Assembly (NCBI GenBank): GCA_965226795.1
Contig: CBDDDZ010000005.1
Span: 1,120,001 to 1,184,000, forward strand
Origin: Candidatus Latescibacterota bacterium
GTDB lineage: Bacteria; Latescibacterota; UBA2968; GCA-2709665
DNA length: 64,000 bases
Reading direction: 5' to 3'
The translations under genes were made by a program, and so were the position numbers. The notes beneath the pieces were generated by a model. It saw only the letters and a program-made list of their open reading frames with translations. It made no database searches and was not told where the DNA came from. Positions 1-64,000 of this stretch are shown piece after piece. Numbering within the stretch: position 1 is the first letter of the stretch; each line of letters starts with the position of its first letter.

Positions 1-189
1 GGGGAGGCGTGGATTGAACATGCCGGATGGCGACTGTTTTTGTCACCTGGAAGCAAGGTCGTCTGGCCGGCGCTGCCTCATAACCCCTATCGGAAGGCGG
101 GTGACTCGACTATCGAGGAGGCACGACTGGTCGTGGTGTTGCCCTTCTCGGCCGACGTGGACCGCCATGTGTTGAATTTGGAGGTATAG
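1..189 (+). CDS. 3' end of a hypothetical protein (truncated by window edge)
   Basis: Frame 1 is open from base 1 to TAG at 187-189 (...WPALPHNPYRKAGDSTIEEARLVVVLPF...LEV*). Confidence 0.6.
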   Translation, partial: GEAWIEHAGWRLFLSPGSKVVWPALPHNPYRKAGDSTIEEARLVVVLPFSADVDRHVLNLEV

Positions 190-227
190 TAGAAAGTACG
201 GGACCACCGTTCGGGCGGCATTCGGGT

Positions 228-1103
228 ATGGTATACAACGTTCAAGATGGATGGTTTAAAGTATGCGTGGACCTGCAGCAACATGCTTCCGATATGGTGT
301 CCGAGCTGTTGTTTGGCCTGGGAAGCTGTGGGTTGGAGGAGCAAGGTGGCTCGGCATGTGGAAAGACAAGGTTGACGGCATACTTTCCCGATGGAAAAGA
401 CAGCGGTAGGGTATTGTCCGGCCTTGTGGATGGACTGAACGCGCTGATTGGAGACCTGACGACCGTAAGTGTCGAAGTGAAGGATGTCCCGCCGGAGGAT
501 TGGGCGGCAACGTGGAAGGCCCGTTTCAAGCCCGTTTCTCCGATTCCGACCCTTGTGGTTTGTCCGCCCTGGGAACGTGTCGACGATCCGGAAGGCGGAT
601 TCAGTCTGGTTATCGAGCCGAAGACGGCTTTCGGAACCGGTCAACACGAAACGACCCAGTTGGCCCTGAAGATGTTGCACGCCGTCGTGAAACCGGGCGA
701 CGCGGTCCTCGACGTTGGCACCGGCTCCGGAATCCTGAGCCTAGCCGCGGCCAGACTCGGTGCGTCGCGGGTGACAGGCATCGATATCGACGCGCTGGCC
801 ATAGAGAATGCCCTCGCGAATATGTGCCTGAATGAGATCCCCGGCAACGTGGTGTTTCGCACGGGAACGCTGGAAGACGTATCCGGTGTATTCGACGTCG
901 TCGTCGCCAATATCGAAAGCCGGACACTGAACCCGATGCTGCCAGCGCTGGTTTCTCACATGGCGCCGCGGGGGAACTTGATTCTCGGAGGGGTGCTGGT
1001 TCAGGAGCAGGCGGAATTTCTGAAGCCGGTACGTGGGGCCGGATTGCAGGTGGTGGAGGTCTTGGAGGAAAACGGCTGGTTGGGTATTCGAGCAGCCCGA
1101 TAA
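228..1103 (+). CDS. prmA: Ribosomal protein L11 methyltransferase
   Basis: EDWAATWKARFKP, IEPKTAFGTGQHETT, SAM motif VLDVGTGSGILS, VVANI. Confidence 0.95.
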   Translation: MVYNVQDGWFKVCVDLQQHASDMVSELLFGLGSCGLEEQGGSACGKTRLTAYFPDGKDSGRVLSGLVDGLNALIGDLTTVSVEVKDVPPEDWAATWKARFKPVSPIPTLVVCPPWERVDDPEGGFSLVIEPKTAFGTGQHETTQLALKMLHAVVKPGDAVLDVGTGSGILSLAAARLGASRVTGIDIDALAIENALANMCLNEIPGNVVFRTGTLEDVSGVFDVVVANIESRTLNPMLPALVSHMAPRGNLILGGVLVQEQAEFLKPVRGAGLQVVEVLEENGWLGIRAAR

Positions 1104-1213
1104 AACACGGTTGAAGTCCGGGTTTCGAATATCGCGGTGGGACGGACGACGTACGGAACACATCCGGTCCGGAAACGTCCGGCAAGCTCGATCGTTCGGT
1201 CCGGGCGGAGGGT

Positions 1214-2332
1214 TTACCGGTCGGCCAGTTTGAGCATTTTTTCGGTGGATTTGAGTCCGTGTCCCGTCAGAGGCGCCACGATGCACTCGTCTCCGGTCAC
1301 AGGGATTTTCTTGAAGGCCGCTATGGCGGTTGCAGAAGTGGGTTCGGCGTATAAGCCCTGTTTGCAGATATCCAGCAGGGCTTTCTCGATTTCAGCATCG
1401 GTCACGGCGATGACCTGGCCACCAGTCTCGTGAATAATGTCCAGGATCTGGGAAGCGCGTGTGGGTTCCGCGATGGCAATTCCCTCGGCAACGGTATCCA
1501 CCGAGGAGGCAGGGGGAATCTCCGACAGCTGATCCCGCCACATTCGGAAGAGGGGTGCGCAACCTGCGGCCTGCACGGCGATAAATCTGGGCACCCTGGC
1601 GATCAGCCCGTTCTTCAGAAGGTCCTGGAATCCGAGAAAGGCGCCGATGAGCAGGGTGCCGTGCCCCGTGGGGACGATTAACGTATCCGGTGCGTTGAAA
1701 TCGAGTTGCTCCCAGATTTCGAATGCGTAGGTTTTGGTGCCCTGAAAGAAAAACGGGTTCCAGACGTGGCTTGCGTAGAAGTGGCGTTCGGCCGCTTCCA
1801 TTGCCGCACGCGCCGTGGCTTCCCTGGAGCCTGGAACGCGGTTCAGTTTCGCGCCGTAGAGTCGTATCTGCGCGAGTTTTCCGGGAGAAGTGGACTCGGG
1901 CACGAATATTTCGCATTCGATGCCCGCTTTTGCCGCATATGCGGCGACGGCGGCGCCGGCGTTGCCTGACGAGTCCTCCACGACTTTTCCAACCCCGAGT
2001 TCCAGCGCGCGGCTGATCAGTACCGAGGCGCCACGGTCTTTGAAGGAACCCGTGGGAAAGAGGTTTTCCTGCTTGACGGTAAGGGGTTTGCCATAGAAAT
2101 GCGTACGAATTAGGGGCGTGGATCCTTCGTGGAAAGAGACGACATTTGATTCCGACGCTATCGGCAGGGCCTCTCGGTACCTCCACATTCCCGGAGGCCG
2201 ACTCATGATTTTAACCGGGTCGATGGCGCTCTCGAAGCCGACATCCAGGGGCGCGCCACACCCACATTTCCAGCGGCGGGTATCCTCGGAATGGACGATG
2301 CCGCAGGCCCGGCAAACGATCTGTAGCGTCAT
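1214..2332 (-). CDS. thrC: Threonine synthase-like PLP enzyme (fold type II) with N-terminal Cys-rich ribbon
   Basis: EGSTPL, FPTGSFKDRG (PLP lysine), DSSGNAG, EPTSA, LTGHGLK; N-terminal CRAC...CGCG. Confidence 0.8.
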   Translation of the reverse strand: MTLQIVCRACGIVHSEDTRRWKCGCGAPLDVGFESAIDPVKIMSRPPGMWRYREALPIASESNVVSFHEGSTPLIRTHFYGKPLTVKQENLFPTGSFKDRGASVLISRALELGVGKVVEDSSGNAGAAVAAYAAKAGIECEIFVPESTSPGKLAQIRLYGAKLNRVPGSREATARAAMEAAERHFYASHVWNPFFFQGTKTYAFEIWEQLDFNAPDTLIVPTGHGTLLIGAFLGFQDLLKNGLIARVPRFIAVQAAGCAPLFRMWRDQLSEIPPASSVDTVAEGIAIAEPTRASQILDIIHETGGQVIAVTDAEIEKALLDICKQGLYAEPTSATAIAAFKKIPVTGDECIVAPLTGHGLKSTEKMLKLADR

Positions 2333-3117
2333 GTCAGGGTTCTTCCTTTGAGCATGGCGGAGGTGACAGCGATTGCTGTTCGGCGAGGGATGAGTCGTCC
2401 TGTGAAATTGAGCACTTTGTTGGCAGCGCCATGGATCACGGAGGGTTTTCTACCGAGTTTTCTCAGGGCCAGCGACACGACGGCATCCGGAGTGGCCTCT
2501 CTGAAGCCGCTGGCGTCCCTGATGTGGGCCACGCGGGTGAATTCGGTTTTTGTGAATCCAGGAGATAGCGCCAGACAGTCTATGCCCTTTGCCCTGTACT
2601 CCTTCCAGAGGGATTCGCCCATCAACAGATTGAAGGCTTTGGTGGCGCCATAGACGCCGAGGTACGGGGTCGCCTGGTACGCAGCGGTGGATGCAAGAAA
2701 GATGAGGCCGCCTCGACCTCTTTTTATCATTGGGGGCAGATAGTAGTTGGTAAGCATTACCGGCACGACGCAGTTCAACACGGTCATGTTGACCACTCGA
2801 TCCGGGTCCAGATCGGCGTATGCGCCGGAAAGGCCGAATCCGGCGTTGTTGACCAATAGGCCGACTTCCAGGTCGCTGGTTTGATCTTTGACCAGGCAAC
2901 AGGTATCGTGGACCGTGAGGTCGCCGGGAATGACGCGGGTCTGAATGTCATAAGCCCGTTGGACACCGTCGGCGAGCGCCTCCATGCGTTCTGCCCGGCG
3001 GGCTACGAGCACCACGTTCAGGCCCCTTGCCGCCAGCTGCTTCACGAATTCGGTTCCCAGTCCGGATGAAGCGCCTGTGACCAGGGCCCATGGGCCATAC
3101 TTCTCGTGCCATTGCAT
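2329..3117 (-). CDS. Short-chain dehydrogenase/reductase
   Basis: TGASSGLG, NNAG, YGATK catalytic YxxxK; 4-bp overlap with the next gene. Confidence 0.93.
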   Translation of the reverse strand: MQWHEKYGPWALVTGASSGLGTEFVKQLAARGLNVVLVARRAERMEALADGVQRAYDIQTRVIPGDLTVHDTCCLVKDQTSDLEVGLLVNNAGFGLSGAYADLDPDRVVNMTVLNCVVPVMLTNYYLPPMIKRGRGGLIFLASTAAYQATPYLGVYGATKAFNLLMGESLWKEYRAKGIDCLALSPGFTKTEFTRVAHIRDASGFREATPDAVVSLALRKLGRKPSVIHGAANKVLNFTGRLIPRRTAIAVTSAMLKGRTLT

Positions 3118-3200
3118 AGCAACGGTTCCTTATCGGTCCGTGGGTCCAACGCCGTGTAAGGTTTGGAGACTCGGTACGAATATTGTCCTGTAGGGGATGT

Positions 3201-4052
3201 CTATTCTTCCAGCGCGGTTTCAGCGAGTGCGTCCGTATCGGCCACCATCTGTTTCCAGGCGTTATCGGTATAGTCGGGGCCGAAGTCAAAGGGCGAGGTC
3301 TCGATGCACATTGAACGCTTGTAGCCGATGCGACCGGCATGCCGGAAAAATCTGCGCCAGTCGACCCGTCCGTGACCGGGCGCGAGGTGGGAATCGCGGT
3401 CGCCCGCGTTGTCCGCCAGATGAAATGCGACCATGCGGGGGCCCATGACTTCAAAGAATCGGTGGGCATCCCCTCGGCCGGCCACCAGTGCGTGGCCGGT
3501 ATCCAGGCAGAAGCCCAGTTTGGGGTGGGCGAAGTCCCGGATGATCCGTTCGAAATGCTCGGGTCTGGAGGTGAACCGTCCGCCGCCGGACGGCAACATA
3601 TTTTCCAGAGCGATCGTGAAGTTGAGGGCTTCTGCTTCCCGCAAGAGTACGTCCAGGCTCTTGCCGATCTGTCGAAAATAGCTTTCGAGGCCCTCCACGT
3701 CGGCGTCAGAACGGTTCGTGGTGGGATGCTGGATGCCAACGGTGGCCCCGATCAGCGAGGCTTTTTCCATCCAGAGGCGCATTTTGTCCACGGCCCGCAG
3801 ACGTGTGGTTTCGTAAAAAGAAGCGATGTCGTCGTCGGGAGAAAAGGGCAGGTGAAACGTCTCGATGCAAAGTTCCGCCGCTCGATAACTTCCGCCCAGT
3901 GCCTGTAGTTCGGCTTCGGTTTTTCCTTCAAACAATGGCGGTGCGCCTTCGATGCCTGCCAGACCGGCGAAGCGACAGGTTTCCATGATTTCACCATGTG
4001 CCTTTTCAGCCAGTCCGTAACCTGTCGTGGTCCACGTCCAGCCTTTCTTCAT
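3201..4052 (-). CDS. Sugar phosphate isomerase/epimerase (xylose-isomerase-like TIM barrel)
   Basis: ALENM, CLDTGH, FHLADN, HLAPGHG, IET metal-binding pattern; ATG at 4052 follows an AAGGAAGGA RBS. Confidence 0.88.
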   Translation of the reverse strand: MKKGWTWTTTGYGLAEKAHGEIMETCRFAGLAGIEGAPPLFEGKTEAELQALGGSYRAAELCIETFHLPFSPDDDIASFYETTRLRAVDKMRLWMEKASLIGATVGIQHPTTNRSDADVEGLESYFRQIGKSLDVLLREAEALNFTIALENMLPSGGGRFTSRPEHFERIIRDFAHPKLGFCLDTGHALVAGRGDAHRFFEVMGPRMVAFHLADNAGDRDSHLAPGHGRVDWRRFFRHAGRIGYKRSMCIETSPFDFGPDYTDNAWKQMVADTDALAETALEE

Positions 4053-4165
4053 GACGGTTTCCTTCCTTTTTGGGTGAACCCTGTGCAATCATCGATTGTA
4101 TGAAATTTCCCTATATGCTCTTTTTGCCGATCAGATCGAGTGCTAAGAGCGAGATCAATCTGAAT

Positions 4166-4942
4166 CTATTTCTTTGCCGGTTGCGCCCGATTGCGCTCCC
4201 AGCGATCGTACCAGTCCAGCAGTTCGGGAGTTGGCGCGAAATTGTGAATTGTTATCCGTCGGCGTCCGGGCAGATAGTTGCCGGTGTGCCAACCATTGGG
4301 ATGGTAGAGCGCAAAATCGCCCGCGTCCATATATAGCCGCTCAGACCGCGGCATCGCCTGCGTATACTCCAGACATGCGCGTTCCCTTTCTTCGTACGAT
4401 TCGTCTTCCGGAGGCAGGGGAGCCCCGGCCGCGTCAATTTCATCCGGCAGGTCGTCTCTCAGATAGCTGCCATGTACATACCACGTACAGTTGTCCTCAT
4501 ATAGCGGGCAGTTGATTTGGTTGAACCAGAGTGGGTCATGGTTCACGCGGCGAAACTCTTCCGGGTCGGGTACGTTAGATGTTGCGCGCAAGTCCCGGTG
4601 CCACGCGGTGCACCAGGGTTTTTCCTCCGGCTCCAGCAAGAGTCCCAATCGTTTGAGTTCGCCATTGGCAATTTTGTGCTCGGGGGTGAGCACTTTGCCG
4701 ATGGCATCTGCCAGAGGAGGAAGTTCCGCGTAGTCCCGAAAGGGCTTGATATCGATGTTGTAGTTGACTATGGGTTGGAGGCGCTGAGCCTGCGGGCCAC
4801 GTTTTTGACGTGCATAGTGATGGGCCTTTGCCGTGGCGCGTCGGAGGTCGCGGATGAGCGACGGGGGCAGGATCTGCCGGAAGATAACGCAACCCCGTGC
4901 GCGGTAGTCGTGGATCATGGAATCACAGAACCTGAAACTCAT
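4166..4942 (-). CDS. Phytanoyl-CoA dioxygenase (PhyH) family Fe(II)/2OG oxygenase
   Basis: WHRD motif, YVHGS, AGDFALYHPNGWHTG distal His, RITIH. Confidence 0.85.
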   Translation of the reverse strand: MSFRFCDSMIHDYRARGCVIFRQILPPSLIRDLRRATAKAHHYARQKRGPQAQRLQPIVNYNIDIKPFRDYAELPPLADAIGKVLTPEHKIANGELKRLGLLLEPEEKPWCTAWHRDLRATSNVPDPEEFRRVNHDPLWFNQINCPLYEDNCTWYVHGSYLRDDLPDEIDAAGAPLPPEDESYEERERACLEYTQAMPRSERLYMDAGDFALYHPNGWHTGNYLPGRRRITIHNFAPTPELLDWYDRWERNRAQPAKK

Positions 4943-5115
4943 TGCTGCCTCCTGCGGATTCGGTTATCTATTCTGGCAGATTGGGTTGGCAAAGGAACTC
5001 GGGGATCGTATTTCCCACACGATCCCAAACTGGGAAATCGCCTGAACCCCACACGTCGCTCTGGTGCCAAGAGTGATGGTTGCGGCCCTGTTGTCCTGAT
5101 GATCTCTGTTCGCCC

Positions 5116-5679
5116 TTACACCTTTCTTACGATATCTCCCACCCGAACGGTGCCCGTTTGAACCACTTGCGCGTTGAGACCGCGCAGTCGGAGCCGCTTT
5201 CCCAGGCGCGAGTTGACGAATTTCATCGCATCCGCGCCAAAACGCGATACGAATTTTGCGCAACCGGTATGGGGTATCTCGGACAACTGGATCACCGCGG
5301 TGCCGAGCGAGAGTCGGGTGCCGGGTGGCAGATTGTCTTCGCTCAGGTCCAGGTCCACGTACAACTGGTCTCCGGCGAGTTGCCAGCGGTTGTTGTCCTG
5401 CGCGACAAGGGCGGCGCACCGGGCGTTCATGACGTTGAGCTGCATTTCGGGATTTGCCGATCCGTTGGGCGTTCGGGAACTGCCGCGGGACTTCCAGTTG
5501 TCGCCGACAAGGCCCTCCTCCGGGTGTAATTCACCTTCGGCGAGGACTTCGCGTCGGCCGATTGCCGGCCGTCGCACAATCATCCTCAGAATGCCCTCGT
5601 CATCCGGTGATTCCCGGACTTCATCCAGTCCCTCTTCGAGTTCCTTCGTTGTCAGATGTTTTACACCATCCATTTCCAC
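5116..5679 (-). CDS. MOSC domain protein
   Basis: EGLVGDNW, AGDQLYVDLDLS, PHTGCAKF, RLRGLNAQVVQTGTVRVGD. Confidence 0.9.
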   Translation of the reverse strand: MEMDGVKHLTTKELEEGLDEVRESPDDEGILRMIVRRPAIGRREVLAEGELHPEEGLVGDNWKSRGSSRTPNGSANPEMQLNVMNARCAALVAQDNNRWQLAGDQLYVDLDLSEDNLPPGTRLSLGTAVIQLSEIPHTGCAKFVSRFGADAMKFVNSRLGKRLRLRGLNAQVVQTGTVRVGDIVRKV

Positions 5680-5784
5680 CCTCCGTCTTCGTGGTTTTCA
5701 ACATGGCGGGTCTGAATAACGCCCCGTCGCGGGGAAGGAGCCACGCCCCGATGCCGCAGGACGGTGCATGTCCCGGATGTCGTA

Positions 5785-6471
5785 TCAGGTTCGGGTCGAA
5801 GGCCAGTCAAAACCGTAGCCCACTCCTCTAACGGTGGAAATCGCTCCGTTAAAGCCGGCCAGTTTCGCTCGAAGTCTCGCGACGTGCACGTCCACGGTGC
5901 GCATTCCTCCGTGATAATCGTACCCCCAGATGCGGTCGAGCAGGTCCGATCGGGTAAAGACGCGGTCCCGGTGGACAACCAGGTATTTCAACAGTTCGTA
6001 CTCTTTCAGCGTGAGGTCGACCGGAGCGCCGCTTAAGCGTACTTCATAGCGCACGAGGTTGATGACCAGTTCGTCCAAGTGGATAACGTCCCGTCGTTCT
6101 GCGCGTCCGAGGATCAGGCGCAGGCGAGTATCCAGCTGCCCGAGGGAGTAAGGCTGGGTGATGAAGTCGGTTATTCCCGTAGAGAAGTCCAGGTTCGAGA
6201 CGCAGGCTTCGTCGGTGATCAGCAACACCGGGGTGTTCCGGGAAATTGGAGGCCGCAGCAGTTGTTGAACTGTTTCAGGCAGTTGGCCAGAGGAAATATC
6301 GTCGTCGACCATGACGAGGTCCGCCGGATTGGTCGGCAGGCTGACGGCATCGTGCCTGTCGACATGGTTCTGGTTCCACGCCAGGTGAGAAACGGTATGA
6401 CCGATGGATTCCAGGTCTGACTTGAGTGGTATGCCGTGTGTTTCGTTGGCAAGCAGCAGGATGTGGGACAT
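5785..6471 (-). CDS. OmpR/PhoB-type response regulator with atypical receiver domain (GlnR-like)
   Basis: C-terminal winged helix LTLKEYELLKYL...RVFTRSDLLDRIWGYDYHGGMRTVDVHVARLRAKL; receiver domain is degenerate. Confidence 0.88.
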   Translation of the reverse strand: MSHILLLANETHGIPLKSDLESIGHTVSHLAWNQNHVDRHDAVSLPTNPADLVMVDDDISSGQLPETVQQLLRPPISRNTPVLLITDEACVSNLDFSTGITDFITQPYSLGQLDTRLRLILGRAERRDVIHLDELVINLVRYEVRLSGAPVDLTLKEYELLKYLVVHRDRVFTRSDLLDRIWGYDYHGGMRTVDVHVARLRAKLAGFNGAISTVRGVGYGFDWPSTRT

Positions 6472-6583
6472 AGAGTGGGTGTGGCGTCTTGCCGCGGGTG
6501 CAAAATGTGAAACGCTCCGGAATGCCAGGGGTTCGGTCTACCCCGTCCCGTTCGATGTGAGACTTGCAACCCGAAGGCGGAAT

Positions 6584-6611
6584 ATTATAGCGTTCGGCGC
6601 ATCTTTGTCAA
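6584..6611 (-). promoter_or_regulatory. Sigma70-type promoter for the response regulator
   Basis: Minus strand TTGACA-16 nt-TATAAT; both hexamers are perfect consensus. Confidence 0.75.
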
Positions 6612-6716
6612 GGGTTATCTGAATGTGGCAGAGCCCCGAAAAACACCGGGTTATCGGGACGGAGGGTGGGGTGGGCGGGCGTGTCTTGCGGCTTATCGAA
6701 TGTCACGTATGAACGG

Positions 6717-6750
6717 AAAAAGGCCGAAACGCCTCTCGGTCTCGGCCCGT
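6717..6750 (-). terminator. Intrinsic terminator-like hairpin just downstream of a promoter
   Basis: Minus strand GGGCCGAGAC-loop-GTTTCGGCCT followed by a T run. Confidence 0.55.
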
Positions 6751-6770
6751 TGTCCATTCTTGCCGGTAAT

Positions 6771-6861
6771 AATATAACAACACCCAGACGCGAAGTCAAT
6801 AAATTTAAATCCTTTAAAAACACAATATTATATTGACTTTTTTGTATCCGTTCCGTATTTT
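6771..6861. promoter_or_regulatory. Back-to-back divergent sigma70-like promoters around an AT-rich core
   Basis: Minus: TTGACT(6799-6794)-17-TATATT(6776-6771). Plus: TTGACT(6833-6838)-17-TATTTT(6856-6861). Confidence 0.55.
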
Positions 6862-6925
6862 TGTCTTTAGACGATACGTTCCGTATCCCTACCCTTCTTT
6901 TCCAGCGGATGCTTGAGGGATCTCT

Positions 6926-7948
6926 ATGGTTCGGAAACCGGTCATTCACGGGCGGAAGCAATGCGAGGTCTGCGGGGTGGAGATTCCGAAGGACCGTAAG
7001 GCTGAAATGCCCCGCGTGTCGATCTGTGTACAGTGTCAGAAAGAGAGTGAACTGCGGAAGGGCCCGGACCATAAACGGGACGAAACCGGAAGTGACTCGT
7101 CCGGCATGTCGACACTCCCCGAAGGGGGTTCGGTGGAGGTGAAGGGAAATCTGGTGCTGTTAGGAAATTGGTCCGGGAACCTGATCGACCTGGCCGCACG
7201 CGAAGGGGAGTTAAGGCAGCTATTGGCGATAGGCGACGTCGACCGGGCTCGAGCGCTGGTGCAGGCGCTGCCGGTTGAGGAACAGGCGGCGTTGGTGGCG
7301 ATGAGTGAAGAACCCGAAGAGATGCTTTCGATGACCGGTGGAGACGGTTCCGGTGGACCCGGATACAGCCGACAGGTGGTGGAACTGCTGCCCACAGAGA
7401 TTCTGGGAAGTCTGATTTCAGTGGACCCGGACGAATGGAAGTTCAATACGGAATTGATCCGGGCGATGTCCCCGCCGGCTTTCCGGCGTGCCATGGCCGA
7501 AACCCTGGATCGAGTGGACAATTCCAGTTTGCGCACACGCGTATCCTGGGAGTGGCTGCAGGCCCTCGCCACACTTGATGACTTCAACCACCGGACAGAG
7601 TTGCTTCGGGCCTTGGATCAAGCCTTGCTGGAGGATGCGCTGCTGGATCGCCTGGCACATCTGGATTTGAACGAGGTCGTCGGGGTCGGCGGTTTTCAGG
7701 TGTATCGTTTCCGGCTCTTCTCGACGGAGGGTCTGGGCGGTACCCGTCCCAGCGCGTTCATCGACGATCCGGAAACAGGCCTGGTTCTCGACGCGCTTTA
7801 CGAAGCGTCTCCCGCCATGCTTTCCAATATCATTCGCGTGGCCTGGGAACGAGGGGAAAGCGACGACGAAGAGGAAATTGTGCGGGAACCGCGCAAACAG
7901 GAGTCGGCAGAAGACGGAGAGCAAGGAAAAGGGAGAACGAACCGATGA
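6926..7948 (+). CDS. Protein with N-terminal TraR/DksA-type C4 zinc finger and acidic helical domain
   Basis: CEVCGVEIPKDRKAEMPRVSICVQCQ (CxxC-x17-CxxC); the remainder is Leu/Glu-rich and helical-looking. Confidence 0.75.
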   Translation: MVRKPVIHGRKQCEVCGVEIPKDRKAEMPRVSICVQCQKESELRKGPDHKRDETGSDSSGMSTLPEGGSVEVKGNLVLLGNWSGNLIDLAAREGELRQLLAIGDVDRARALVQALPVEEQAALVAMSEEPEEMLSMTGGDGSGGPGYSRQVVELLPTEILGSLISVDPDEWKFNTELIRAMSPPAFRRAMAETLDRVDNSSLRTRVSWEWLQALATLDDFNHRTELLRALDQALLEDALLDRLAHLDLNEVVGVGGFQVYRFRLFSTEGLGGTRPSAFIDDPETGLVLDALYEASPAMLSNIIRVAWERGESDDEEEIVREPRKQESAEDGEQGKGRTNR

Positions 7949-8847
7949 ATGTCTTGGCAGGAGTTGACTTTGAAAAACTCAGGGTCGGGACGGAGGGGTT
8001 CCTGGGCCAGGCAATCGCCCTGGGGGTCAAGTACGGAAGACTGTCAGAACACACCCCGGACGCCCTGTTGGCCTATCTGCGTGATGGGGGTACGAGGTTT
8101 GGACTGCGGTATCGCACAGGAATCGCAGTATCACGCGATGTACTTGAACGGGGTGTGCGCCAGGCGCTGGTCTGCCTGGAACTGGGTCTGATCGTCGCCG
8201 CGAAGGAAGATTTGAACCGGGCGGTGGAACTGCTTGCCGAGGCGGATTTCGAGAAGATACGCAAGCGGGGTTGGGAGGAAGCGTACGCCCGGATGGACGA
8301 GATGGGCCGGGTCTGCCGTTCGATCCCGGGGAGGCCGGAGGCGCATTTCTTGCGGGATTATGGCTGGCACATTGATCGCTGGTCACGTGTTATCCCCGAG
8401 ACCTGGACGGTTTCAGGAGGGGAGGATAATGACGATAATCCTTTGGATCCGCTGCATGATTACCTGAAGTTCAGGGAACTGCACGCCCGGCTGAGCTTTA
8501 TCCGGCTTCTGCCGCTGCGGGCCTTGCGACCATTTGCCGAGGCCGTGAACGACTACGGATTCGGGAATTTTCTTCGACATCTGGTTCTGGTGCTGGCACT
8601 GGACCTCGAGACCCTGGTTCCCAACACACGTGATATAGCAGCCTTTGAATCCGATTGTCTCGGCCCTGAAGGGATGGCGGCCTGGGCGCGCGACAAGGTG
8701 ACGACAAAAGCGAAGGAAATGGCACGCAGGGCGGTTGATGATTCCGGTTTACGGATGCTGTTGATCCAGGAGGTGGAAGCGGAGATCGCTTCTTTCGAAG
8801 GGCTCTCGGATGATTCGCTTTCGGATATATTCGTGACTGATTCCTGA
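7945..8847 (+). CDS. Hypothetical helical protein (possibly DUF6178-related)
   Basis: 300-aa ORF with ATGA overlap and GGAG RBS; segment CLELGL...DLNRAVELL...FEKIRKRGW recalls DUF6178 proteins (from memory). Confidence 0.7.
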   Translation: MNVLAGVDFEKLRVGTEGFLGQAIALGVKYGRLSEHTPDALLAYLRDGGTRFGLRYRTGIAVSRDVLERGVRQALVCLELGLIVAAKEDLNRAVELLAEADFEKIRKRGWEEAYARMDEMGRVCRSIPGRPEAHFLRDYGWHIDRWSRVIPETWTVSGGEDNDDNPLDPLHDYLKFRELHARLSFIRLLPLRALRPFAEAVNDYGFGNFLRHLVLVLALDLETLVPNTRDIAAFESDCLGPEGMAAWARDKVTTKAKEMARRAVDDSGLRMLLIQEVEAEIASFEGLSDDSLSDIFVTDS

Positions 8848-8871
8848 GCCGGTTAGGTCGCCGATTTGTCG

Positions 8872-8908
8872 CGGGCACATCCCGGATCCGGGATGTGCCC
8901 GTATTTTT
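8872..8908 (+). terminator. Perfect palindrome / intrinsic terminator
   Basis: CGGGCACATCCCGGATCCGGGATGTGCCCG is a perfect 30-bp palindrome followed by TATTTTT, between convergent genes. Confidence 0.8.
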
Positions 8909-8952
8909 GATACGTCGAGCACGCGCCGTCGATACGGGTACTCAAAAACGCA

Positions 8953-10462
8953 TCAGGATACCGATTTTCCGAAATGTCTGGCGAAGGCCAGGAAATCTGG
9001 GAAATTGACCTGACCGTCCCCATTCAGATCGAAGGTCGAATCGAAGCCGATCGCGCCCTTCTCTCTGCCAAAATTCCGCGCGAACAGCAGGAAATCACCG
9101 AAATCCACGTGACCGCTGGCATCGAAATCGAGTCTGACGATCGCCTCCCGCTCCCACGTGCGCATCCTGCCCATAAACGCGAGAATCGCTTCGGAATCGA
9201 CGAAATCGTCACTTTCCAATATCAGCACATCCCGCCGGTCTTGCGATACGGCAATCGACCCGGTATCGGAAGGGTACGTTAGCGTGAGCAATTCACGATA
9301 GGCATCCGCGAAATCGTCCGCGTCGTCCGCCGTGTCCCAACTCGTGTACACCAGAAGCAGCAGGTCCCGTCCGTCCCGCGACTGGAACACCGCGTAGCGA
9401 TCTCCATTCCACCCATCCGCCGCCGATTTGCCGCGGACTTCCATGTCGAACTCGGAAAAGATGATCCGCCACGTCAATTCTCCGATCGTATCCTCGTCCA
9501 GCAGCATCCAGTCGTCGAATAGACCCGCTTCCTGAAACGGTGGCCACGTAAACCGGTCCGGTCTTTCCCGGGTGACCCATTTTTCCGGATGCAGGATCTG
9601 TTCGGTCGAAACCGGCGGTTCCGCGTAGAGCCGATTGACGGTGTTCCATCCGTACCCCTGAATCTGGTAGGCAAAATTCATGCCGAAGATGTAGACGATG
9701 GCCTGCTGCAATATCATGAAATCAGGAAGTTTATCGATTGTCTGCAGTTCCCGTGGTGAACTGCCCTGCAATCTAGCAACTTGCTTCATCCCGTCCCGGA
9801 GTGAGTCGACGTCAAAATGCATCTGGCTACCGATCATGCTCTGTAACAGCCCGCGTCCCGGCATCCGCCCATTGCGGTTGTTCAGGGACCAGATGGTCTC
9901 GATGTATGTGGCAAAATGTGGCCTCGCCCTCCCCGACCGCCTGGCGCGCCAGCTGTTCGTCGGAATTCAAAGAATCGACTTGCGCAGGCAGGTATCGGTT
10001 CAGATCGAAATGCTGGTCCTGAAGACCATGGCAGAGTTCGTGGGCCAGTACGGCGTCCAGCACATTCTCAGGAAGGTTTTGTTTCAGGATGTAAAACCTG
10101 TCCACGTCCGGATCGTAATATGCGAGCGTGCCGGATTGCAGAAACGTGAGTACCAGCGAGCGATCGAGGATGAACTCTCCGCTGTATAGCCCCAGTTTTC
10201 GAATCACGAGATCGTAGTATTCCCAGTCCATAGCGGAATATTGCAGGTCGATCTGGCGTTCGGCGTACGCCTGAAACTCGGATGGACTCTGCACCGCGAC
10301 GTCGATGGACCACTTGAACTCAAGCTCCCGGATCTGCGAGATCTCTCCTTCAATCTGCCTGGCTCTGCGCCTGAGTTTCGCCAGACTCTGAGCCCCTACG
10401 GGAACCTCTGAAAGGACGACTGTGAGACAGGCGAACGACGCCAGAAATCGGATGAGGCCCAT
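8953..10462 (-). pseudogene. Secreted HExxH metallopeptidase-like protein with C-terminal EF-hand/dockerin-like repeats, frameshifted
   Basis: Signal peptide MGLIRFLASF..., LAHELCHGLQDQHFDL, EGEAT; frame change at ~9906-9922; 3' part has PPVSTEQILHPEK, ADGWNGDR, DFDASGHVDFGDF and DLNGDGQVNFPDF. Confidence 0.8.
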
Positions 10463-10475
10463 AGGGATCCGAACC

Positions 10476-10886
10476 TCAAGTAACGGATTCTTTTTCAGAG
10501 GCGCGGCGGCGGGCTTCCCGGCCCTTTTCGGGGGTGGGATCTTTAACGAGGCCGTAGGATTCCCTGCCTTCATGTCCTTCCGGCAGGTATTCGGTGACGG
10601 GCAACCCTTCGGGGGTAACGAAGAGCAGGCAATGGCAGTATTTGTAGATCTTCATCTCGTCGCAGGCGCAGATCCATTCCCTGCTGCGTTCGAGTTCCGC
10701 TTTCTTGTCGGGGTAGAAGTTGCACGGGCACAATGGACGACCGAGTTCGTCGACGTGCGCGGCCAGGCCGTTGACAACGGCTTCGGTGATGCCGCGGTCG
10801 GGATGGCCGGTGGTGCCGGTTTTCTCGCAATATTTCTCGAAGTAGACCCACATGCGCTTGAGGCTCTTTTCCGATGGCTGGTCCAT
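10476..10886 (-). CDS. Ferredoxin-thioredoxin reductase catalytic subunit-like protein
   Basis: GLAAHVDELGRPLCPC...WICAC...YCHCLLF: six Cys plus His in the FTR catalytic-chain pattern. Confidence 0.9.
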   Translation of the reverse strand: MDQPSEKSLKRMWVYFEKYCEKTGTTGHPDRGITEAVVNGLAAHVDELGRPLCPCNFYPDKKAELERSREWICACDEMKIYKYCHCLLFVTPEGLPVTEYLPEGHEGRESYGLVKDPTPEKGREARRRASEKESVT

Positions 10887-11005
10887 TGGGGACCTCCGGT
10901 GTGTTTGGGGGTGTCAGGGTCGATGGGTGAAGCGGGAGCGTCAAATTCTGAGCGGATCCGGACTGAGGGCGCCGAAATTGATTTGAACGTGGCTGTATGG
11001 TGAAG

Positions 11006-11377
11006 CTATACGTGCTGATCCACGAGAATGGGATTGCCGTCGGGGTCGACAAGAACGAAACTGGCCGGGCCGGTCGACTCTTCGTCTGCCTCAGATTGCA
11101 AAGCCACGCCTCTTGCTTTGAGTTGCCGTTGTAACTCTCTGACGTCTGTAAACGCATCCAGTTTCGCGGCGTCCTCATCCCAACCCGGATTGAACGTCAG
11201 GATATTTTTTTCAAACATCCCTTGAAACATACCGATTGTACACCCCCTGTTCTTCATTATGAGCCAATTCTGCGATACATCGCCTCCGAAGACCCGAAAT
11301 CCCAGCTTTTCATAAAAGGACTTTGAAATCTGAATACTCTTAACATCCAGACTCACTGAAAATGCACCCAATTTCAT
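11006..11377 (-). CDS. VOC/glyoxalase family protein
   Basis: MKLGAFSVSLDVKSI..SKSFYEKLGF...GPASFVLVDPDGNPILVDQHV; GGAG RBS before ATG 11377. Confidence 0.9.
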   Translation of the reverse strand: MKLGAFSVSLDVKSIQISKSFYEKLGFRVFGGDVSQNWLIMKNRGCTIGMFQGMFEKNILTFNPGWDEDAAKLDAFTDVRELQRQLKARGVALQSEADEESTGPASFVLVDPDGNPILVDQHV

Positions 11378-11532
11378 GTTGTCTCCCGGCAGGCCCTTTG
11401 CGTTGCGGCTGACCTTGCTGTATGGGAATTTCTGATTCGCACCACGCGGCCGATCGGATTGAAAATGGGACCGGGAGGCGCGGGACATTTCGGGGCGAAC
11501 GTAACCGCAACCCGAATTACGGAGTAAAATTC

Positions 11533-11559
11533 AAATCCCCGGTTTTACCGGGGATTTTT
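11533..11559. terminator. Hairpin / terminator
   Basis: AAATCCCCGG-TTTTA-CCGGGGATTT followed by TT. Confidence 0.55.
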
Positions 11560-11659
11560 GGTCTTATCGCGGTGAGTTCGGCAGTTGCGTTCGACATTTC
11601 AGTTGCGGCGGCAATCCGAAGGATCACGCACGATGTGCGTGATTATTGATGGCCGGATC

Positions 11660-12475
11660 CTAATGTAAACTGTTGAGATAGTCCATGGATTTCTTGAGCT
11701 CGGCTTTGGGGTCGCTCCCGGGTGGGATCGCGCATTCAAAGCCGCTGTAATGTCTATAACCGATATCTTCCAGAGCCTGCAGGGCAGGCCTGAAGTCGGT
11801 ATGTCCGTAGCCCGGAAGGATTCGGTTGCTGTCGGCCAGATGCACATTGGTGATCAGTTCGCCGCAGCTGCGAATCGCTTGGGCCATATCGGACTCTTCA
11901 ATGCTCATGTGAAAGAAGTCAGCCATCAAAGTGACACCGGGTCTGTTGACGGCATTGCAGATTTGGAGCCCGTCCGCGAGGGTACACGGCCACCACTGTT
12001 CGTATCGGTTGAGCGGTTCGATAATGACGCTGCATCCGCATGTTTCGGCGTGTGGGGCGATATCTTGCTTGAGAATGTCCGTGAGCAGGCTCGATTCCAG
12101 CTGTGCGGTGGTCGCAAAGGGAGAAAGATCGGGAATACGATGGCCATTCTGGAGTTTTATTGCAATCAGCGGCGGGAATATGACACCTACGCCGCCCAGG
12201 TCGCCGCAGAGTGTGAGCGCGTCTTTAAGGTCCTGCGCCGCCTGCCTTCTTTCCGCGAGCCTTGCATCGAGAAGGCCCATCGTTCCGCGGATTGAAAAGA
12301 TGTTAGGGGTGACGCCTGTTTCCTCAGATGCCTTGCGGATTTCGTCTGCGTGTTCGACCGAGCTGCTGGCTGTGATTTCGATGCCTTCGATGCCGATTTC
12401 CGCAAGGTTGTGGAATTTTTCCAGGATGGAGTTCCCTGGCGCCATATTTTCACGGATGGAGTATTTCAGCGGCAT
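11660..12475 (-). CDS. Sugar phosphate isomerase/epimerase (ketose 3-epimerase-like TIM barrel)
   Basis: IEPLNRYE, ADFFHMSIEE, VHLADSNRILPGYGHTDF, GFEC. Confidence 0.9.
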   Translation of the reverse strand: MPLKYSIRENMAPGNSILEKFHNLAEIGIEGIEITASSSVEHADEIRKASEETGVTPNIFSIRGTMGLLDARLAERRQAAQDLKDALTLCGDLGGVGVIFPPLIAIKLQNGHRIPDLSPFATTAQLESSLLTDILKQDIAPHAETCGCSVIIEPLNRYEQWWPCTLADGLQICNAVNRPGVTLMADFFHMSIEESDMAQAIRSCGELITNVHLADSNRILPGYGHTDFRPALQALEDIGYRHYSGFECAIPPGSDPKAELKKSMDYLNSLH

Positions 12476-12674
12476 ATGGGTCTTCCCGGGTGCCCGGTCA
12501 CGGGCCTATGGATCCAAGTGAAATTGCGGCGGCTGTTGAGCCGTTGAGATAGGACACCTTCACGAATCGCGCAATATAGGGTCTGTGATGTGAAATGTCA
12601 AGGGATGCGCCGGCCGCGTTCGCGGGCCCATTCGAATTTCACGGTAAACCCGGGCGAGTTCGGCCCCGGTCGCA

Positions 12675-15227
12675 TCATTCTGGAATTGAGGGAATCAATC
12701 TGGCGCTCCGAATCCTTTCAATCCGGAACGTCCGCTCGCCTTTGCGGTGCCTGCAAAAGCCGTAAAGTACGCCGTGATCTTCGAAGATCGGTTCAATCGA
12801 ACGAGATGATGCCGTGGCGTTGCGTTCGGCGTGGTATTCGATTTCAAGGCAGAGACAATGGTCGATAGCATATCCGATGAGACTCCGTATGTCGGCCTCA
12901 CCTGTGGCGGGGTTGGTGCCAGGGTAATGAATAAGCGCCTGGATACCGTCGCGAGACCGCCCGCCACTGAACAGCGATTCAAAAGTCTTGCTATAGTCGT
13001 CCACTGCGCCACGGCAGTCGCTATGTGGAATGCTTCGAAGACTCCAGCGAAGACGTTTCAGCAGACGTTCCAGTTCCTCCGGCAGCGGAACCGACCGTGC
13101 AGCGAAGGTCTGTACGGCGGTTTCGAGAAATCCTACCAGTTGTAACAGTTCCGAACTCTTCAGCACAACCTGGTGTTGTTCGTCGTTAGACTCCTTGCAC
13201 GTTATGTTCGGCATATAACCACGCTTGTTCAGGGCATCCAGAAGTTCCTCGACGCGTGTCGACGGGTTGAGTGCGGCAGTAGTCGGTGAGAGTCGTACGC
13301 CAAGATGGGATGCGATTTTTTTCTGTACGAAAAGTTCGTCCAGCAGTTCGGGCCGTTCGCTGACAAGATAGCCGGAAGCCGGCGCGATTTCGATTTCGCC
13401 GTGTTTGCTTTCGCACTCCCGGATCAGGGCGTCCACCATCTCCGGCAATCCGGTGGCGCTGTGGGTCCGAAGAAACTCTCTGAGGGAGGCTCCGTTCCAG
13501 CCCCTGCTCATCGCCATGTGGACGGATTGGGGCGAAATCCGGAATCTTCCCAGTACGTCTACTTCCTTGAGTTCCGCTATGGAAAAAAGTCGGATGTACA
13601 GGGCGAAGGAGAGGTCCGGCGGAGAAAGGATTTCAAGATTTGGTTGCAGGATAAACTGTCCGGTGGGACGGGTCGTTGTTTCTCCGGGAGTATTCACGGG
13701 ATCACGTCCACGTAGGAGCGCCGCGCCGGGGCCGGTGAGTTTGAAGACACCCCGGTGGCCCGGTTTAAGAGGCTCGCCGAACGCATCAGGATTTCCCAGG
13801 CTGACCAGACCCATCCACGTGAGAGCCGATACGAGGATACGCCGGAGCAGTTCGTCGGCGTCGCCGCCGACCGGGTCCCGCCCGGCCGTGGGACGTCCAT
13901 CGAGGTGGGCGAAGGTTTCGGACCGGCGCGTGAGCAGTGTGTAAAATTTCGGGTACGATATCCAGCTGTCTTCAGGACAACTGGCAAGGCAGTCGAGCAG
14001 GTCGCGGCGAAGCGCTCTCAGCGTATCAATCCTGTTGTGAACCCGCGCGTCGGATCGTTCCGCGGTCCACTCATTCCATCGGTCGGTCTCGCGCCAGACG
14101 GTAAGCACGGCCTTCCGAATGTCAAACACCCGTGAGAGTCGGTCAGCAACGTCCCCGGAAAGGTGCCACGTCCTGGCGTCGCATAGGATGAATCCGGCCG
14201 TTTCCGCAAACAGGAGGAGGAATTCAGAATAGCCCGGATCTATGTGGCCCCGGTAATATTTTCTGACGTCTCGAAGCCGGGCCCTGGAAACGCCGCCATG
14301 TTTGAGCGCACGCGGCCTGCGCTGCTCGATAAAACCAAGAAGGGTACACAGATTGGGTACCAGGCAGGACGTCTGCTCCCGGGTCTGGGAGGGGTTTGGT
14401 CCGGTGTGTGCGACAATTTCCTCGAATGTGTCCTCAATCCGGTCGTCCAGGGACTGAATTTCCGGCTTCAGGTCTGAGGCCAGCCGGAGCGGTGTATCGG
14501 TCAGGAGTCGATCGTTTGAATGGAAAAACAGGGGCGTTTTCCAGATCATCTCGTCCAGTGCTCGTAGCCCCCCTTCACCCAGGGAACTAAGGATTTCGTC
14601 CTGCGTGATGGCATCTCCGACCAGAGCCAACTCCAGAATGGCTCTCTTTGTATCCGGAAGTTCGATGATGAATGTTTTCAGATGCTCCGGATCCAGTAGC
14701 CGCTTGCGGATGGCACGCGTCACAAATGCGCGGTGAGTATCTTCGTACGGACAGCCCAGTTCGCTCGCGAAGGCGCGAAGGAGTCCGATGGATCGAGATT
14801 GCATCAGACGGCGGAGCCGACCCTGATCCTTCGCCGGCATGGCAATGGCCTTGAGGACAGGTTCCGGAATTCCTACCAGGCAATTGTCCGCTCCGAGGGT
14901 TTCCGCGTCCTCGAAAACCAGACCCAGGTCGGAAGCTGCGTCCTGCATCTTCTGGAAGCGATGGGTAAAGCCCGCCCCCAACTCTTCGATGGCGTCTTCC
15001 TTGAGCAGTTCGCCTCCCTCAGCGGCCAGGTTGACGACAAACTCCCGATGTTCGGGCTGAAGCGAATTCAATCGTTCCCGGACCTGCGGTGGGTTGGAAA
15101 GATGGCGACACATCAGGTCTATCTGGACCGTTTTGTTGGCGCCGGGGTGAATCGGCAGATCGGTAGACGCGGCGATCCGGCGGAGCCTGTCAATGGGTTG
15201 GTGGCTGAGGACCGCTCTCAATTTCAT
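12675..15227 (-). CDS. XPB/Ssl2-associated helical (Helicase_C_3-like) domain protein with C-terminal WYL domain
   Basis: ILQPNLEILSPP...RFRISPQSVHMAMSRGWNGASLREFLRTHSATGLPEMV; C-terminal LEIEYH...SRSIEPI...LYGFCRHRKGERTFRIERI; no Walker A or DEAH motif. Confidence 0.85.
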   Translation of the reverse strand: MKLRAVLSHQPIDRLRRIAASTDLPIHPGANKTVQIDLMCRHLSNPPQVRERLNSLQPEHREFVVNLAAEGGELLKEDAIEELGAGFTHRFQKMQDAASDLGLVFEDAETLGADNCLVGIPEPVLKAIAMPAKDQGRLRRLMQSRSIGLLRAFASELGCPYEDTHRAFVTRAIRKRLLDPEHLKTFIIELPDTKRAILELALVGDAITQDEILSSLGEGGLRALDEMIWKTPLFFHSNDRLLTDTPLRLASDLKPEIQSLDDRIEDTFEEIVAHTGPNPSQTREQTSCLVPNLCTLLGFIEQRRPRALKHGGVSRARLRDVRKYYRGHIDPGYSEFLLLFAETAGFILCDARTWHLSGDVADRLSRVFDIRKAVLTVWRETDRWNEWTAERSDARVHNRIDTLRALRRDLLDCLASCPEDSWISYPKFYTLLTRRSETFAHLDGRPTAGRDPVGGDADELLRRILVSALTWMGLVSLGNPDAFGEPLKPGHRGVFKLTGPGAALLRGRDPVNTPGETTTRPTGQFILQPNLEILSPPDLSFALYIRLFSIAELKEVDVLGRFRISPQSVHMAMSRGWNGASLREFLRTHSATGLPEMVDALIRECESKHGEIEIAPASGYLVSERPELLDELFVQKKIASHLGVRLSPTTAALNPSTRVEELLDALNKRGYMPNITCKESNDEQHQVVLKSSELLQLVGFLETAVQTFAARSVPLPEELERLLKRLRWSLRSIPHSDCRGAVDDYSKTFESLFSGGRSRDGIQALIHYPGTNPATGEADIRSLIGYAIDHCLCLEIEYHAERNATASSRSIEPIFEDHGVLYGFCRHRKGERTFRIERIRSARLIPSIPE

Positions 15228-15278
15228 AGGGCACCGTTGAACTCTGTATTGTCGAAACGTGAAAAATCCGCAGAAACG

Positions 15279-15347
15279 AAAAAACCGACTCCCACAGGCC
15301 GGCCAACCATCCTAAAGCAGTATAGAATAAATAGTAAGCCTTGTCAA
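15279..15347 (-). promoter_or_regulatory. Sigma70-like promoter followed by a hairpin and U-tract upstream of the WYL gene
   Basis: Minus strand TTGACA(15347-15342)-17-TATACT(15324-15319), then GGCCGGC-loop-GTCGGTT plus a T run. Confidence 0.65.
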
Positions 15348-15479
15348 GGCGCAATATCCGGGTTGCGTCTGAAGAGAAAAAAGCGGGATTTCGAGCGTCC
15401 AATTCGTATATTGTCGCGTCGCCTGACAACAATTTCACCGGGGTTTCGCCCGCAATACCCGAAAATCATCAGAGGACCG

Positions 15480-16079
15480 ATGACCCTTCTCTGCGTTCAG
15501 CGGGTCGTGGCACGTACGATATCGGCGGTACTCAGCCCGCCGCTCGCGGCGGCCGGCGTGTCGTTCCTGTTGATTTTCCGGCTCACGGCGCCCCTGACAC
15601 ATCGCGCCGGCTGGCTGAGCATTTGTCTGGTCTTTGCGACCTGTTTGCCGACGCTATATGTCGGACTCCTGGTGGCGCGCAAGGAGGTGGATGGATTCTA
15701 TATTGCAATTCGATCCCGCCGCCGGACGCCGCTGCTGGTGAGTTCCGCAAGTTGCTTCGCGGGATTTGTCCTGCTGTGGGCTACGGACGCGCCCCCGCCG
15801 GTTAGTGCGTTTTTGCTCAGCTATGCCGTGCTGGGACTGATAGCCGCCGGGACGAACGCGCGATGGAAGATAAGCCTGCATGCGGCGGGCATGTTTGGTC
15901 CGTTGGCGATGCTTCATCATTTGCTGGGGACTTCGGCCATATACTGGCTTCCCCTGCCGTTGGCGGTCTCGTGGGCGCGTATCGTTATTGGCGCGCACTC
16001 GATTCCGCAGGTTGCGGCCGGCTGCGGGATGGGCTATCTGGTCGTCCGGGTCGTGGCCGCTCTGTATATGACCGACTGA
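15480..16079 (+). CDS. PAP2-superfamily-like membrane protein
   Basis: Multiple hydrophobic segments; WKISLHAAG and VSWARIVIGAHSIPQVAAG motifs; ATG 15480 after GAGGA. Confidence 0.8.
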   Translation: MTLLCVQRVVARTISAVLSPPLAAAGVSFLLIFRLTAPLTHRAGWLSICLVFATCLPTLYVGLLVARKEVDGFYIAIRSRRRTPLLVSSASCFAGFVLLWATDAPPPVSAFLLSYAVLGLIAAGTNARWKISLHAAGMFGPLAMLHHLLGTSAIYWLPLPLAVSWARIVIGAHSIPQVAAGCGMGYLVVRVVAALYMTD

Positions 16080-16164
16080 ACCGAGGAGGTAGTTTTTCCC
16101 GTCTTGCCCGCCAGAGAAAACCCCGGATGATCGTTATCCGGAGTTTTAAGAGATATACAAAGGA

Positions 16165-17397
16165 CTAACCTCCATAAACTTCCGTGTCCTGCCAGAACGT
16201 GATCCATGCGAACCAGAAGGCGCCGTGCCCCGGGATTTTTAGCAGCACATTGTCTTTCAGGGGCCCCGCAATAGCCCGGCCTTTCAAATCCCATGTGGAA
16301 TGGGTCTCCCGATCCCGCAACATGAAGGGGTAGGTCTGCAAGGTGGACGGAATTTTCTCAAAGTTCAGCGTCAGTTGTCCATAGTCCCGGCTGAAGGCCA
16401 CAGCCATTTGTTCGGCCGCATACCATACCACAACGATGTTTCTTTCCGCCAGCGTGTCATTGATTACCGCCTCTTCGCCCAGGGCCGATAGCGGATATGC
16501 TTTTGCTTTTTCGACAAACCGAATCCCGAACGTCAGTTCCTTGGGTAAAAAGAGCCCCGCGAGCGGATTGTCTTCAAGACGTGGAAACAACTGAGACCGC
16601 GGGCCGGAATCGGGATCCCGGTATAATCCATAAGGATAAACATTATAAACGCTTACGTCAAACGCGCCAGGTGTGTTGCTGCTGATGACGAACGTGTCGG
16701 GATAGAGTTGTTTCCAGTATCGCCACGTGGTTTCAATGAATGGCGGGGTATTCAGAATCCATCCGGTCCTGACGCCTGAAATGCCCGTATGTGTCATCTG
16801 GGGATAGCGAATCTGTTCGTCGTTCAGATCGTACATAATCAGGTTGTTGTTAAAGAGTTCTCCGGATGCGCCAAACTTGAGCCGGTTGATCGCGCCGCCA
16901 CTCCACGCCGCGAATACGATGCCGCTGCCTGTTAACGGCGAGAATGTGACCGCGATCGGCTGGCCACCGATGCGGTCGTTGACGATCTGGTGGTACCACG
17001 CGATTTTGTGGGGATAGGCTTTGGAAATGCCGTTGAGACGCACGCCGATTACCGGGTCGTCGTCCGACAGATAACGGGCTTCAGCGGAAGCGGCGGGAAC
17101 AAACCGCGGGTCGATCAGGGCCGATGCAGCGTCATTTTGAGAAACCCGCCCGATTTTGTCGTGGGGAAATGTCAGTGGGTTGAGGAAATTTCGCTCGGTG
17201 AAGTTGACGGACCGGGTTCCGCTCGAATCCGAATTGCCACCCGCGCCGTCCTGGAGGACGGTTTTGAAGTTCTCGGTGCCGTGCCGATCGGGCGAGTCGG
17301 CTGAATCGGTGGGTGTTTCCCTTCCGCAGTTTAGGACGCTTAATAGTAGGAGAGACAGAGGAAGCAGGAATGGGAGTCGTGTAATCAAGGGCGTCAT
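16165..17397 (-). CDS. DUF3179 domain lipoprotein (paralogue A)
   Basis: Lipobox-like VLNC; KAYPHKIAWYHQIVND, FSPLTGSG, SGELFNNNLIMYD, RETHSTWDLKG, AFWFAW. Confidence 0.85.
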   Translation of the reverse strand: MTPLITRLPFLLPLSLLLLSVLNCGRETPTDSADSPDRHGTENFKTVLQDGAGGNSDSSGTRSVNFTERNFLNPLTFPHDKIGRVSQNDAASALIDPRFVPAASAEARYLSDDDPVIGVRLNGISKAYPHKIAWYHQIVNDRIGGQPIAVTFSPLTGSGIVFAAWSGGAINRLKFGASGELFNNNLIMYDLNDEQIRYPQMTHTGISGVRTGWILNTPPFIETTWRYWKQLYPDTFVISSNTPGAFDVSVYNVYPYGLYRDPDSGPRSQLFPRLEDNPLAGLFLPKELTFGIRFVEKAKAYPLSALGEEAVINDTLAERNIVVVWYAAEQMAVAFSRDYGQLTLNFEKIPSTLQTYPFMLRDRETHSTWDLKGRAIAGPLKDNVLLKIPGHGAFWFAWITFWQDTEVYGG

Positions 17398-17553
17398 ATC
17401 AATTCGTCACCGGCGCTAAATCTGGAGGGTTATGTTTCCGACCACGTCGGGACGTGAACGAAACTGTCGGACGCGGCAAGCCCTTTTCCCGTCGCAAATG
17501 GCCCGGCCCCGTAGTGGCGGGACCGGGCCGGGCGCATCAGGTTTTACCGGGGC

Positions 17554-18177
17554 CTACCTGAAGAACATCGATACCCCGACCGTCGCAACGTGCCGGTTCA
17601 GGCGCCGGCCCCCGGTAAACAGGGCGACGTAAGAGTACCGGGTGGTGAGCGCCGTCCGGTAGGAAAGTACGCGCCTGAGCCCGATTCCTCCGCCCACTTC
17701 GCCAATGTCGTCCCACCCCCAGAAGTCTCTGGCGGCGAATGCCTCGAGGAACGGCGAGGTGCGCCTGTCCACTTTTAGCGGAATGTTGAGCCTATAGAAG
17801 CCGGCCATCGAGCAGCCGAATCCGTCTTCGGCCGACACGGGGTATCCCGTTGTGGTCTGTACGGGCGGCCGCGGTGTCTCTATTAGTTCTCTTCGATCTC
17901 CCCAGCGATCGTTCGCCTGATTGCCGGCCACAAAGGACCCGCCGATCTGGTGCAGGCGGCTCAGTGAATATCCAACCGACACGCCGCCTTGATAGACCAC
18001 TGAGCCGTCGGAAATACCGACCGACAGAATGGGGATGACCTCCAGACGTCCCGCGCGAACGGGATTCAGGGTCACGCCCGTTTCACCTACGGGTTCCTCT
18101 CCCGGAAAAAGGTCGGCGTGCGCGAGGGTCGCCCATGCCAGCATTCCAGCCGTCAGAAAAACGATTACGCTTCTCAT
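17554..18177 (-). CDS. Hypothetical exported protein, probable small outer-membrane beta-barrel
   Basis: Signal peptide MRSVIVFLTAGMLAWATLAHA; alternating beta-strand pattern; ends ATVGVSMFFR; AAGGA RBS. Confidence 0.65.
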   Translation of the reverse strand: MRSVIVFLTAGMLAWATLAHADLFPGEEPVGETGVTLNPVRAGRLEVIPILSVGISDGSVVYQGGVSVGYSLSRLHQIGGSFVAGNQANDRWGDRRELIETPRPPVQTTTGYPVSAEDGFGCSMAGFYRLNIPLKVDRRTSPFLEAFAARDFWGWDDIGEVGGGIGLRRVLSYRTALTTRYSYVALFTGGRRLNRHVATVGVSMFFR

Positions 18178-18284
18178 GGTGCGAATCCTTTCTTTATGTG
18201 GTGTCCGTTCAGCGCGCCAGCGGACAACCTTCCTGTCATGGCAATGGATTCCGCGGTATTGCCGTCGCTGAAAAGGATTTTTCT

Positions 18285-19049
18285 TTAGATACAACCCGGA
18301 ATGGAGGCGCCCCTGACCAGCATGGCGTCGTTGTCTTCGGCCGGCCCCGTATAGCGGCACCTTGCGCTGACGTAGTGCGTGGCATACCCCCGACGGCGCA
18401 GATTGGACTTGTTTGGCCTGCTGCTGTGCAGAATCAGACCATGGTGAAAACTGCAGCTGCCCACTTTCAACTCTATGGGCCGCTCTTCCGGCAGTCTACC
18501 GTCAAGTGACATCTGTTCATAGTCCGCCCATTTCTCCGTGGTAATGATCCCGAACCGGTGCGTGCCCGGCAGCATCCAGAGGCAACCGTTTTCTATGGTT
18601 GCGTCATTCAACGCCGCCCAGCAGGTGACCATATCGGGCGGGTCGATGTGGAATCCGAGTGGCATATCCTGGTGGTAGTGTTGTCTGGAGCCAATTCTGG
18701 GCGGCTTCATGAACCACTGGTCCTGGTAAAGCTTGAGGTCCGGGCCGAGCAGGGACTCGATCACGTCCAGAACCTTCGGATTTCGCGCGTGGGATTCGAA
18801 TACGTCGTCGCAGAACGCGAGATGGCTCATCTTCCGCAGTGAATCCGCATATGTGTCTGCCGCCGCCTTTCCTGAGTTCACCTCGGGTTCCACCTGTAGT
18901 CGCTGTCTGGTTACGTGTGGCGCCTGGCCACTGGCTACCCATTCCGCTCTCGCAAGGAGCGCTCCGACTTCATCCGGGTCGAGCAGGTCTTCAACCACCA
19001 GCACGCCTTCTTCCCGGAAGCTCGCCACCTGGGTCTCGGACAGCTTCAT
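18285..19049 (-). CDS. Phytanoyl-CoA dioxygenase (PhyH) family protein
   Basis: FMKPP, YHQD, ATIENGCLWMLPGTH, FHHGLILHSSRPN, RRGYATHY. Confidence 0.93.
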   Translation of the reverse strand: MKLSETQVASFREEGVLVVEDLLDPDEVGALLARAEWVASGQAPHVTRQRLQVEPEVNSGKAAADTYADSLRKMSHLAFCDDVFESHARNPKVLDVIESLLGPDLKLYQDQWFMKPPRIGSRQHYHQDMPLGFHIDPPDMVTCWAALNDATIENGCLWMLPGTHRFGIITTEKWADYEQMSLDGRLPEERPIELKVGSCSFHHGLILHSSRPNKSNLRRRGYATHYVSARCRYTGPAEDNDAMLVRGASIPGCI

Positions 19050-19208
19050 TTCACACCTCTTTTTCTCCGGGTTCCAAAAGCGAAACAGGAGAGATGGACC
19101 CCTGAGCGGCCGCAGGCGCCATCCGGCAGAGCGTGGGGTTTCGCGTTGCCGATGCGGCCCGCTTTATAATACCCGCATGTCCGAAGCGTGCGAACCGCGA
19201 CCAAATGT

Positions 19209-20168
19209 TCATCTCGCGCCGTGCTTGAAGTCCCGCGGAAAAGGACTGCCCTTATAGGAGAGGCCAACGACCGCCATCCAACCCGCTGGATAGTTCCGGC
19301 CGCCCACGGAAATGTTCATGGCCGTTTCCACAGTGAATGTTCGAAACGGACCAAGGTTAATCACAGGGGAAATATAGGTGATATTCTTGATGTCCGAATG
19401 GATTTTGGCGTTAAAGACGGTAGCGGCCTTTCCACGGACGCCATGGAATTTTACGCCGGCCAGCGCCATTCGGTGCACCTGGAAGCCGGCCTCCGCAACG
19501 AAGAACCACTCGTCGCCAGGATCCCGGTCGATCTCCCCGTTCTTTAGTCGAAGCCTGTATCCGACATCCGAGTTGACGTAAGCCGGAATGGGCCAGAAGG
19601 AGCGGCCCAATTGGAAAATGGCATCGAAATCCCACTGTCCTTCCCCGACGGGGATCAGACCGTCTTCGTTGACAAATTCGCCGGTTGGCGCCTTGAAACC
19701 CAATTTCAATGTGCCCACAGTGCGCAGGTTCAACAGATTGACTTTGAGAAATCCGCGGATATCTCCAAAGCCGGTTGCCGTTCGGGGTTCCCCGAAGCCG
19801 GTAAGGAGGGCCGTGTCCTGGTATTCCTGCCTGAAAAAGGGTACCTGCAGTCCAATATCGAATCTGTCCGTTGCACCGTAAAAAAGATCGAAAAACAAGG
19901 CACGGGAGCTATGCATGCCGTCAAACCTGAACCTGGCGCGGTCTCCTTCCCTGTAGACCCGCGTGGGATCCGGCCCTCTTCCGGATCCGGCGGCGCCGAC
20001 GTATTCTTCGCCGGTTGTCTGGCTCAGATAGGCAACCTTGCACCAAATGTGATTTCTGGGAAGCGTCCAGGCGCCTGCGATTGCGTTGTGGGGCGCGTAA
20101 CAGGCGGCGATAACGAAAAGGGCGACAGTGGCCGGCCTCCGAAGCGCAGTCGTCATGTAACGGACCAC
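19209..20168 (-). CDS. Putative outer-membrane beta-barrel 'transporter' (MetA-pathway-like)
   Basis: Signal peptide ending AIAGAWT, TGFGDI, GFKAPTG, PVGEGQWD, GYRLR, DPGDEW; alternative start ATG 20156. Confidence 0.7.
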   Translation of the reverse strand: MVRYMTTALRRPATVALFVIAACYAPHNAIAGAWTLPRNHIWCKVAYLSQTTGEEYVGAAGSGRGPDPTRVYREGDRARFRFDGMHSSRALFFDLFYGATDRFDIGLQVPFFRQEYQDTALLTGFGEPRTATGFGDIRGFLKVNLLNLRTVGTLKLGFKAPTGEFVNEDGLIPVGEGQWDFDAIFQLGRSFWPIPAYVNSDVGYRLRLKNGEIDRDPGDEWFFVAEAGFQVHRMALAGVKFHGVRGKAATVFNAKIHSDIKNITYISPVINLGPFRTFTVETAMNISVGGRNYPAGWMAVVGLSYKGSPFPRDFKHGAR

Positions 20169-20275
20169 GTGTCGGGACGAGGAGACGGGACCCGCGTCAT
20201 CGATACCCGAAAAGTGAGATTAGCCAATAGCCCATCCATTTGGATTCGGAGTACCGGGTGTTCCCCGGACCGTGT

Positions 20276-21451
20276 TCAGGGCACGTAAACCCCGGTGTCC
20301 TGCCAGAAGGTTGCCCAGGCGAACCAGAATGCGTTGTGTGCCGGGATCTGATAGAGATGGCTGCCTTTGAGTTCGCCCGCCGATGCCTGTCCCAGCAGGT
20401 TCCAGGTGGTGCCGGTTTCCCGGTCTTTCAGCAAAAAGGAAAACCGCCGATTTGTCGAAGGCACTCTGTCGAAAGTGAGTGTCCGATTACCCACATCCCG
20501 ACGGAAAGGCAGGGCCATCCGGGCTGCGGCATCGTAAATAACAAGGACGTTGTGATCCCCGATCTTGTCGTTGATAACGGCCTGATCGCCGCCCATTTGC
20601 GAAAAGGGATAGGCCATGGCGAGGTTCCCGAATCGAACGCCCAGTACCATCTCTTTGAGGGGATAATCGAAAACGATGGGATTGTTGTCCGGTTCGGGAA
20701 ACAGGGGGAACAGCGGCGCCGACCCCGGGTTGCGGTAGCCGGTGTAGGGGTACACAGTGTAGCGTTCCGAGCGGAACGTTCCCCTGGACCCGGAACTCAC
20801 GACCAGCGTGCCCGGGTAGAGCCTCTTCCAGTTGCCCCACGTGGTTTCGATCACGGGCATCAGCGTGAGGTGCCGTTCGGTGCCGAACCCCTTAATGCCG
20901 ATGTGAGTCATCTGCGGGTAAAGGGTGTCGTCATGGCGACGGTCGTACATAACGAGATTGTTATTGAACAGCAGGCCGGATACACCGAGTTCCAACCGCT
21001 CGTCGCCCTCGCCCTGGCCGTCGAAGACCATTCCGGTGCCGGTGAGCGGGCATAGCGTGACAACCAGGTGCCGGTCGCTGGTGACGTCATTGATGATTTC
21101 ATGGTGCCAACCGATATTGTGCGGATAGGCCTTGGCGATGCCGTTGAGGTAGAGACCAAGTACAAGATCGTCATCCTTGAGGTAGGCGGCATAACCGGTA
21201 CTCTCGCGGACAAAATCCGGGTCTGTCAGCGCAGGAATGCCGTCTTTGGCCACGCTACCACTTATCAGATGGTTCATGGGAAAACGGGAGACGTCCAGAA
21301 AATTACTGGACGGCAGCGATGAGGTCCTTCCGGCCTCTCCGCCGCTTCCGGTACCCGCGGGGGACACGGGAACGGGGGGACTGCTGCCGCCGCAAGCGGA
21401 GAGCGCACCGGCAATAAAGAACGGATACGCGAGATGACAGAGACGATTCAT
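20276..21451 (-). CDS. DUF3179 domain lipoprotein (paralogue B)
   Basis: Lipobox LSAC; KDGIPALTDPDF, KAYPHNIGWHHEIIND, LCPLTGTG, SGLLFNNNLVMYDR, AFWFAWATF. Confidence 0.9.
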   Translation of the reverse strand: MNRLCHLAYPFFIAGALSACGGSSPPVPVSPAGTGSGGEAGRTSSLPSSNFLDVSRFPMNHLISGSVAKDGIPALTDPDFVRESTGYAAYLKDDDLVLGLYLNGIAKAYPHNIGWHHEIINDVTSDRHLVVTLCPLTGTGMVFDGQGEGDERLELGVSGLLFNNNLVMYDRRHDDTLYPQMTHIGIKGFGTERHLTLMPVIETTWGNWKRLYPGTLVVSSGSRGTFRSERYTVYPYTGYRNPGSAPLFPLFPEPDNNPIVFDYPLKEMVLGVRFGNLAMAYPFSQMGGDQAVINDKIGDHNVLVIYDAAARMALPFRRDVGNRTLTFDRVPSTNRRFSFLLKDRETGTTWNLLGQASAGELKGSHLYQIPAHNAFWFAWATFWQDTGVYVP

Positions 21452-21775
21452 GTATTACCCATTCAATCGTGAGTCTCCGTAAACGACCTCTCCGGACTCG
21501 TGCGCGTCAGTTGGTCGGCGTAACGTCTTCTTGTAATGAAATTTAAGCAGATTGAGCGAAAAATAAAAGTACAATAAGCGCCGAATCGTCGTATTTTTGC
21601 GGCCGCGGCTGATTTTGCGTATTCGTTCCGATTCGAACGGCCTCGTAGAGGCAGGAAAATATCGAGCGTGACGAAAGTCAGGATCTTGCGCATAGTTCTT
21701 GCTTTTCTAACGATCCATGTCTAAATTATCTATACATTTGGTCACTGTTTTTTCGACTGCGATAGTATCCCGAGG

Positions 21776-23791
21776 ATGATGATGACGAGATTCAGGGTCC
21801 AGGCGCCGTTTGAACCGTCCGGCGACCAGCCCGAGGCCATCGCCGAATTGAGCGAGGGCGTTCAACGGGGCGACCGGTTTCAGACGCTCATGGGGGCGAC
21901 TGGCACGGGCAAGACGTTTACGGTTTCGAAGGTCATCGAGGCGATACAGATGCCAACCCTGGTGATCTCGCACAACAAGACCCTGGCGGCTCAGCTCTAC
22001 GGTGAATTCAACACGTTCTTTCCGGACAACGCGGTGGAGTATTTCATATCCTATTACGACTACTATCAGCCGGAGGCCTATAAGCCGGTAACCGATACGT
22101 TCATCGAAAAGGAAGCGGATATCAACGATGAGATCAACCGGCTGCGCCTGCGTGCGACGAGCGCGTTGATGGAACGCCAGGATGTGATCATCGTGGCCAG
22201 CGTATCATGTATTTACGGAATCGGCAATCCGGAAGAGTACAAAGGTATGCACGTCATGATCGACCGGGGGGAAAGGCTGGACCGGGACGATTTGCTTCGC
22301 CGCCTGGTGGATATACACTATACGAGGAACGACGTGGATTTCGGCCCGGGTTCGTTTCGGGTTCGCGGCGATGTGGTGGAGATCCATCGACCCGACCGGG
22401 ACGATCCGGTTCGCGTGGAGTTCTTCGGAGACGAAGTGGACGCGATCAGTCTGGTGCGACCGGTGACCGGAGAGGTGCTGGAGACGCGGGAACGGGCGGC
22501 GATTTACCCGGCGCGGCATTTCGTGACCAGCGGCGAGCGGATTGAGCGGGCGATCGAGCAGATCGAGATTGACATGGCCAGGCAGCTTGACGAATTCAGA
22601 AACCAGGGGAAACTGCTGGAAGCCCAGCGGCTGGAGACCCGTACGCGGTACGATATAGAGATGATGCGTGAGATCGGCTACTGCGCCGGAATCGAGAATT
22701 ACTCGAGATATATCGATGGGAGGGATCCCGGCCAGCCGCCCCACGTTTTGCTGGACTATTTCCCGGAGGAATTCCTGGTTGTCATCGACGAGTCGCACGT
22801 GACGTTGCCACAGATCCGGGGGATGTGGAACGCCGATCGATCGCGAAAGACGACACTGGTGGAACACGGGTTCAGGCTGCCCGCCGCGCTGGACAACCGT
22901 CCGCTGTATTTAGAGGAATTCGAAGGCAAGGTGAAGTCGGCGATTTTCATGTCCGCCACACCTGCGGATTATGAACTGGAAAAGACAAAGGGCATTGTGG
23001 TCGAGCAGATTATACGGCCCACCGGTGTTCCGGATCCGGAGATGCTGGTGCGTCCGATCCGCGGGCAGGTGGACGATCTGATCGACGAGGTCCGCGAGCG
23101 GGTGGGCCGGAAAGAACGGGTGCTTGTAACCGCGCTGACCAAGAGAATGTCGGAGGATCTGGCCGAATACATGCGTGATCTGGGTATTCGCGCACGCTAT
23201 ATTCATTCGGAAATTGACTCGCTGGAGCGCGTCGAGATTATCAGGGGATTGCGGCTGGGCGAATTCGATGTTCTGGTGGGCGTGAATCTGTTGCGCGAGG
23301 GGCTGGATCTGCCTGAAGTGTCCCTTGTGGCGATTCTGGATGCGGATAAAGAGGGCTTTCTGCGCTCGACGCGTTCGCTGATTCAGACGGCGGGCCGGGC
23401 GGCCCGGAATCTGGCCGGCAAGGTCATATTGTACGCGGACAAGGTGACGGACTCCATGCGACGGGCAATCGAAGAAACTGACCGCAGGCGGCAGGTGCAG
23501 CAGGCATACAATGAGCGGCTGGGTGTTGTGCCTCAGACGATCTACAAGAGCAGGGATGAGATTCTGCAATCCACGGCGGTCGCCGATGCCAGACCGAAGG
23601 AGATGCCGTTTGCGGCGGAGGAGACGTCCGGGTACGAGGTCGGCACCGACCTGCTGGAGGCAATCGCGGATCTGGAAGACAAAATGGCCAGGGCCGCTGC
23701 GCAACTGGCGTTCGAAAGAGCGGCCGAATATCGGGACGAGATTACCAGGCTGAAAGCGGGCATGAAGGGGGTCTCGGGCGGCACCGCGTAG
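21776..23791 (+). CDS. uvrB: Excinuclease ABC subunit B
   Basis: [43 protein letters not shown]-terminal FERAAEYRD. Confidence 0.99.
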
Positions 23792-23809
23792 AATGGGATT
23801 TGGACCGAC

Positions 23810-24673
23810 ATGGCGAACCTGTCTGAATGGGATGGTATCGACCGCGTCGTCGACGCAGCGATCCGGGAAGACGTGGGCGACGGCGACATTTCTACCGCTT
23901 GGACTGTTCGCGAGAACACGCAAGCCCGAGCCGTGTTGATTGCAAGGGCGCCGGGTGTGATCGCGGGGCTGCCGGTGGCGGAACGGGTATTTCAGCGGGT
24001 TCATTCTGGAATCCAGGTGACGCCCCGAACCACGGACGGCGCGCGCGTTCAAGTCGAGGATGTGCTGGCGGACGTCGCAGGCCCGGCCCGGGGCATCCTG
24101 ACGGCGGAGCGGACGGCGTTGAATTTCCTGCAGCGTATGTCGGGAATCGCAACGATGGCGGCAGCCTACGTGGCCGCCGTTGCAGGGACGGGCGTCAGCA
24201 TTCTCGATACCCGGAAAACCGCGCCCGGACTGCGGATGCTGGACAAGTATGCGGTTGTCGCCGGGGGAGGAACCAGCCATCGGATGGGATTGCACGATAT
24301 GGTGCTTCTCAAGGAAAACCATATCGAAGCGGCGGACGGTATCGGACCGGCGGTCGCCGCGGTGAAGGCGGCAATGGCCCGGGACCGCAGGCGCGTCATG
24401 ATCGAAGTGGAGGTAAAAACCCTTCGTGAGTTGGACGACGCGCTGGCCGTGGGAGTGGACCGGGTGATGCTCGATAATATGGATCTGCAGACCACGCGCC
24501 TCGCGGTGGCGCGGGCAATGGCGTACGGACAGGAGAGGCCGCTTCTGGAAGCATCCGGCAACGTCACACTTGAAACCGTTCGCACCGTGGCCGAGACCGG
24601 TGTGGACCTGATCTCGGTCGGTGCGTTGACGCATTCGGCGCCCTCCATGGACATGAGTCTGTTGTTCCAATGA
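23810..24673 (+). CDS. nadC: Quinolinate phosphoribosyltransferase
   Basis: EDVGDGDIST, ERTALNFLQRMSGIAT, DTRKTAPG, HRMGLHD, MLDN, EASGNV, SVGALTHSA. Confidence 0.98.
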   Translation: MANLSEWDGIDRVVDAAIREDVGDGDISTAWTVRENTQARAVLIARAPGVIAGLPVAERVFQRVHSGIQVTPRTTDGARVQVEDVLADVAGPARGILTAERTALNFLQRMSGIATMAAAYVAAVAGTGVSILDTRKTAPGLRMLDKYAVVAGGGTSHRMGLHDMVLLKENHIEAADGIGPAVAAVKAAMARDRRRVMIEVEVKTLRELDDALAVGVDRVMLDNMDLQTTRLAVARAMAYGQERPLLEASGNVTLETVRTVAETGVDLISVGALTHSAPSMDMSLLFQ

Positions 24674-25704
24674 GTGCGAAGCGGCCGTGTTTTTCCACGG
24701 AATCATACGTCAACGCCGGCGGCGTTGAGACCCCCATTTCGTATCGCGTACTCGAGGTGCTGGGCAAACAGCGCGCGGAGCGGGTCCCTATCGAAAACCT
24801 GGCCGCAGCGCTGTCGTGTAAGCCCGAAGCTGTCGGCAGCGCCATAGACGCGATGCGGCGCCTCGGGTATACCGTTTCGGATTGTCCCGGCGCCGGCATA
24901 CGCCTGGAAACCGAAACGGATGTGATCCTCCGGGCCGAACTTCTCGGAAGCCTGAGGACCCGTGTCCTGGGCCGGTCTCCCGCGTGTTTCCTGGAGTTGG
25001 ATTCAACAAATGCATTGGCCGCGCGTGCCGCTCTCGCCGGCGCACCGCACGGCACCGTGGTCGTTGCGGAACATCAGAGGGCCGGTCGCGGGCGTCTTGG
25101 CAGAAAGTGGTTTTCGCCGCCCGGCGTGGGACTCTGGTTTTCACTGATTCTCCGATACGAACTGAGGATTTCACACGCCTGGATGCTTACGCTCGGCGCG
25201 GCCGTCGCCCTGGCCGACGCCGTGGAGGTCTCGACCGGCGCCCGCCCCGATGTCCGGTGGCCCAACGACCTGTATCTGAACGACCGCAAGCTTGCGGGCA
25301 TCCTGACCGAGGCGCGCGGCGGCGTCGACGGATTGCGCTTCGCCGTTCTCGGTATCGGGATCAACGTGAACCAGGAACAGTCGGACTTTCCCGCAGGTCT
25401 GAAAGACATAGCGACATCCCTCAGGTGCGGCACGGGACGGGTGTACGAGCGGACGACAATTCTGGCCGAGGTGTTCCTGGCGCTGGAGCGGGTATACGCC
25501 AGCCTGGATGCCCGGAGGATTAGAAAATTGTGGAAGGGGAAAGCCCGGATGCTCGGCAAGCCGATTCGCATCATGACGAGCGCGGGCCCCGTTAAGGGCG
25601 TGGCCGAGGACGTCGGAACCGACGGCGCGCTCCTGGTACGGGGTGTCGATGGTGGGGTCAGGAGGGTCCTGATTGGAGACGTGGATGGCGGCGGTGCGGT
25701 TTAG
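24670..25704 (+). CDS. birA: Biotin-[acetyl-CoA-carboxylase] ligase with N-terminal HTH
   Basis: DSTN, QRAGRGRLGRKWFSP, WPNDL, KLAGIL, GIGINVN. Confidence 0.95.
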   Translation: MSAKRPCFSTESYVNAGGVETPISYRVLEVLGKQRAERVPIENLAAALSCKPEAVGSAIDAMRRLGYTVSDCPGAGIRLETETDVILRAELLGSLRTRVLGRSPACFLELDSTNALAARAALAGAPHGTVVVAEHQRAGRGRLGRKWFSPPGVGLWFSLILRYELRISHAWMLTLGAAVALADAVEVSTGARPDVRWPNDLYLNDRKLAGILTEARGGVDGLRFAVLGIGINVNQEQSDFPAGLKDIATSLRCGTGRVYERTTILAEVFLALERVYASLDARRIRKLWKGKARMLGKPIRIMTSAGPVKGVAEDVGTDGALLVRGVDGGVRRVLIGDVDGGGAV

Positions 25705-25777
25705 CGTTTCATAACAAACGGACCCTCGTTTGCGGACACGTGGTTTCCGGTCCGATATGCCACTATTGAGTATCTGT

Positions 25778-26551
25778 ATGTTTCTTGCGCTTGACATCGG
25801 GAATTCCAGTATCGGTTGCGCCATATTCGACGGCAGCGACATGCGGACTCGCTGGTCCATGGACACCGACGTCGGGCTGGGCAGTGTCGAGTATTCAACG
25901 CGCCTGAGCGCCGTAATCGAACAGGGGGGTATCGAAATCCGGGCGATGGACGGAGCCATTGCTTCGTCCGTGGTCAGGGGAATGACAGAGGTTATGGGTA
26001 GGGCCGTCCGGACGTTGTCAGGGTGTCGTCTGATCGAGGCCGATGCCCGATCCGATCCGGGGATCGACGTCGCTGTGGAGAGGCCCGAGGCCGTGGGAGT
26101 CGACCGGCTTCTGGCAGCCGGGGCGGCGTTCCGGCTGGCCCGCGGCCCCGTGATTGTGGTTGATGCTGGAACCGCCCTGACCGTCGACCTGGTTTCAGCC
26201 GCGGGATGTTTCATGGGCGGAACGATCGCGCCGGGCCTGAAGGTCATGGCGAATTCGCTTGCATCGGGGACCAGTCTGCTGCCCGAGGTGAGCCTCCAGG
26301 CGCCGGCATCGGCGGTGGGGCGGGACACACATGAGTGCATACGGGCTGGCGTGGTGTTCGGGGCGGCTGGAGCCGTGGATCGTGTGGTCGAAGAACTGAT
26401 CGACATCGCGGAAGGGGCGCCGCGCGTGTTCCTGACCGGCGGAGATGCGCCGTTCCTTTCACCTTATCTCAAATTGTCGCACGTTTCTGAACCGGACCTT
26501 GTGCTGCGTGGGCTTGCTTACGCGTTCAGGCGACGGCATCATCCAACGTAG
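25778..26551 (+). CDS. coaX: Type III pantothenate kinase
   Basis: LALDIGNS, VGVDR, VVDAGTALT, GGTIAPG, TGGDA. Confidence 0.95.
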   Translation: MFLALDIGNSSIGCAIFDGSDMRTRWSMDTDVGLGSVEYSTRLSAVIEQGGIEIRAMDGAIASSVVRGMTEVMGRAVRTLSGCRLIEADARSDPGIDVAVERPEAVGVDRLLAAGAAFRLARGPVIVVDAGTALTVDLVSAAGCFMGGTIAPGLKVMANSLASGTSLLPEVSLQAPASAVGRDTHECIRAGVVFGAAGAVDRVVEELIDIAEGAPRVFLTGGDAPFLSPYLKLSHVSEPDLVLRGLAYAFRRRHHPT

Positions 26552-26564
26552 GGAGGCGGTTCGG

Positions 26565-26608
26565 AAAAAAGAAATCCCGCGGGCGGTAACGCCTGGCGCG
26601 GGATTTTT
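26565..26608. terminator. Bidirectional intrinsic terminator
   Basis: A-run, AAATCCCGCG...CGCGGGATTT, then T-run, between convergent genes. Confidence 0.75.
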
Positions 26609-26649
26609 GCGTACGTGCGCGATGGAATGGTTCGTTCTCTTGTCGCCCG

Positions 26650-27489
26650 TCATGAAATCGCGCTTCCGCTTGATTCCGCGACGGCCGATTCTACAAGAGA
26701 CTTCAGGGTTCTCAGGTTGCGTTCAGCCGTTGACACCGCGTCTTCCATAGGAGGCGTCTCAAAGACAAGCGGCCCCCGGTAACCGACTTCGGCCAGCGCT
26801 TTCAGACAGCCCTCGAGGTCAATGTCGCCCTCGCCGACGTAACACGGAGTCCGGTCTTTTCGCGGGTCTTTGATGTGGACCTGAACAATCCGGTCTCCCA
26901 GGCAGTGGATATCAGCGACCGAGTTGCTGCCGAGCATCTGCGCGTTGCCAACGTCGAAGTAAGCCCCCACGTACGGATTGTCTACCGCTTCAACGAGTTC
27001 CCTCAATTGTTCGCCCGTGAGAATATGGCTCCGTCCGACATTCTCCAGGCCGATGTGAATGCCCATTCCGGCCGCCTGAGAGGCGACGGCGCGGGTTTCG
27101 TAGGCCCATCGATGGGCGGCTTCGATGGGGGGCAACGCCATTGGATTGGTGACCGGAATGAGTATGGTTTTGACGTCCAGGACCGTACAGGCATGGATGG
27201 CCTGGAAGACGATCTGTTTGGCCATGAAGCGGTTCGCCACGTCCGGGTCTGCAAAGGAATAGTGCCAGAACGTGTGCAGGCAAACGGAGAAGATGGGAAC
27301 GCCCGCCGATTCGGCGCGCTGCCCCAGGGCTTCGATGCCCTCCTCGTTCCAGAGGTCGGAGGTGCGATAGGTGTTCCCCCGAACGCCCAGTTCAACGCCG
27401 TCGTAGCCGAGTGCCTTCGCTTTCGGGAAAACATCCACCCAGTCGGATTGCAGTACGTCTTCCAGAATACCGAATTTGAACCGGTTCAT
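26650..27489 (-). CDS. Sugar phosphate isomerase/epimerase (TIM barrel)
   Basis: GYDGVEL, GLENV, YFDVGN, VHIKD, GEGDID, FET. Confidence 0.9.
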   Translation of the reverse strand: MNRFKFGILEDVLQSDWVDVFPKAKALGYDGVELGVRGNTYRTSDLWNEEGIEALGQRAESAGVPIFSVCLHTFWHYSFADPDVANRFMAKQIVFQAIHACTVLDVKTILIPVTNPMALPPIEAAHRWAYETRAVASQAAGMGIHIGLENVGRSHILTGEQLRELVEAVDNPYVGAYFDVGNAQMLGSNSVADIHCLGDRIVQVHIKDPRKDRTPCYVGEGDIDLEGCLKALAEVGYRGPLVFETPPMEDAVSTAERNLRTLKSLVESAVAESSGSAIS

Positions 27490-27867
27490 TGGTTCCTTCC
27501 CGTTATCGATTGATCCATTTCGTCAAGATATCCATCTTGCGGCATTCGGCGTGATGTTGGAGGAACATCGCGCGCGCGGACCAGAATTTCGTAAATCCCT
27601 TTTCGTGATGAACGGAAGGGACGACGGACTGGTTTCGGCGCCACGTGATGCCACTGCGTTCCGCTAAAGTACAAAAGGTCCGGAGCCCTGTCAATAGGAT
27701 CCTGAATTCACATGAGCATCGTATCGAGAGCCTTTGTTCGCGACCCATTGTTCCGTGCCTGTGGTGAAGCCGCCTGGCCCAACGCCGTACACGAATTCAT
27801 GGCTGCATCGCATCGAACCGGAGCGCGGCCGGGTCTATGGAACGGCATCCGGATAACGCCATTAGGT

Positions 27868-27896
27868 TTGACATCCGGACGTGGGCAAGGTATTAT
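27868..27896 (+). promoter_or_regulatory. Sigma70-like promoter
   Basis: TTGACA-17-TATTAT upstream of the ATG at 27923. Confidence 0.65.
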
Positions 27897-27922
27897 ATTT
27901 CGACTTTCGAGGAGACGCGACG

Positions 27923-28699
27923 ATGAAGACTGCGCTGTGTACAATCGCCTTTAAGGATAGGTCGTTCGAGGGAGTCCTGGATCTCGCGGTCGCGGCCGGT
28001 TTCGACGGTGTCGAACCGTGGGGAAAGCCGGATCACATGCCCGAAGCCTATGACGCGGAGTTTAACCGGCGAATGGCCCGGGCGATTCGTGACCGGGGGC
28101 TGGAGGTATCGCAGTACGGATCGTACATCAATCCGGTCTCGGACGGTTTTGAGCGAGAGATGTCGGAAGGGTTGGATATCGCATCGGATCTGGGGGCGGA
28201 TACGATCCGAGTATGGGCTGGATCCTGCGGTTCCGCGGAGGCGGCCAATGAGGACTGGCAGTCCACGATCTCGGGATTTCGCCGGTTCGCTGACCGGGCA
28301 GGCGACCAGGGAGCGCGTCTGGTCCTGGAGATGCACCTGGGATATTTGTCCGACACGGCGTGGGGTAGCCTGCGCCTGGTGGAAGGCGTGGACCGGCCCA
28401 ATTTTCTTCTGAATTTCCAACCGATGTATTCGGAAAGCGCAGACCGGGTAATGGCGGTGGCGCGGCGGGTAGCCCCTCGCGTGGCGACGGTGCACGCGCA
28501 GAACTATGAAGCCGCCGGGCAGAACGCCCGCAGCCTGATTTCGGGGGGTTACGTGGACTACCGCGCGGTCGTGCGGGAGCTCTCGGCGGCGGGTTTCGAC
28601 GGATTCCTGGAAGTCGAATTTGTCAGGGAGAGCGACCCCGAGGCCGCGCTGATGGCCGATGCCGCGTTTCTCCGCACATTGTGTGAGAGTAGGGATTGA
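27923..28699 (+). CDS. Sugar phosphate isomerase/epimerase (TIM barrel)
   Basis: GFDGVEPWG, YGSY, IRVWAG, LEMH, LEVEF; GAGGAG RBS. Confidence 0.88.
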   Translation: MKTALCTIAFKDRSFEGVLDLAVAAGFDGVEPWGKPDHMPEAYDAEFNRRMARAIRDRGLEVSQYGSYINPVSDGFEREMSEGLDIASDLGADTIRVWAGSCGSAEAANEDWQSTISGFRRFADRAGDQGARLVLEMHLGYLSDTAWGSLRLVEGVDRPNFLLNFQPMYSESADRVMAVARRVAPRVATVHAQNYEAAGQNARSLISGGYVDYRAVVRELSAAGFDGFLEVEFVRESDPEAALMADAAFLRTLCESRD

Positions 28700-28729
28700 C
28701 CATAAACTCTTGGGGCAGGAGGTCGGACA

Positions 28730-29485
28730 ATGGAATTTCTGTTGGGATGCCTTGTGTTTGTTACGGTTTTATTGGCGGTGGATTCGGCGCATGCCGCAGG
28801 TCGTCCGAGCTATATGATTTATCGGGCCGGAACGCCCATAACGGTTGACGGGCGGCTGGACGAACCGGCTTGGGTGGCTGCGCCCGACGTGGGGGCGTTC
28901 GTCTTCCCCTGGTACACCGAAGGCAAACCGGAGCAGACGGTGGCGAAGATGCTCTGGGACGATACCCATCTCTACGTTTCATATATTTGCGAAGACGCCC
29001 ATATCTGGGCAGATCACACCGAGCGCAACAGCGCGGTATGCGATGACGACTGCGTGGAAGTGTTTACCGCGCCGAATCCGGAAATGCCGCACGTTTATTT
29101 CAATGTCGAGATGAATGTACTGAGCATTTTTCTTGACCGGTTCAATCCGAAGGGGGCGGGTGAGGTCGTGGACACGGGGTGGCGGGCGAAAGGTCTTCAG
29201 GTTTCAACGTTTATCGCGGGCACGTTGAATGACGACGAGGATACCGATTCATACTGGGTCCTGGAGGCCGCCATACCGTTCGAGAATTTCGCCGGCGTCG
29301 CGAAAAACACACCGCCTGCGCCGGGTGACGTCTGGCATCTGAACCTGAACCGGCTGGGCGGCAAGACCAACGCGCAGTTCAGCCAGTGGTCCGCGAGCCG
29401 GACGCCGGAGCCGCAGTTTCATGCGCCGGACGATTTTGGCCGGGTTACTTTCTCGGCCGTGGCGAGTCCATTCTGGAAGCGATAG
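28730..29485 (+). CDS. Carbohydrate-binding family 9-like secreted protein
   Basis: Signal peptide; ITVDGRLDEPAW, MLWDDTHLYV, DDCVEVF, WVLEAAIPF, WHLNLNR, FHAPDDFG. Confidence 0.85.
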   Translation: MEFLLGCLVFVTVLLAVDSAHAAGRPSYMIYRAGTPITVDGRLDEPAWVAAPDVGAFVFPWYTEGKPEQTVAKMLWDDTHLYVSYICEDAHIWADHTERNSAVCDDDCVEVFTAPNPEMPHVYFNVEMNVLSIFLDRFNPKGAGEVVDTGWRAKGLQVSTFIAGTLNDDEDTDSYWVLEAAIPFENFAGVAKNTPPAPGDVWHLNLNRLGGKTNAQFSQWSASRTPEPQFHAPDDFGRVTFSAVASPFWKR

Positions 29486-29615
29486 CGAATCCGCGGGAGG
29501 TCAGGTGACCGGCATGGCGCGGAGGCGGCATGGGAAAGGAGTACCTGATGCTACGAAAGCTTCCAGGCACCTATGGGAGAGACACTACGAAAATCGGTAT
29601 TGGTGGGGAGGATTT

Positions 29616-30659
29616 ATGGCTGAACTACACGACGCGGCACGCGTACATCGAGGCGCGCTGGTAATCGATTCACACAACGATGCGATCGTCAATCATATTC
29701 GCCGGGGAAATCTGGGATTTTCCGGTAGCCCCCCACCCGACTGCGACCGCCGGAACGGGACCGTCGCCCAGTTAAGAGGGCTGCTGGACCGGCAGGCCCT
29801 GGAATCCGGGGTACAGATTGATTTTCTCAAGATGCGCGAGGGGGGCCTGGACGCCGCGTTTTTTGCGGTGGACGTGACCCTTGCCTCGAAGAACCATCTG
29901 ACCTACGCGCTGGATGCCCTGGGGTTTTTCGACTCTGAATTGGAAGTGCAAAAGGGCGACGTGGTGTTGGCGAGATCCGCCGGCGACATTTTGCGCGCAA
30001 AACGTGACGGCAGGCTTGCGGTCGTGCTGGCGTTGGAGAACAGCGACGGGGTGGAGGGCAGCGTGAATGTACTTCGCATGCTGCACCGGGTGGGCGTGCG
30101 GTCGATCGGATTGACGCACGATGTCAGCAGTCTGGCCGCGGGCGGAAACGCGGAGGCGCGCAGCCGCGGCGGATTGACCCGTTTCGGCGTGCGGCTTGTA
30201 GAGGAGATGAACAACCTGGGAATGCTGGTGGACGTTTCGCATATCAGCGAAACAGGATTCTGGGACGTGATGGACGTTTCACAAAAGCCCGTGATCGCTT
30301 CGCACAGCAACTGCAAGTCGGTGTGCGACCATCCAAGAAACCTGAGCAACGAACAGATCAGAGCGCTTGCGAAGAATGGCGGGTCGATGGGTGTGACGTT
30401 TGTGCCCCGTTTCGTCGATACGACAGAACCCACATTCATGCGTCTTCTCGACCATGTGGATCACGTCGTGCAGCTTGCAGGCGTGGACCACGTGGGAATC
30501 GGATCGGATTTCGACGGCGGGGGCACCCTGTTGGACGACGCGACCGCATTTCCTCGAATTACCGAGGGACTGCTGGCGCGGGGATATTTGGAGGGCGACG
30601 TCGACAAGATTCTCGGCGAGAACCACCTCAGGGTGCTGAGGGAAGCGATAGGACGCTGA
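29616..30659 (+). CDS. Membrane (renal-type, M19) dipeptidase
   Basis: IDSHND, LALEN, VDVSH, ASHSN, HPRNL, GIGSDFDG; GGAGG RBS before ATG 29616. Confidence 0.93.
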   Translation: MAELHDAARVHRGALVIDSHNDAIVNHIRRGNLGFSGSPPPDCDRRNGTVAQLRGLLDRQALESGVQIDFLKMREGGLDAAFFAVDVTLASKNHLTYALDALGFFDSELEVQKGDVVLARSAGDILRAKRDGRLAVVLALENSDGVEGSVNVLRMLHRVGVRSIGLTHDVSSLAAGGNAEARSRGGLTRFGVRLVEEMNNLGMLVDVSHISETGFWDVMDVSQKPVIASHSNCKSVCDHPRNLSNEQIRALAKNGGSMGVTFVPRFVDTTEPTFMRLLDHVDHVVQLAGVDHVGIGSDFDGGGTLLDDATAFPRITEGLLARGYLEGDVDKILGENHLRVLREAIGR

Positions 30660-30769
30660 AGGCAGCCCACGCGGGATGGTATCAGATCGGGCCGGCTGCG
30701 TCCGGGGGGTTCCGCACGGCTGTCCCGTGCGGCGATGAGAAACTCCGGACGTGTCCCGCCGACGTGCCT

Positions 30770-31639
30770 CTATGCGATGGACGGTACTTCGATTTTCTTT
30801 TTCTGGTCGATGGATTTCTCCATTGCTTCCAGTACGGCAACCGGCTTCAGCATCGACTCGCGCGTTTCGTCGGTGATGCCGGTTTTAAACATGTTGCAGA
30901 AGGCTTCTGCGCCGCCCAGATAAGGATTGTCGTCATAGCTGATGACGCGGTCGACGCGTCCTTTTTCGCAGATCACAGACACGTGGAATGCGGAGTGGCC
31001 TTCGGTGAAGAGATTGAGCGTGGAGATGGCACCGCTCGCGGAGTAAAGCGTGCCGGTATGATTCTTTTTTCCCCGGTTGACCTCCACGTGGGTAATGTCG
31101 CTGTCAAGCAGCCGCACAGCCATGTCGACTTGGTGGATGCCATAGAAGAAGACGCCGCCCCAACTGGATTTGATATCGCACGGACCGGTCGTAACCACGG
31201 AGACGATCCGACCCAACTCACCGATGTCTTTTTTCAGTTGGCTGAAGGACTTCTGTTTGGGTAGCACCGAGAAGGAGCAGACAGGGACCCCGAGTTCCGC
31301 CGCGCGGTCCAGGAAACGCCTGCCCTCCGAGACGCGATAACAGAACGGTTTGTCCACAAATACCGGGATTCCGGCTTCTATCAGCGGCCAGACTGCCGGC
31401 AGGTGGTATTTCGCGTCGCGATGGTCCACGCACGCGGCGTCGACCTGACCGATCATATCTTCGGGGTTCCTGACAATATTTGGGATCTGTCCACGATCCT
31501 GAGCGTCTCTGGCGTACCGGTCGGCTTCGCCCCATACATGGGTGACGCGGCAGCCCGGTATTTTTTTGTCGATGTTCAACGTTTTCGAAATGGCGATGGT
31601 GTGGCTGTTCTCCGCGCCGACAATTCCGATGTTGAGCAT
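30770..31639 (-). CDS. Gfo/Idh/MocA family oxidoreductase
   Basis: IGIVGAENSH, VFVDKP, FFYGIH. Confidence 0.85.
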   Translation of the reverse strand: MLNIGIVGAENSHTIAISKTLNIDKKIPGCRVTHVWGEADRYARDAQDRGQIPNIVRNPEDMIGQVDAACVDHRDAKYHLPAVWPLIEAGIPVFVDKPFCYRVSEGRRFLDRAAELGVPVCSFSVLPKQKSFSQLKKDIGELGRIVSVVTTGPCDIKSSWGGVFFYGIHQVDMAVRLLDSDITHVEVNRGKKNHTGTLYSASGAISTLNLFTEGHSAFHVSVICEKGRVDRVISYDDNPYLGGAEAFCNMFKTGITDETRESMLKPVAVLEAMEKSIDQKKKIEVPSIA

Positions 31640-31708
31640 ACATGTCCTCCTGGGTTGGAATTGAGCTTGCGGCCGTGCGAAGACCGCTGGGGGTTTTAAG
31701 GCAGCTTC

Positions 31709-32908
31709 TCAGGGCCTGGCGGGTGAGCCATCCGGCAGGCGGGCCTGCGTCCAGCCGACAATCTCATCCTGACAGGGGTGCTTCGAGGCGAGGTCCTCGT
31801 CAATGTCGATTCCGAGGCCGGGCCGGTCGTTGGGATACATGTAACCGCCTCTAACTTCAGGCGTGCCCGGAAAGATCTCGTAGACGAGATCGTTGAAACG
31901 GCACCACTCCTGGATTCCGAAGTTGGGCGCCCAGAGATCCAGGTGCAGGTTGGCGGCGTGGCCGACGGGCGAAACGTCGCCGGGACCGTGCCAGGCGGTG
32001 CGAATGCCGTACATGCCGGCAAATATCGCCACGTTGCGGGCGGGGGTAAGGCCCCCCATCTGGCTAATGTGCATTCGGATAAAGTCAATCAGCCGGTCCT
32101 GGATGAGTGGGGTCCACTCTCGCGGGTGGTTGAAGAGTTCCCCCATGGCGATGGGCGTGGCGCATTGACGCCGGATGTTTCGGAACCATTCCAGATCCTC
32201 CGGGGCGAGCGGATCCTCCAGGAAAAACAGCTTGAAGGGTTCCGCATTCTTCGCGAACTGGACCGCGTCGATGGGGACCAGGCGTTCGTGGATGTCGTGG
32301 AGGAGTTCGACGTGCGGGGCGGCGTTTGCGCGGACATGCCCGATCATATCGAGGATCCCGCGGGCGTATTCCCGCGGATCATAATACGCGCCCTCCGGCG
32401 CACCTTCCGGTTTGCGCAAGCGGGATGTCCTGCCGCCGTACCCGCCCATCTGCACACGAATGTGCTGGTAGCCCTGTTCGTGGAATTTCAGGACGTTGTC
32501 GAGGACTTCGTTCTTGTCTCGACCGTCGGCGTGCGCGTAACAGGCTGCGGCTTCGCGACATCTGCCGCCCAGGAGCTGATAGACGGGCATGCCCGCGCGC
32601 TTGCCCTTGATGTCCCACAGAGCGATATCGACGCCGGAAATCGCGTTGTTGAGTACGGGGCCGTTGCGCCAGTATCCGTTGACCATACACATCTGCCAGA
32701 CGTCTTCAATGCGGTCGACGTCACGTCCGATGAGAAAGGGTTTGATGTGTTTTTCAAGAGCGGTGCGGACGGCGTGGAAACGCTGGGTGAACGTGGCACA
32801 GCCGAGGCCGTAGAGGCCGGGTTCGGAAGTGATCACTTTTACCACGATGAGGCGTGATCCGGCCGGCTGGGTGAGGATGGTTCTGACGTCGCGGATGGTG
32901 ACGGGCAC
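31709..32908 (-). CDS. rspA: Enolase-superfamily sugar acid dehydratase (RspA/ManD family)
   Basis: GLGCATFTQR, YWRNGPVLNNAISGVDIALWDIKGK, LHDIHERL, EDP, MGELF, AWHGPGDVSPVG, NFGIQE. Confidence 0.9.
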   Translation of the reverse strand: MPVTIRDVRTILTQPAGSRLIVVKVITSEPGLYGLGCATFTQRFHAVRTALEKHIKPFLIGRDVDRIEDVWQMCMVNGYWRNGPVLNNAISGVDIALWDIKGKRAGMPVYQLLGGRCREAAACYAHADGRDKNEVLDNVLKFHEQGYQHIRVQMGGYGGRTSRLRKPEGAPEGAYYDPREYARGILDMIGHVRANAAPHVELLHDIHERLVPIDAVQFAKNAEPFKLFFLEDPLAPEDLEWFRNIRRQCATPIAMGELFNHPREWTPLIQDRLIDFIRMHISQMGGLTPARNVAIFAGMYGIRTAWHGPGDVSPVGHAANLHLDLWAPNFGIQEWCRFNDLVYEIFPGTPEVRGGYMYPNDRPGLGIDIDEDLASKHPCQDEIVGWTQARLPDGSPARP

Positions 32909-33070
32909 GGACGACTCTCCGGCAATGACTATCGATACAACCGTTACCTCGGTCCCTGGCTTTCTTTAATAAGGCCTGTGCGGTGGAAATGTCCACGGAT
33001 ATTTTCAGGGGCGGCCAGGGGACCGGGTAGTCCGCATACCGCCCACATGCGAGTCGGCCCGTGTCGTGGT

Positions 33071-34375
33071 CTACAGCCGCCCTTCTTTCTGAAGAATGTC
33101 TCCGGCGATGGCGTAGGTTGTGCCGTGCATACCGATCACCACGAGGCCGATACCCTCGGCCAGGTAACCGCCCGGATACAGGTTTGGTACGGCTGTGCAT
33201 TCATAGTTGTGGGGATATATGGGCAATTGATGAACCTGGAAGCGATAATTGTCATATTTGTCGACCACAGGGAGCGAGGGAAAACCCTCGAAGAGGGTGT
33301 AATCCGCGATGCCGCCGATTTCAAGGATGGCGTGGTCGATTTCCAGCGTTTCGCGGTTGCCATTGCGACAAAGGGTGGCAATACCGCCCGAAACGCCCTG
33401 CTCGAAACCGAGGATCCGGGTTTCATAGCGGGCATTCAGAAGGTCGGATCGGCTTGCCATGATATCGGCGATGCGCGCGTAGTAGGGAAGGCCGAAGCGG
33501 CTGTCTGAAATGAGGCGCCAGTGCTGATCGAAGGGCTGGCGCATGACGTAGTGGATCTGTTTGCCGGCGTCGTGCAGCTCGGTAGCCGCCCAATCAGCGG
33601 ACCGGCCTCCTCCCACGACAAGGATGCGATCGCCGGGATAGTTTTCTGGTTGATCGTAGCCTGCAGTTACAAACGGGAGTTCTTCGCCCGGAACGTTGAG
33701 TTTTCGCAGAATGGAACGCTGCCCCACCGCGTATACGAGGTACTTGCAGGTGTAACGACGGGTGATTTCCGTGCTGACGTCACAGGATGTGAGCAGAAAA
33801 CCCCCTTCGTGAGGCTGGATGCGCGTAACTCTTTCGTGTGTGCGTATGTGGTCGGCGACTTCGAAGCGGCCCGGGACGGCGTGGTAATAGTCGATGAGGT
33901 GATGTTTGGCGATCAGGGCGTTGACGTCGAGATCGATGTGTTGTTCGCGGCAATGCCGGTCGAGCGGATGAAAGGCGAATTCCATCCATTGCCCCGGAGA
34001 AAGCGTAAGCATGTTTTTCGGTACATTATTCCACACGCCGCCGACCTCTTCCTGGGTGATAAGCAACACGTCGACGGGTTGGTGTTTGCGGAATTCCAGG
34101 GCGATTTCATCCTGGCCGCGGAACTTCTGTCCCGGGTGGTGCAAGAGGCGAAACAGGTCCACGGGACGGATGCCGGCATTCACGACGGCTCGGAAATCGA
34201 GGCCGAGCAGCGTGCCGTTCTCGCTCCGAAGGTAGCTGTCGACCTGACCGTATCGATTCCGGAAAAGGGCGCCACCGCGATAATACGGATACCATCCGCC
34301 GAGCACGACGGCCAATGGCAGCCCCGCCGGGCCCCCGCCCACGATGATGACGGTATGGTGTTCGGGTGTGGCCAT
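33071..34375 (-). CDS. FAD/NAD(P)-dependent oxidoreductase, OSGIN-like flavoprotein
   Basis: Two Rossmann motifs IIVGGGPAG and LVVGGGRSAADW; GGVW, TLSPGQWM, VPNLYPGG; ATG 34375 with GGAGG upstream. Confidence 0.85.
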   Translation of the reverse strand: MATPEHHTVIIVGGGPAGLPLAVVLGGWYPYYRGGALFRNRYGQVDSYLRSENGTLLGLDFRAVVNAGIRPVDLFRLLHHPGQKFRGQDEIALEFRKHQPVDVLLITQEEVGGVWNNVPKNMLTLSPGQWMEFAFHPLDRHCREQHIDLDVNALIAKHHLIDYYHAVPGRFEVADHIRTHERVTRIQPHEGGFLLTSCDVSTEITRRYTCKYLVYAVGQRSILRKLNVPGEELPFVTAGYDQPENYPGDRILVVGGGRSADWAATELHDAGKQIHYVMRQPFDQHWRLISDSRFGLPYYARIADIMASRSDLLNARYETRILGFEQGVSGGIATLCRNGNRETLEIDHAILEIGGIADYTLFEGFPSLPVVDKYDNYRFQVHQLPIYPHNYECTAVPNLYPGGYLAEGIGLVVIGMHGTTYAIAGDILQKEGRL

Positions 34376-34650
34376 GATATTTCCGGGGGACCTCCCGTGG
34401 CCCAACTGGCGCAGTGAGATTTGATTGGCGCACACGCACTTGAGGCGAACGGGCGATCCCTGGCGGTACGTATTTCCCGGGGAAGCGGTCGATCCGCTGC
34501 GTTGGTGGGCCGGGCGTGAACCTGGGGGGTTGACCTTGACTTCAGCAGTTGAATGCCGTATGATGATGCTTCCTGATATCGAGGATGCAAAGTAGATATG
34601 AGGCGCAGGGGAGTCAAGCCAAATATCGTCGTTTTGAACGGGAGAATCCG

Positions 34651-36018
34651 ATGGAGGACATACACCAACTGGATGTCGGGGAGATCCGGGCCCAGGACCG
34701 CGCGCACGTGTGGCATCCGATGATACAGCACCGGTCCCTGGAGCGCCGGGATCTGATGGTGGTCCACAAAGGGAAGGGAACAAGAGTGGTGGATGCCGAG
34801 GGTCGGGAGTATCTGGATGCGTACGCGGGACTCTGGAACGTCAACGTGGGATACGGCCGCCAGGAGATTGCGACGGCCGTGTACGAGCAGATGTTGCAGC
34901 TTTCGTACTATCCCCATCTCCAGGTTAATCTGCCCGCCGCAGAACTGGCATCCAGACTGGCTGAATTGTTGCCCGGGGATCTGAACCATCTATTCTTCTC
35001 CAACAGCGGCTCGGAGGCGAACGAGACGGCGTTGAAGATTGCGCGTCAATACGGTCGACAGAAATTTCCTGGCCAGAACCGTTACAAGGTGATCGCGCGA
35101 TACCAGGGTTACCACGGGTTTACATTTGGCGCCATGTCCGCGACGGGACAGGTTTCCAGGCGGGCCAAGTTCGAGCCCCTGGTGCCGGGTTTCTTCCACG
35201 TGGACCCTCCCTACTGTTACCGCTGCCCGCTGAAACTGACCTATCCCGACTGTGGCGTGGCGTGCGTGGACGAGGTCGAAGAGGTCATTGTCCGGGAGGA
35301 TCCGACAACGGTTGTCGCCGTCATTGCAGAACCGATTATCGGCGGCGGCGGCGTGATCATCCCGCCGGACGAGTACCTTCCTCGCCTGCGTGAGATCTGC
35401 GACCGGTATGGCGTGCTGCTGATTCTCGACGAAGTGATCACGGGGTTCGGCCGTACCGGCAAGCTGTTTGCGTCGGAGCACTGGGATGTGGTTCCGGACG
35501 TGATGACCATGGCGAAAGGGGTGTCCAGCGGATATCTGCCCCTCGGGGCATGCGCGGTGACGTCGGAGGTGTTCGAATCTTTTATGGGCGAGCCCGACGA
35601 AGAGCGGGAATTCTCCTCGGTGGCCACCTATGGCGGGCATCCGGTTTGCTGCGCGGCGGCCCTGGCGAATCTGGACATTCTGACGGCCGAACGATTGTGG
35701 GAGAATTCGGCCGACGTTGGTGCGTACCTTCTGGGTAAATTGAAAGGGCTTGATTCTCCGTTGGTCGGCGATGTGCGGGGAAAGGGGCTGATGATCGCCG
35801 TGGAACTTACTGCGGAGAACGGCGCCATGCTGGACGCCGCACGGGTCACGGCGGTGCAGGAGGGTATTAAGGAAAACGGCGTGATTGTGGGGCGCATGAG
35901 CCACGTGATGGCCGGGCCGGAGAGCATTTTCTTCCTTGCGCCGCCCTTGATTCTGACGCGGAAGGAAGCGGATCAGATCGTGTCGGCGTTCGATATGGGG
36001 CTAAAGCGTATTTCCTGA
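34651..36018 (+). CDS. Class III aminotransferase (omega-amine transaminase type)
   Basis: GLWNVNVGYGR, SGSEANETALK, YHG, DEVITGFGRTG, MAKGVSSGYLP, TYGGHP. Confidence 0.95.
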   Translation: MEDIHQLDVGEIRAQDRAHVWHPMIQHRSLERRDLMVVHKGKGTRVVDAEGREYLDAYAGLWNVNVGYGRQEIATAVYEQMLQLSYYPHLQVNLPAAELASRLAELLPGDLNHLFFSNSGSEANETALKIARQYGRQKFPGQNRYKVIARYQGYHGFTFGAMSATGQVSRRAKFEPLVPGFFHVDPPYCYRCPLKLTYPDCGVACVDEVEEVIVREDPTTVVAVIAEPIIGGGGVIIPPDEYLPRLREICDRYGVLLILDEVITGFGRTGKLFASEHWDVVPDVMTMAKGVSSGYLPLGACAVTSEVFESFMGEPDEEREFSSVATYGGHPVCCAAALANLDILTAERLWENSADVGAYLLGKLKGLDSPLVGDVRGKGLMIAVELTAENGAMLDAARVTAVQEGIKENGVIVGRMSHVMAGPESIFFLAPPLILTRKEADQIVSAFDMGLKRIS

Positions 36019-36029
36019 CAGAGGACGTT

Positions 36030-37427
36030 GTGACGAACGGCTACGAAACATCCGAACCATCGGGCGGAAAGACAGCGTCGCGTATCGATGCATTGATGGA
36101 GGTGACAACTGAACTCCTTGCCCTGGAGGACCGGGCGGCGCTTGCCCGCGTGTTAAACAGGCAGCGAGCGGCCGACGTGGCGGATCTCATTAGAAGGTTG
36201 GACGACGGTACGCGTGAAATCGTGTTCGGGTTGCTGAAAGACGGTCTGGAGGTTGAGGTGCTGGCCGAGTCGGATGTGCCCACCACTCGCGCCATTGCGG
36301 ACGACCTGGAACCGGAGACCCTGTCCGAACTGGTCGAGGAAATGGCGCCGGATGATGCGGCCGACGTGTTGTCCGACCTGGAGGATGAGGATGAGGATGC
36401 GGAAAAGATTCTGGGTCTGATGGCGTCCGAGGAGGCTGAGGAAGTACAGGGGTTAATGGCTCACGACGAGGATACGGGGGAGCCCTGATGACCCCCCGGC
36501 TGGTCCTTGCCGACGTCTCGGCCACGGCGATCGAGGTGATCGAGACGTTGCGGCGTGACGCGACGTCGGCCGAAATCCTTAAACCTGTACGTGGTCGACG
36601 CCGAAGGAAGGCTGCAGGGCGCGGTGCCGCTCCATTTACTGGTTACCGCGCCTCCCGCTGCCGTGATGAGCGGATTGATGGATACGGATGTGATCAGCGT
36701 GACGCCCGAGACCGACCAGGAGGACATTGCAACGTTCTTTACGCGGTACGATCTTGTTGCGGCGCCCGTCGTGGATGGCAACGGACGGGTGATCGGTCAG
36801 ATTACCGTCGACGACGTGATGGATGTGATAGTGGAGGAGGCGACGGAAGACATCTACAAGATGGCGGGCACACGCGACGTCGAGATAGAACGACCGTCGG
36901 TCGTGCGCGTCGCGTTCATCAGACTGCCCTGGTTGCTGATGTGCCTGTTGGGAAGTTTCCTGGCCGGCTTGGTCATTCACCGGTTTGAAGTGACGCTCGA
37001 ACGGGCGATTACCCTGGCATCGTTCATTCCGGTAATTATGGCGACCGGCGGAAACAGTGGCCTGCAGGCGTCAACGGTAACCGTCCGGAGCCTGGTGACG
37101 GGCCACCTGTCTTCGGGTCTGATGCTCAGGATGGTGTTCCGGGAGGTTGGCGCGGGCGCCGTAATCGGGCTGGCGTGCGGGGTGGCCGCCAGTACGGTCG
37201 CCTGGCTGTGGTTCGGCCACGTGTTTGTTGGGGTCTGTGTTGGAATAGCGATGTTTCTGGTGATCGGTTTCGCCGTCTTTCTGGGTGTAATGACACCGAT
37301 TTTCTTCAATCGTGTCGGAATCGACCCGGCCGTCGCATCGGGTCCGTTCATAACAACCGCAAACGACGTGGCCGGCATCCTGATCTATCTGGGGCTGGCG
37401 ACGCTGCTCATGCAAACACGCTCCTAG
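36030..37427 (+). pseudogene. mgtE: Magnesium transporter MgtE interrupted by two single-base indels (may be sequencing error)
   Basis: MAPDDAADVL, CBS segment LYVVD...ITVDDVMD, RLPWL, GGNSGLQ, DPAVASGPFITTAND. The frame is restored by +G in the run at 36476-36480 and -A at 36581-36583. Confidence 0.9.
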
Positions 37428-37434
37428 ACCGCAT

Positions 37435-38994
37435 ATGCACGCCTGTTTCGGACATTATGTCGCCCTTCGGACGGAGATGGAAGCCTGGCTGGCGCAGAGC
37501 CGGAGCATGGACCCGCCGGGCCGGCACGGCGGGGGAGAGGATGAAGCAAACTACGCTCTGGCCTGGTTTCCGCACTTTCTGGCGACGGGCAGCCCGGCAG
37601 TGATGGAACATTTCGAGCATCTCCGTGATCAGCTTGCGGGTTGGGTCCAGCGGGAATGTCTTCACGGTTACGAGGCGGAGGCCGAGGCCCACCACGGCAC
37701 CGAACCGTTTCTGCTTTTCCTCCCGCGCTACCTGGGTCTGCTTCCGAAGGACCGGGTGGCAGCGGGGCTGCTCGCCGATGCGGCCGAACACATCGGGAAC
37801 TGGGTGAAGGGGATTCCGGGGTGGTTCGACTGGGATCGGAATCGGTTTTACGGATACCACATAGGTACACGGATTGTTGGCAGGGATCCGGAGCACGCTG
37901 TGGAACTGGCGGAGCATTTTCGGTTTATCCATATCGCCCTGGCGGCTTACCGGGTAATGAAACAAGATCGGTACCTGGATTGGGCGCTGCGATACGGCCG
38001 GCGTCGCGCGGAGATGATCGTGACGGCTCCGAAAGGGGATTTGCCGGTGATGTGGGGGCCGGACGGCCAGCCGCTCCGTGAATGCGGGTACACGGAATCG
38101 CAGCGTCGAATGAGCGGCGCCAGCCACCATTCTCAGGGCGATCCGGCGGCGGGTGTGGAGGTCCTTCTCGCCTCCGGCGCGGTCCAGGCGTTGGGCGACC
38201 TGTTCCGACTTTCAGGCGAACAGGTTTTTCGCGACGCGGCATTTCGGATCGTCGAGCCGCTTGTCGCCATGCTTCACGACCCGTATTGCGATCCCGGCGC
38301 GGCCGCCGTCTCCTATTACCGGGGCGTATTTGGCGACGATACACTGGATGGCCGCATTCGGGAGATGGTTGTGCGGATCCCGGAAGAGGAAGCCGGCGAA
38401 CTCGTGCTGATGGTGCCCGAGATTCCCAGGATGGTCTTTCCCGGCGTCGGAAAACGGGCGGATATGGTGCACTGGGGCGTGCTGGCAGACGGCATGGACC
38501 GGCTCGCGCCAACGCGCGAGCCATGCACGGCCACGTTGACGTTGGCCTACCAGATAACCGGTGATGTATCTTTCGCATCGCGGGCGTTGAGGCAGGCATC
38601 GAGGAAGTTAAGGCTGGCGCGACGCGTGTTGAGGGGAGGCCGGGAGCACGCGGACATGGGCGGGGCGGTCTGCTCCGTGGCGGCCGGCCACGGACGAAAC
38701 TGGGGTTCGGGCGCTGTGACCGGTTGCTACGGTCCGCTGTTACTGGGTGCCCGGGAGCGCCTGGGTGCGGTGAAGCCCGCGGTGGAATTTCGCCGGTCTG
38801 GCGGTGAGCCCGGTTTGCCGGAGCGTGTGGTTTCGCTGGCCGTCCCACCTGGCCCGGCGGCGGGAAGCGCTCGAATTTACAACGGTGGTGATTTGGAAGA
38901 GGCCGTTTCCTGGAGGCAGCCGGGAACGGCGTGGCATGAGGTCTCACTGCCGCCGGGAGGCGAGATAAAAGTGGTGCTGCAGGAGGATGCATGA
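37435..38994 (+). CDS. Hypothetical protein, possibly an (alpha/alpha)-toroid sugar-acting enzyme
   Basis: 519-aa ORF in operon context; helical segments such as YRVMKQDRYLDWAL and YQITGDVSF; start uncertain. Confidence 0.7.
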   Translation: MHACFGHYVALRTEMEAWLAQSRSMDPPGRHGGGEDEANYALAWFPHFLATGSPAVMEHFEHLRDQLAGWVQRECLHGYEAEAEAHHGTEPFLLFLPRYLGLLPKDRVAAGLLADAAEHIGNWVKGIPGWFDWDRNRFYGYHIGTRIVGRDPEHAVELAEHFRFIHIALAAYRVMKQDRYLDWALRYGRRRAEMIVTAPKGDLPVMWGPDGQPLRECGYTESQRRMSGASHHSQGDPAAGVEVLLASGAVQALGDLFRLSGEQVFRDAAFRIVEPLVAMLHDPYCDPGAAAVSYYRGVFGDDTLDGRIREMVVRIPEEEAGELVLMVPEIPRMVFPGVGKRADMVHWGVLADGMDRLAPTREPCTATLTLAYQITGDVSFASRALRQASRKLRLARRVLRGGREHADMGGAVCSVAAGHGRNWGSGAVTGCYGPLLLGARERLGAVKPAVEFRRSGGEPGLPERVVSLAVPPGPAAGSARIYNGGDLEEAVSWRQPGTAWHEVSLPPGGEIKVVLQEDA

Positions 38995-39974
38995 TGAAAT
39001 ACCGCAAGCTGGGACAAACCGGGCTGGAGGTATCGGAAATCGGGCTCGGCGCGTTTCCGATATCGGGGATGCAGAGGCAGGCGGACGGTACGCGGTTTGG
39101 ATGGACGGGAACGGTGGATTCGGAGTCGATCGCGCTGATTCATCGGTGCGAGGAACTCGGGATCAACCTGATCGATACCGCTGAGGGTTACGGCGAGGGG
39201 CACAGTGAAGTCCTTGTAGGAAGGGCCCTGCGAGGTCGGAGAGACAGGTGGATCGTGGCATCCAAGGTCCAGCCAAACGCGGGGATTCACTCGAGCACGC
39301 CGGATGAGTCGGCAGTGCGCAAGAGGATTACGGAGGCGTGTGAGCGAAGCCTGGATCGGTTGGGAATGGAGTATATCGACATCTATCAGTTGCACGCCAT
39401 TCCCTACGACTGGGCGATGCCGACGGTAATGGATACACTTGCGGGGCTCCGGCGAGAGGGGAAGGTGCGGTGGTACGGAATTTCGACCAACGACCGGCGG
39501 GCGGTCGATCGGCTCCGGTTACTGGGTCCTGTACATATATTGCAGGTCGGCTATAATCTGCTGGAACGCACGGCGGATGGGTTTCTGCATTGGGCGAAGG
39601 CGGAGAATATCGGCACATTGATTCGCGTGCCACTGGCAAAGGGGCAACTGACGGGTAAGTATTTCGGCGAGGAGGCACGGTCCATCCCGGAAAACGACGT
39701 GCGATACGAGCGCTTCAACAGACCGGAAACGGTCGATGGGCTCAAGCGGTTGCCGCAGTTGCTGTTCCTGCAGAACCGGAAGCGAACCATGGCGCAGGCG
39801 GCCCTACGATTTGTGCTGGATCATCCCGGTGTGTCGTGCGTAATCGCCGGGGCCAAAAACCGTCGGCAGGCAGAGGAGAACGCCCGTGCCGTAGAGATGC
39901 CACCGCTGACCGATGCGGAACTCGAACGTGCCATCCCGATTGCGGATACCATTGGTACGCCGGGGTGGATCTAG
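38991..39974 (+). CDS. Aldo/keto reductase
   Basis: YRKLGQTGLEVSEIGLG, IDTAEGYG, SLDRLGMEYIDIYQLH, GKVRWYGIS, YNLL, PLAKGQLTGK. Confidence 0.95.
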   Translation: MMKYRKLGQTGLEVSEIGLGAFPISGMQRQADGTRFGWTGTVDSESIALIHRCEELGINLIDTAEGYGEGHSEVLVGRALRGRRDRWIVASKVQPNAGIHSSTPDESAVRKRITEACERSLDRLGMEYIDIYQLHAIPYDWAMPTVMDTLAGLRREGKVRWYGISTNDRRAVDRLRLLGPVHILQVGYNLLERTADGFLHWAKAENIGTLIRVPLAKGQLTGKYFGEEARSIPENDVRYERFNRPETVDGLKRLPQLLFLQNRKRTMAQAALRFVLDHPGVSCVIAGAKNRRQAEENARAVEMPPLTDAELERAIPIADTIGTPGWI

Positions 39975-40088
39975 GCAGCCGTCCCCACATCCCCGGATGA
40001 ATTGGCCAACATGCCGGCACGGGTTAGAGCCATTTGGTTTGGGTTCGGCGCGAGGTTCGCCATTTCACGGGGATTCCGGAGGTAATCT

Positions 40089-41351
40089 ATGTCTTCTGCT
40101 ATTCGGATTGGCGTGGTCGGTTGCGGGCGAATCCTGAACGCGCATTTGCGTGGGTTCCGAATCCTGCAGGAAAACGGATTAGGGGATCTCTTCCGGATTA
40201 CGGCACTCTGCGCCAGGAAAACCGAGGATGCCCGCCGGTTTCGAACGCGGGGCCAAGGGCCGGGACCCAGACCGGCGCCGGTAGACGCGCCGGGTGACCC
40301 CTTGAATGCGCCACACGCCTATATAAGCGATTTGCATCCCGGTCAGGAAACGGCGATTTTCACGGATTATCGCGACATGCTTGAGCGTGGACCGGTCGAC
40401 GCGGTGTGCGTCCTGACGGGGCACGATACGCATCACACCATCGCCATCGATGCCATGCGTGCCGGCAGGCATGTGACGGTCGAAAAGCCGATGGCGATTT
40501 CGGTAAAGGCCGCACAGCGGATGTGTGAAGTGGCGTCCGAGACGGACACGGTATTGAGCGTCGCGGAGAATGTGAACTTCACTCCGTCGGTCCGGGCAAA
40601 CGGATGGGCCGTCAGCCAGGGATTGATCGGCGACGTGCAGATGGTCTACCGCGGAACGATCGGATTCCGGTCTCACCGGCCGGATCTTGTTGCCGCGCGT
40701 ACTCCCTGGAGGCAGTCAAGGCTGGGCGCCGGCGGAGGGGTATCCATTGATCTGGGGGTGCATCTCTTCAACGGCGTGCGGACGATTTGCGGACCGGTGC
40801 ATTCGGTGCAGGCCGTGTGGCGGATTCTCGAGCCGGTACGGATGCTGATGTCGGACGACGACCGCAGGGTCGCGGATGAGGTCGAGAACCAGGTGGACGA
40901 CGTGTTTTTTTCGAATTTCAGGCTTGTGAACGGAGCGATCGGGCATATGGCTGTGGCCCGAAGCGCCAGGGGCACGCAGATTGGGGTGCCGGGAGGTACT
41001 AACGTATTCGGCAGCGCGGGGGCGTTGTCCGATGGAAAAATCTTCACCGAGGATCGGGCCGGGGAAGACGTTTTGGAGCGTTTTCGACGGGACGCCCCCG
41101 AACAGGAACTGGCGGAAGCGATGCCCGCCGGGATCACGGATGCGTTCGCGCTGGAGAACCTGGACTGGCTTCGCGCAATCCGCGACGGGTCGCGGGTGCG
41201 GATGTCGGGGGAGGAGGGGACGATAGACCTGGCGTTGAGCTACGCGATCCTGGAATCGGGGCTGCTGGGACGGGAGGTGTCTCTGGAGGAGATGCTGCGC
41301 GGCGAGGTGGACGGATACCAGAGGGCAATCAACGCGCACTACGGGTTGTAG
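40089..41351 (+). CDS. Gfo/Idh/MocA family oxidoreductase
   Basis: IGVVGCGRI, HVTVEKPMA, VAEN, GGGVSIDLGVH. Confidence 0.92.
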   Translation: MSSAIRIGVVGCGRILNAHLRGFRILQENGLGDLFRITALCARKTEDARRFRTRGQGPGPRPAPVDAPGDPLNAPHAYISDLHPGQETAIFTDYRDMLERGPVDAVCVLTGHDTHHTIAIDAMRAGRHVTVEKPMAISVKAAQRMCEVASETDTVLSVAENVNFTPSVRANGWAVSQGLIGDVQMVYRGTIGFRSHRPDLVAARTPWRQSRLGAGGGVSIDLGVHLFNGVRTICGPVHSVQAVWRILEPVRMLMSDDDRRVADEVENQVDDVFFSNFRLVNGAIGHMAVARSARGTQIGVPGGTNVFGSAGALSDGKIFTEDRAGEDVLERFRRDAPEQELAEAMPAGITDAFALENLDWLRAIRDGSRVRMSGEEGTIDLALSYAILESGLLGREVSLEEMLRGEVDGYQRAINAHYGL

Positions 41352-41388
41352 AGAGTCGAGGTTACGGGCGAAAATCGATTGTTGTAAC

Positions 41389-41423
41389 AGCCCACCTGCC
41401 CTCGAGCGGGTGGGCTTCTTTTT
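41389..41423 (+). terminator. Intrinsic terminator
   Basis: AGCCCACC...GGTGGGCT followed by TCTTTTT. Confidence 0.75.
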
Positions 41424-41431
41424 CGGGTGGA

Positions 41432-42010
41432 TCAGCGTTTTACGATTTCCATGTTGCGGAACCAGATCTGACTATTGTGGTCCTGAAGCCCGATGTAGCC
41501 GGTTTCGGTCATTTCGCGGTATGCGCGGTTGAATTTGTTTGACGCACCGTCGGGGTTCCGGCTCGGGGTGGTCCAGCGGCTGAGATCCATGTCGGTGACT
41601 TGCTCACCGTTTAAGGTAACCCGGATGATGTAGTCCACGGCGTAAAGGATCATATGATTCCATTCGCCCGCAGGCTTGCAGGCGTTGTGCGTGGGGGCCT
41701 GTACATCATAAACCGCACCGCAGCATTTGGTGGTTGCGGGTTCGCGACCGTGCGTATCCAGGATTTGGATTTCAATACCGGTTTGCACCGGGTCGTCCAG
41801 ATCGGTCCAGCGGAAGAATACGCCGCTGTTGGCTCCGGGCGGGTGTTTGAACTCGAGCGATAGTTCGAAATTCCTGAATTGGTCGTTCGTATAATACAGG
41901 TACTCTCCGTTTTCAGCGGTGCAGAATATACAGCCTTGATCCACGGTCCAACCGGCGGGATTGCCGGTGGCTGCCCAGCCGTCGAGGGAATTACCGTCGA
42001 AGAGTTGCAT
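41432..42010 (-). CDS. DUF1080 (3-keto-disaccharide hydrolase family) protein
   Basis: LFDGNSLDGW, NSGVFFR, EIQILD, GEWN, GYIGLQDH, WFRN; GAAAGGA RBS before ATG 42010. Confidence 0.93.
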   Translation of the reverse strand: MQLFDGNSLDGWAATGNPAGWTVDQGCIFCTAENGEYLYYTNDQFRNFELSLEFKHPPGANSGVFFRWTDLDDPVQTGIEIQILDTHGREPATTKCCGAVYDVQAPTHNACKPAGEWNHMILYAVDYIIRVTLNGEQVTDMDLSRWTTPSRNPDGASNKFNRAYREMTETGYIGLQDHNSQIWFRNMEIVKR

Positions 42011-42257
42011 GTATCGTCCTTTCAGTTTTGGATTGCAAGGGTTGCCGCGAGACGGTCGACACCTTTCGCTGCTGATTGAACGCCAATGCCATTTCATTTG
42101 AAATTTGCACGTGCCCTATAGCGACATACCGGGTTGACACCGACTGGCAACCATTCCATCGCGGCGCGTGTGGGAACGCGGGAACCATCAAACAGGCAAT
42201 ATCTGTCAAATTGGATGAAAAACAAGCTGAAAGTCACACTCTTGAGGAGGAAATTCC

Positions 42258-43559
42258 ATGGTTGGTCAAATTACACGCGTGGTTTGTTTTTTGGCACTCT
42301 TCCCGCTCGGCATTCACGCTGATAACTGGCCGCAGTGGCGCGGGCCACAGCAAAACGGGGTTAGCGCGGCCCGAAATCTTCCAGCGTCGTGGAGTCTTGA
42401 AAAGAATATCATCTGGAAGACAGAATTGCCTTCGTGGAGCGGCAGCACGCCCGTTATCTGGAAAGATCGCATTTTCCTGACTTCGCCATCGCCTGCACAA
42501 AGGCCGGAGGAACGGGAACCGGGTGGGCCGGAGATATTTGTTCTGTGTCTGTCAAAACAAGACGGCAGTGAACGCTGGCGGTACAAATTGGATGAGGGCA
42601 ATGAGCTGTGGCGCAAGCACAACAATACGTCGCCCTCGCCTGTTACGGATGGCGCGCACGTGTGGGTAATTACGGGCAATGGGGTTGTGACGTGCCTGGA
42701 CATGGATGGAAAGGCGATTTGGAGGCGCGATATTCAAGGGGACTACGGCAACTTTGGTCTGAATTTCGGGTATGCGTCTTCGCCGATTCTATACGGAGGC
42801 AAGCTCATCATACAGGTGCTTCACGGAATGCGCACGGATGATCCCTCGTATATCGTCGCGTTAGACGCCGGGAACGGAAAGGAAGTCTGGCGCGAAGCCC
42901 GCGCGACGGATGCCGTGTGGGAGTCTCCCGATTCGTACACGACACCCGCGCTGTTGAAGCACGATGGCAAGACTCAGATTGTCATTACGGGCGGGGATTG
43001 TGTGACGGGCCACGATACGGAAACGGGGCGTGAAATCTGGCGTGCCTACGGGTTGAATCCCGAGCAACAGGGTAATTATCGGATTGTGGCCTCTCCCGTA
43101 GTGGTCGGCGACATGATCTATGCGCCGACCCGGAGGCGCCCCCTGCTGGCGCTGGCCGCCGGCGACACTGGCGATGTTTCTGACAATGTGGTGTGGAAGT
43201 GGGAGGGCGACGCCGCGCCGGATGTGCCAACGCCGGTCTGTGACGGGAAGTACTTCTACATGGTTGACGATCGCGGTCGGGCGACGTGTCTCGACGCAAA
43301 GACGGGTGCCGTTGTGTGGGGGCCTGTGAGGACGGCACAGGGTGTCGTGAGCGCGTCGCCCCATCTCGCTGATGGCAAGTTGTTTTTGCTGAACGAATAT
43401 GCTGTGACGACCGTCCTGGCCGCTGGGCCGGAATTCGAGGTCCTGGCTACGAACGAACTTGACGGCACGTACACGCTGTCGTCGCCAGTGTCTTCCGGAT
43501 CACACCTATTCATTCGGACGGCGACGCATTTGTATTGTATCGGGTATAATACCGATTAA
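42258..43559 (+). CDS. Exported PQQ-binding-like beta-propeller protein
   Basis: Signal peptide then DNWPQWRGP; repeated LDxxTGxxxW blades; SSP repeats; ends HLYCIG. Confidence 0.9.
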   Translation: MVGQITRVVCFLALFPLGIHADNWPQWRGPQQNGVSAARNLPASWSLEKNIIWKTELPSWSGSTPVIWKDRIFLTSPSPAQRPEEREPGGPEIFVLCLSKQDGSERWRYKLDEGNELWRKHNNTSPSPVTDGAHVWVITGNGVVTCLDMDGKAIWRRDIQGDYGNFGLNFGYASSPILYGGKLIIQVLHGMRTDDPSYIVALDAGNGKEVWREARATDAVWESPDSYTTPALLKHDGKTQIVITGGDCVTGHDTETGREIWRAYGLNPEQQGNYRIVASPVVVGDMIYAPTRRRPLLALAAGDTGDVSDNVVWKWEGDAAPDVPTPVCDGKYFYMVDDRGRATCLDAKTGAVVWGPVRTAQGVVSASPHLADGKLFLLNEYAVTTVLAAGPEFEVLATNELDGTYTLSSPVSSGSHLFIRTATHLYCIGYNTD

Positions 43560-43669
43560 AGTTTGGTCTACATCGCAAATCGGGATTGGCGTTGACAGAA
43601 CGTTACAGAATCATATATTGATGCCGTTTCGGATACGGATTTGACATCAGGTCGGATAAGGGGGAGTTT

Positions 43670-44839
43670 ATGGCCACGCGGCTGAATATCGGATTGTTGG
43701 GCTATTCGTTTATGGGCAAGGCCCACAGCAATGCGTTCCGCAAGGTATCGATGTTTTTTCCGGATACGGGCGTCGAGCCGGTGATGAAGGTGATATGTGG
43801 TTCAAACAGGGACAACGTGGAGGCGGCGGCACGGACGTTCGGATGGGAGGAGTACGATACAGACTGGGAGAACGTGGTTGAGCGGGATGATATTGACGTG
43901 ATCGATATCTGTACGCCCGGGAATCTGCATATGCCGATGGCGATTGCCGCCCTGGAAGCGGGGAAACATGTCATCTGTGAAAAGCCGCTCGCGAATAACC
44001 TCCAGGAGGCGATGGAGATGTTGCGGGCATCCGAAGAGGCCGAAGGGAAGACGATGGTCGCGTACAACTACCGGCGCGTTCCGGCGGTTGCCCTGGCCAG
44101 ACAGTTGATCGAGGAGGGGCGTATCGGGCAGATTTATCACTGGCGGGCCGTGTATCTGCAGGACTGGATCATCGACCCGGATTTCCCGATGGTGTGGCGT
44201 TTCGAGAAGGACAAGGCCGGCTCCGGGCCGCACGGGGATTTGAATGCGCACATTATCGATCTGGCGCTGCATCTCGTGGGAGATATTCATTCTGTCGTAG
44301 CCGCCGACACGACGTTTATCAAAGAGCGCCCGCTCGCGGAATCGATCGATGCATCGCTGGGCGCAACGGGCGGTAAATCCGATCGGATGGGAACGGTCAC
44401 GGTGGATGATGCAACCCTGTTTCTGGCACGATTCAATAGTGGCGCCCTTGGATCGTTCGAGGCCACCCGGTTTGCGGCGGGCCGGCGCAACCACAACCGT
44501 TTTGAAATTAACGGAAGCAAAGGCAGTCTCGCGTTCAACCTGGAAAAGATGAACGAATTGCAGTTTTATTCCCGCGAGGACGAGGGGCATATACAAGGAT
44601 TCCGGGAGATCATCGTGAATGAAGGCGTGCATCCGTACATATCGGCTTGGTGGCCTCCGGGCCATATCGTCGGGTGGGAGCATTCATTCGTGCATGAGGT
44701 CAAGGACTTTTTCGAAGCGATCGCCAACGACCGGGAGGCGTCACCGAATTTCAGGGAAGGCGCACGGGTCCAGGCCGTCCTCGAGGCGGCCGGCGATTCG
44801 GCGAAATCGGGCCGGTGGCACGAGGTCCCGGAAGTGTAA
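43670..44839 (+). CDS. Gfo/Idh/MocA oxidoreductase (levoglucosan/inositol dehydrogenase-like)
   Basis: GYSFMGKAHS, CEKPLA, YNYRRVPA, YLQDW, GDLNAHIID, EATRFAAG, WWPPGH. Confidence 0.93.
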   Translation: MATRLNIGLLGYSFMGKAHSNAFRKVSMFFPDTGVEPVMKVICGSNRDNVEAAARTFGWEEYDTDWENVVERDDIDVIDICTPGNLHMPMAIAALEAGKHVICEKPLANNLQEAMEMLRASEEAEGKTMVAYNYRRVPAVALARQLIEEGRIGQIYHWRAVYLQDWIIDPDFPMVWRFEKDKAGSGPHGDLNAHIIDLALHLVGDIHSVVAADTTFIKERPLAESIDASLGATGGKSDRMGTVTVDDATLFLARFNSGALGSFEATRFAAGRRNHNRFEINGSKGSLAFNLEKMNELQFYSREDEGHIQGFREIIVNEGVHPYISAWWPPGHIVGWEHSFVHEVKDFFEAIANDREASPNFREGARVQAVLEAAGDSAKSGRWHEVPEV

Positions 44840-44908
44840 CCCACGGCAACCGCCTGCGCGGTTCAAGCGCCAGCCGGACGCCGGGAGCATTTGGAAGGAG
44901 TTGCGGTT

Positions 44909-45907
44909 ATGGCAAGACCCTGTACGTTGTTTACCGGACAATGGGCGGATCTCTCCCTGGAGGTGATGGCGGAAAAAGCGGCGGAGTTCGGGTACGACGG
45001 GTTGGAGTTGGCCTGCTGGGGAGACCATTTGGATGTTCGCGAGGCGGCGTCCAGCGATGGCTATTGCCGGAGTCGACACGAGATTCTGGAAAAACACGGC
45101 CTGAAGTTCTGGTCGATCAGCAATCATCTCGTCGGTCAGGCGGTTTGCGACAATATAGACGAACGTCACCGTGCGATTCTACCCCCCCACGTGTGGGGGA
45201 ATGGCAATCCGGACGAGGTGAAACGCCGGGCGGCCGAGGACATGATGACATCGGCCGAGGCAGCCAGGGCCCTGGGAGTGAGCGTAGTCAACGGCTTTAC
45301 CGGGTCGTCCATCTGGCATCTGCTCTATTCGTTTCCACCGTTGACCCCGGATGCGATCGATGCGGGTTTCAATGATTTCGCGGATCGATGGAATCCGATT
45401 CTGGATGCGTTTGGAAAAAACGACGTCCGGTTTGCCCTGGAGGTGCATCCGACGGAAATCGCGTTCGATCTCGCCTCCGCCGCACGGGCGGTCGCGGCGC
45501 TGGGGGGCAGAAGCGAGTTCGGGTTCAATTACGATCCCAGCCACCTGGTTTATCAGAACGTGGATTACGTGGCGTTTATCCGTGAGTTTAAAGATCGCAT
45601 CTACCATGTCCATATGAAAGACGCGTATCTGTCGCCTTTGCCCACGCGAGCAGGGATTTTCGGCGGTCACACCGAGTTTGGCGACCCTGATCGTTCCTGG
45701 GATTTCCGGTCCCCGGGCCGTGGCAGCGTGGACTTTGAAGAGATTATTCGCGCGTTGAACGACATAGGATATGGCGGGCCCTTGTCTGTAGAGTGGGAAG
45801 ATTCCGGCATGGACCGGGAACACGGCGCGGTAGAGGCTTGTGCGTTTGTGAACAGCGTGGATTTCGAACCGTCGGGCGTGGCATTCGACGCGGCGTTTGC
45901 CGAATAG
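44909..45907 (+). CDS. Sugar phosphate isomerase/epimerase (IolE-like TIM barrel)
   Basis: [48 protein letters not shown]. Confidence 0.92.
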
Positions 45908-46004
45908 AAAACGGATGTCTGCTACTGGTGTTCTGTCCCGGAGATATGTCACGATCCTTCCACCGGTTCATCCCGTTGCGATGCGTGTTTTGCGTGCGTT
46001 GCAT

Positions 46005-46138
46005 GCGTTGAGCCGGTCGAAGCGAGCCAGCCGAAACGATCCTGTACCCTGAGCCTGTCGAAGGGTAGCGAAACAAGGGCATTCCGACAAGCTTGCTTCG
46101 ACAAGCTCAGCACGGGCAATGACCATGTTTCAACAGGT
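46005..46138. repeat. REP-like palindromic intergenic repeat, copy 1
   Basis: CCCTGAGCCTGTCGAAGGG ... CTTCGACAAGCTCAG inverted units; similar to 56023-56113. Confidence 0.8.
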
Positions 46139-46264
46139 TCAGGCGCCTTGCGAGGCGGGCGACTCGTCGGCTGAACTCAGGCAAGATATTTCCGGGACGG
46201 GATACTGGCGGTCAGCAGGTGTGTGATACGGCCTGCCGGCCGCTTTTTCTTGGGGAGATCGTCT

Positions 46265-47827
46265 ATGCGGATGCGTGTTTTTTTGGTGTTTGTTCTGATG
46301 ACGGCCGTCGCCTGCGTTGCTGAACGTCCCCGGACCCTGGTGTTCGGCCGGGGCGGCGATACCGTGGGTCTGGATCCCGCACTGGAAACCGATGGAGAGT
46401 CATTCAAGGTCTGTGATAACATCTACGATACGCTTGTAACCTTTCGTCAGGGAAATACCGAGTTGGCGCCGGGTCTGGCAGAGGCCTGGACGGCGTCGGA
46501 CGACCTGAAAACATGGACATTTCGACTCAGGAAAAACGTGCGGTTCCACGATGGTACTCCGTTCAATGCCGATGCGGTGGTGTTTTCTCTGGCCCGGCAG
46601 TTTGAATCCGACCATCCGTTTCATCGTGTGGAAGGCGCGTTCCAGTATTGGAACAGTATGTCGATGAGCGATATCGTCCGGGATGTTACGAAAGTGGACG
46701 ATCATACGGTTTCCATCGCGCTGGCGCGTCCCAATGCGCCGTTTCTATCGAATCTCGCGATGAATTTCTGCGGGATCGTGAGTCCTTCCGCCGTGCGGAA
46801 ACACGGCGCGGACTATCCGCGGCACCCCGTGGGCACGGGCCCGTTCAGGTTTGTGCAATGGATCAGGGATGACCGGGTGGTACTGGAGCGAAATCCCGAC
46901 TACTGGGGCGATGCGCCGCAGATCGACCGGCTGATTTTCAGGAGCATTCCGGAGAATTCCGTGCGTCTGATTGCGTTCATCCAGGGTTCGATTGACGGGA
47001 TGGATCATCTGGTGCCGGATTTTATCCCGAATATCGAAAAGCATCCGAACCTTCGGCTCCTGACGCAGCCGGGAATGAATGTGGGGTATCTGGCAATGAA
47101 TATGGATCGGGCGCCGTTCCACCTCATCAAGGTGCGGCGGGCGGTGAACCATGCCATCCACAAACAGGCGCTGGTGGACAATCTGTATCAGGGTCTGGCG
47201 CTGCCTGCGGTCAATCCGATTCCACCGTCGATGTGGAGCTATCACGAAGGTATTGAAGGATACGCCTACGATCCCGAGCGCGCCCGTGAGCTATTGGCCG
47301 AGGCCGGTTATGCGGATGGATTCAAGACCACGCTGTGGGCCATGCCGGTGCCGCGTCCGTATATGCCCCAGCCGAGGAAAATAGCCCAGGCCATCCAGGC
47401 CGATCTGCAGGCGGTCGGTATCCAGGCCGAAATCGTGAGTTACGAGTGGGGAACCTATCTGGACAAGGTTTCGAGGGGTCAGCACGATATGGCGCTTCTG
47501 GGTTGGACCGGTGACAACGGAGACCCGGACAATTTCCTGTACGTCCTGCTGGACAAGAGCGCGACCCAGCATCCCGCCAACAATATAGCGTTCTACCGCA
47601 GCGACGAACTGCACGACGTTCTTTTGCAGGCGCAACGGGAAGTGGATATCGCCGTGAGGACGGGGCTTTACCGAAAGGCGCAGGAGATCGTGTTCCACGA
47701 TGCGCCCTGGGTGCCACTCGTGCACGCGGCGCAGACCGCTGCATTCAAGAAGACGGTTAGCGGTTTCACCCTGCATCCCACAGGTAGCAAGTGGTTCCGG
47801 AACGTCCGGATTGTGGAAGCGGATTGA
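46265..47827 (+). CDS. dppA: Peptide ABC transporter substrate-binding lipoprotein
   Basis: Lipobox AVAC; PGLAEAW, FHDGTPFNADAV, GTGPF, RPYMP, GWTGDNGDPDNF. Confidence 0.92.
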   Translation: MRMRVFLVFVLMTAVACVAERPRTLVFGRGGDTVGLDPALETDGESFKVCDNIYDTLVTFRQGNTELAPGLAEAWTASDDLKTWTFRLRKNVRFHDGTPFNADAVVFSLARQFESDHPFHRVEGAFQYWNSMSMSDIVRDVTKVDDHTVSIALARPNAPFLSNLAMNFCGIVSPSAVRKHGADYPRHPVGTGPFRFVQWIRDDRVVLERNPDYWGDAPQIDRLIFRSIPENSVRLIAFIQGSIDGMDHLVPDFIPNIEKHPNLRLLTQPGMNVGYLAMNMDRAPFHLIKVRRAVNHAIHKQALVDNLYQGLALPAVNPIPPSMWSYHEGIEGYAYDPERARELLAEAGYADGFKTTLWAMPVPRPYMPQPRKIAQAIQADLQAVGIQAEIVSYEWGTYLDKVSRGQHDMALLGWTGDNGDPDNFLYVLLDKSATQHPANNIAFYRSDELHDVLLQAQREVDIAVRTGLYRKAQEIVFHDAPWVPLVHAAQTAAFKKTVSGFTLHPTGSKWFRNVRIVEAD

Positions 47828-47888
47828 AGACGCTGCCGGAACCTGCGGGGATTGGCACCTTCCCGGTAATTTCGAGGTGACACCCGAT

Positions 47889-48902
47889 ATGGGCGTCTAT
47901 ATCCTGAAACGTTTGCTTCTGCTTGTCCCGATGCTGCTGGGAATCGTGGTTCTGGTGTTCCTGATGATTCATTTCGTTCCGGGTGATCCGGCGCAGGTGA
48001 TGCTGGGTGAACGCGCCAGCGCGGAACAGGTGGCGGAACTGCGAAAGCAATTGGGGTTGGATCAGGAACTGCATGTCCAGCTAGGCCTGTACCTGTGGGG
48101 ATTGATGCAAGGCGACCTGGGGCGGTCCTTAAAGTCCCACGCGAAAGTTTCCTCCGAGTTGCTGGCCAGGTTCCCCGCGACGATTGAACTCACATTGATG
48201 AGCATGTTACTTGCCTGCGGGATTGGGATACTTGCCGGCGTGGTTTCGGCCTCCCGCAAGGGTTCCGTGATGGATTATCTCGGCATGACGGCTTCCCTGG
48301 CCGGGCTCTCGATGCCTATTTTCTGGCTGGGCTTAATGGTTATTCTGCTGATGTCGATGTTTCTGGGGTTATTTCCCGTATCCGGTCGGCTCAGCACCCA
48401 CCTGTTCATTCCGGAGGTGACGGGTCTCTATCTGATTGACAGCCTGCTTGCGTGGGATTGGCCGGCCTTCGGCGACGCCGCCTGGCATCTCGTGCTGCCC
48501 GGTCTTACCCTGGGTACCGTGCCGATGGCGGTGATTGCGCGCATGACTCGGTCCAGCGTTCTGGATGTACTCAAGGAGGACTATGTGCGTACGGCCTGGG
48601 CGAAGGGGCTGTCGGAGCGAGTTGTGGTCTTCCGGCACGCCTTGAAAAATGCGTTTATTCCCGTGTTGACGGTAATCAGCCTGCAGTTCGGGTTTCTGTT
48701 GGGCGGAGCAGTAATTACGGAAACGATCTTTGCCTGGCCGGGCGTGGGGCGGTGGCTTCTGCTTGCGGTTTACTCAAGGGACTTCCGGGCAGTTCAGGGA
48801 GGGGTGCTGCTGGTTGCCCTGACGTTTGCGCTTATCAATCTCATTGTCGACGTGATGTACGCGTGGCTGGATCCGCGCATCAGACACCAGAACGAAACGT
48901 GA
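47889..48902 (+). CDS. dppB: Peptide ABC transporter permease
   Basis: PGDPA, FPATIEL, MPIFWLG, EAA loop DYVRTAWAKGL, ETIFAWPGVG, DPRIR. Confidence 0.93.
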   Translation: MGVYILKRLLLLVPMLLGIVVLVFLMIHFVPGDPAQVMLGERASAEQVAELRKQLGLDQELHVQLGLYLWGLMQGDLGRSLKSHAKVSSELLARFPATIELTLMSMLLACGIGILAGVVSASRKGSVMDYLGMTASLAGLSMPIFWLGLMVILLMSMFLGLFPVSGRLSTHLFIPEVTGLYLIDSLLAWDWPAFGDAAWHLVLPGLTLGTVPMAVIARMTRSSVLDVLKEDYVRTAWAKGLSERVVVFRHALKNAFIPVLTVISLQFGFLLGGAVITETIFAWPGVGRWLLLAVYSRDFRAVQGGVLLVALTFALINLIVDVMYAWLDPRIRHQNET

Positions 48903-49801
48903 GACAATCATACCATCCACATCCGGGATCATCCTTGGAAACCGAAGCTTCCCCGGGCCTGAAAGCCGGTGGTTGGGGCGGGCTGTTCTGGAAACGACTC
49001 CTGAAGAACCGACTGGCAGCCGCCGGGGGTATCCTCCTGTTGGGATTCCTTTTGCTGGCCATTGCCGCGCCCCTGGCGGCGCCGCACGATCCCTTTGCTC
49101 AGAACTTGTACGAACGCCTTCAACCCCCGTCGCTGACGTATCTGTTCGGCACGGATGATTTCGGGAGGGATGTTCTGAGCCGCGTCATCCACGGCGCACG
49201 GATTTCGCTACGGGTGGGCGTTTCAGCTGTACTGATCGCGCTGATTGTGGGCGTTCCCATCGGGCTCGTGTCGGGGTATTGGGGCGGCGCGCTGGATCAG
49301 GCGTTGATGCGGGCGATGGATCTGATGCTCGCATTCCCCAGTATCCTTCTGGCCATCGCCATTGTGGCGGTCCTGGGGCCGGGGTTGGAAAATGCGATGC
49401 TGGCGGTCGGAATCGTGGCGGTGCCCCAGTACGCCCGTCTGGTGCGGGCTTCGGCGCTGGCTGTACGGGGACAGGATTACGTACAGGCCGTGCGAGCGCT
49501 CGGCGCGGGGGATTTTCAGATCCTGTTTTTTTCGGTTCTCCCGAACTGCCTGACGCCTCTGATCGTACAGTCCACGTTGGGGCTGGCTACCGCCATACTC
49601 GATGCGGCGGGCCTGAGCTTTTTGGGATTGGGCGCGCAGCCGCCGACGCCGGAGTGGGGCGCGATGCTGACTGGTGGACGGGAACTGGTACTCCGAGCGC
49701 CGTGGGTATTGGCCCTTCCGGGCCTGGCGATTTTTTTTACCGTATTGGCATTTAACCTGCTCGGAGATGGACTACGGGATGCGCTGGATCCGCGGACCTG
49801 A
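48899..49801 (+). CDS. dppC: Peptide ABC transporter permease
   Basis: GTG overlapping the dppB stop; FGTDDFGRDVLSR, LSFLGLGAQPPTPEWG, NLLGDGLRDALDP. Confidence 0.93.
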   Translation: MRQSYHPHPGSSLETEASPGLKAGGWGGLFWKRLLKNRLAAAGGILLLGFLLLAIAAPLAAPHDPFAQNLYERLQPPSLTYLFGTDDFGRDVLSRVIHGARISLRVGVSAVLIALIVGVPIGLVSGYWGGALDQALMRAMDLMLAFPSILLAIAIVAVLGPGLENAMLAVGIVAVPQYARLVRASALAVRGQDYVQAVRALGAGDFQILFFSVLPNCLTPLIVQSTLGLATAILDAAGLSFLGLGAQPPTPEWGAMLTGGRELVLRAPWVLALPGLAIFFTVLAFNLLGDGLRDALDPRT

Positions 49802-50047
49802 CCCGGCTGTTTGAAGCATGAAATGCCCGTTTCGATATGGAATAAGCGACTCCCGCCGTGCCGTGTATATCGACCTGCAGGCGACGAATGGCGAATCCGC
49901 GCGGACGGCTCCGGTCAGCCAGTTACGTGCCAGCACGAAGCCAGGATGTAATGAGCGTCACAAATTAATGTTAATTAAGGTAATAAAGATATCTGAAACG
50001 AAGCACGCGTACGCCATGTTTCTGAAGGCTTCGGCTGGAAAAAGCGT

Positions 50048-50075
50048 TTGACTTCCTCGTTCGGTGGCGTATATT
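50048..50075 (+). promoter_or_regulatory. Sigma70-like promoter for a small transcript
   Basis: TTGACT-16-TATATT. Confidence 0.6.
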
Positions 50076-50081
50076 TTCGTT

Positions 50082-50338
50082 TACACGGAAAGGAGGTGGT
50101 CAAATGAGCGAAATGACCAGTGGAGGTGGCTGTAGTTAGGTGCGCTGCCGGGTGCGGGAGAACATCTCGTCTGGAAACGCGCCTGGCGAATCTAAACAGC
50201 CATCGAAAGACAGGCGATCCGTCATACCGATGGGCCCCGGCCATGTGTGTGGGGCGCCGTGAGATGGAGGCCGTCTCGAGAATTGCGCCGTGGTGAGATG
50301 TGGCCGAAAAACGGCTCCCGAATCGCGGCGCATTTTTT
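50082..50338 (+). ncRNA. Candidate structured small RNA / micro-ORF transcript of unknown family
   Basis: Bounded by a promoter and a stem plus T6; contains AAAGGAGGTGGTC, ORF 50104-50139 (MSEMTSGGGCS*) and a long imperfect stem at 50125-50204. Confidence 0.55.
50284..50338 (+). terminator. Terminator-like stem with U-tract
   Basis: TGCGCCGTGG(50284-50293) pairs with TCGCGGCGCA(50323-50332), followed by TTTTTT. Confidence 0.55.
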
Positions 50339-50357
50339 GTCTTATAAGGGTTTGTGC

Positions 50358-50386
50358 TTGACAAAGTCACGCTCACTCATTACTTT
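50358..50386 (+). promoter_or_regulatory. Sigma70-like promoter of the rplM operon
   Basis: TTGACA-17-TACTTT. Confidence 0.65.
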
Positions 50387-50470
50387 CAAAGGTTTGACAT
50401 TGCGTGGAACTGTCGTTGAGAGGAGGTGAGTTCGAATTCGGCGTTTTTGTGGACGCCATTCGGATTTATT

Positions 50471-50905
50471 ATGAATACGCCAAGCGCTAAAAAGAATGAC
50501 ATTGAACGGAAATGGGTTCTGGCTGATGCCGAAGGTAAGGTCCTGGGTCGCCTTGCAAGCGAGGTGGCACGGATCCTCATGGGTAAACACAAGCCATTTT
50601 ATACGCCGCACGTGGATACCGGCGATCATGTCATTGTCGTAAATACCGAGAAGCTCATTGTCAAAGGCGCCAACAAACCCGAACAGAAGGTCTATAAGCG
50701 CTATAGCGGGTATCCTGGTGGCCTGAAAACCAAAACCCTCAGGCGGGCGCTCGAAACGCAGCCTGTGTTTGTGCTGGAACATGCCATACGAGGGATGTTG
50801 CCACGTACGAAACTGGGGCGCCGGATGATGAAGAAGGTCCGGATCTACGCGGGTCCCGACCATCCACATCGGAGTCAGGTGCCCGCCGCGATCGACCTGG
50901 TCTGA
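50471..50905 (+). CDS. rplM: 50S ribosomal protein L13
   Basis: DAEGKVLGRLAS, GKHKPFYTPHVDTGDHVIVVN, YSGYPGGLK, IRGMLP, GPDHPH. Confidence 0.99.
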   Translation: MNTPSAKKNDIERKWVLADAEGKVLGRLASEVARILMGKHKPFYTPHVDTGDHVIVVNTEKLIVKGANKPEQKVYKRYSGYPGGLKTKTLRRALETQPVFVLEHAIRGMLPRTKLGRRMMKKVRIYAGPDHPHRSQVPAAIDLV

Positions 50906-50960
50906 AGTCCGCGGTATCGAAACAACCTTGGAGAATCGTTGACCGAGAGGAGGTGGGGTC

Positions 50961-51353
50961 TTGGCAGAGATCCTTGTTTCTGCCAGAGGCCGGCGCAAGT
51001 CGGCGACGGCAAACGTAAAGCTCTTTCCGGGTTCCGGAGAGATCACAATCAATGGCAGGCCGATTCTGGATTATCTGAGACGTGAGACGCTGGTGATGAT
51101 CGTGGAACAGCCGCTGGCGGTTACGGAGACGATCGGGCAATACAATATCGTCGCAAGCGCCAAGGGTGGTGGTCTGAGCGGCCAGGCCGGCGCCGTACGG
51201 CTGGGTATCGCCCGCAGCCTGCTCGCCCTGAACGAAGATCTCAAAAAACCGCTGCGCGAGGCCGGGCTGTTGACCCGCGACGCGCGAGAGGTGGAGCGAA
51301 AAAAGCCGGGCCGCCCGGGGGCACGCAAGCGGTTCCAGTTTTCCAAACGTTAG
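50961..51353 (+). CDS. rpsI: 30S ribosomal protein S9
   Basis: GRRKSATA, GGGLSGQAGAVRLGIAR, ARKRFQFSKR; TTG start after GGAGGTG. Confidence 0.99.
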   Translation: MAEILVSARGRRKSATANVKLFPGSGEITINGRPILDYLRRETLVMIVEQPLAVTETIGQYNIVASAKGGGLSGQAGAVRLGIARSLLALNEDLKKPLREAGLLTRDAREVERKKPGRPGARKRFQFSKR

Positions 51354-51405
51354 TCGGCTGTTTTTTTTCCTATCGGCGTGTTGCGCATCTGGCGACGCGC
51401 CTATT

Positions 51406-51485
51406 TCACATGTGTCCCGACCGCAGGCCGGGTGTCGGTTTCCGACTGGTTTGTGGAATGACGGTCACAGAGGATCAACCCGGAG
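51406..51485 (+). promoter_or_regulatory. rpsB 5' leader RNA (t44 / S2 autoregulatory leader-like)
   Basis: Lies before rpsB; CACA..., GGGTG (51430-51434) and AACCC (51477-51481) match the complementary elements typical of rpsB leaders. Confidence 0.6.
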
Positions 51486-51500
51486 TTTCAGGAGGATTGT

Positions 51501-52265
51501 ATGGCTGTCGTTGAAATGAAGGCGTTGCTGGAGGCCGGGGTCCACTTCGGGCACCAGACCCGCCGATGGAATCCCAAGATGAAGAAGTTCATCTTCATCG
51601 AACGCAACGGCATTTACATTATTGATCTGCAGAAGACACTGAGGCAGATCGAAGAAGCCTATCAGGTTGTAAGCGAGGCCGTGGAGCGGGGAGATTCGGT
51701 ACTCTTCGTTGGAACGAAAAAACAGGCTAAAGACGTCATTCTTCGGGAAGCGAAGCGCTGTGAGATGTTCCATGTAACCGAGCGTTGGCTTGGCGGGATG
51801 TTGACGAATTACCAGACCATTCGTCAGAGCATTCGCCGCCTTGAAACGCTGGACAAGATGGGAGCGGACGGCACCTACGAGAAGTTGACCAAAAAAGAGG
51901 TGTTGCAGCTGGAGCGTGAGAGGGAGAAACTGGAGAGATCCTTGAGCGGTATCCGGGATATGGGCCGCCTGCCGGGGTTGGTATTTGTGGTTGATATCAA
52001 AAAAGAAAAAATCGCCGTTCATGAAGCGAGGCGTCTTAACATACCGGTAGTGGCCCTCGTCGACACCAACTGCAATCCGGACGACGTTGACTATCCGATT
52101 CCCGGAAACGACGACGCCATCCGGTCCATCGAACTCATTACCCGCCTGGTCTCCGATGCGGTGCTGGAGGGCCAGAAGATCGGGCGAGAGGGGCCCGACC
52201 GGGCGGAAGACGAACCCCAATTGCTTGGCCCGGAAATTACCGTAATTACCGAAGTCAACGAATGA
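51501..52265 (+). CDS. rpsB: 30S ribosomal protein S2
   Basis: [47 protein letters not shown]. Confidence 0.99.
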
Positions 52266-52310
52266 CGACCAGAATAGAAGGGAGAGGCGTTACGCCTGCG
52301 GGGAGAACAA

Positions 52311-52910
52311 ATGGCAATTTCTGCGAAGATGGTTCAGGAACTACGGGCCAAGACTAATGTGGGGATGATGGATTGCAAACGGGCTCTCGTCGAGAGTGAC
52401 GGGGATATGGAGATAGCCATCGAGCTCCTGCGGACCCGTGGCGTCGCCAAGGCGGGAGACCGTGCGCACCGGGCGGCGAAGGAAGGGCTGATCACGTCGT
52501 ACATTCACACTGGCAGCAAGCTCGGCGTGATGCTGGAAGTCAACAGCGAGACCGATTTTGTTGCCCGAACGGATCAGTTCCGGACTTTTGCCCGGGATCT
52601 TGCAATGCACATCGCCGCCAGCGCGCCCGTCGCCGTGAGCCGGGATCAACTGGATGAGTCCAGCATCGAGCGCGAACGCCGGATCTTCAGGCAGCAGGCG
52701 CTGGATGAGGGAAAACCCGAGCGGGTTCTCGACCGGATCGTAGAGGGGCGTCTGGAGAAGTATTTTCAGGAGGTCTGCCTCATGGAACAGCCCTTTGTGA
52801 AGGATCCGGACAAGACAGTCAGAGACCTGTTAATGGACCTGATCGCCCAGTGCGGCGAAAATGTGACCATCAGACGGTTTGTGCGGTTAGTTCTCGGAGA
52901 GGCGAGCTGA
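52311..52910 (+). CDS. tsf: Elongation factor Ts (short form)
   Basis: LRAKTNVGMMDCKRAL, EVNSETDFVA, QPFVKDPD, RRFVR. Confidence 0.99.
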   Translation: MAISAKMVQELRAKTNVGMMDCKRALVESDGDMEIAIELLRTRGVAKAGDRAHRAAKEGLITSYIHTGSKLGVMLEVNSETDFVARTDQFRTFARDLAMHIAASAPVAVSRDQLDESSIERERRIFRQQALDEGKPERVLDRIVEGRLEKYFQEVCLMEQPFVKDPDKTVRDLLMDLIAQCGENVTIRRFVRLVLGEAS

Positions 52911-53026
52911 GGGCCCGGTATCCACGCAGCGAATCAGTCCCGTGACCAGTTCGGCGCGCCACGTGAGTTGAAGATCGGAATCTCTTTATCGTGTGAGTCC
53001 GCTATCTTCACGAAGGGACGCAGCAG

Positions 53027-53584
53027 ATGGTTGACGAGATTCTTTCAGAGACCAGGCAGTCGATGGCAAAAGCCGTGGAGGCATTTCAACACGAAATAGC
53101 CACGGTTCGGACCGGACGGGCAAACACGGCATTGCTGGACAACATCCGCGCTGAGTATTACGGCACCAGAGTGCCTCTCAACCAGGTGGCCACTATTGGC
53201 GTGCCGGAGCCGCGGCTGATTATTCTTCAACCGTGGGACAAGAGCGCAATCCCGGCTATTGAAAAGGCCATACAGACGTCGAATCTGGGTCTGACTCCCT
53301 CCAGCGACGGAACGGTAATTCGTTTGCCGATACCGCATCTGACGGAAGAGCGCCGCACGGAACTCGTGCGCGTGGTTCGCCAGATGGCGGAAGAGTGCAA
53401 GGTTTCTGTGCGCAATGCCCGGAGGGACGCCAACGAGATGTTCAGAGACGGTCAGAAAGAGGGCGAAATCCCGGAAGACGATTCCAGGACGGGGCAGGAA
53501 CAGACGCAGAAGCTGACCGACGATTTCGTGGCGGACATCGACAAGCTGCTTGCGCGGAAGAAAGAGGAGATTATGGAGGTCTGA
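53027..53584 (+). CDS. frr: Ribosome recycling factor
   Basis: VRTGRA, YYG, IQPWD-like LQPWD, LTEERR, VRNARRDAN, KKEEIMEV. Confidence 0.99.
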   Translation: MVDEILSETRQSMAKAVEAFQHEIATVRTGRANTALLDNIRAEYYGTRVPLNQVATIGVPEPRLIILQPWDKSAIPAIEKAIQTSNLGLTPSSDGTVIRLPIPHLTEERRTELVRVVRQMAEECKVSVRNARRDANEMFRDGQKEGEIPEDDSRTGQEQTQKLTDDFVADIDKLLARKKEEIMEV

Positions 53585-53719
53585 TTTCTCTTGTACGTCC
53601 TCCTGGAATCGCTGCTTTCAGATCAACCGAGGGCGGCGGTTTTTGTTTGCCCGCCGATGAGAGGCTTCCAAAGACCTGAACCATATGAATCCCGGTGAGA
53701 ATAACTTTCCTCTGGGCCG

Positions 53720-54046
53720 GTGACCCGCGTGCTCATTGGGTTCATAGGCGACGGACACGGACGCGTGCAACGTGCCATCGCCCTGATCGCCACCTGGCAG
53801 CAACGAAACGACCGGCCTTTCGACTTCCTGATTCAGGTCGGAGACCTGCCCTACGTGCCAATATATAGTGAGACAACTCCCCATCCGGGTTTAGTGACGT
53901 ATATTGGCCCGAGTAGAGAGCAGGAGATGACGGTAGTGACATCGCACAGAATCTGGAAACTCTGGAAAAAGGGCCTTGACACGTCGTCGATCGGCTGGAC
54001 CGGTATCACGACGATTTCTGATCGCCTCTTCCCAGGCGTACTCTGA
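53720..54046 (+). pseudogene. Truncated metallophosphoesterase-like remnant
   Basis: IGFIGDGHG and FLIQVGDL (motifs I and II) are present; no GNH motif III; only 108 aa. Confidence 0.45.
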
Positions 54047-54047
54047 T

Positions 54048-54758
54048 ATGCTCTTGTTCGAGGTCATCGCGGTTATCTTTGTGGCGGCGCTCGTCCACTC
54101 AACGCTCGGGTTCGGAACCGCCCTGGTGGCGATGCCGATGCTTGTGACGGTTCTGGATGTCAACGTGGCGACGCCTTTGGTCGGCCTGACGATGTTGACC
54201 ACAATCGCCCTGCACCTGGTTCGATCGTGGCGGGACCTGGACGTCAGGGCCGCGGTACACTTGCTCGCCGCTTCGGTTTTTGGAATTCCTCTCGGTTTGC
54301 TGATCCTTCGTTTTGCACCCCAGGATGCCTTCAAGGCCGGGCTCGGAATCCTGCTCATCGCTGTCGGTCTATATAACATGAGATCATCTGTCATGCCAAG
54401 ACTTGAACATATCGGATGGGCGCACGCGTTCGGCTTCATGTCCGGCGTCCTCGGCGGCGCATATAACGTCAACGCGGCGCCGGTGGCTGTTTACGGGATC
54501 TTGCGGCGGTGGCCGCCGGATCACTTCAGGGCGACGCTGCAGGGGTACTTCTTTCCCTCGACCCTGCTCATTGTGGCGAGCCACGGCTTGGCCGGACTGT
54601 GGTCGGGGGAGGTATTCGGATTCTATCTGCCGGCCGTGCCCGCCATCATTCTTGCGGTTGTTCTGGGCCAAATCATCGGCGCGCGCATCCCTTCCGCCCG
54701 ATTTCAGCGCGTTCTCTACGCGGCGCTACTGATATTTGGGGTCCTTCTGCTCGTTTAG
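54048..54758 (+). CDS. TauE/SafE (TSUP) family membrane protein
   Basis: STLGFGTALVAMP, GFMSGVLGGA, FRATLQ; highly hydrophobic. Confidence 0.9.
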   Translation: MLLFEVIAVIFVAALVHSTLGFGTALVAMPMLVTVLDVNVATPLVGLTMLTTIALHLVRSWRDLDVRAAVHLLAASVFGIPLGLLILRFAPQDAFKAGLGILLIAVGLYNMRSSVMPRLEHIGWAHAFGFMSGVLGGAYNVNAAPVAVYGILRRWPPDHFRATLQGYFFPSTLLIVASHGLAGLWSGEVFGFYLPAVPAIILAVVLGQIIGARIPSARFQRVLYAALLIFGVLLLV

Positions 54759-54856
54759 CCGTTACAGACAGGCCCCGATTGACGCATTGCGTGTTTAATT
54801 GAACGTGACGTTCTTCAATTGCGCGGTTCGGCAACCAATTCGCAAAGGAGAGAAGA

Positions 54857-55219
54857 GTGAATGCTACAGAACCCATGGTCGTCCACTACGTCAACGAGAT
54901 GGACAGGGCGTTGCCTTTTTACCGCGACGTCATCGGACTGGAGGTGGTTTTCGAATCGCCGGGTTGGAGCACGCTTCGCTGCGGGGGGTGCATCGTGGCC
55001 CTCCATATCCTGTCTACCGGGATGAGCGAGGGCGCCGTCGCCCACGCGGGGCTGAATCTCCACGTGGATGATCTCGACGCTGCGGTGAAGGAAGTGGTGG
55101 CCGGCGGGGGCGAAATCAGAAACGTCCGCGAAGCCGGCGGCGGTATACCGGTGCGTATCGCCGTCATCAGCGACACGGAAGGCAACGTCTTCGAACTGCG
55201 CCAATACGTCGGCGACTGA
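54857..55219 (+). CDS. VOC/glyoxalase family protein
   Basis: VNEMDRALPFYRDVIGL, VDDLDAA, DTEGNVFEL. Confidence 0.9.
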   Translation: MNATEPMVVHYVNEMDRALPFYRDVIGLEVVFESPGWSTLRCGGCIVALHILSTGMSEGAVAHAGLNLHVDDLDAAVKEVVAGGGEIRNVREAGGGIPVRIAVISDTEGNVFELRQYVGD

Positions 55220-55393
55220 TACCTAAGCCATGAACCAGTGTAAGGAACCGGAATCCGGTGGCATGTCGCCAACCATCGCCGACGGCAGCTCTTCTCGTCC
55301 GCGATCTCGAATTCGCACCGCACCCGAATCGGACGGTTTCGATACGTCCGTCGGTGCTGATTCCGTGGTCAACCACCAGAAGGAGGTTTCTCC

Positions 55394-55921
55394 GTGAAGA
55401 ATTGTGTACTCGCCGTGGTTTTGTCTGCCGTTGTCCTGTTCGTCTGGGGGTTTGTCTCGTGGACAATTCTTCCGTGGCACAATATGGTTGCGAACAAATT
55501 CGCGGACGAATCGGCTGTTTCAACGGTCCTCAAGGAAAACGCGACGACTGCCGGGATCTACTATCTACCATTTGCCCAGGAAGATCTCAAGCCAGGAGGA
55601 GTATTCGCCCTCGCGAACGTATTGCCCGACGGCGCCGATACGAACATGGGCAGTATGATGGGCGTCGGCCTTGTGGGTCAAGCGGTCTCCGCCTTGCTCG
55701 TTCTTCTTCTGCTGGGTAACACATCGAACCTCGGTTACTGGGAACGGGTTCGCTTTGTCGCCCTTGCAGGTGTGGCCATCGGCTTTGTCAGCCACTTCCC
55801 CTACTGGAACTGGTTTGGCTTCTCGACGTCGTATACGCTTGTGATCATCCTGGACTCGTTGGTCGCGTGGCTTCTGGCGGGGCTTGTCATAGCCAAATTC
55901 GTCGAAGGGAAATCCACATAG
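55394..55921 (+). CDS. Hypothetical membrane protein
   Basis: AAGGAGG RBS; WGFVSWTILPWH, GIYYLP, YWNWFGFS; about four hydrophobic segments. Confidence 0.85.
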   Translation: MKNCVLAVVLSAVVLFVWGFVSWTILPWHNMVANKFADESAVSTVLKENATTAGIYYLPFAQEDLKPGGVFALANVLPDGADTNMGSMMGVGLVGQAVSALLVLLLLGNTSNLGYWERVRFVALAGVAIGFVSHFPYWNWFGFSTSYTLVIILDSLVAWLLAGLVIAKFVEGKST

Positions 55922-56022
55922 GAATCGGTTTACTCCTACTTGGCAAACTTGTAAGCGAATACGGCTGCCGGAGAGGTATTGCCAGGAGCGGCGAAGGGCA
56001 CCGAACGGTGCAACCCGAGCCC

Positions 56023-56113
56023 GTGCCCTGAGTCTGTCGAAGGGTAGCGAAACGCGCATTTCGACAAGCCGTTTCGACAGGCTCAACGCAAGCAATGGCC
56101 ACGCTTCGACAGG
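56023..56113. repeat. REP-like palindromic intergenic repeat, copy 2
   Basis: CCCTGAGTCTGTCGAAGGGTAGCGAAAC...TTCGACAGGCTCAA; collinear with 46044-46138. Confidence 0.8.
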
Positions 56114-56159
56114 CAAAGCTTCCGCAAGGTGAAGGTAGTGATGACGATCGAGGGATCGA

Positions 56160-57059
56160 ATGGCTTCGCAGCAATCCGGACTGTCTACGCAAGCGCACAG
56201 GGCGAGCAGAACGGCGAATCTGGCGGCTTGCGTACGCGCGTATCATTGTGGCTGGCACGAGTCGCCGATCTTCGCCGACACCTATGCAATTGACATGATA
56301 TCTAATTTCTGGCGTGTGATCGCCAGGAACAGAATCCTCAGCTGGTTCGTCGTTCACACGGTGTTTCGGGCTTTCCGTCCCATACACACTGAAATTATCC
56401 TTCGGGCACGGTATGCCGAAGACCGTCTTATGAAAGCCTTGCCGGCGGGGGTTGGACAGTACGCCATTCTCGGCGCCGGTCTCGATACGTTTTCCATGCG
56501 CCACAAGGGGCTTGCGGACAGGTTGCGGATATTTGAGCTGGACCATCCCGCGACCCAGGAGATGAAGCGTGAAAAGGTGCTAAGAGTCGATGGCGAGATA
56601 CCAGCCAATCTGGTGTTCGTTCCCATCGACTTTGAAACCGATAATCTCGACGATGCGCTTGCCCAGGCCGGTTTCGATCCTCTGGCGCCGTCGTTTTTTT
56701 CGTGGCTGGGAACGACCTACTATCTCACGAAAGACGCGATACGCGAGACGCTCGGTCGTATTGCGGGCGTCGCAGCCCCCGGCAGCCGTATTGTTTTCGA
56801 TTACAAGCTTGCCAGGCATCTCGTTCCGGCGGAGAGCCTGCAATTCGCCGACAAGCTGGACGGCTTCGTGGCTCGTCGGGGAGAGCCGATGATTTCCACC
56901 TTCACGCCGGAGGAGTTGAAAGAGGTGATGTCCGGATTCGGCTTTGCCGAAATGGAGAATATCCCCGCCGGCGCACAGAAATGCCTTTACCTGAACGAGA
57001 GATCCGACCTGGTCGATCCGGCACCGAATTTTTCCTTCGCGTTGTATGGCGTGACTTGA
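56160..57059 (+). CDS. Class I SAM-dependent methyltransferase (leucine carboxyl methyltransferase-like)
   Basis: RARYAED, QYAILGAGLDT, FELDHPATQ, VPIDFE, WLGTTYYL. Confidence 0.92.
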   Translation: MASQQSGLSTQAHRASRTANLAACVRAYHCGWHESPIFADTYAIDMISNFWRVIARNRILSWFVVHTVFRAFRPIHTEIILRARYAEDRLMKALPAGVGQYAILGAGLDTFSMRHKGLADRLRIFELDHPATQEMKREKVLRVDGEIPANLVFVPIDFETDNLDDALAQAGFDPLAPSFFSWLGTTYYLTKDAIRETLGRIAGVAAPGSRIVFDYKLARHLVPAESLQFADKLDGFVARRGEPMISTFTPEELKEVMSGFGFAEMENIPAGAQKCLYLNERSDLVDPAPNFSFALYGVT

Positions 57060-57090
57060 CCTTTGGTTGTGACGACGTGAAGGTCACACT

Positions 57091-58404
57091 GTGTCCCTGG
57101 AACAAATTGAAGTCGTGAAGGCCCGGAACGTGCGTTTCCTGCCGAAGCCACACTCTCTTTGTGTTTACCGGCTGCTGTTGATCCTGATTCTCTTTCCGAC
57201 TGCCAAGGCGATGGCTCAAGCCCGGTATCAGGTGGGGATCGACGCGACGCGGTCGTCTCAGATAGGGGCGGAGAACCTTGCCGCGATCCATCGTGTGGTG
57301 TATGCCCTTGAGAATCGCATTCTCAGCCCTCGCCTGTTCGACGAAAGCACAAAACGCCGAAAGACGGCCGGGATTCTTTACCGGCTGGGCAAGACGGTTC
57401 TTGTCGACAACATTGTCGATCACCTTCTGGTCCTGATCCAACACGAGGTCTTTGGACATGGCGCCCGGTTCAGGGAATTCGGATACCGGGATATTTCATA
57501 CGATCTCAGTCTGTTTCCTCCTTACGGCAGCAGTCGCGGCACTGCCTACGGCTCACGTGACCCCGAAAGAAGAACGACACGACACGAGCGAATCGGTATT
57601 ACGATAGGGGGATCTGAAGCCAATACGATTCTTGCAAAGTCCATTCGATCCAGATGGCTTCAGCGCGGCGTCGTCAAATCGCGAGAAATCATGGTGTACC
57701 TGCCTTCGTCGCTGGATCTGACCTGGTACATCCTGCGCACCCGTTTCGGTTCCCGGCCGAGACCGGGCAACGACGTGGCCAATTATCTCCGGGACCTCAA
57801 CCTTCTTGAAGGCTATTCCGAAACAGACGACCGATTGACTCTGGAAGATCTGAGTGCGCAGACGCTGGTGGGCCTGCTCAATCCCACCGCACTCTGGGCG
57901 ATGTACGCGTATGCCGTTTCTTATCTCTATCACGGATCGGCCGAGTCCGAACTGCCCATGCTCAGGCTTCGCGCGGTCGGGTACCTGCCTTCCTTCCGCC
58001 TCGGGTTGACCCCGTTCGGCTCGGTGGTGACCTTTGAAAATGTCATTGTACATTCCGGGCGCGTCTCGAACGTTTTCTTTCGTTACGGGATGCCTTCGTT
58101 TCATAGATTTGGCGGATTCGGTGTCGCCGTCGACAATCTCGCCGCAGCGAAGGGAATCACTGTCAGTCCGAGAGCTGAGTTCTGGCATCAGCCCTCGCTT
58201 CTCCTCGGTGGGGAACGGCTGAGGGCAGGGCGATCGGGACTGGGCGGTGGGGTATGGGCCAGGATCGACTATCAGGTTGGCGCAAGCGGTTACAAGCCGA
58301 GAATTGGTCTCGAAATCGGCGGCAAGACGGACGGCTTCGTGGAAGGGGAGGCATTGGGTAGAGGATTTACGCTGAGGCTGGGATTGAGTATTGCTGAGCA
58401 TTGA
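57091..58404 (+). CDS. Hypothetical exported protein with HExxGH motif and beta-rich C-terminus
   Basis: Hydrophobic signal-like segment; QHEVFGHGAR; amphipathic beta strands at the C-terminus; start uncertain. Confidence 0.75.
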   Translation: MSLEQIEVVKARNVRFLPKPHSLCVYRLLLILILFPTAKAMAQARYQVGIDATRSSQIGAENLAAIHRVVYALENRILSPRLFDESTKRRKTAGILYRLGKTVLVDNIVDHLLVLIQHEVFGHGARFREFGYRDISYDLSLFPPYGSSRGTAYGSRDPERRTTRHERIGITIGGSEANTILAKSIRSRWLQRGVVKSREIMVYLPSSLDLTWYILRTRFGSRPRPGNDVANYLRDLNLLEGYSETDDRLTLEDLSAQTLVGLLNPTALWAMYAYAVSYLYHGSAESELPMLRLRAVGYLPSFRLGLTPFGSVVTFENVIVHSGRVSNVFFRYGMPSFHRFGGFGVAVDNLAAAKGITVSPRAEFWHQPSLLLGGERLRAGRSGLGGGVWARIDYQVGASGYKPRIGLEIGGKTDGFVEGEALGRGFTLRLGLSIAEH

Positions 58405-58454
58405 CGCCGTGGTTGGCTGCTGGAAATTCAGGGCCCTCAAACTGAAAAGACCAG

Positions 58455-58916
58455 ATGATGTCCGATACAGGAAGGAAGCGAGGAACCATCTCTCTCCGCC
58501 AGGGTCTCCTCTTGATCTTTGTCCTCGGAAGCGTTGGGCTGGGAGCCGAGTTGCTGCTGCTGGAGCATTTCCAGGAATGGCGGCAACAGGTGCCCCTGGT
58601 ACTACTGGCTTCAGGGTTGGTCCTGGTGGCGGCGCGGGCGCGCTACAGGCGGGCGGTTATCGTCTGCTTGTTCCGCCTCACGATGCTGGCGTACGTGCTG
58701 GGCGGGATCGCGGGATTCTGGTTTCATATCGCCGCGAACATGGATTTCGAATTGGAAATGTATTCAAGGTTGAGCGGTTGGGACCTGGTGTCCAGGACGG
58801 CGCGCGGCGCCCTGCCCGTGCTGGCGCCCGGCGCACTTATCCAACTTGGTCTTATCGGCTATCTCTACACGCACCGGCATCCCGATCCGGGCGCCGGACG
58901 ATCTGGGAAATATTAG
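58455..58916 (+). CDS. Hypothetical membrane protein
   Basis: ELLLLEH, GFWFH, NMDFELE, PVLAPG; four hydrophobic segments. Confidence 0.8.
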   Translation: MMSDTGRKRGTISLRQGLLLIFVLGSVGLGAELLLLEHFQEWRQQVPLVLLASGLVLVAARARYRRAVIVCLFRLTMLAYVLGGIAGFWFHIAANMDFELEMYSRLSGWDLVSRTARGALPVLAPGALIQLGLIGYLYTHRHPDPGAGRSGKY

Positions 58917-59002
58917 TGCCGTCCAGTGAGTCGTCCGCGCATTCATCTCCGCCGAATCCTCGGGGCTTCGGTCCAAAACCTGTAAAATCAGCGTGAACGG
59001 GA

Positions 59003-59036
59003 GGAGCGGCGCGTCTACAGCCAGACGCGCCGCTCC
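59003..59036. terminator. Perfect 14-bp hairpin between convergent genes
   Basis: GGAGCGGCGCGTCT-ACAGCC-AGACGCGCCGCTCC. Confidence 0.6.
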
Positions 59037-59098
59037 CGTTGGGATCCAACCTCGTGTACAACGTCTGCTACGGCAAATCGGCCATGTCCGGGGTTGTC

Positions 59099-59566
59099 CT
59101 AGTACTCGATTCGGTCCGGCATACTGTGCCACTCCCGAAAGACCGCGAGCGCCTCGTCTCGCAGCAGTTGACGGGAGGGGATCCGCCGGTCGGTACGCGG
59201 CAACTGCAACTCCCTGTAGAGGAATTCATCATCGAAACCGATTTCCCCCGCGTCTTCGGCGGTATTGGCGAAGTAAATCATATCGATCCGTGCCCAGTAT
59301 ATGGCAGCCAGGCACATCGGGCAGGGCTCACAACTGGCATAGATTTCACAACCGCCAAGGTGGAATGCGCGGAGCCGGGATCCCGCTTTCCTGATCGCCA
59401 TCATCTCCGCGTGGGCCGTCGGGTCGTTGCCGGCGACCACCTCGTTGTATCCTTCCGCAACGATCATTCCGCTCGTGACGATGACCGCGCCAAATGGACC
59501 GCCTCGCCCCGTCCGCATCTGGATTCGCGAAAGTTCTATCGCCCGGGCCATGAATTCCGGCTGCAT
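59099..59566 (-). CDS. guaD: Guanine deaminase (cytidine-deaminase fold)
   Basis: GGPFGAVIV, DPTAHAE, SCEPCPMCLAAIYWA, IGFDD, terminal Tyr. Confidence 0.9.
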   Translation of the reverse strand: MQPEFMARAIELSRIQMRTGRGGPFGAVIVTSGMIVAEGYNEVVAGNDPTAHAEMMAIRKAGSRLRAFHLGGCEIYASCEPCPMCLAAIYWARIDMIYFANTAEDAGEIGFDDEFLYRELQLPRTDRRIPSRQLLRDEALAVFREWHSMPDRIEY

Positions 59567-59592
59567 CTGAATACCCCCTTTGTTGAACTGCC

Positions 59593-61704
59593 CTACTGGT
59601 CTCGCAGGCATCCGTTTACTTTGTGATTCGGATCGTCGGGCAAACCGGCGTGGTCGAGATTCGCATCGGTACCTCTGGAAAGCGCCGTGATGGTTCCTCT
59701 GTTCAGCCGCAGCTGGTTTGGCCGCACCGATATCCCGTTCCGGTCTCTATCGCTCCGGTTAACACAATACTCAAAGGCAAGCCTGTCCGTACCCGATCCG
59801 CCTGTGTAGCGCGCACGTCGAAATATACTACTGCAGTAAAATTTGAGCATCAGAGAGGGATTGCCGGTTACAACGACTGGCACGTCGAAGGATACATCGA
59901 CACTTATGGTCTCTCCCTGGCCATAGGTGTCGCCGCTTTCGGGAGTGGACGTTATACGGAGGCCCTCGATCACCGGAATGGCTGGTGATTCTTCCAGGAC
60001 CACTTGTGCCGAAGCTGGGGTCGCTTCAGTCACGTTTGATGGAAGGTTGCCGAAGTTCAGTTGGATAACCTCTTCCGCGCCTTCACTATGATCACTGTCT
60101 TGCATTGCCGTCAGGGTAAAGGTCCGCATACTCGCGTCCGGTTCAAAGGTGAGACTGGCAGGGACCCCTGTATAGTCTTCCGGACCGGCTCCGTTTTCTT
60201 CTACCACAGAGATGGGGACCGTGATCGGCAGGGTGCCTGCCGCCGGATCCAGATAAACCGCAACCTCGACCCCCGAGGGGTCGCCCTCTACAGCAGTGTA
60301 ACGCGATGCGCCAAAGGAAACGGTGCGTCTGATCTTCTCAACCCCCGATGTCGATGACCATGCGCCGGAACCTTCGCTGTTGGTGGCCCGGACCTGAATC
60401 TCGTAGGCATCTTCGGTCAGGTTCTCCAGCGTGACCGTCGTTTCCGTCTGATCGGTATCCGTCACTTCGGTCCATGTCAGGGATCCCGCAGCGCGGTAGC
60501 GATAGTCGTAGTCGGTCACCTCGAAGCCTGCTGGAAATGCCACCAGGGCCCCATTTTCAAAGAAACCGCCAGGTGTCGTCCACTCAACGTCAATCGCCGT
60601 GTCGTCCGCCTCCTGAAATTGCGCGTCAATGTCTCCGGGAGGCGCCGGGACCCCGACGTCCTTGACCCGGATGGTCAGGTCGAGCACCGAACCGCTGCAT
60701 CCCGTCGGCGTTCCTTCGTTGTCCAGGTAATGGATATTGTGCGTGTTGACGACGCGTAACCGGTACTGATTGTCAGCGTCGCTGTCGCTGGGCACTTCAA
60801 AGTCCGGTACAGTCTTGAACGCCAGCGACACGGTTCCCGACGTCGCCCTTTCTTCTGAGGAAAGAGAGAAGTGCGTGACATCCTCACCGCCGTCCGGTAG
60901 CGTGTATGGATAGTAGGCGGTGAAGATCTCACATCGGATGAGAGGCGGCGACCAGTCGAATCCCCACTCTCGATGGTCGTCGGTGACAGCCGTCCACCTG
61001 GGCAATTCCTCGCTCGCGGGCATCGTGGTCCCTTCGTACATATCGATCGGGGTCGGGATCTCCCAGCGCTGGTCCGTTACGTATTCGGCTGGCGCTGAAA
61101 ACTGGGCCGAGCCATCATAAACCAGGTGGATGTTGAAGACCTGGGGATCGCTTTCAGCGGTTCCATCGCTCGCGTAGATTGCGGACGGCAGGGTAGGGAT
61201 GTTGGCGACTTCCCCGTAGACTGAGGTAAACCGGGCGGGGGCTATGTCTCCATTGCCGTGGAGCGCGAAGCTGTTGCCGTCGCGCGTGATGCGTAACAGG
61301 GCTTCCGAAGGCGTCTGAATGCCGGAAACACCGGGCACGGCAAACGCGAAACGGTAGGAGATGTCGTCTCCGTCCTGGTCTGTCGCCGGCTCACCTTCGA
61401 ACCGTAGCAGAGCCGACGGGCCCCTGGGGAGCAGCAGGGTCAGTTCCTGGTTGCCGATGGAACCATTGAAAGTAGGCGGGTGGTTGTTTCCGTGGTTTCT
61501 GGCTGTCGTTTTGGAAGCTGTACTGAAGACCGCGGGCTTGGAGAGTGCCCCCTTGAACCGGGCACCGGTCGAAATATCCATGGATCGCAACTTTCCGGTT
61601 GATCCAGGTGACGTTTCTGCCGGTGCGGTGGGAAATGGGGTGCTGTTACCAGCGCAGCCCGACAGGCCAACGCTGAGCGCGAGTAGTGCTGAACGAATCG
61701 ACAT
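59593..61704 (-). CDS. Surface lipoprotein with cadherin-like, fibronectin type III, Calx-beta-like and terminal Ig-like domains
   Basis: Lipobox LSGC; PDFEVPSDSDADNQY; YDYRYR...YEIQVRATNSEGSGAWS; VSFGASRYTAVEG...DY; YTGGSGTDRLAFEY. Confidence 0.85.
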   Translation of the reverse strand: MSIRSALLALSVGLSGCAGNSTPFPTAPAETSPGSTGKLRSMDISTGARFKGALSKPAVFSTASKTTARNHGNNHPPTFNGSIGNQELTLLLPRGPSALLRFEGEPATDQDGDDISYRFAFAVPGVSGIQTPSEALLRITRDGNSFALHGNGDIAPARFTSVYGEVANIPTLPSAIYASDGTAESDPQVFNIHLVYDGSAQFSAPAEYVTDQRWEIPTPIDMYEGTTMPASEELPRWTAVTDDHREWGFDWSPPLIRCEIFTAYYPYTLPDGGEDVTHFSLSSEERATSGTVSLAFKTVPDFEVPSDSDADNQYRLRVVNTHNIHYLDNEGTPTGCSGSVLDLTIRVKDVGVPAPPGDIDAQFQEADDTAIDVEWTTPGGFFENGALVAFPAGFEVTDYDYRYRAAGSLTWTEVTDTDQTETTVTLENLTEDAYEIQVRATNSEGSGAWSSTSGVEKIRRTVSFGASRYTAVEGDPSGVEVAVYLDPAAGTLPITVPISVVEENGAGPEDYTGVPASLTFEPDASMRTFTLTAMQDSDHSEGAEEVIQLNFGNLPSNVTEATPASAQVVLEESPAIPVIEGLRITSTPESGDTYGQGETISVDVSFDVPVVVTGNPSLMLKFYCSSIFRRARYTGGSGTDRLAFEYCVNRSDRDRNGISVRPNQLRLNRGTITALSRGTDANLDHAGLPDDPNHKVNGCLRDQ

Positions 61705-61923
61705 GGCGTACCCTCCTTATGGTTGTTTCATGTCTGAACGATTCGATTCCGTCCCGCGCCGTCAGGGGATAGTCGGCCGATTCTATCCGGCCCGAGGTGG
61801 CGGGGGCGGGTTAGTGCCGTAGATGCATAAGCATTAAGTCCTCCTTTAGTGATTGATAAGCTATCCTATATGACGACGCATCTGCGAGTGCGTTCCAGGA
61901 AAATGTTAAAAAAAACCGCCGCC

Positions 61924-61974
61924 ATGAACATTCGAGTTCATCGTCTTGACAGGGATTTCACAAACACCTATGTT
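61924..61974 (+). promoter_or_regulatory. Palindromic operator-like site plus sigma70-like promoter
   Basis: ATGAAC-N6-GTTCAT (61924-61941) abutting TTGACA-17-TATGTT (61946-61974). Confidence 0.45.
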
Positions 61975-62166
61975 CCTGGTGAAGCGAAAGACATGGAATG
62001 GCGCCACGGCTGGAATGGCAGGCTGGAGGGGAAGTCCTTTAGGCGGGCGGACTCTACACCAGGGGTATGAAAAGGTTCAACATAAAGGATACATTATGGG
62101 CTTTTTCAACCCAACCCGTTGCGTGCGCGAGGTGTTGACCTGATATCGACTGGAGGGAAATCGACA

Positions 62167-63123
62167 ATGACGGAATCGTCAGCACTTGGACGTATCGAAC
62201 GGGCTGATCTTCGTGAGGCCTGGCCGCACGAGAGCGCGGATTTTACACCTTGGCTCGCGGACCATATTTCCGAACTTGGCGACGCTTTGGGGTTGGAATT
62301 AGAACTACAATCTCAGGAAACACCCGTCGGTGCTTTTTCATTGGATCTGTTGGCTCGTGTGTCGCAAACAAACCGCACGGTGATAATCGAAAACCAGCTG
62401 CAGCAGACCAATCATGACCACTTAGGAAAACTGCTCACTTACGCGGGCGGCTGCGATGCCCACGTGATAGTCTGGGTAGCAAAAGAATTCAGGGATGAAC
62501 ACCGGCAAGCGATCGACTGGTTGAACCAACGCACTGGCGAAGAGACTGAGTTCTATGCCGTCGTTGTTGAAGTATGGACGATTGACGGTTCTCGGCCCGC
62601 TCCCTACTTCAACCTGGTTGCCACTCCAAACGAGTGGCAACGCGAAGCCACTGAAACTATACGTCTGGGCAATACATCCGATAGGAACGTGCGGTATCAG
62701 TCGTTCTTCCAGAACCTTATAGACACACTCAGAGAACAAGGATTTACGAACGTCTTCAAGGCACAGCCTCAAGGTTGGTACAGCTTTTCAGCGGGATACG
62801 GCCATCGCGCTCAATATGGTGCCTGCTTCGGTCAAGGAGGAACGGTAAGGGTTGAGGTCTATATAGACTCGAACGATAAGGATTGGAACAAGACTCTGTT
62901 TGATCAGCTCATTGAAAGAAAAGTACTCATCGAATCCGAACTCGGAGGGTCTCTCGTTTGGGAGCGCCTGGACCATAGAAAAGCCAGCCGCGTCAGTTTA
63001 ACACGACAAGGTAGCATTGACGACGATGAGAAGGCGCTGGCAGAAATTAAAAACTGGATGCTTTCCAAACTCTTGGAATTTAAACGAGTATTTGGGCCGT
63101 ATCTGGATGAATTGGCAGGATAA
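62167..63123 (+). CDS. DUF4268 domain protein with N-terminal PD-(D/E)xK nuclease-like domain
   Basis: LREAWPHESADFTPWL, LDLLA, VIIENQL, HDHLGKLLTYAGG, WERLDHRKASR. Confidence 0.88.
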   Translation: MTESSALGRIERADLREAWPHESADFTPWLADHISELGDALGLELELQSQETPVGAFSLDLLARVSQTNRTVIIENQLQQTNHDHLGKLLTYAGGCDAHVIVWVAKEFRDEHRQAIDWLNQRTGEETEFYAVVVEVWTIDGSRPAPYFNLVATPNEWQREATETIRLGNTSDRNVRYQSFFQNLIDTLREQGFTNVFKAQPQGWYSFSAGYGHRAQYGACFGQGGTVRVEVYIDSNDKDWNKTLFDQLIERKVLIESELGGSLVWERLDHRKASRVSLTRQGSIDDDEKALAEIKNWMLSKLLEFKRVFGPYLDELAG

Positions 63124-63192
63124 TAACCATGGCTAGTAAGCTGGCTGGCTGGCAGAGTAGCTTGGAGGACCGGAACAACGAAGGAGGTGTTC

Positions 63193-64000
63193 TTGACGCG
63201 GCAGGTTGAACAGCACACCATGCCATTCGCTACCGACACCCCGCTGCCGCGCGCGCGCCGCGTGGAAGTGATCCCGATCGACCAGGAAGGCGAGCGGGCG
63301 TTCTACATGCGCGATCCGCTGGCGTTCGCGCCGCAGCCGCTGTTGCTCGGACCGGCCGGGATGCTCGTTCTGTCGCATCTGGATGGCCGGCACACCATCG
63401 ATCAGATTCACGAAGCCTTGCGAAAGTGGCTTCCAGGCGGTGACGTGGGAGTCGGAGAGATCCGCCATGTGTTGAGCAGATTGAGCGAGGGTTGCTACCT
63501 CGATGACCACGTGGCTGCGGCGCGGATCGCCCGGGTATGCGAGGAATTCGAAAATGCGGACGTGCGACCGGCATGGCACGCCGGCAACGCCTACCCTCAG
63601 GATCCTGGGGAGCTTGCGGCGATGCTCGACAGCTTTTTCGCCGCCGCTTCGTCCGTGAAGGCACAGGATGGAGGCGCACAGGAAAACCCGACAGCGCAGC
63701 TTGCCGCTATCATGTGTCCGCACATCGATCTGCGCGCAGGCGGGGAGACCTACCCGCCCGCCTTCACGGCGCTGTCCTCGGCCGCCGGTGGATCAACGCC
63801 GTTCGAGCTCTATGTCATTCTCGGCGTGGCGCACAACGGCGGCACGGAACCGGGAAAGAGCTTCGCCATCGCTACCCGGAAACATTACGAAACCCCTTTC
63901 GGGCGGGTGCCTACGAACGCCCGGGTAATCCAGGATTGGTCACGCTGCGCGGGGCGAGATATCACCCAGCAGCAGTGGCAGCATCGCACCGAGCACTCCG
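63193..64000 (+). CDS. amrB: AmmeMemoRadiSam system protein B (MEMO1 family) with N-terminal extension, partial
   Basis: Translated by hand (missing from the ORF track): AAGGAGGTG RBS, TTG start, RPAWHAGNAYP, IMCPHIDL, ILGVAH, YETPFG, HRTEHS; runs off the window end. Confidence 0.9.
   Translation, partial: MTRQVEQHTMPFATDTPLPRARRVEVIPIDQEGERAFYMRDPLAFAPQPLLLGPAGMLVLSHLDGRHTIDQIHEALRKWLPGGDVGVGEIRHVLSRLSEGCYLDDHVAAARIARVCEEFENADVRPAWHAGNAYPQDPGELAAMLDSFFAAASSVKAQDGGAQENPTAQLAAIMCPHIDLRAGGETYPPAFTALSSAAGGSTPFELYVILGVAHNGGTEPGKSFAIATRKHYETPFGRVPTNARVIQDWSRCAGRDITQQQWQHRTEHS

Follow-up and report, generated by a model that had tools for sequence, protein, structure and literature searches.

A conserved, folded micro-mRNA gene of Latescibacterota with distant kinship to Ms_IGR-5 and a product that may act as a ribosome-engaging switch

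Leader-peptide attenuators and regulatory upstream open reading frames (uORFs) are represented by systems such as trpL, ermCL and toiL. A site resembling a Shine-Dalgarno (SD) sequence near the stop codon has been reported for leader peptides and, in vitro, an SD lying 9-14 nt before the stop slows mRNA release 50-fold; ribosome splitting, according to Chen et al., is not slowed by the SD (accessible portion of PMC5737721). Two small mRNAs described in Alphaproteobacteria are rreB and rreR. The former is weakly translated, binds 30S subunits and co-sediments with them (Hahn et al., PMC5711450). The sections available of the same paper report that removal of the start codon extends the lifetime of rreB from 10 to 37 min, that a 20-fold overexpression has no effect on growth, that the RNA is far scarcer than ribosomes and that it gives rise to a soluble fragment of 60 nt. 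The synthetic RreB and RreR peptides are described there as unstructured, and conservation of the peptides is reported at the level of clades (PMC5711450).

Ms_IGR-5 (Rfam RF02471) is the IGR-5 transcript of M. smegmatis, located between MSMEG_5794 and MSMEG_5795. In the accessible text of the respective reports it is called validated but uncharacterised, with a NAD cap and an A at +1 (bioRxiv 10.1101/2021.12.14.472595), and it is expressed in M. smegmatis (PMC10454040) as well as in S. lividans and S. avermitilis (PMC8079986, PMC8780764). In M. abscessus, the portion seen of PMC4974804 gives Ms_IGR-5 3737 ribosome-profiling RPKM vs 70 RNA RPKM, the top profiling value and the top ratio among 36 rows of ncRNAs, and an increase with erythromycin (logFC 2.67) and kanamycin (1.14). 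In the same source many tRNAs have equal or higher profiling/RNA ratios, the authors caution that ribonucleoproteins co-sediment, and IGR-5 is placed among the non-coding RNAs. The name scr4389, considered for the Streptomyces members of the family, was a guess and has been dropped.

The gene described here was found in a 64,000-nt stretch of a Candidatus Latescibacterota genome (the window, by which the whole stretch analysed is meant), upstream of the ribosomal protein gene rplM. All the elements that the original prediction had placed at this site, i.e., promoter, SD, ATG, ORF, hairpin, internal SD, stems, T6 run and rplM promoter, were found in position. The features are the following, all on the forward strand and in window coordinates:

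50048-50075, + strand: predicted sigma-70-type promoter, TTGACT-16-TATATT, with 10/12 matches; both hexamers are seen in relatives.
50083-50338, + strand: predicted RNA of about 256 nt, single copy in the genome; the 5' end is placed from the promoter and the ACAC start of the family.
50084-50122, + strand: helix P0, CAC 50084-86 with GTG 50120-22, closing the SD1/start domain and predicted to leave the SD core unpaired.
50087-50101, + strand: SD1, the extended complement of the 16S rRNA 3' tail, 15 bp with two G-U, -26.2 kcal/mol.
50097-50119, + strand: helix P1, TGGTCA/TGACCA, whose loop holds the start codon; it shows little covariation.
50104-50139, + strand: 11-codon ORF, MSEMTSGGGCS and a stop; start, length and stop are kept in 30/30 loci.
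50122-50129, + strand: SD2, the internal GGAGGTGG, with GAGG 7 nt before the last sense codon; it doubles as the 5' strand of P2.
50125-50204, + strand: helix P2, 50125-33 with 50196-204, around P3 and the conserved loop GAAUC (50188-92).
50135-50187, + strand: helix P3, in two predicted, mutually exclusive registers, 50178-87 with 50135-44 or with 50147-56.
50163-50168, + strand: CATCTC, complementary to GAGATG 50295-50300 and also to the GAGGTG of either SD.
50208-50276, + strand: order-specific 3' structured domain, in which 9/16 and 6/9 pairs change on both sides.
50284-50338, + strand: terminal stem, with a hairpin inside it, and a T6 run, a predicted intrinsic terminator; double-sided changes in 6/14 pairs.
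50358-50386, + strand: predicted rplM promoter, TTGACA-17-TACTTT, given as context outside the RNA; TTGACA-17-TATCTT-like sites occur in relatives.

The RNA gene probably stands free as its own small transcript. A scan for promoters returned 2 vs 1.7 expected, which puts a lone promoter match at the level of chance, and a simple scanner run over the window listed neither the rplM promoter nor the terminator of the RNA. Both promoters and the T-run (T6 at 50333-50338) are nevertheless recognisable in relatives, and the two hexamers of the RNA promoter are visible in the 30 upstream stretches printed, with a different spacer. BLAST of the genome against the gene found no paralogue. Eleven RNA runs contain the stretch or part of it; the four examined consist of contigs, which are uninformative on ends, strand and level, and the metatranscriptome contigs span the site but continue into rplM. 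Two contigs of run X2 start at 50095, with no cover of 49418-50094; as a 5' end of the RNA this position was rejected, since the cover is complete in runs X1 and X3 and starts at 50151 in X9. Between the upstream ABC permease gene and the promoter lie about 240 nt, partly AT-rich (49802-50040); in several relatives the promoter is found about 20 nt past the permease stop.

On sequence grounds, the element is homologous, distantly, to Ms_IGR-5, though it falls below the formal cut-off of that family. Rfam gave 0 matches over the whole window at the gathering cut-off; below it, RF02471, annotated as an "Actinobacteria sRNA", matches the element with 23 bits (E 0.004; cut-off 45), the best of three matches to this family in the genome. 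The two weaker ones were not recovered by model R1 and were rejected, and the 21-bit match of the terminator to int-alpA (E 0.077) was attributed to chance. When 20 loci were scanned with Ms_IGR-5, seven scored above the cut-off, two of them non-actinobacterial (L160, 55.9 bits; L071, 49.6 bits). Circularity was avoided by a 3'-core profile of the element's own order, a region never included in any search pattern: 54/67 actinobacterial and 6/12 other loci scored above the 95th percentile of 311 control windows. The statement that the RNA belongs to no named family thus stands as far as the Rfam cut-off goes, and is to be amended in that the RNA is a distant relative of Ms_IGR-5 and resembles rreB/rreR.

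Within the class, the element is found once per genome in most members. A search with rplM recovered the locus from 30 of 31 related genomes, and in all 30 of these rplM-chosen loci the promoter, the SD, the ATG and an 11-codon frame ending in TAG are present; the sole member of the genus that lacks the element (G003) also lacks rplM. When 121 genomes of the phylum were searched by pattern, it was recovered in 16/17, 28/28, 44/49 and 2/2 genomes of the four families that make up the class (in these counts, as in all the others, related genomes are not independent of each other), while one match in family f3 and five genomes matched outside the class were taken as chance. A divergent copy was found by the model in two genomes of family f8, and a model match in L201 was set aside as chance, the same genome having a proper copy elsewhere.

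Two shared motifs retrieved 119 GTDB loci from 2 of the 64 parts of the collection, from which about 4000 stored stretches are estimated overall. By title, these comprise 99 Actinomycetota, 8 Acidobacteriota, 4 Planctomycetota, 2 Zixibacteria, 2 Syntrophobacter/Deltaproteobacteria and one each of Latescibacterota (L097, nearly identical to the order's own members), Eisenbacteria, Sumerlaeota and a Heliobacteriaceae of doubtful label. Exact patterns were matched in 78/201 genomes of Actinomycetota (about 5 by chance; a control pattern hit 14) and in 18/151 of Acidobacteriota, of which about 7 are real by eye and for which the control pattern was at least as frequent, the two tallies taking in 7 and 1 unpublished genomes, respectively, on which nothing else stated here depends. 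In Planctomycetota the pattern was matched in 9/151 genomes, 8 with the ORF, and in Desulfobacterota in 9/101, 3 of them real by eye. The prevalence outside the class is a lower bound, because it is based on exact patterns. Among viral contigs the two-motif pattern gave 0 matches, and two matches of its GATCC version look like chance; BLAST against plasmids returned short chance matches only. The Heliobacteriaceae-labelled record and a Blastocatellia record (L055, L119) share an upstream transglutaminase-TPR gene and a similar RNA, and the label may be wrong. In a Bryobacteraceae locus (L145:540-600), a promoter comes after the RNA, together with a frame that starts MKAGIHP and that we take to resemble ribosomal protein L31. 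The SD and the ORF, whose conservation in relatives was proposed originally as a check, are kept in 30/30 loci, and the geometry and the helices recur in kin from other phyla.

From a structural perspective, the region folds better than 200/200 shuffles (z -3.49). The long stems first proposed (50125-33/50196-204 and AGGTGCG/CGCGCCT) are present, and P2 and P3 are kept in relatives. P0, absent from that first description, pairs the 5' end of the RNA with the bases just before SD2; it is invariant in 26/26 members of the order, and three of its four pairs have double-sided changes in an unfitted, cross-phylum alignment of 52 sequences. For the whole structure, the same alignment has 9/25 double-sided pairs, which is not above shuffles, with three other measures above them; in a structure-fitted alignment 19/25 pairs show double-sided changes. 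Among members of the order, it is mainly the 3' domain and the terminator that covary. The two folds of P3 are predicted about 2 kcal/mol apart (-109.6 vs -107.5 kcal/mol): the register with 50135-44 would hide the stop codon and that with 50147-56 would free it. In 26 relatives, 98% and 90% of the cells of the two registers are paired, with no double-sided changes. A pseudoknot between CATCTC and GAGATG is possible: CATCTC is near-invariant and both are lost together in L189, and the six core pairs are without compensatory change.

The complement of the 16S tail is the most conspicuous feature of the 5' part. AAAGGAGGTGGTC sits at 50089-50101, and the genome's own 16S gene ends in GGATCACCTCCTTTCT, so that SD1 would pair with the tail over 15 bases, two of them G-U, provided that the mature 16S rRNA retains UUUCU. 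Among 15,091 genomic GGAGG sites, this is the strongest 16S-tail duplex, with the exception of the antisense strand of the 16S gene; the unusually long SD pairing first proposed is thereby borne out. One match of the SD1 pattern (L336:301-375) appears by eye to be the antisense of a 16S 3' end, with GGACCACCTCC and not GGATCACCTCC.

The ATG at 50104 begins 2 nt after the SD1 site, a spacing kept in 30/30 loci, and the frame closes with the TAG at 50139; the short ORF of the original prediction is therefore conserved. Among 19 distinct ORFs of the order, codons 2-4 vary non-synonymously and the silent positions of codons 6-10 are invariant. The distance from SD2 to the last sense codon is 6-9 nt in 199 sequences and 8 nt in 161/199, in a count in which the stop was sought within a 7-nt window. 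An unbiased metagenome scan with SD1 alone gave 120 loci from 1 of 64 parts, i.e., 114 once 2 duplicates and 4 short rows were removed. GAGGT, SD2 not being in the query, occurs 15-58 nt downstream of SD1 in 83/114 of these loci vs 26/661 control windows; it is followed 14-18 nt later by a stop in 80/83, 78 of them at 14 or 15. All 80 have an open in-frame start 2-10 nt after SD1, which in the other frames is found in 27 and 4 of 80. The starts are ATG, GTG or TTG in 67 cases and CTG, ATC or ATA in 13, the stops TAG (57), TGA (15) and TAA (8), and the ORFs have 12-18 codons. Furthermore, stops in the +2 frame are found within the first five codons in 58/80 (L220-L339) vs 19.7 in shuffled sequences. 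Out-of-frame stops after the start often take the form of AGT AGT repeats, and in the ORF of the window TGA occurs twice in the +1 frame (50105 and 50114).

The same geometry is found in the GTDB set, where in 118/119 motif loci a stop 3-6 nt downstream of the second motif shares its frame with an ATG, GTG, TTG or CTG, although the frame in which that motif is read differs: 0 in most, 1 in the order of the window and in Eisenbacteria, 2 in Planctomycetota. In the matches of family f3, differences in length leave start and stop in frame, as judged by eye. An exception is represented by two model-found members of family f8 (L191 and L193), in which CAGGTG replaces SD2 and a 15-codon frame with three cysteines runs to a later stop. 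The loci compared show that the start-SD2-stop geometry, not the peptide, is what selection keeps. Part of the conservation of SD2 is structural, because SD2 is also the 5' strand of P2; its position is one in which it could pair again with the 16S rRNA at termination.

The reading that we favour, at about an even chance, is that of a conserved, folded, single-copy micro-mRNA gene, distant kin of Ms_IGR-5, with a product that is likely a ribosome-engaging switch, the ribosome being probably the ligand and the peptide a by-product. A 30S subunit would dock on the unpaired SD1 and initiation would be slow; reading on to the stop, the ribosome would melt P0, P1 and P2 together with the register of P3 that hides the stop codon. 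SD2 would pair again with the 16S tail at termination, with the consequence that release would be delayed; retention at the stop may be brief, because splitting is not slowed by an SD. The fold and the lifetime of the RNA would thus depend on ribosomes that complete the cycle, and its level, or a released form, would report the status of translation. The structured RNA engaging the 30S subunit that was originally proposed finds support in the near-complete 16S-tail complement, the covarying helices and the conserved geometry, all of them properties of the sequence. The profiling signal of Ms_IGR-5 in M. abscessus and the 30S binding and start-dependent decay of rreB also favour the switch. Against it stand the two f8 members with CAGGTG and a later stop, the fact that rreB has an anti-SD in the position of SD2, the profiling ratios of tRNAs, which match or exceed that of Ms_IGR-5, the P3 registers and the pseudoknot with no compensatory changes, and the normal growth under rreB overexpression. 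The element is estimated to occur in single copy in thousands of genomes (about 4000 stretches) of at least eight named bacterial groups; being kept for its translation and not for its peptide, it points to an unrecognised layer of control of the ribosome. Moreover, it joins two orphan literatures, those of Ms_IGR-5 and of rreB/rreR, and SD1, the start, SD2, the stop and the P3 register offer precise mutational handles in tractable hosts such as M. smegmatis or Streptomyces.

A broader version, tentative and rather improbable, would unite Ms_IGR-5, this RNA and the rre genes in one ancient, cross-phylum class of ribosome-clamp RNAs, in which two anti-SD baits would hold or bridge a pair of ribosomes, one at the stop and one at the start, as a checkpoint of initiation, termination and recycling. 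This role is described for no bacterial RNA in the literature searched. In that search, from which subscription papers were largely missing, none of the matches listed joins these families or describes the geometry of ORF, SD2 and stop, and a search with the peptide motif returned unrelated words only.

Other readings give the ribosome a lesser or a different part. In an unlikely one, the RNA would be a trans-acting sRNA or a protein-binding RNA with its 3' part as the business end, the ribosome merely protecting or positioning it. The strongly structured 3' domains would fit, as would the soluble 60-nt fragment of rreB and the GTCC found within 45 nt after P2 in 102/104 GGAC-type relatives (background 22%; 26/130 were dropped, the end of P2 not being located), whose flanks covary (58 vs 28 and 37 vs 22 shuffled). 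The 3' parts, however, are wholly different between lineages and minimal in Planctomycetota, f3 and f4; the constant is the SD1-ORF-SD2-stop unit, and protection alone needs no fixed position of the stop. It is also quite unlikely that the RNA is a bulk sink in which 30S subunits or ribosomes are parked under stress or when growth is slow. The genome's strongest SD, two anti-SD-binding sites, weak starts and the co-sedimentation of rreB with 30S subunits could be read in this way, but rreB is much rarer than ribosomes and tolerates 20-fold overexpression with no effect on growth, and the RNA level listed for M. abscessus is modest (70 RPKM).

The 16S tail contains a GAUCA stretch that is bound by the assembly factor Era. 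Since the complement spans the entire single-stranded tail, GAUCA included, and the gene precedes rplM-rpsI-rpsB-tsf-frr in the order, the RNA might be imagined as a test substrate for new 30S subunits, pairing with the whole free tail and cycled by mature subunits only; the linkage to translation genes is not general, and we regard this proposal as very doubtful. That this is just a micropeptide gene of the ordinary kind, equipped with a strong ribosome-binding site, is less likely still. The ORF is intact in 30/30 loci, and the clade-level conservation of RreB and RreR in the available part of Hahn et al. speaks for a peptide; against it, one and the same RNA motif is read in three frames, codons 2-4 differ in the residues they encode although silent positions do not vary, lengths range over 12-18 codons, and the synthetic RreB and RreR are unstructured. 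The suggestion that the gene encodes a micropeptide as a useful product found no support, since the frame over the motif, the sequence and the length of the peptide all vary.

Regarding the genomic context, 124 candidate ORFs from 32 loci were put to Pfam, and downstream genes were identified at 26 loci: 12 are convergent and 1 is rplM. In the order itself, rplM is not adjacent in five loci from two genera (L189, L192, L208, L367 and L412), nor is it in the loci tested of families f3, f4 and f8. The linkage to rplM is therefore lineage-specific and may reflect co-expression in this lineage; because of this, and because the neighbours differ, the element is not a ribosomal-protein leader, and the constant same-strand position upstream of a regulated gene that marks leaders and attenuators is not found. 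A cis-acting leader coupling translation to the transcription of rplM-rpsI, as a translation-sensing leader had been suggested, is thus most improbable: its uORF, alternative helices, terminator, RNA contigs that bridge into rplM and position just upstream of rplM in 30/30 loci (chosen by rplM) are outweighed by these neighbours, by the predicted promoter of rplM itself, in line with an RNA that is not simply an rplM 5' UTR, and by a constrained fold in which the terminator is predicted to stay intact when a ribosome occupies the stop. As a separate observation, the SD of rplM, GAGAGGAGGTG, lies about 40 nt before its ATG (window 50418-50470), with a stable hairpin in between in 22/30 loci; another 7 lack the hairpin and have the SD at 9-10 nt from the ATG, and 1 locus is without GAGG. 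The ribosome-binding site of rplM looks like one split by a looped-out hairpin, and this region is possibly a regulatory leader.

To return to the micro-mRNA switch that we prefer and to the described systems, leader-peptide attenuators share with it a short ORF, alternative helices and a terminator, but they differ in that the element lacks a constant downstream gene, a run of sensing codons and an arrest peptide that is conserved. The likeness to Ms_IGR-5 is closer: the blocks ACAC..AAGGAGGUGGUC, GAGGUGGCUG, UAG, GGCGAAU and CAGYCA follow in the same order, and the P0-P3 skeleton and the SD1-ORF-SD2-stop geometry are common to both. The differences are that the ORF here is in another frame over the motif, that the RNA has about 256 nt vs a model of 184 positions and carries an order-specific 3' domain without the GTCC hairpin loop that could pair with the GGAC of P1, and that the host belongs to another phylum, outside Actinobacteria, for which the near identity of L097 likewise suggests Latescibacterota.

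With rreB and rreR, the element shares a small gene with promoter and terminator (both predicted here), an SD over the whole 16S tail and a short ORF, while its peptide has no similarity to theirs. The rre genes are defined by at least 16 nt of perfect complementarity to 16S rRNA and by a GTG start with its first base inside the complement, whereas here 15 bp with two G-U are followed by an ATG 2 nt later in 30/30 loci; rreB itself has a perfect 17-nt complement that overlaps the GTG and is predicted to be mostly paired. In rreB-like loci the ORF contains an anti-SD, SD2 is absent and model R1 gives 11-14 bits, vs 30 bits for L269, an 18-codon GTG locus that fits rreR by description. In three contigs of a viral collection (L362, L365 and L366), further rreB-type GGAGGTGATCCAGTG sites are followed by frames of 21-33 codons beginning VSHCH. 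Two Desulfobacterota loci join an rreB-type GGAGGTGATCCAGTG site to an SD2 and a stop of the IGR-5 type. Common ancestry with rreB is plausible and, by analogy, the element likely works as the small mRNAs rreB and rreR do.
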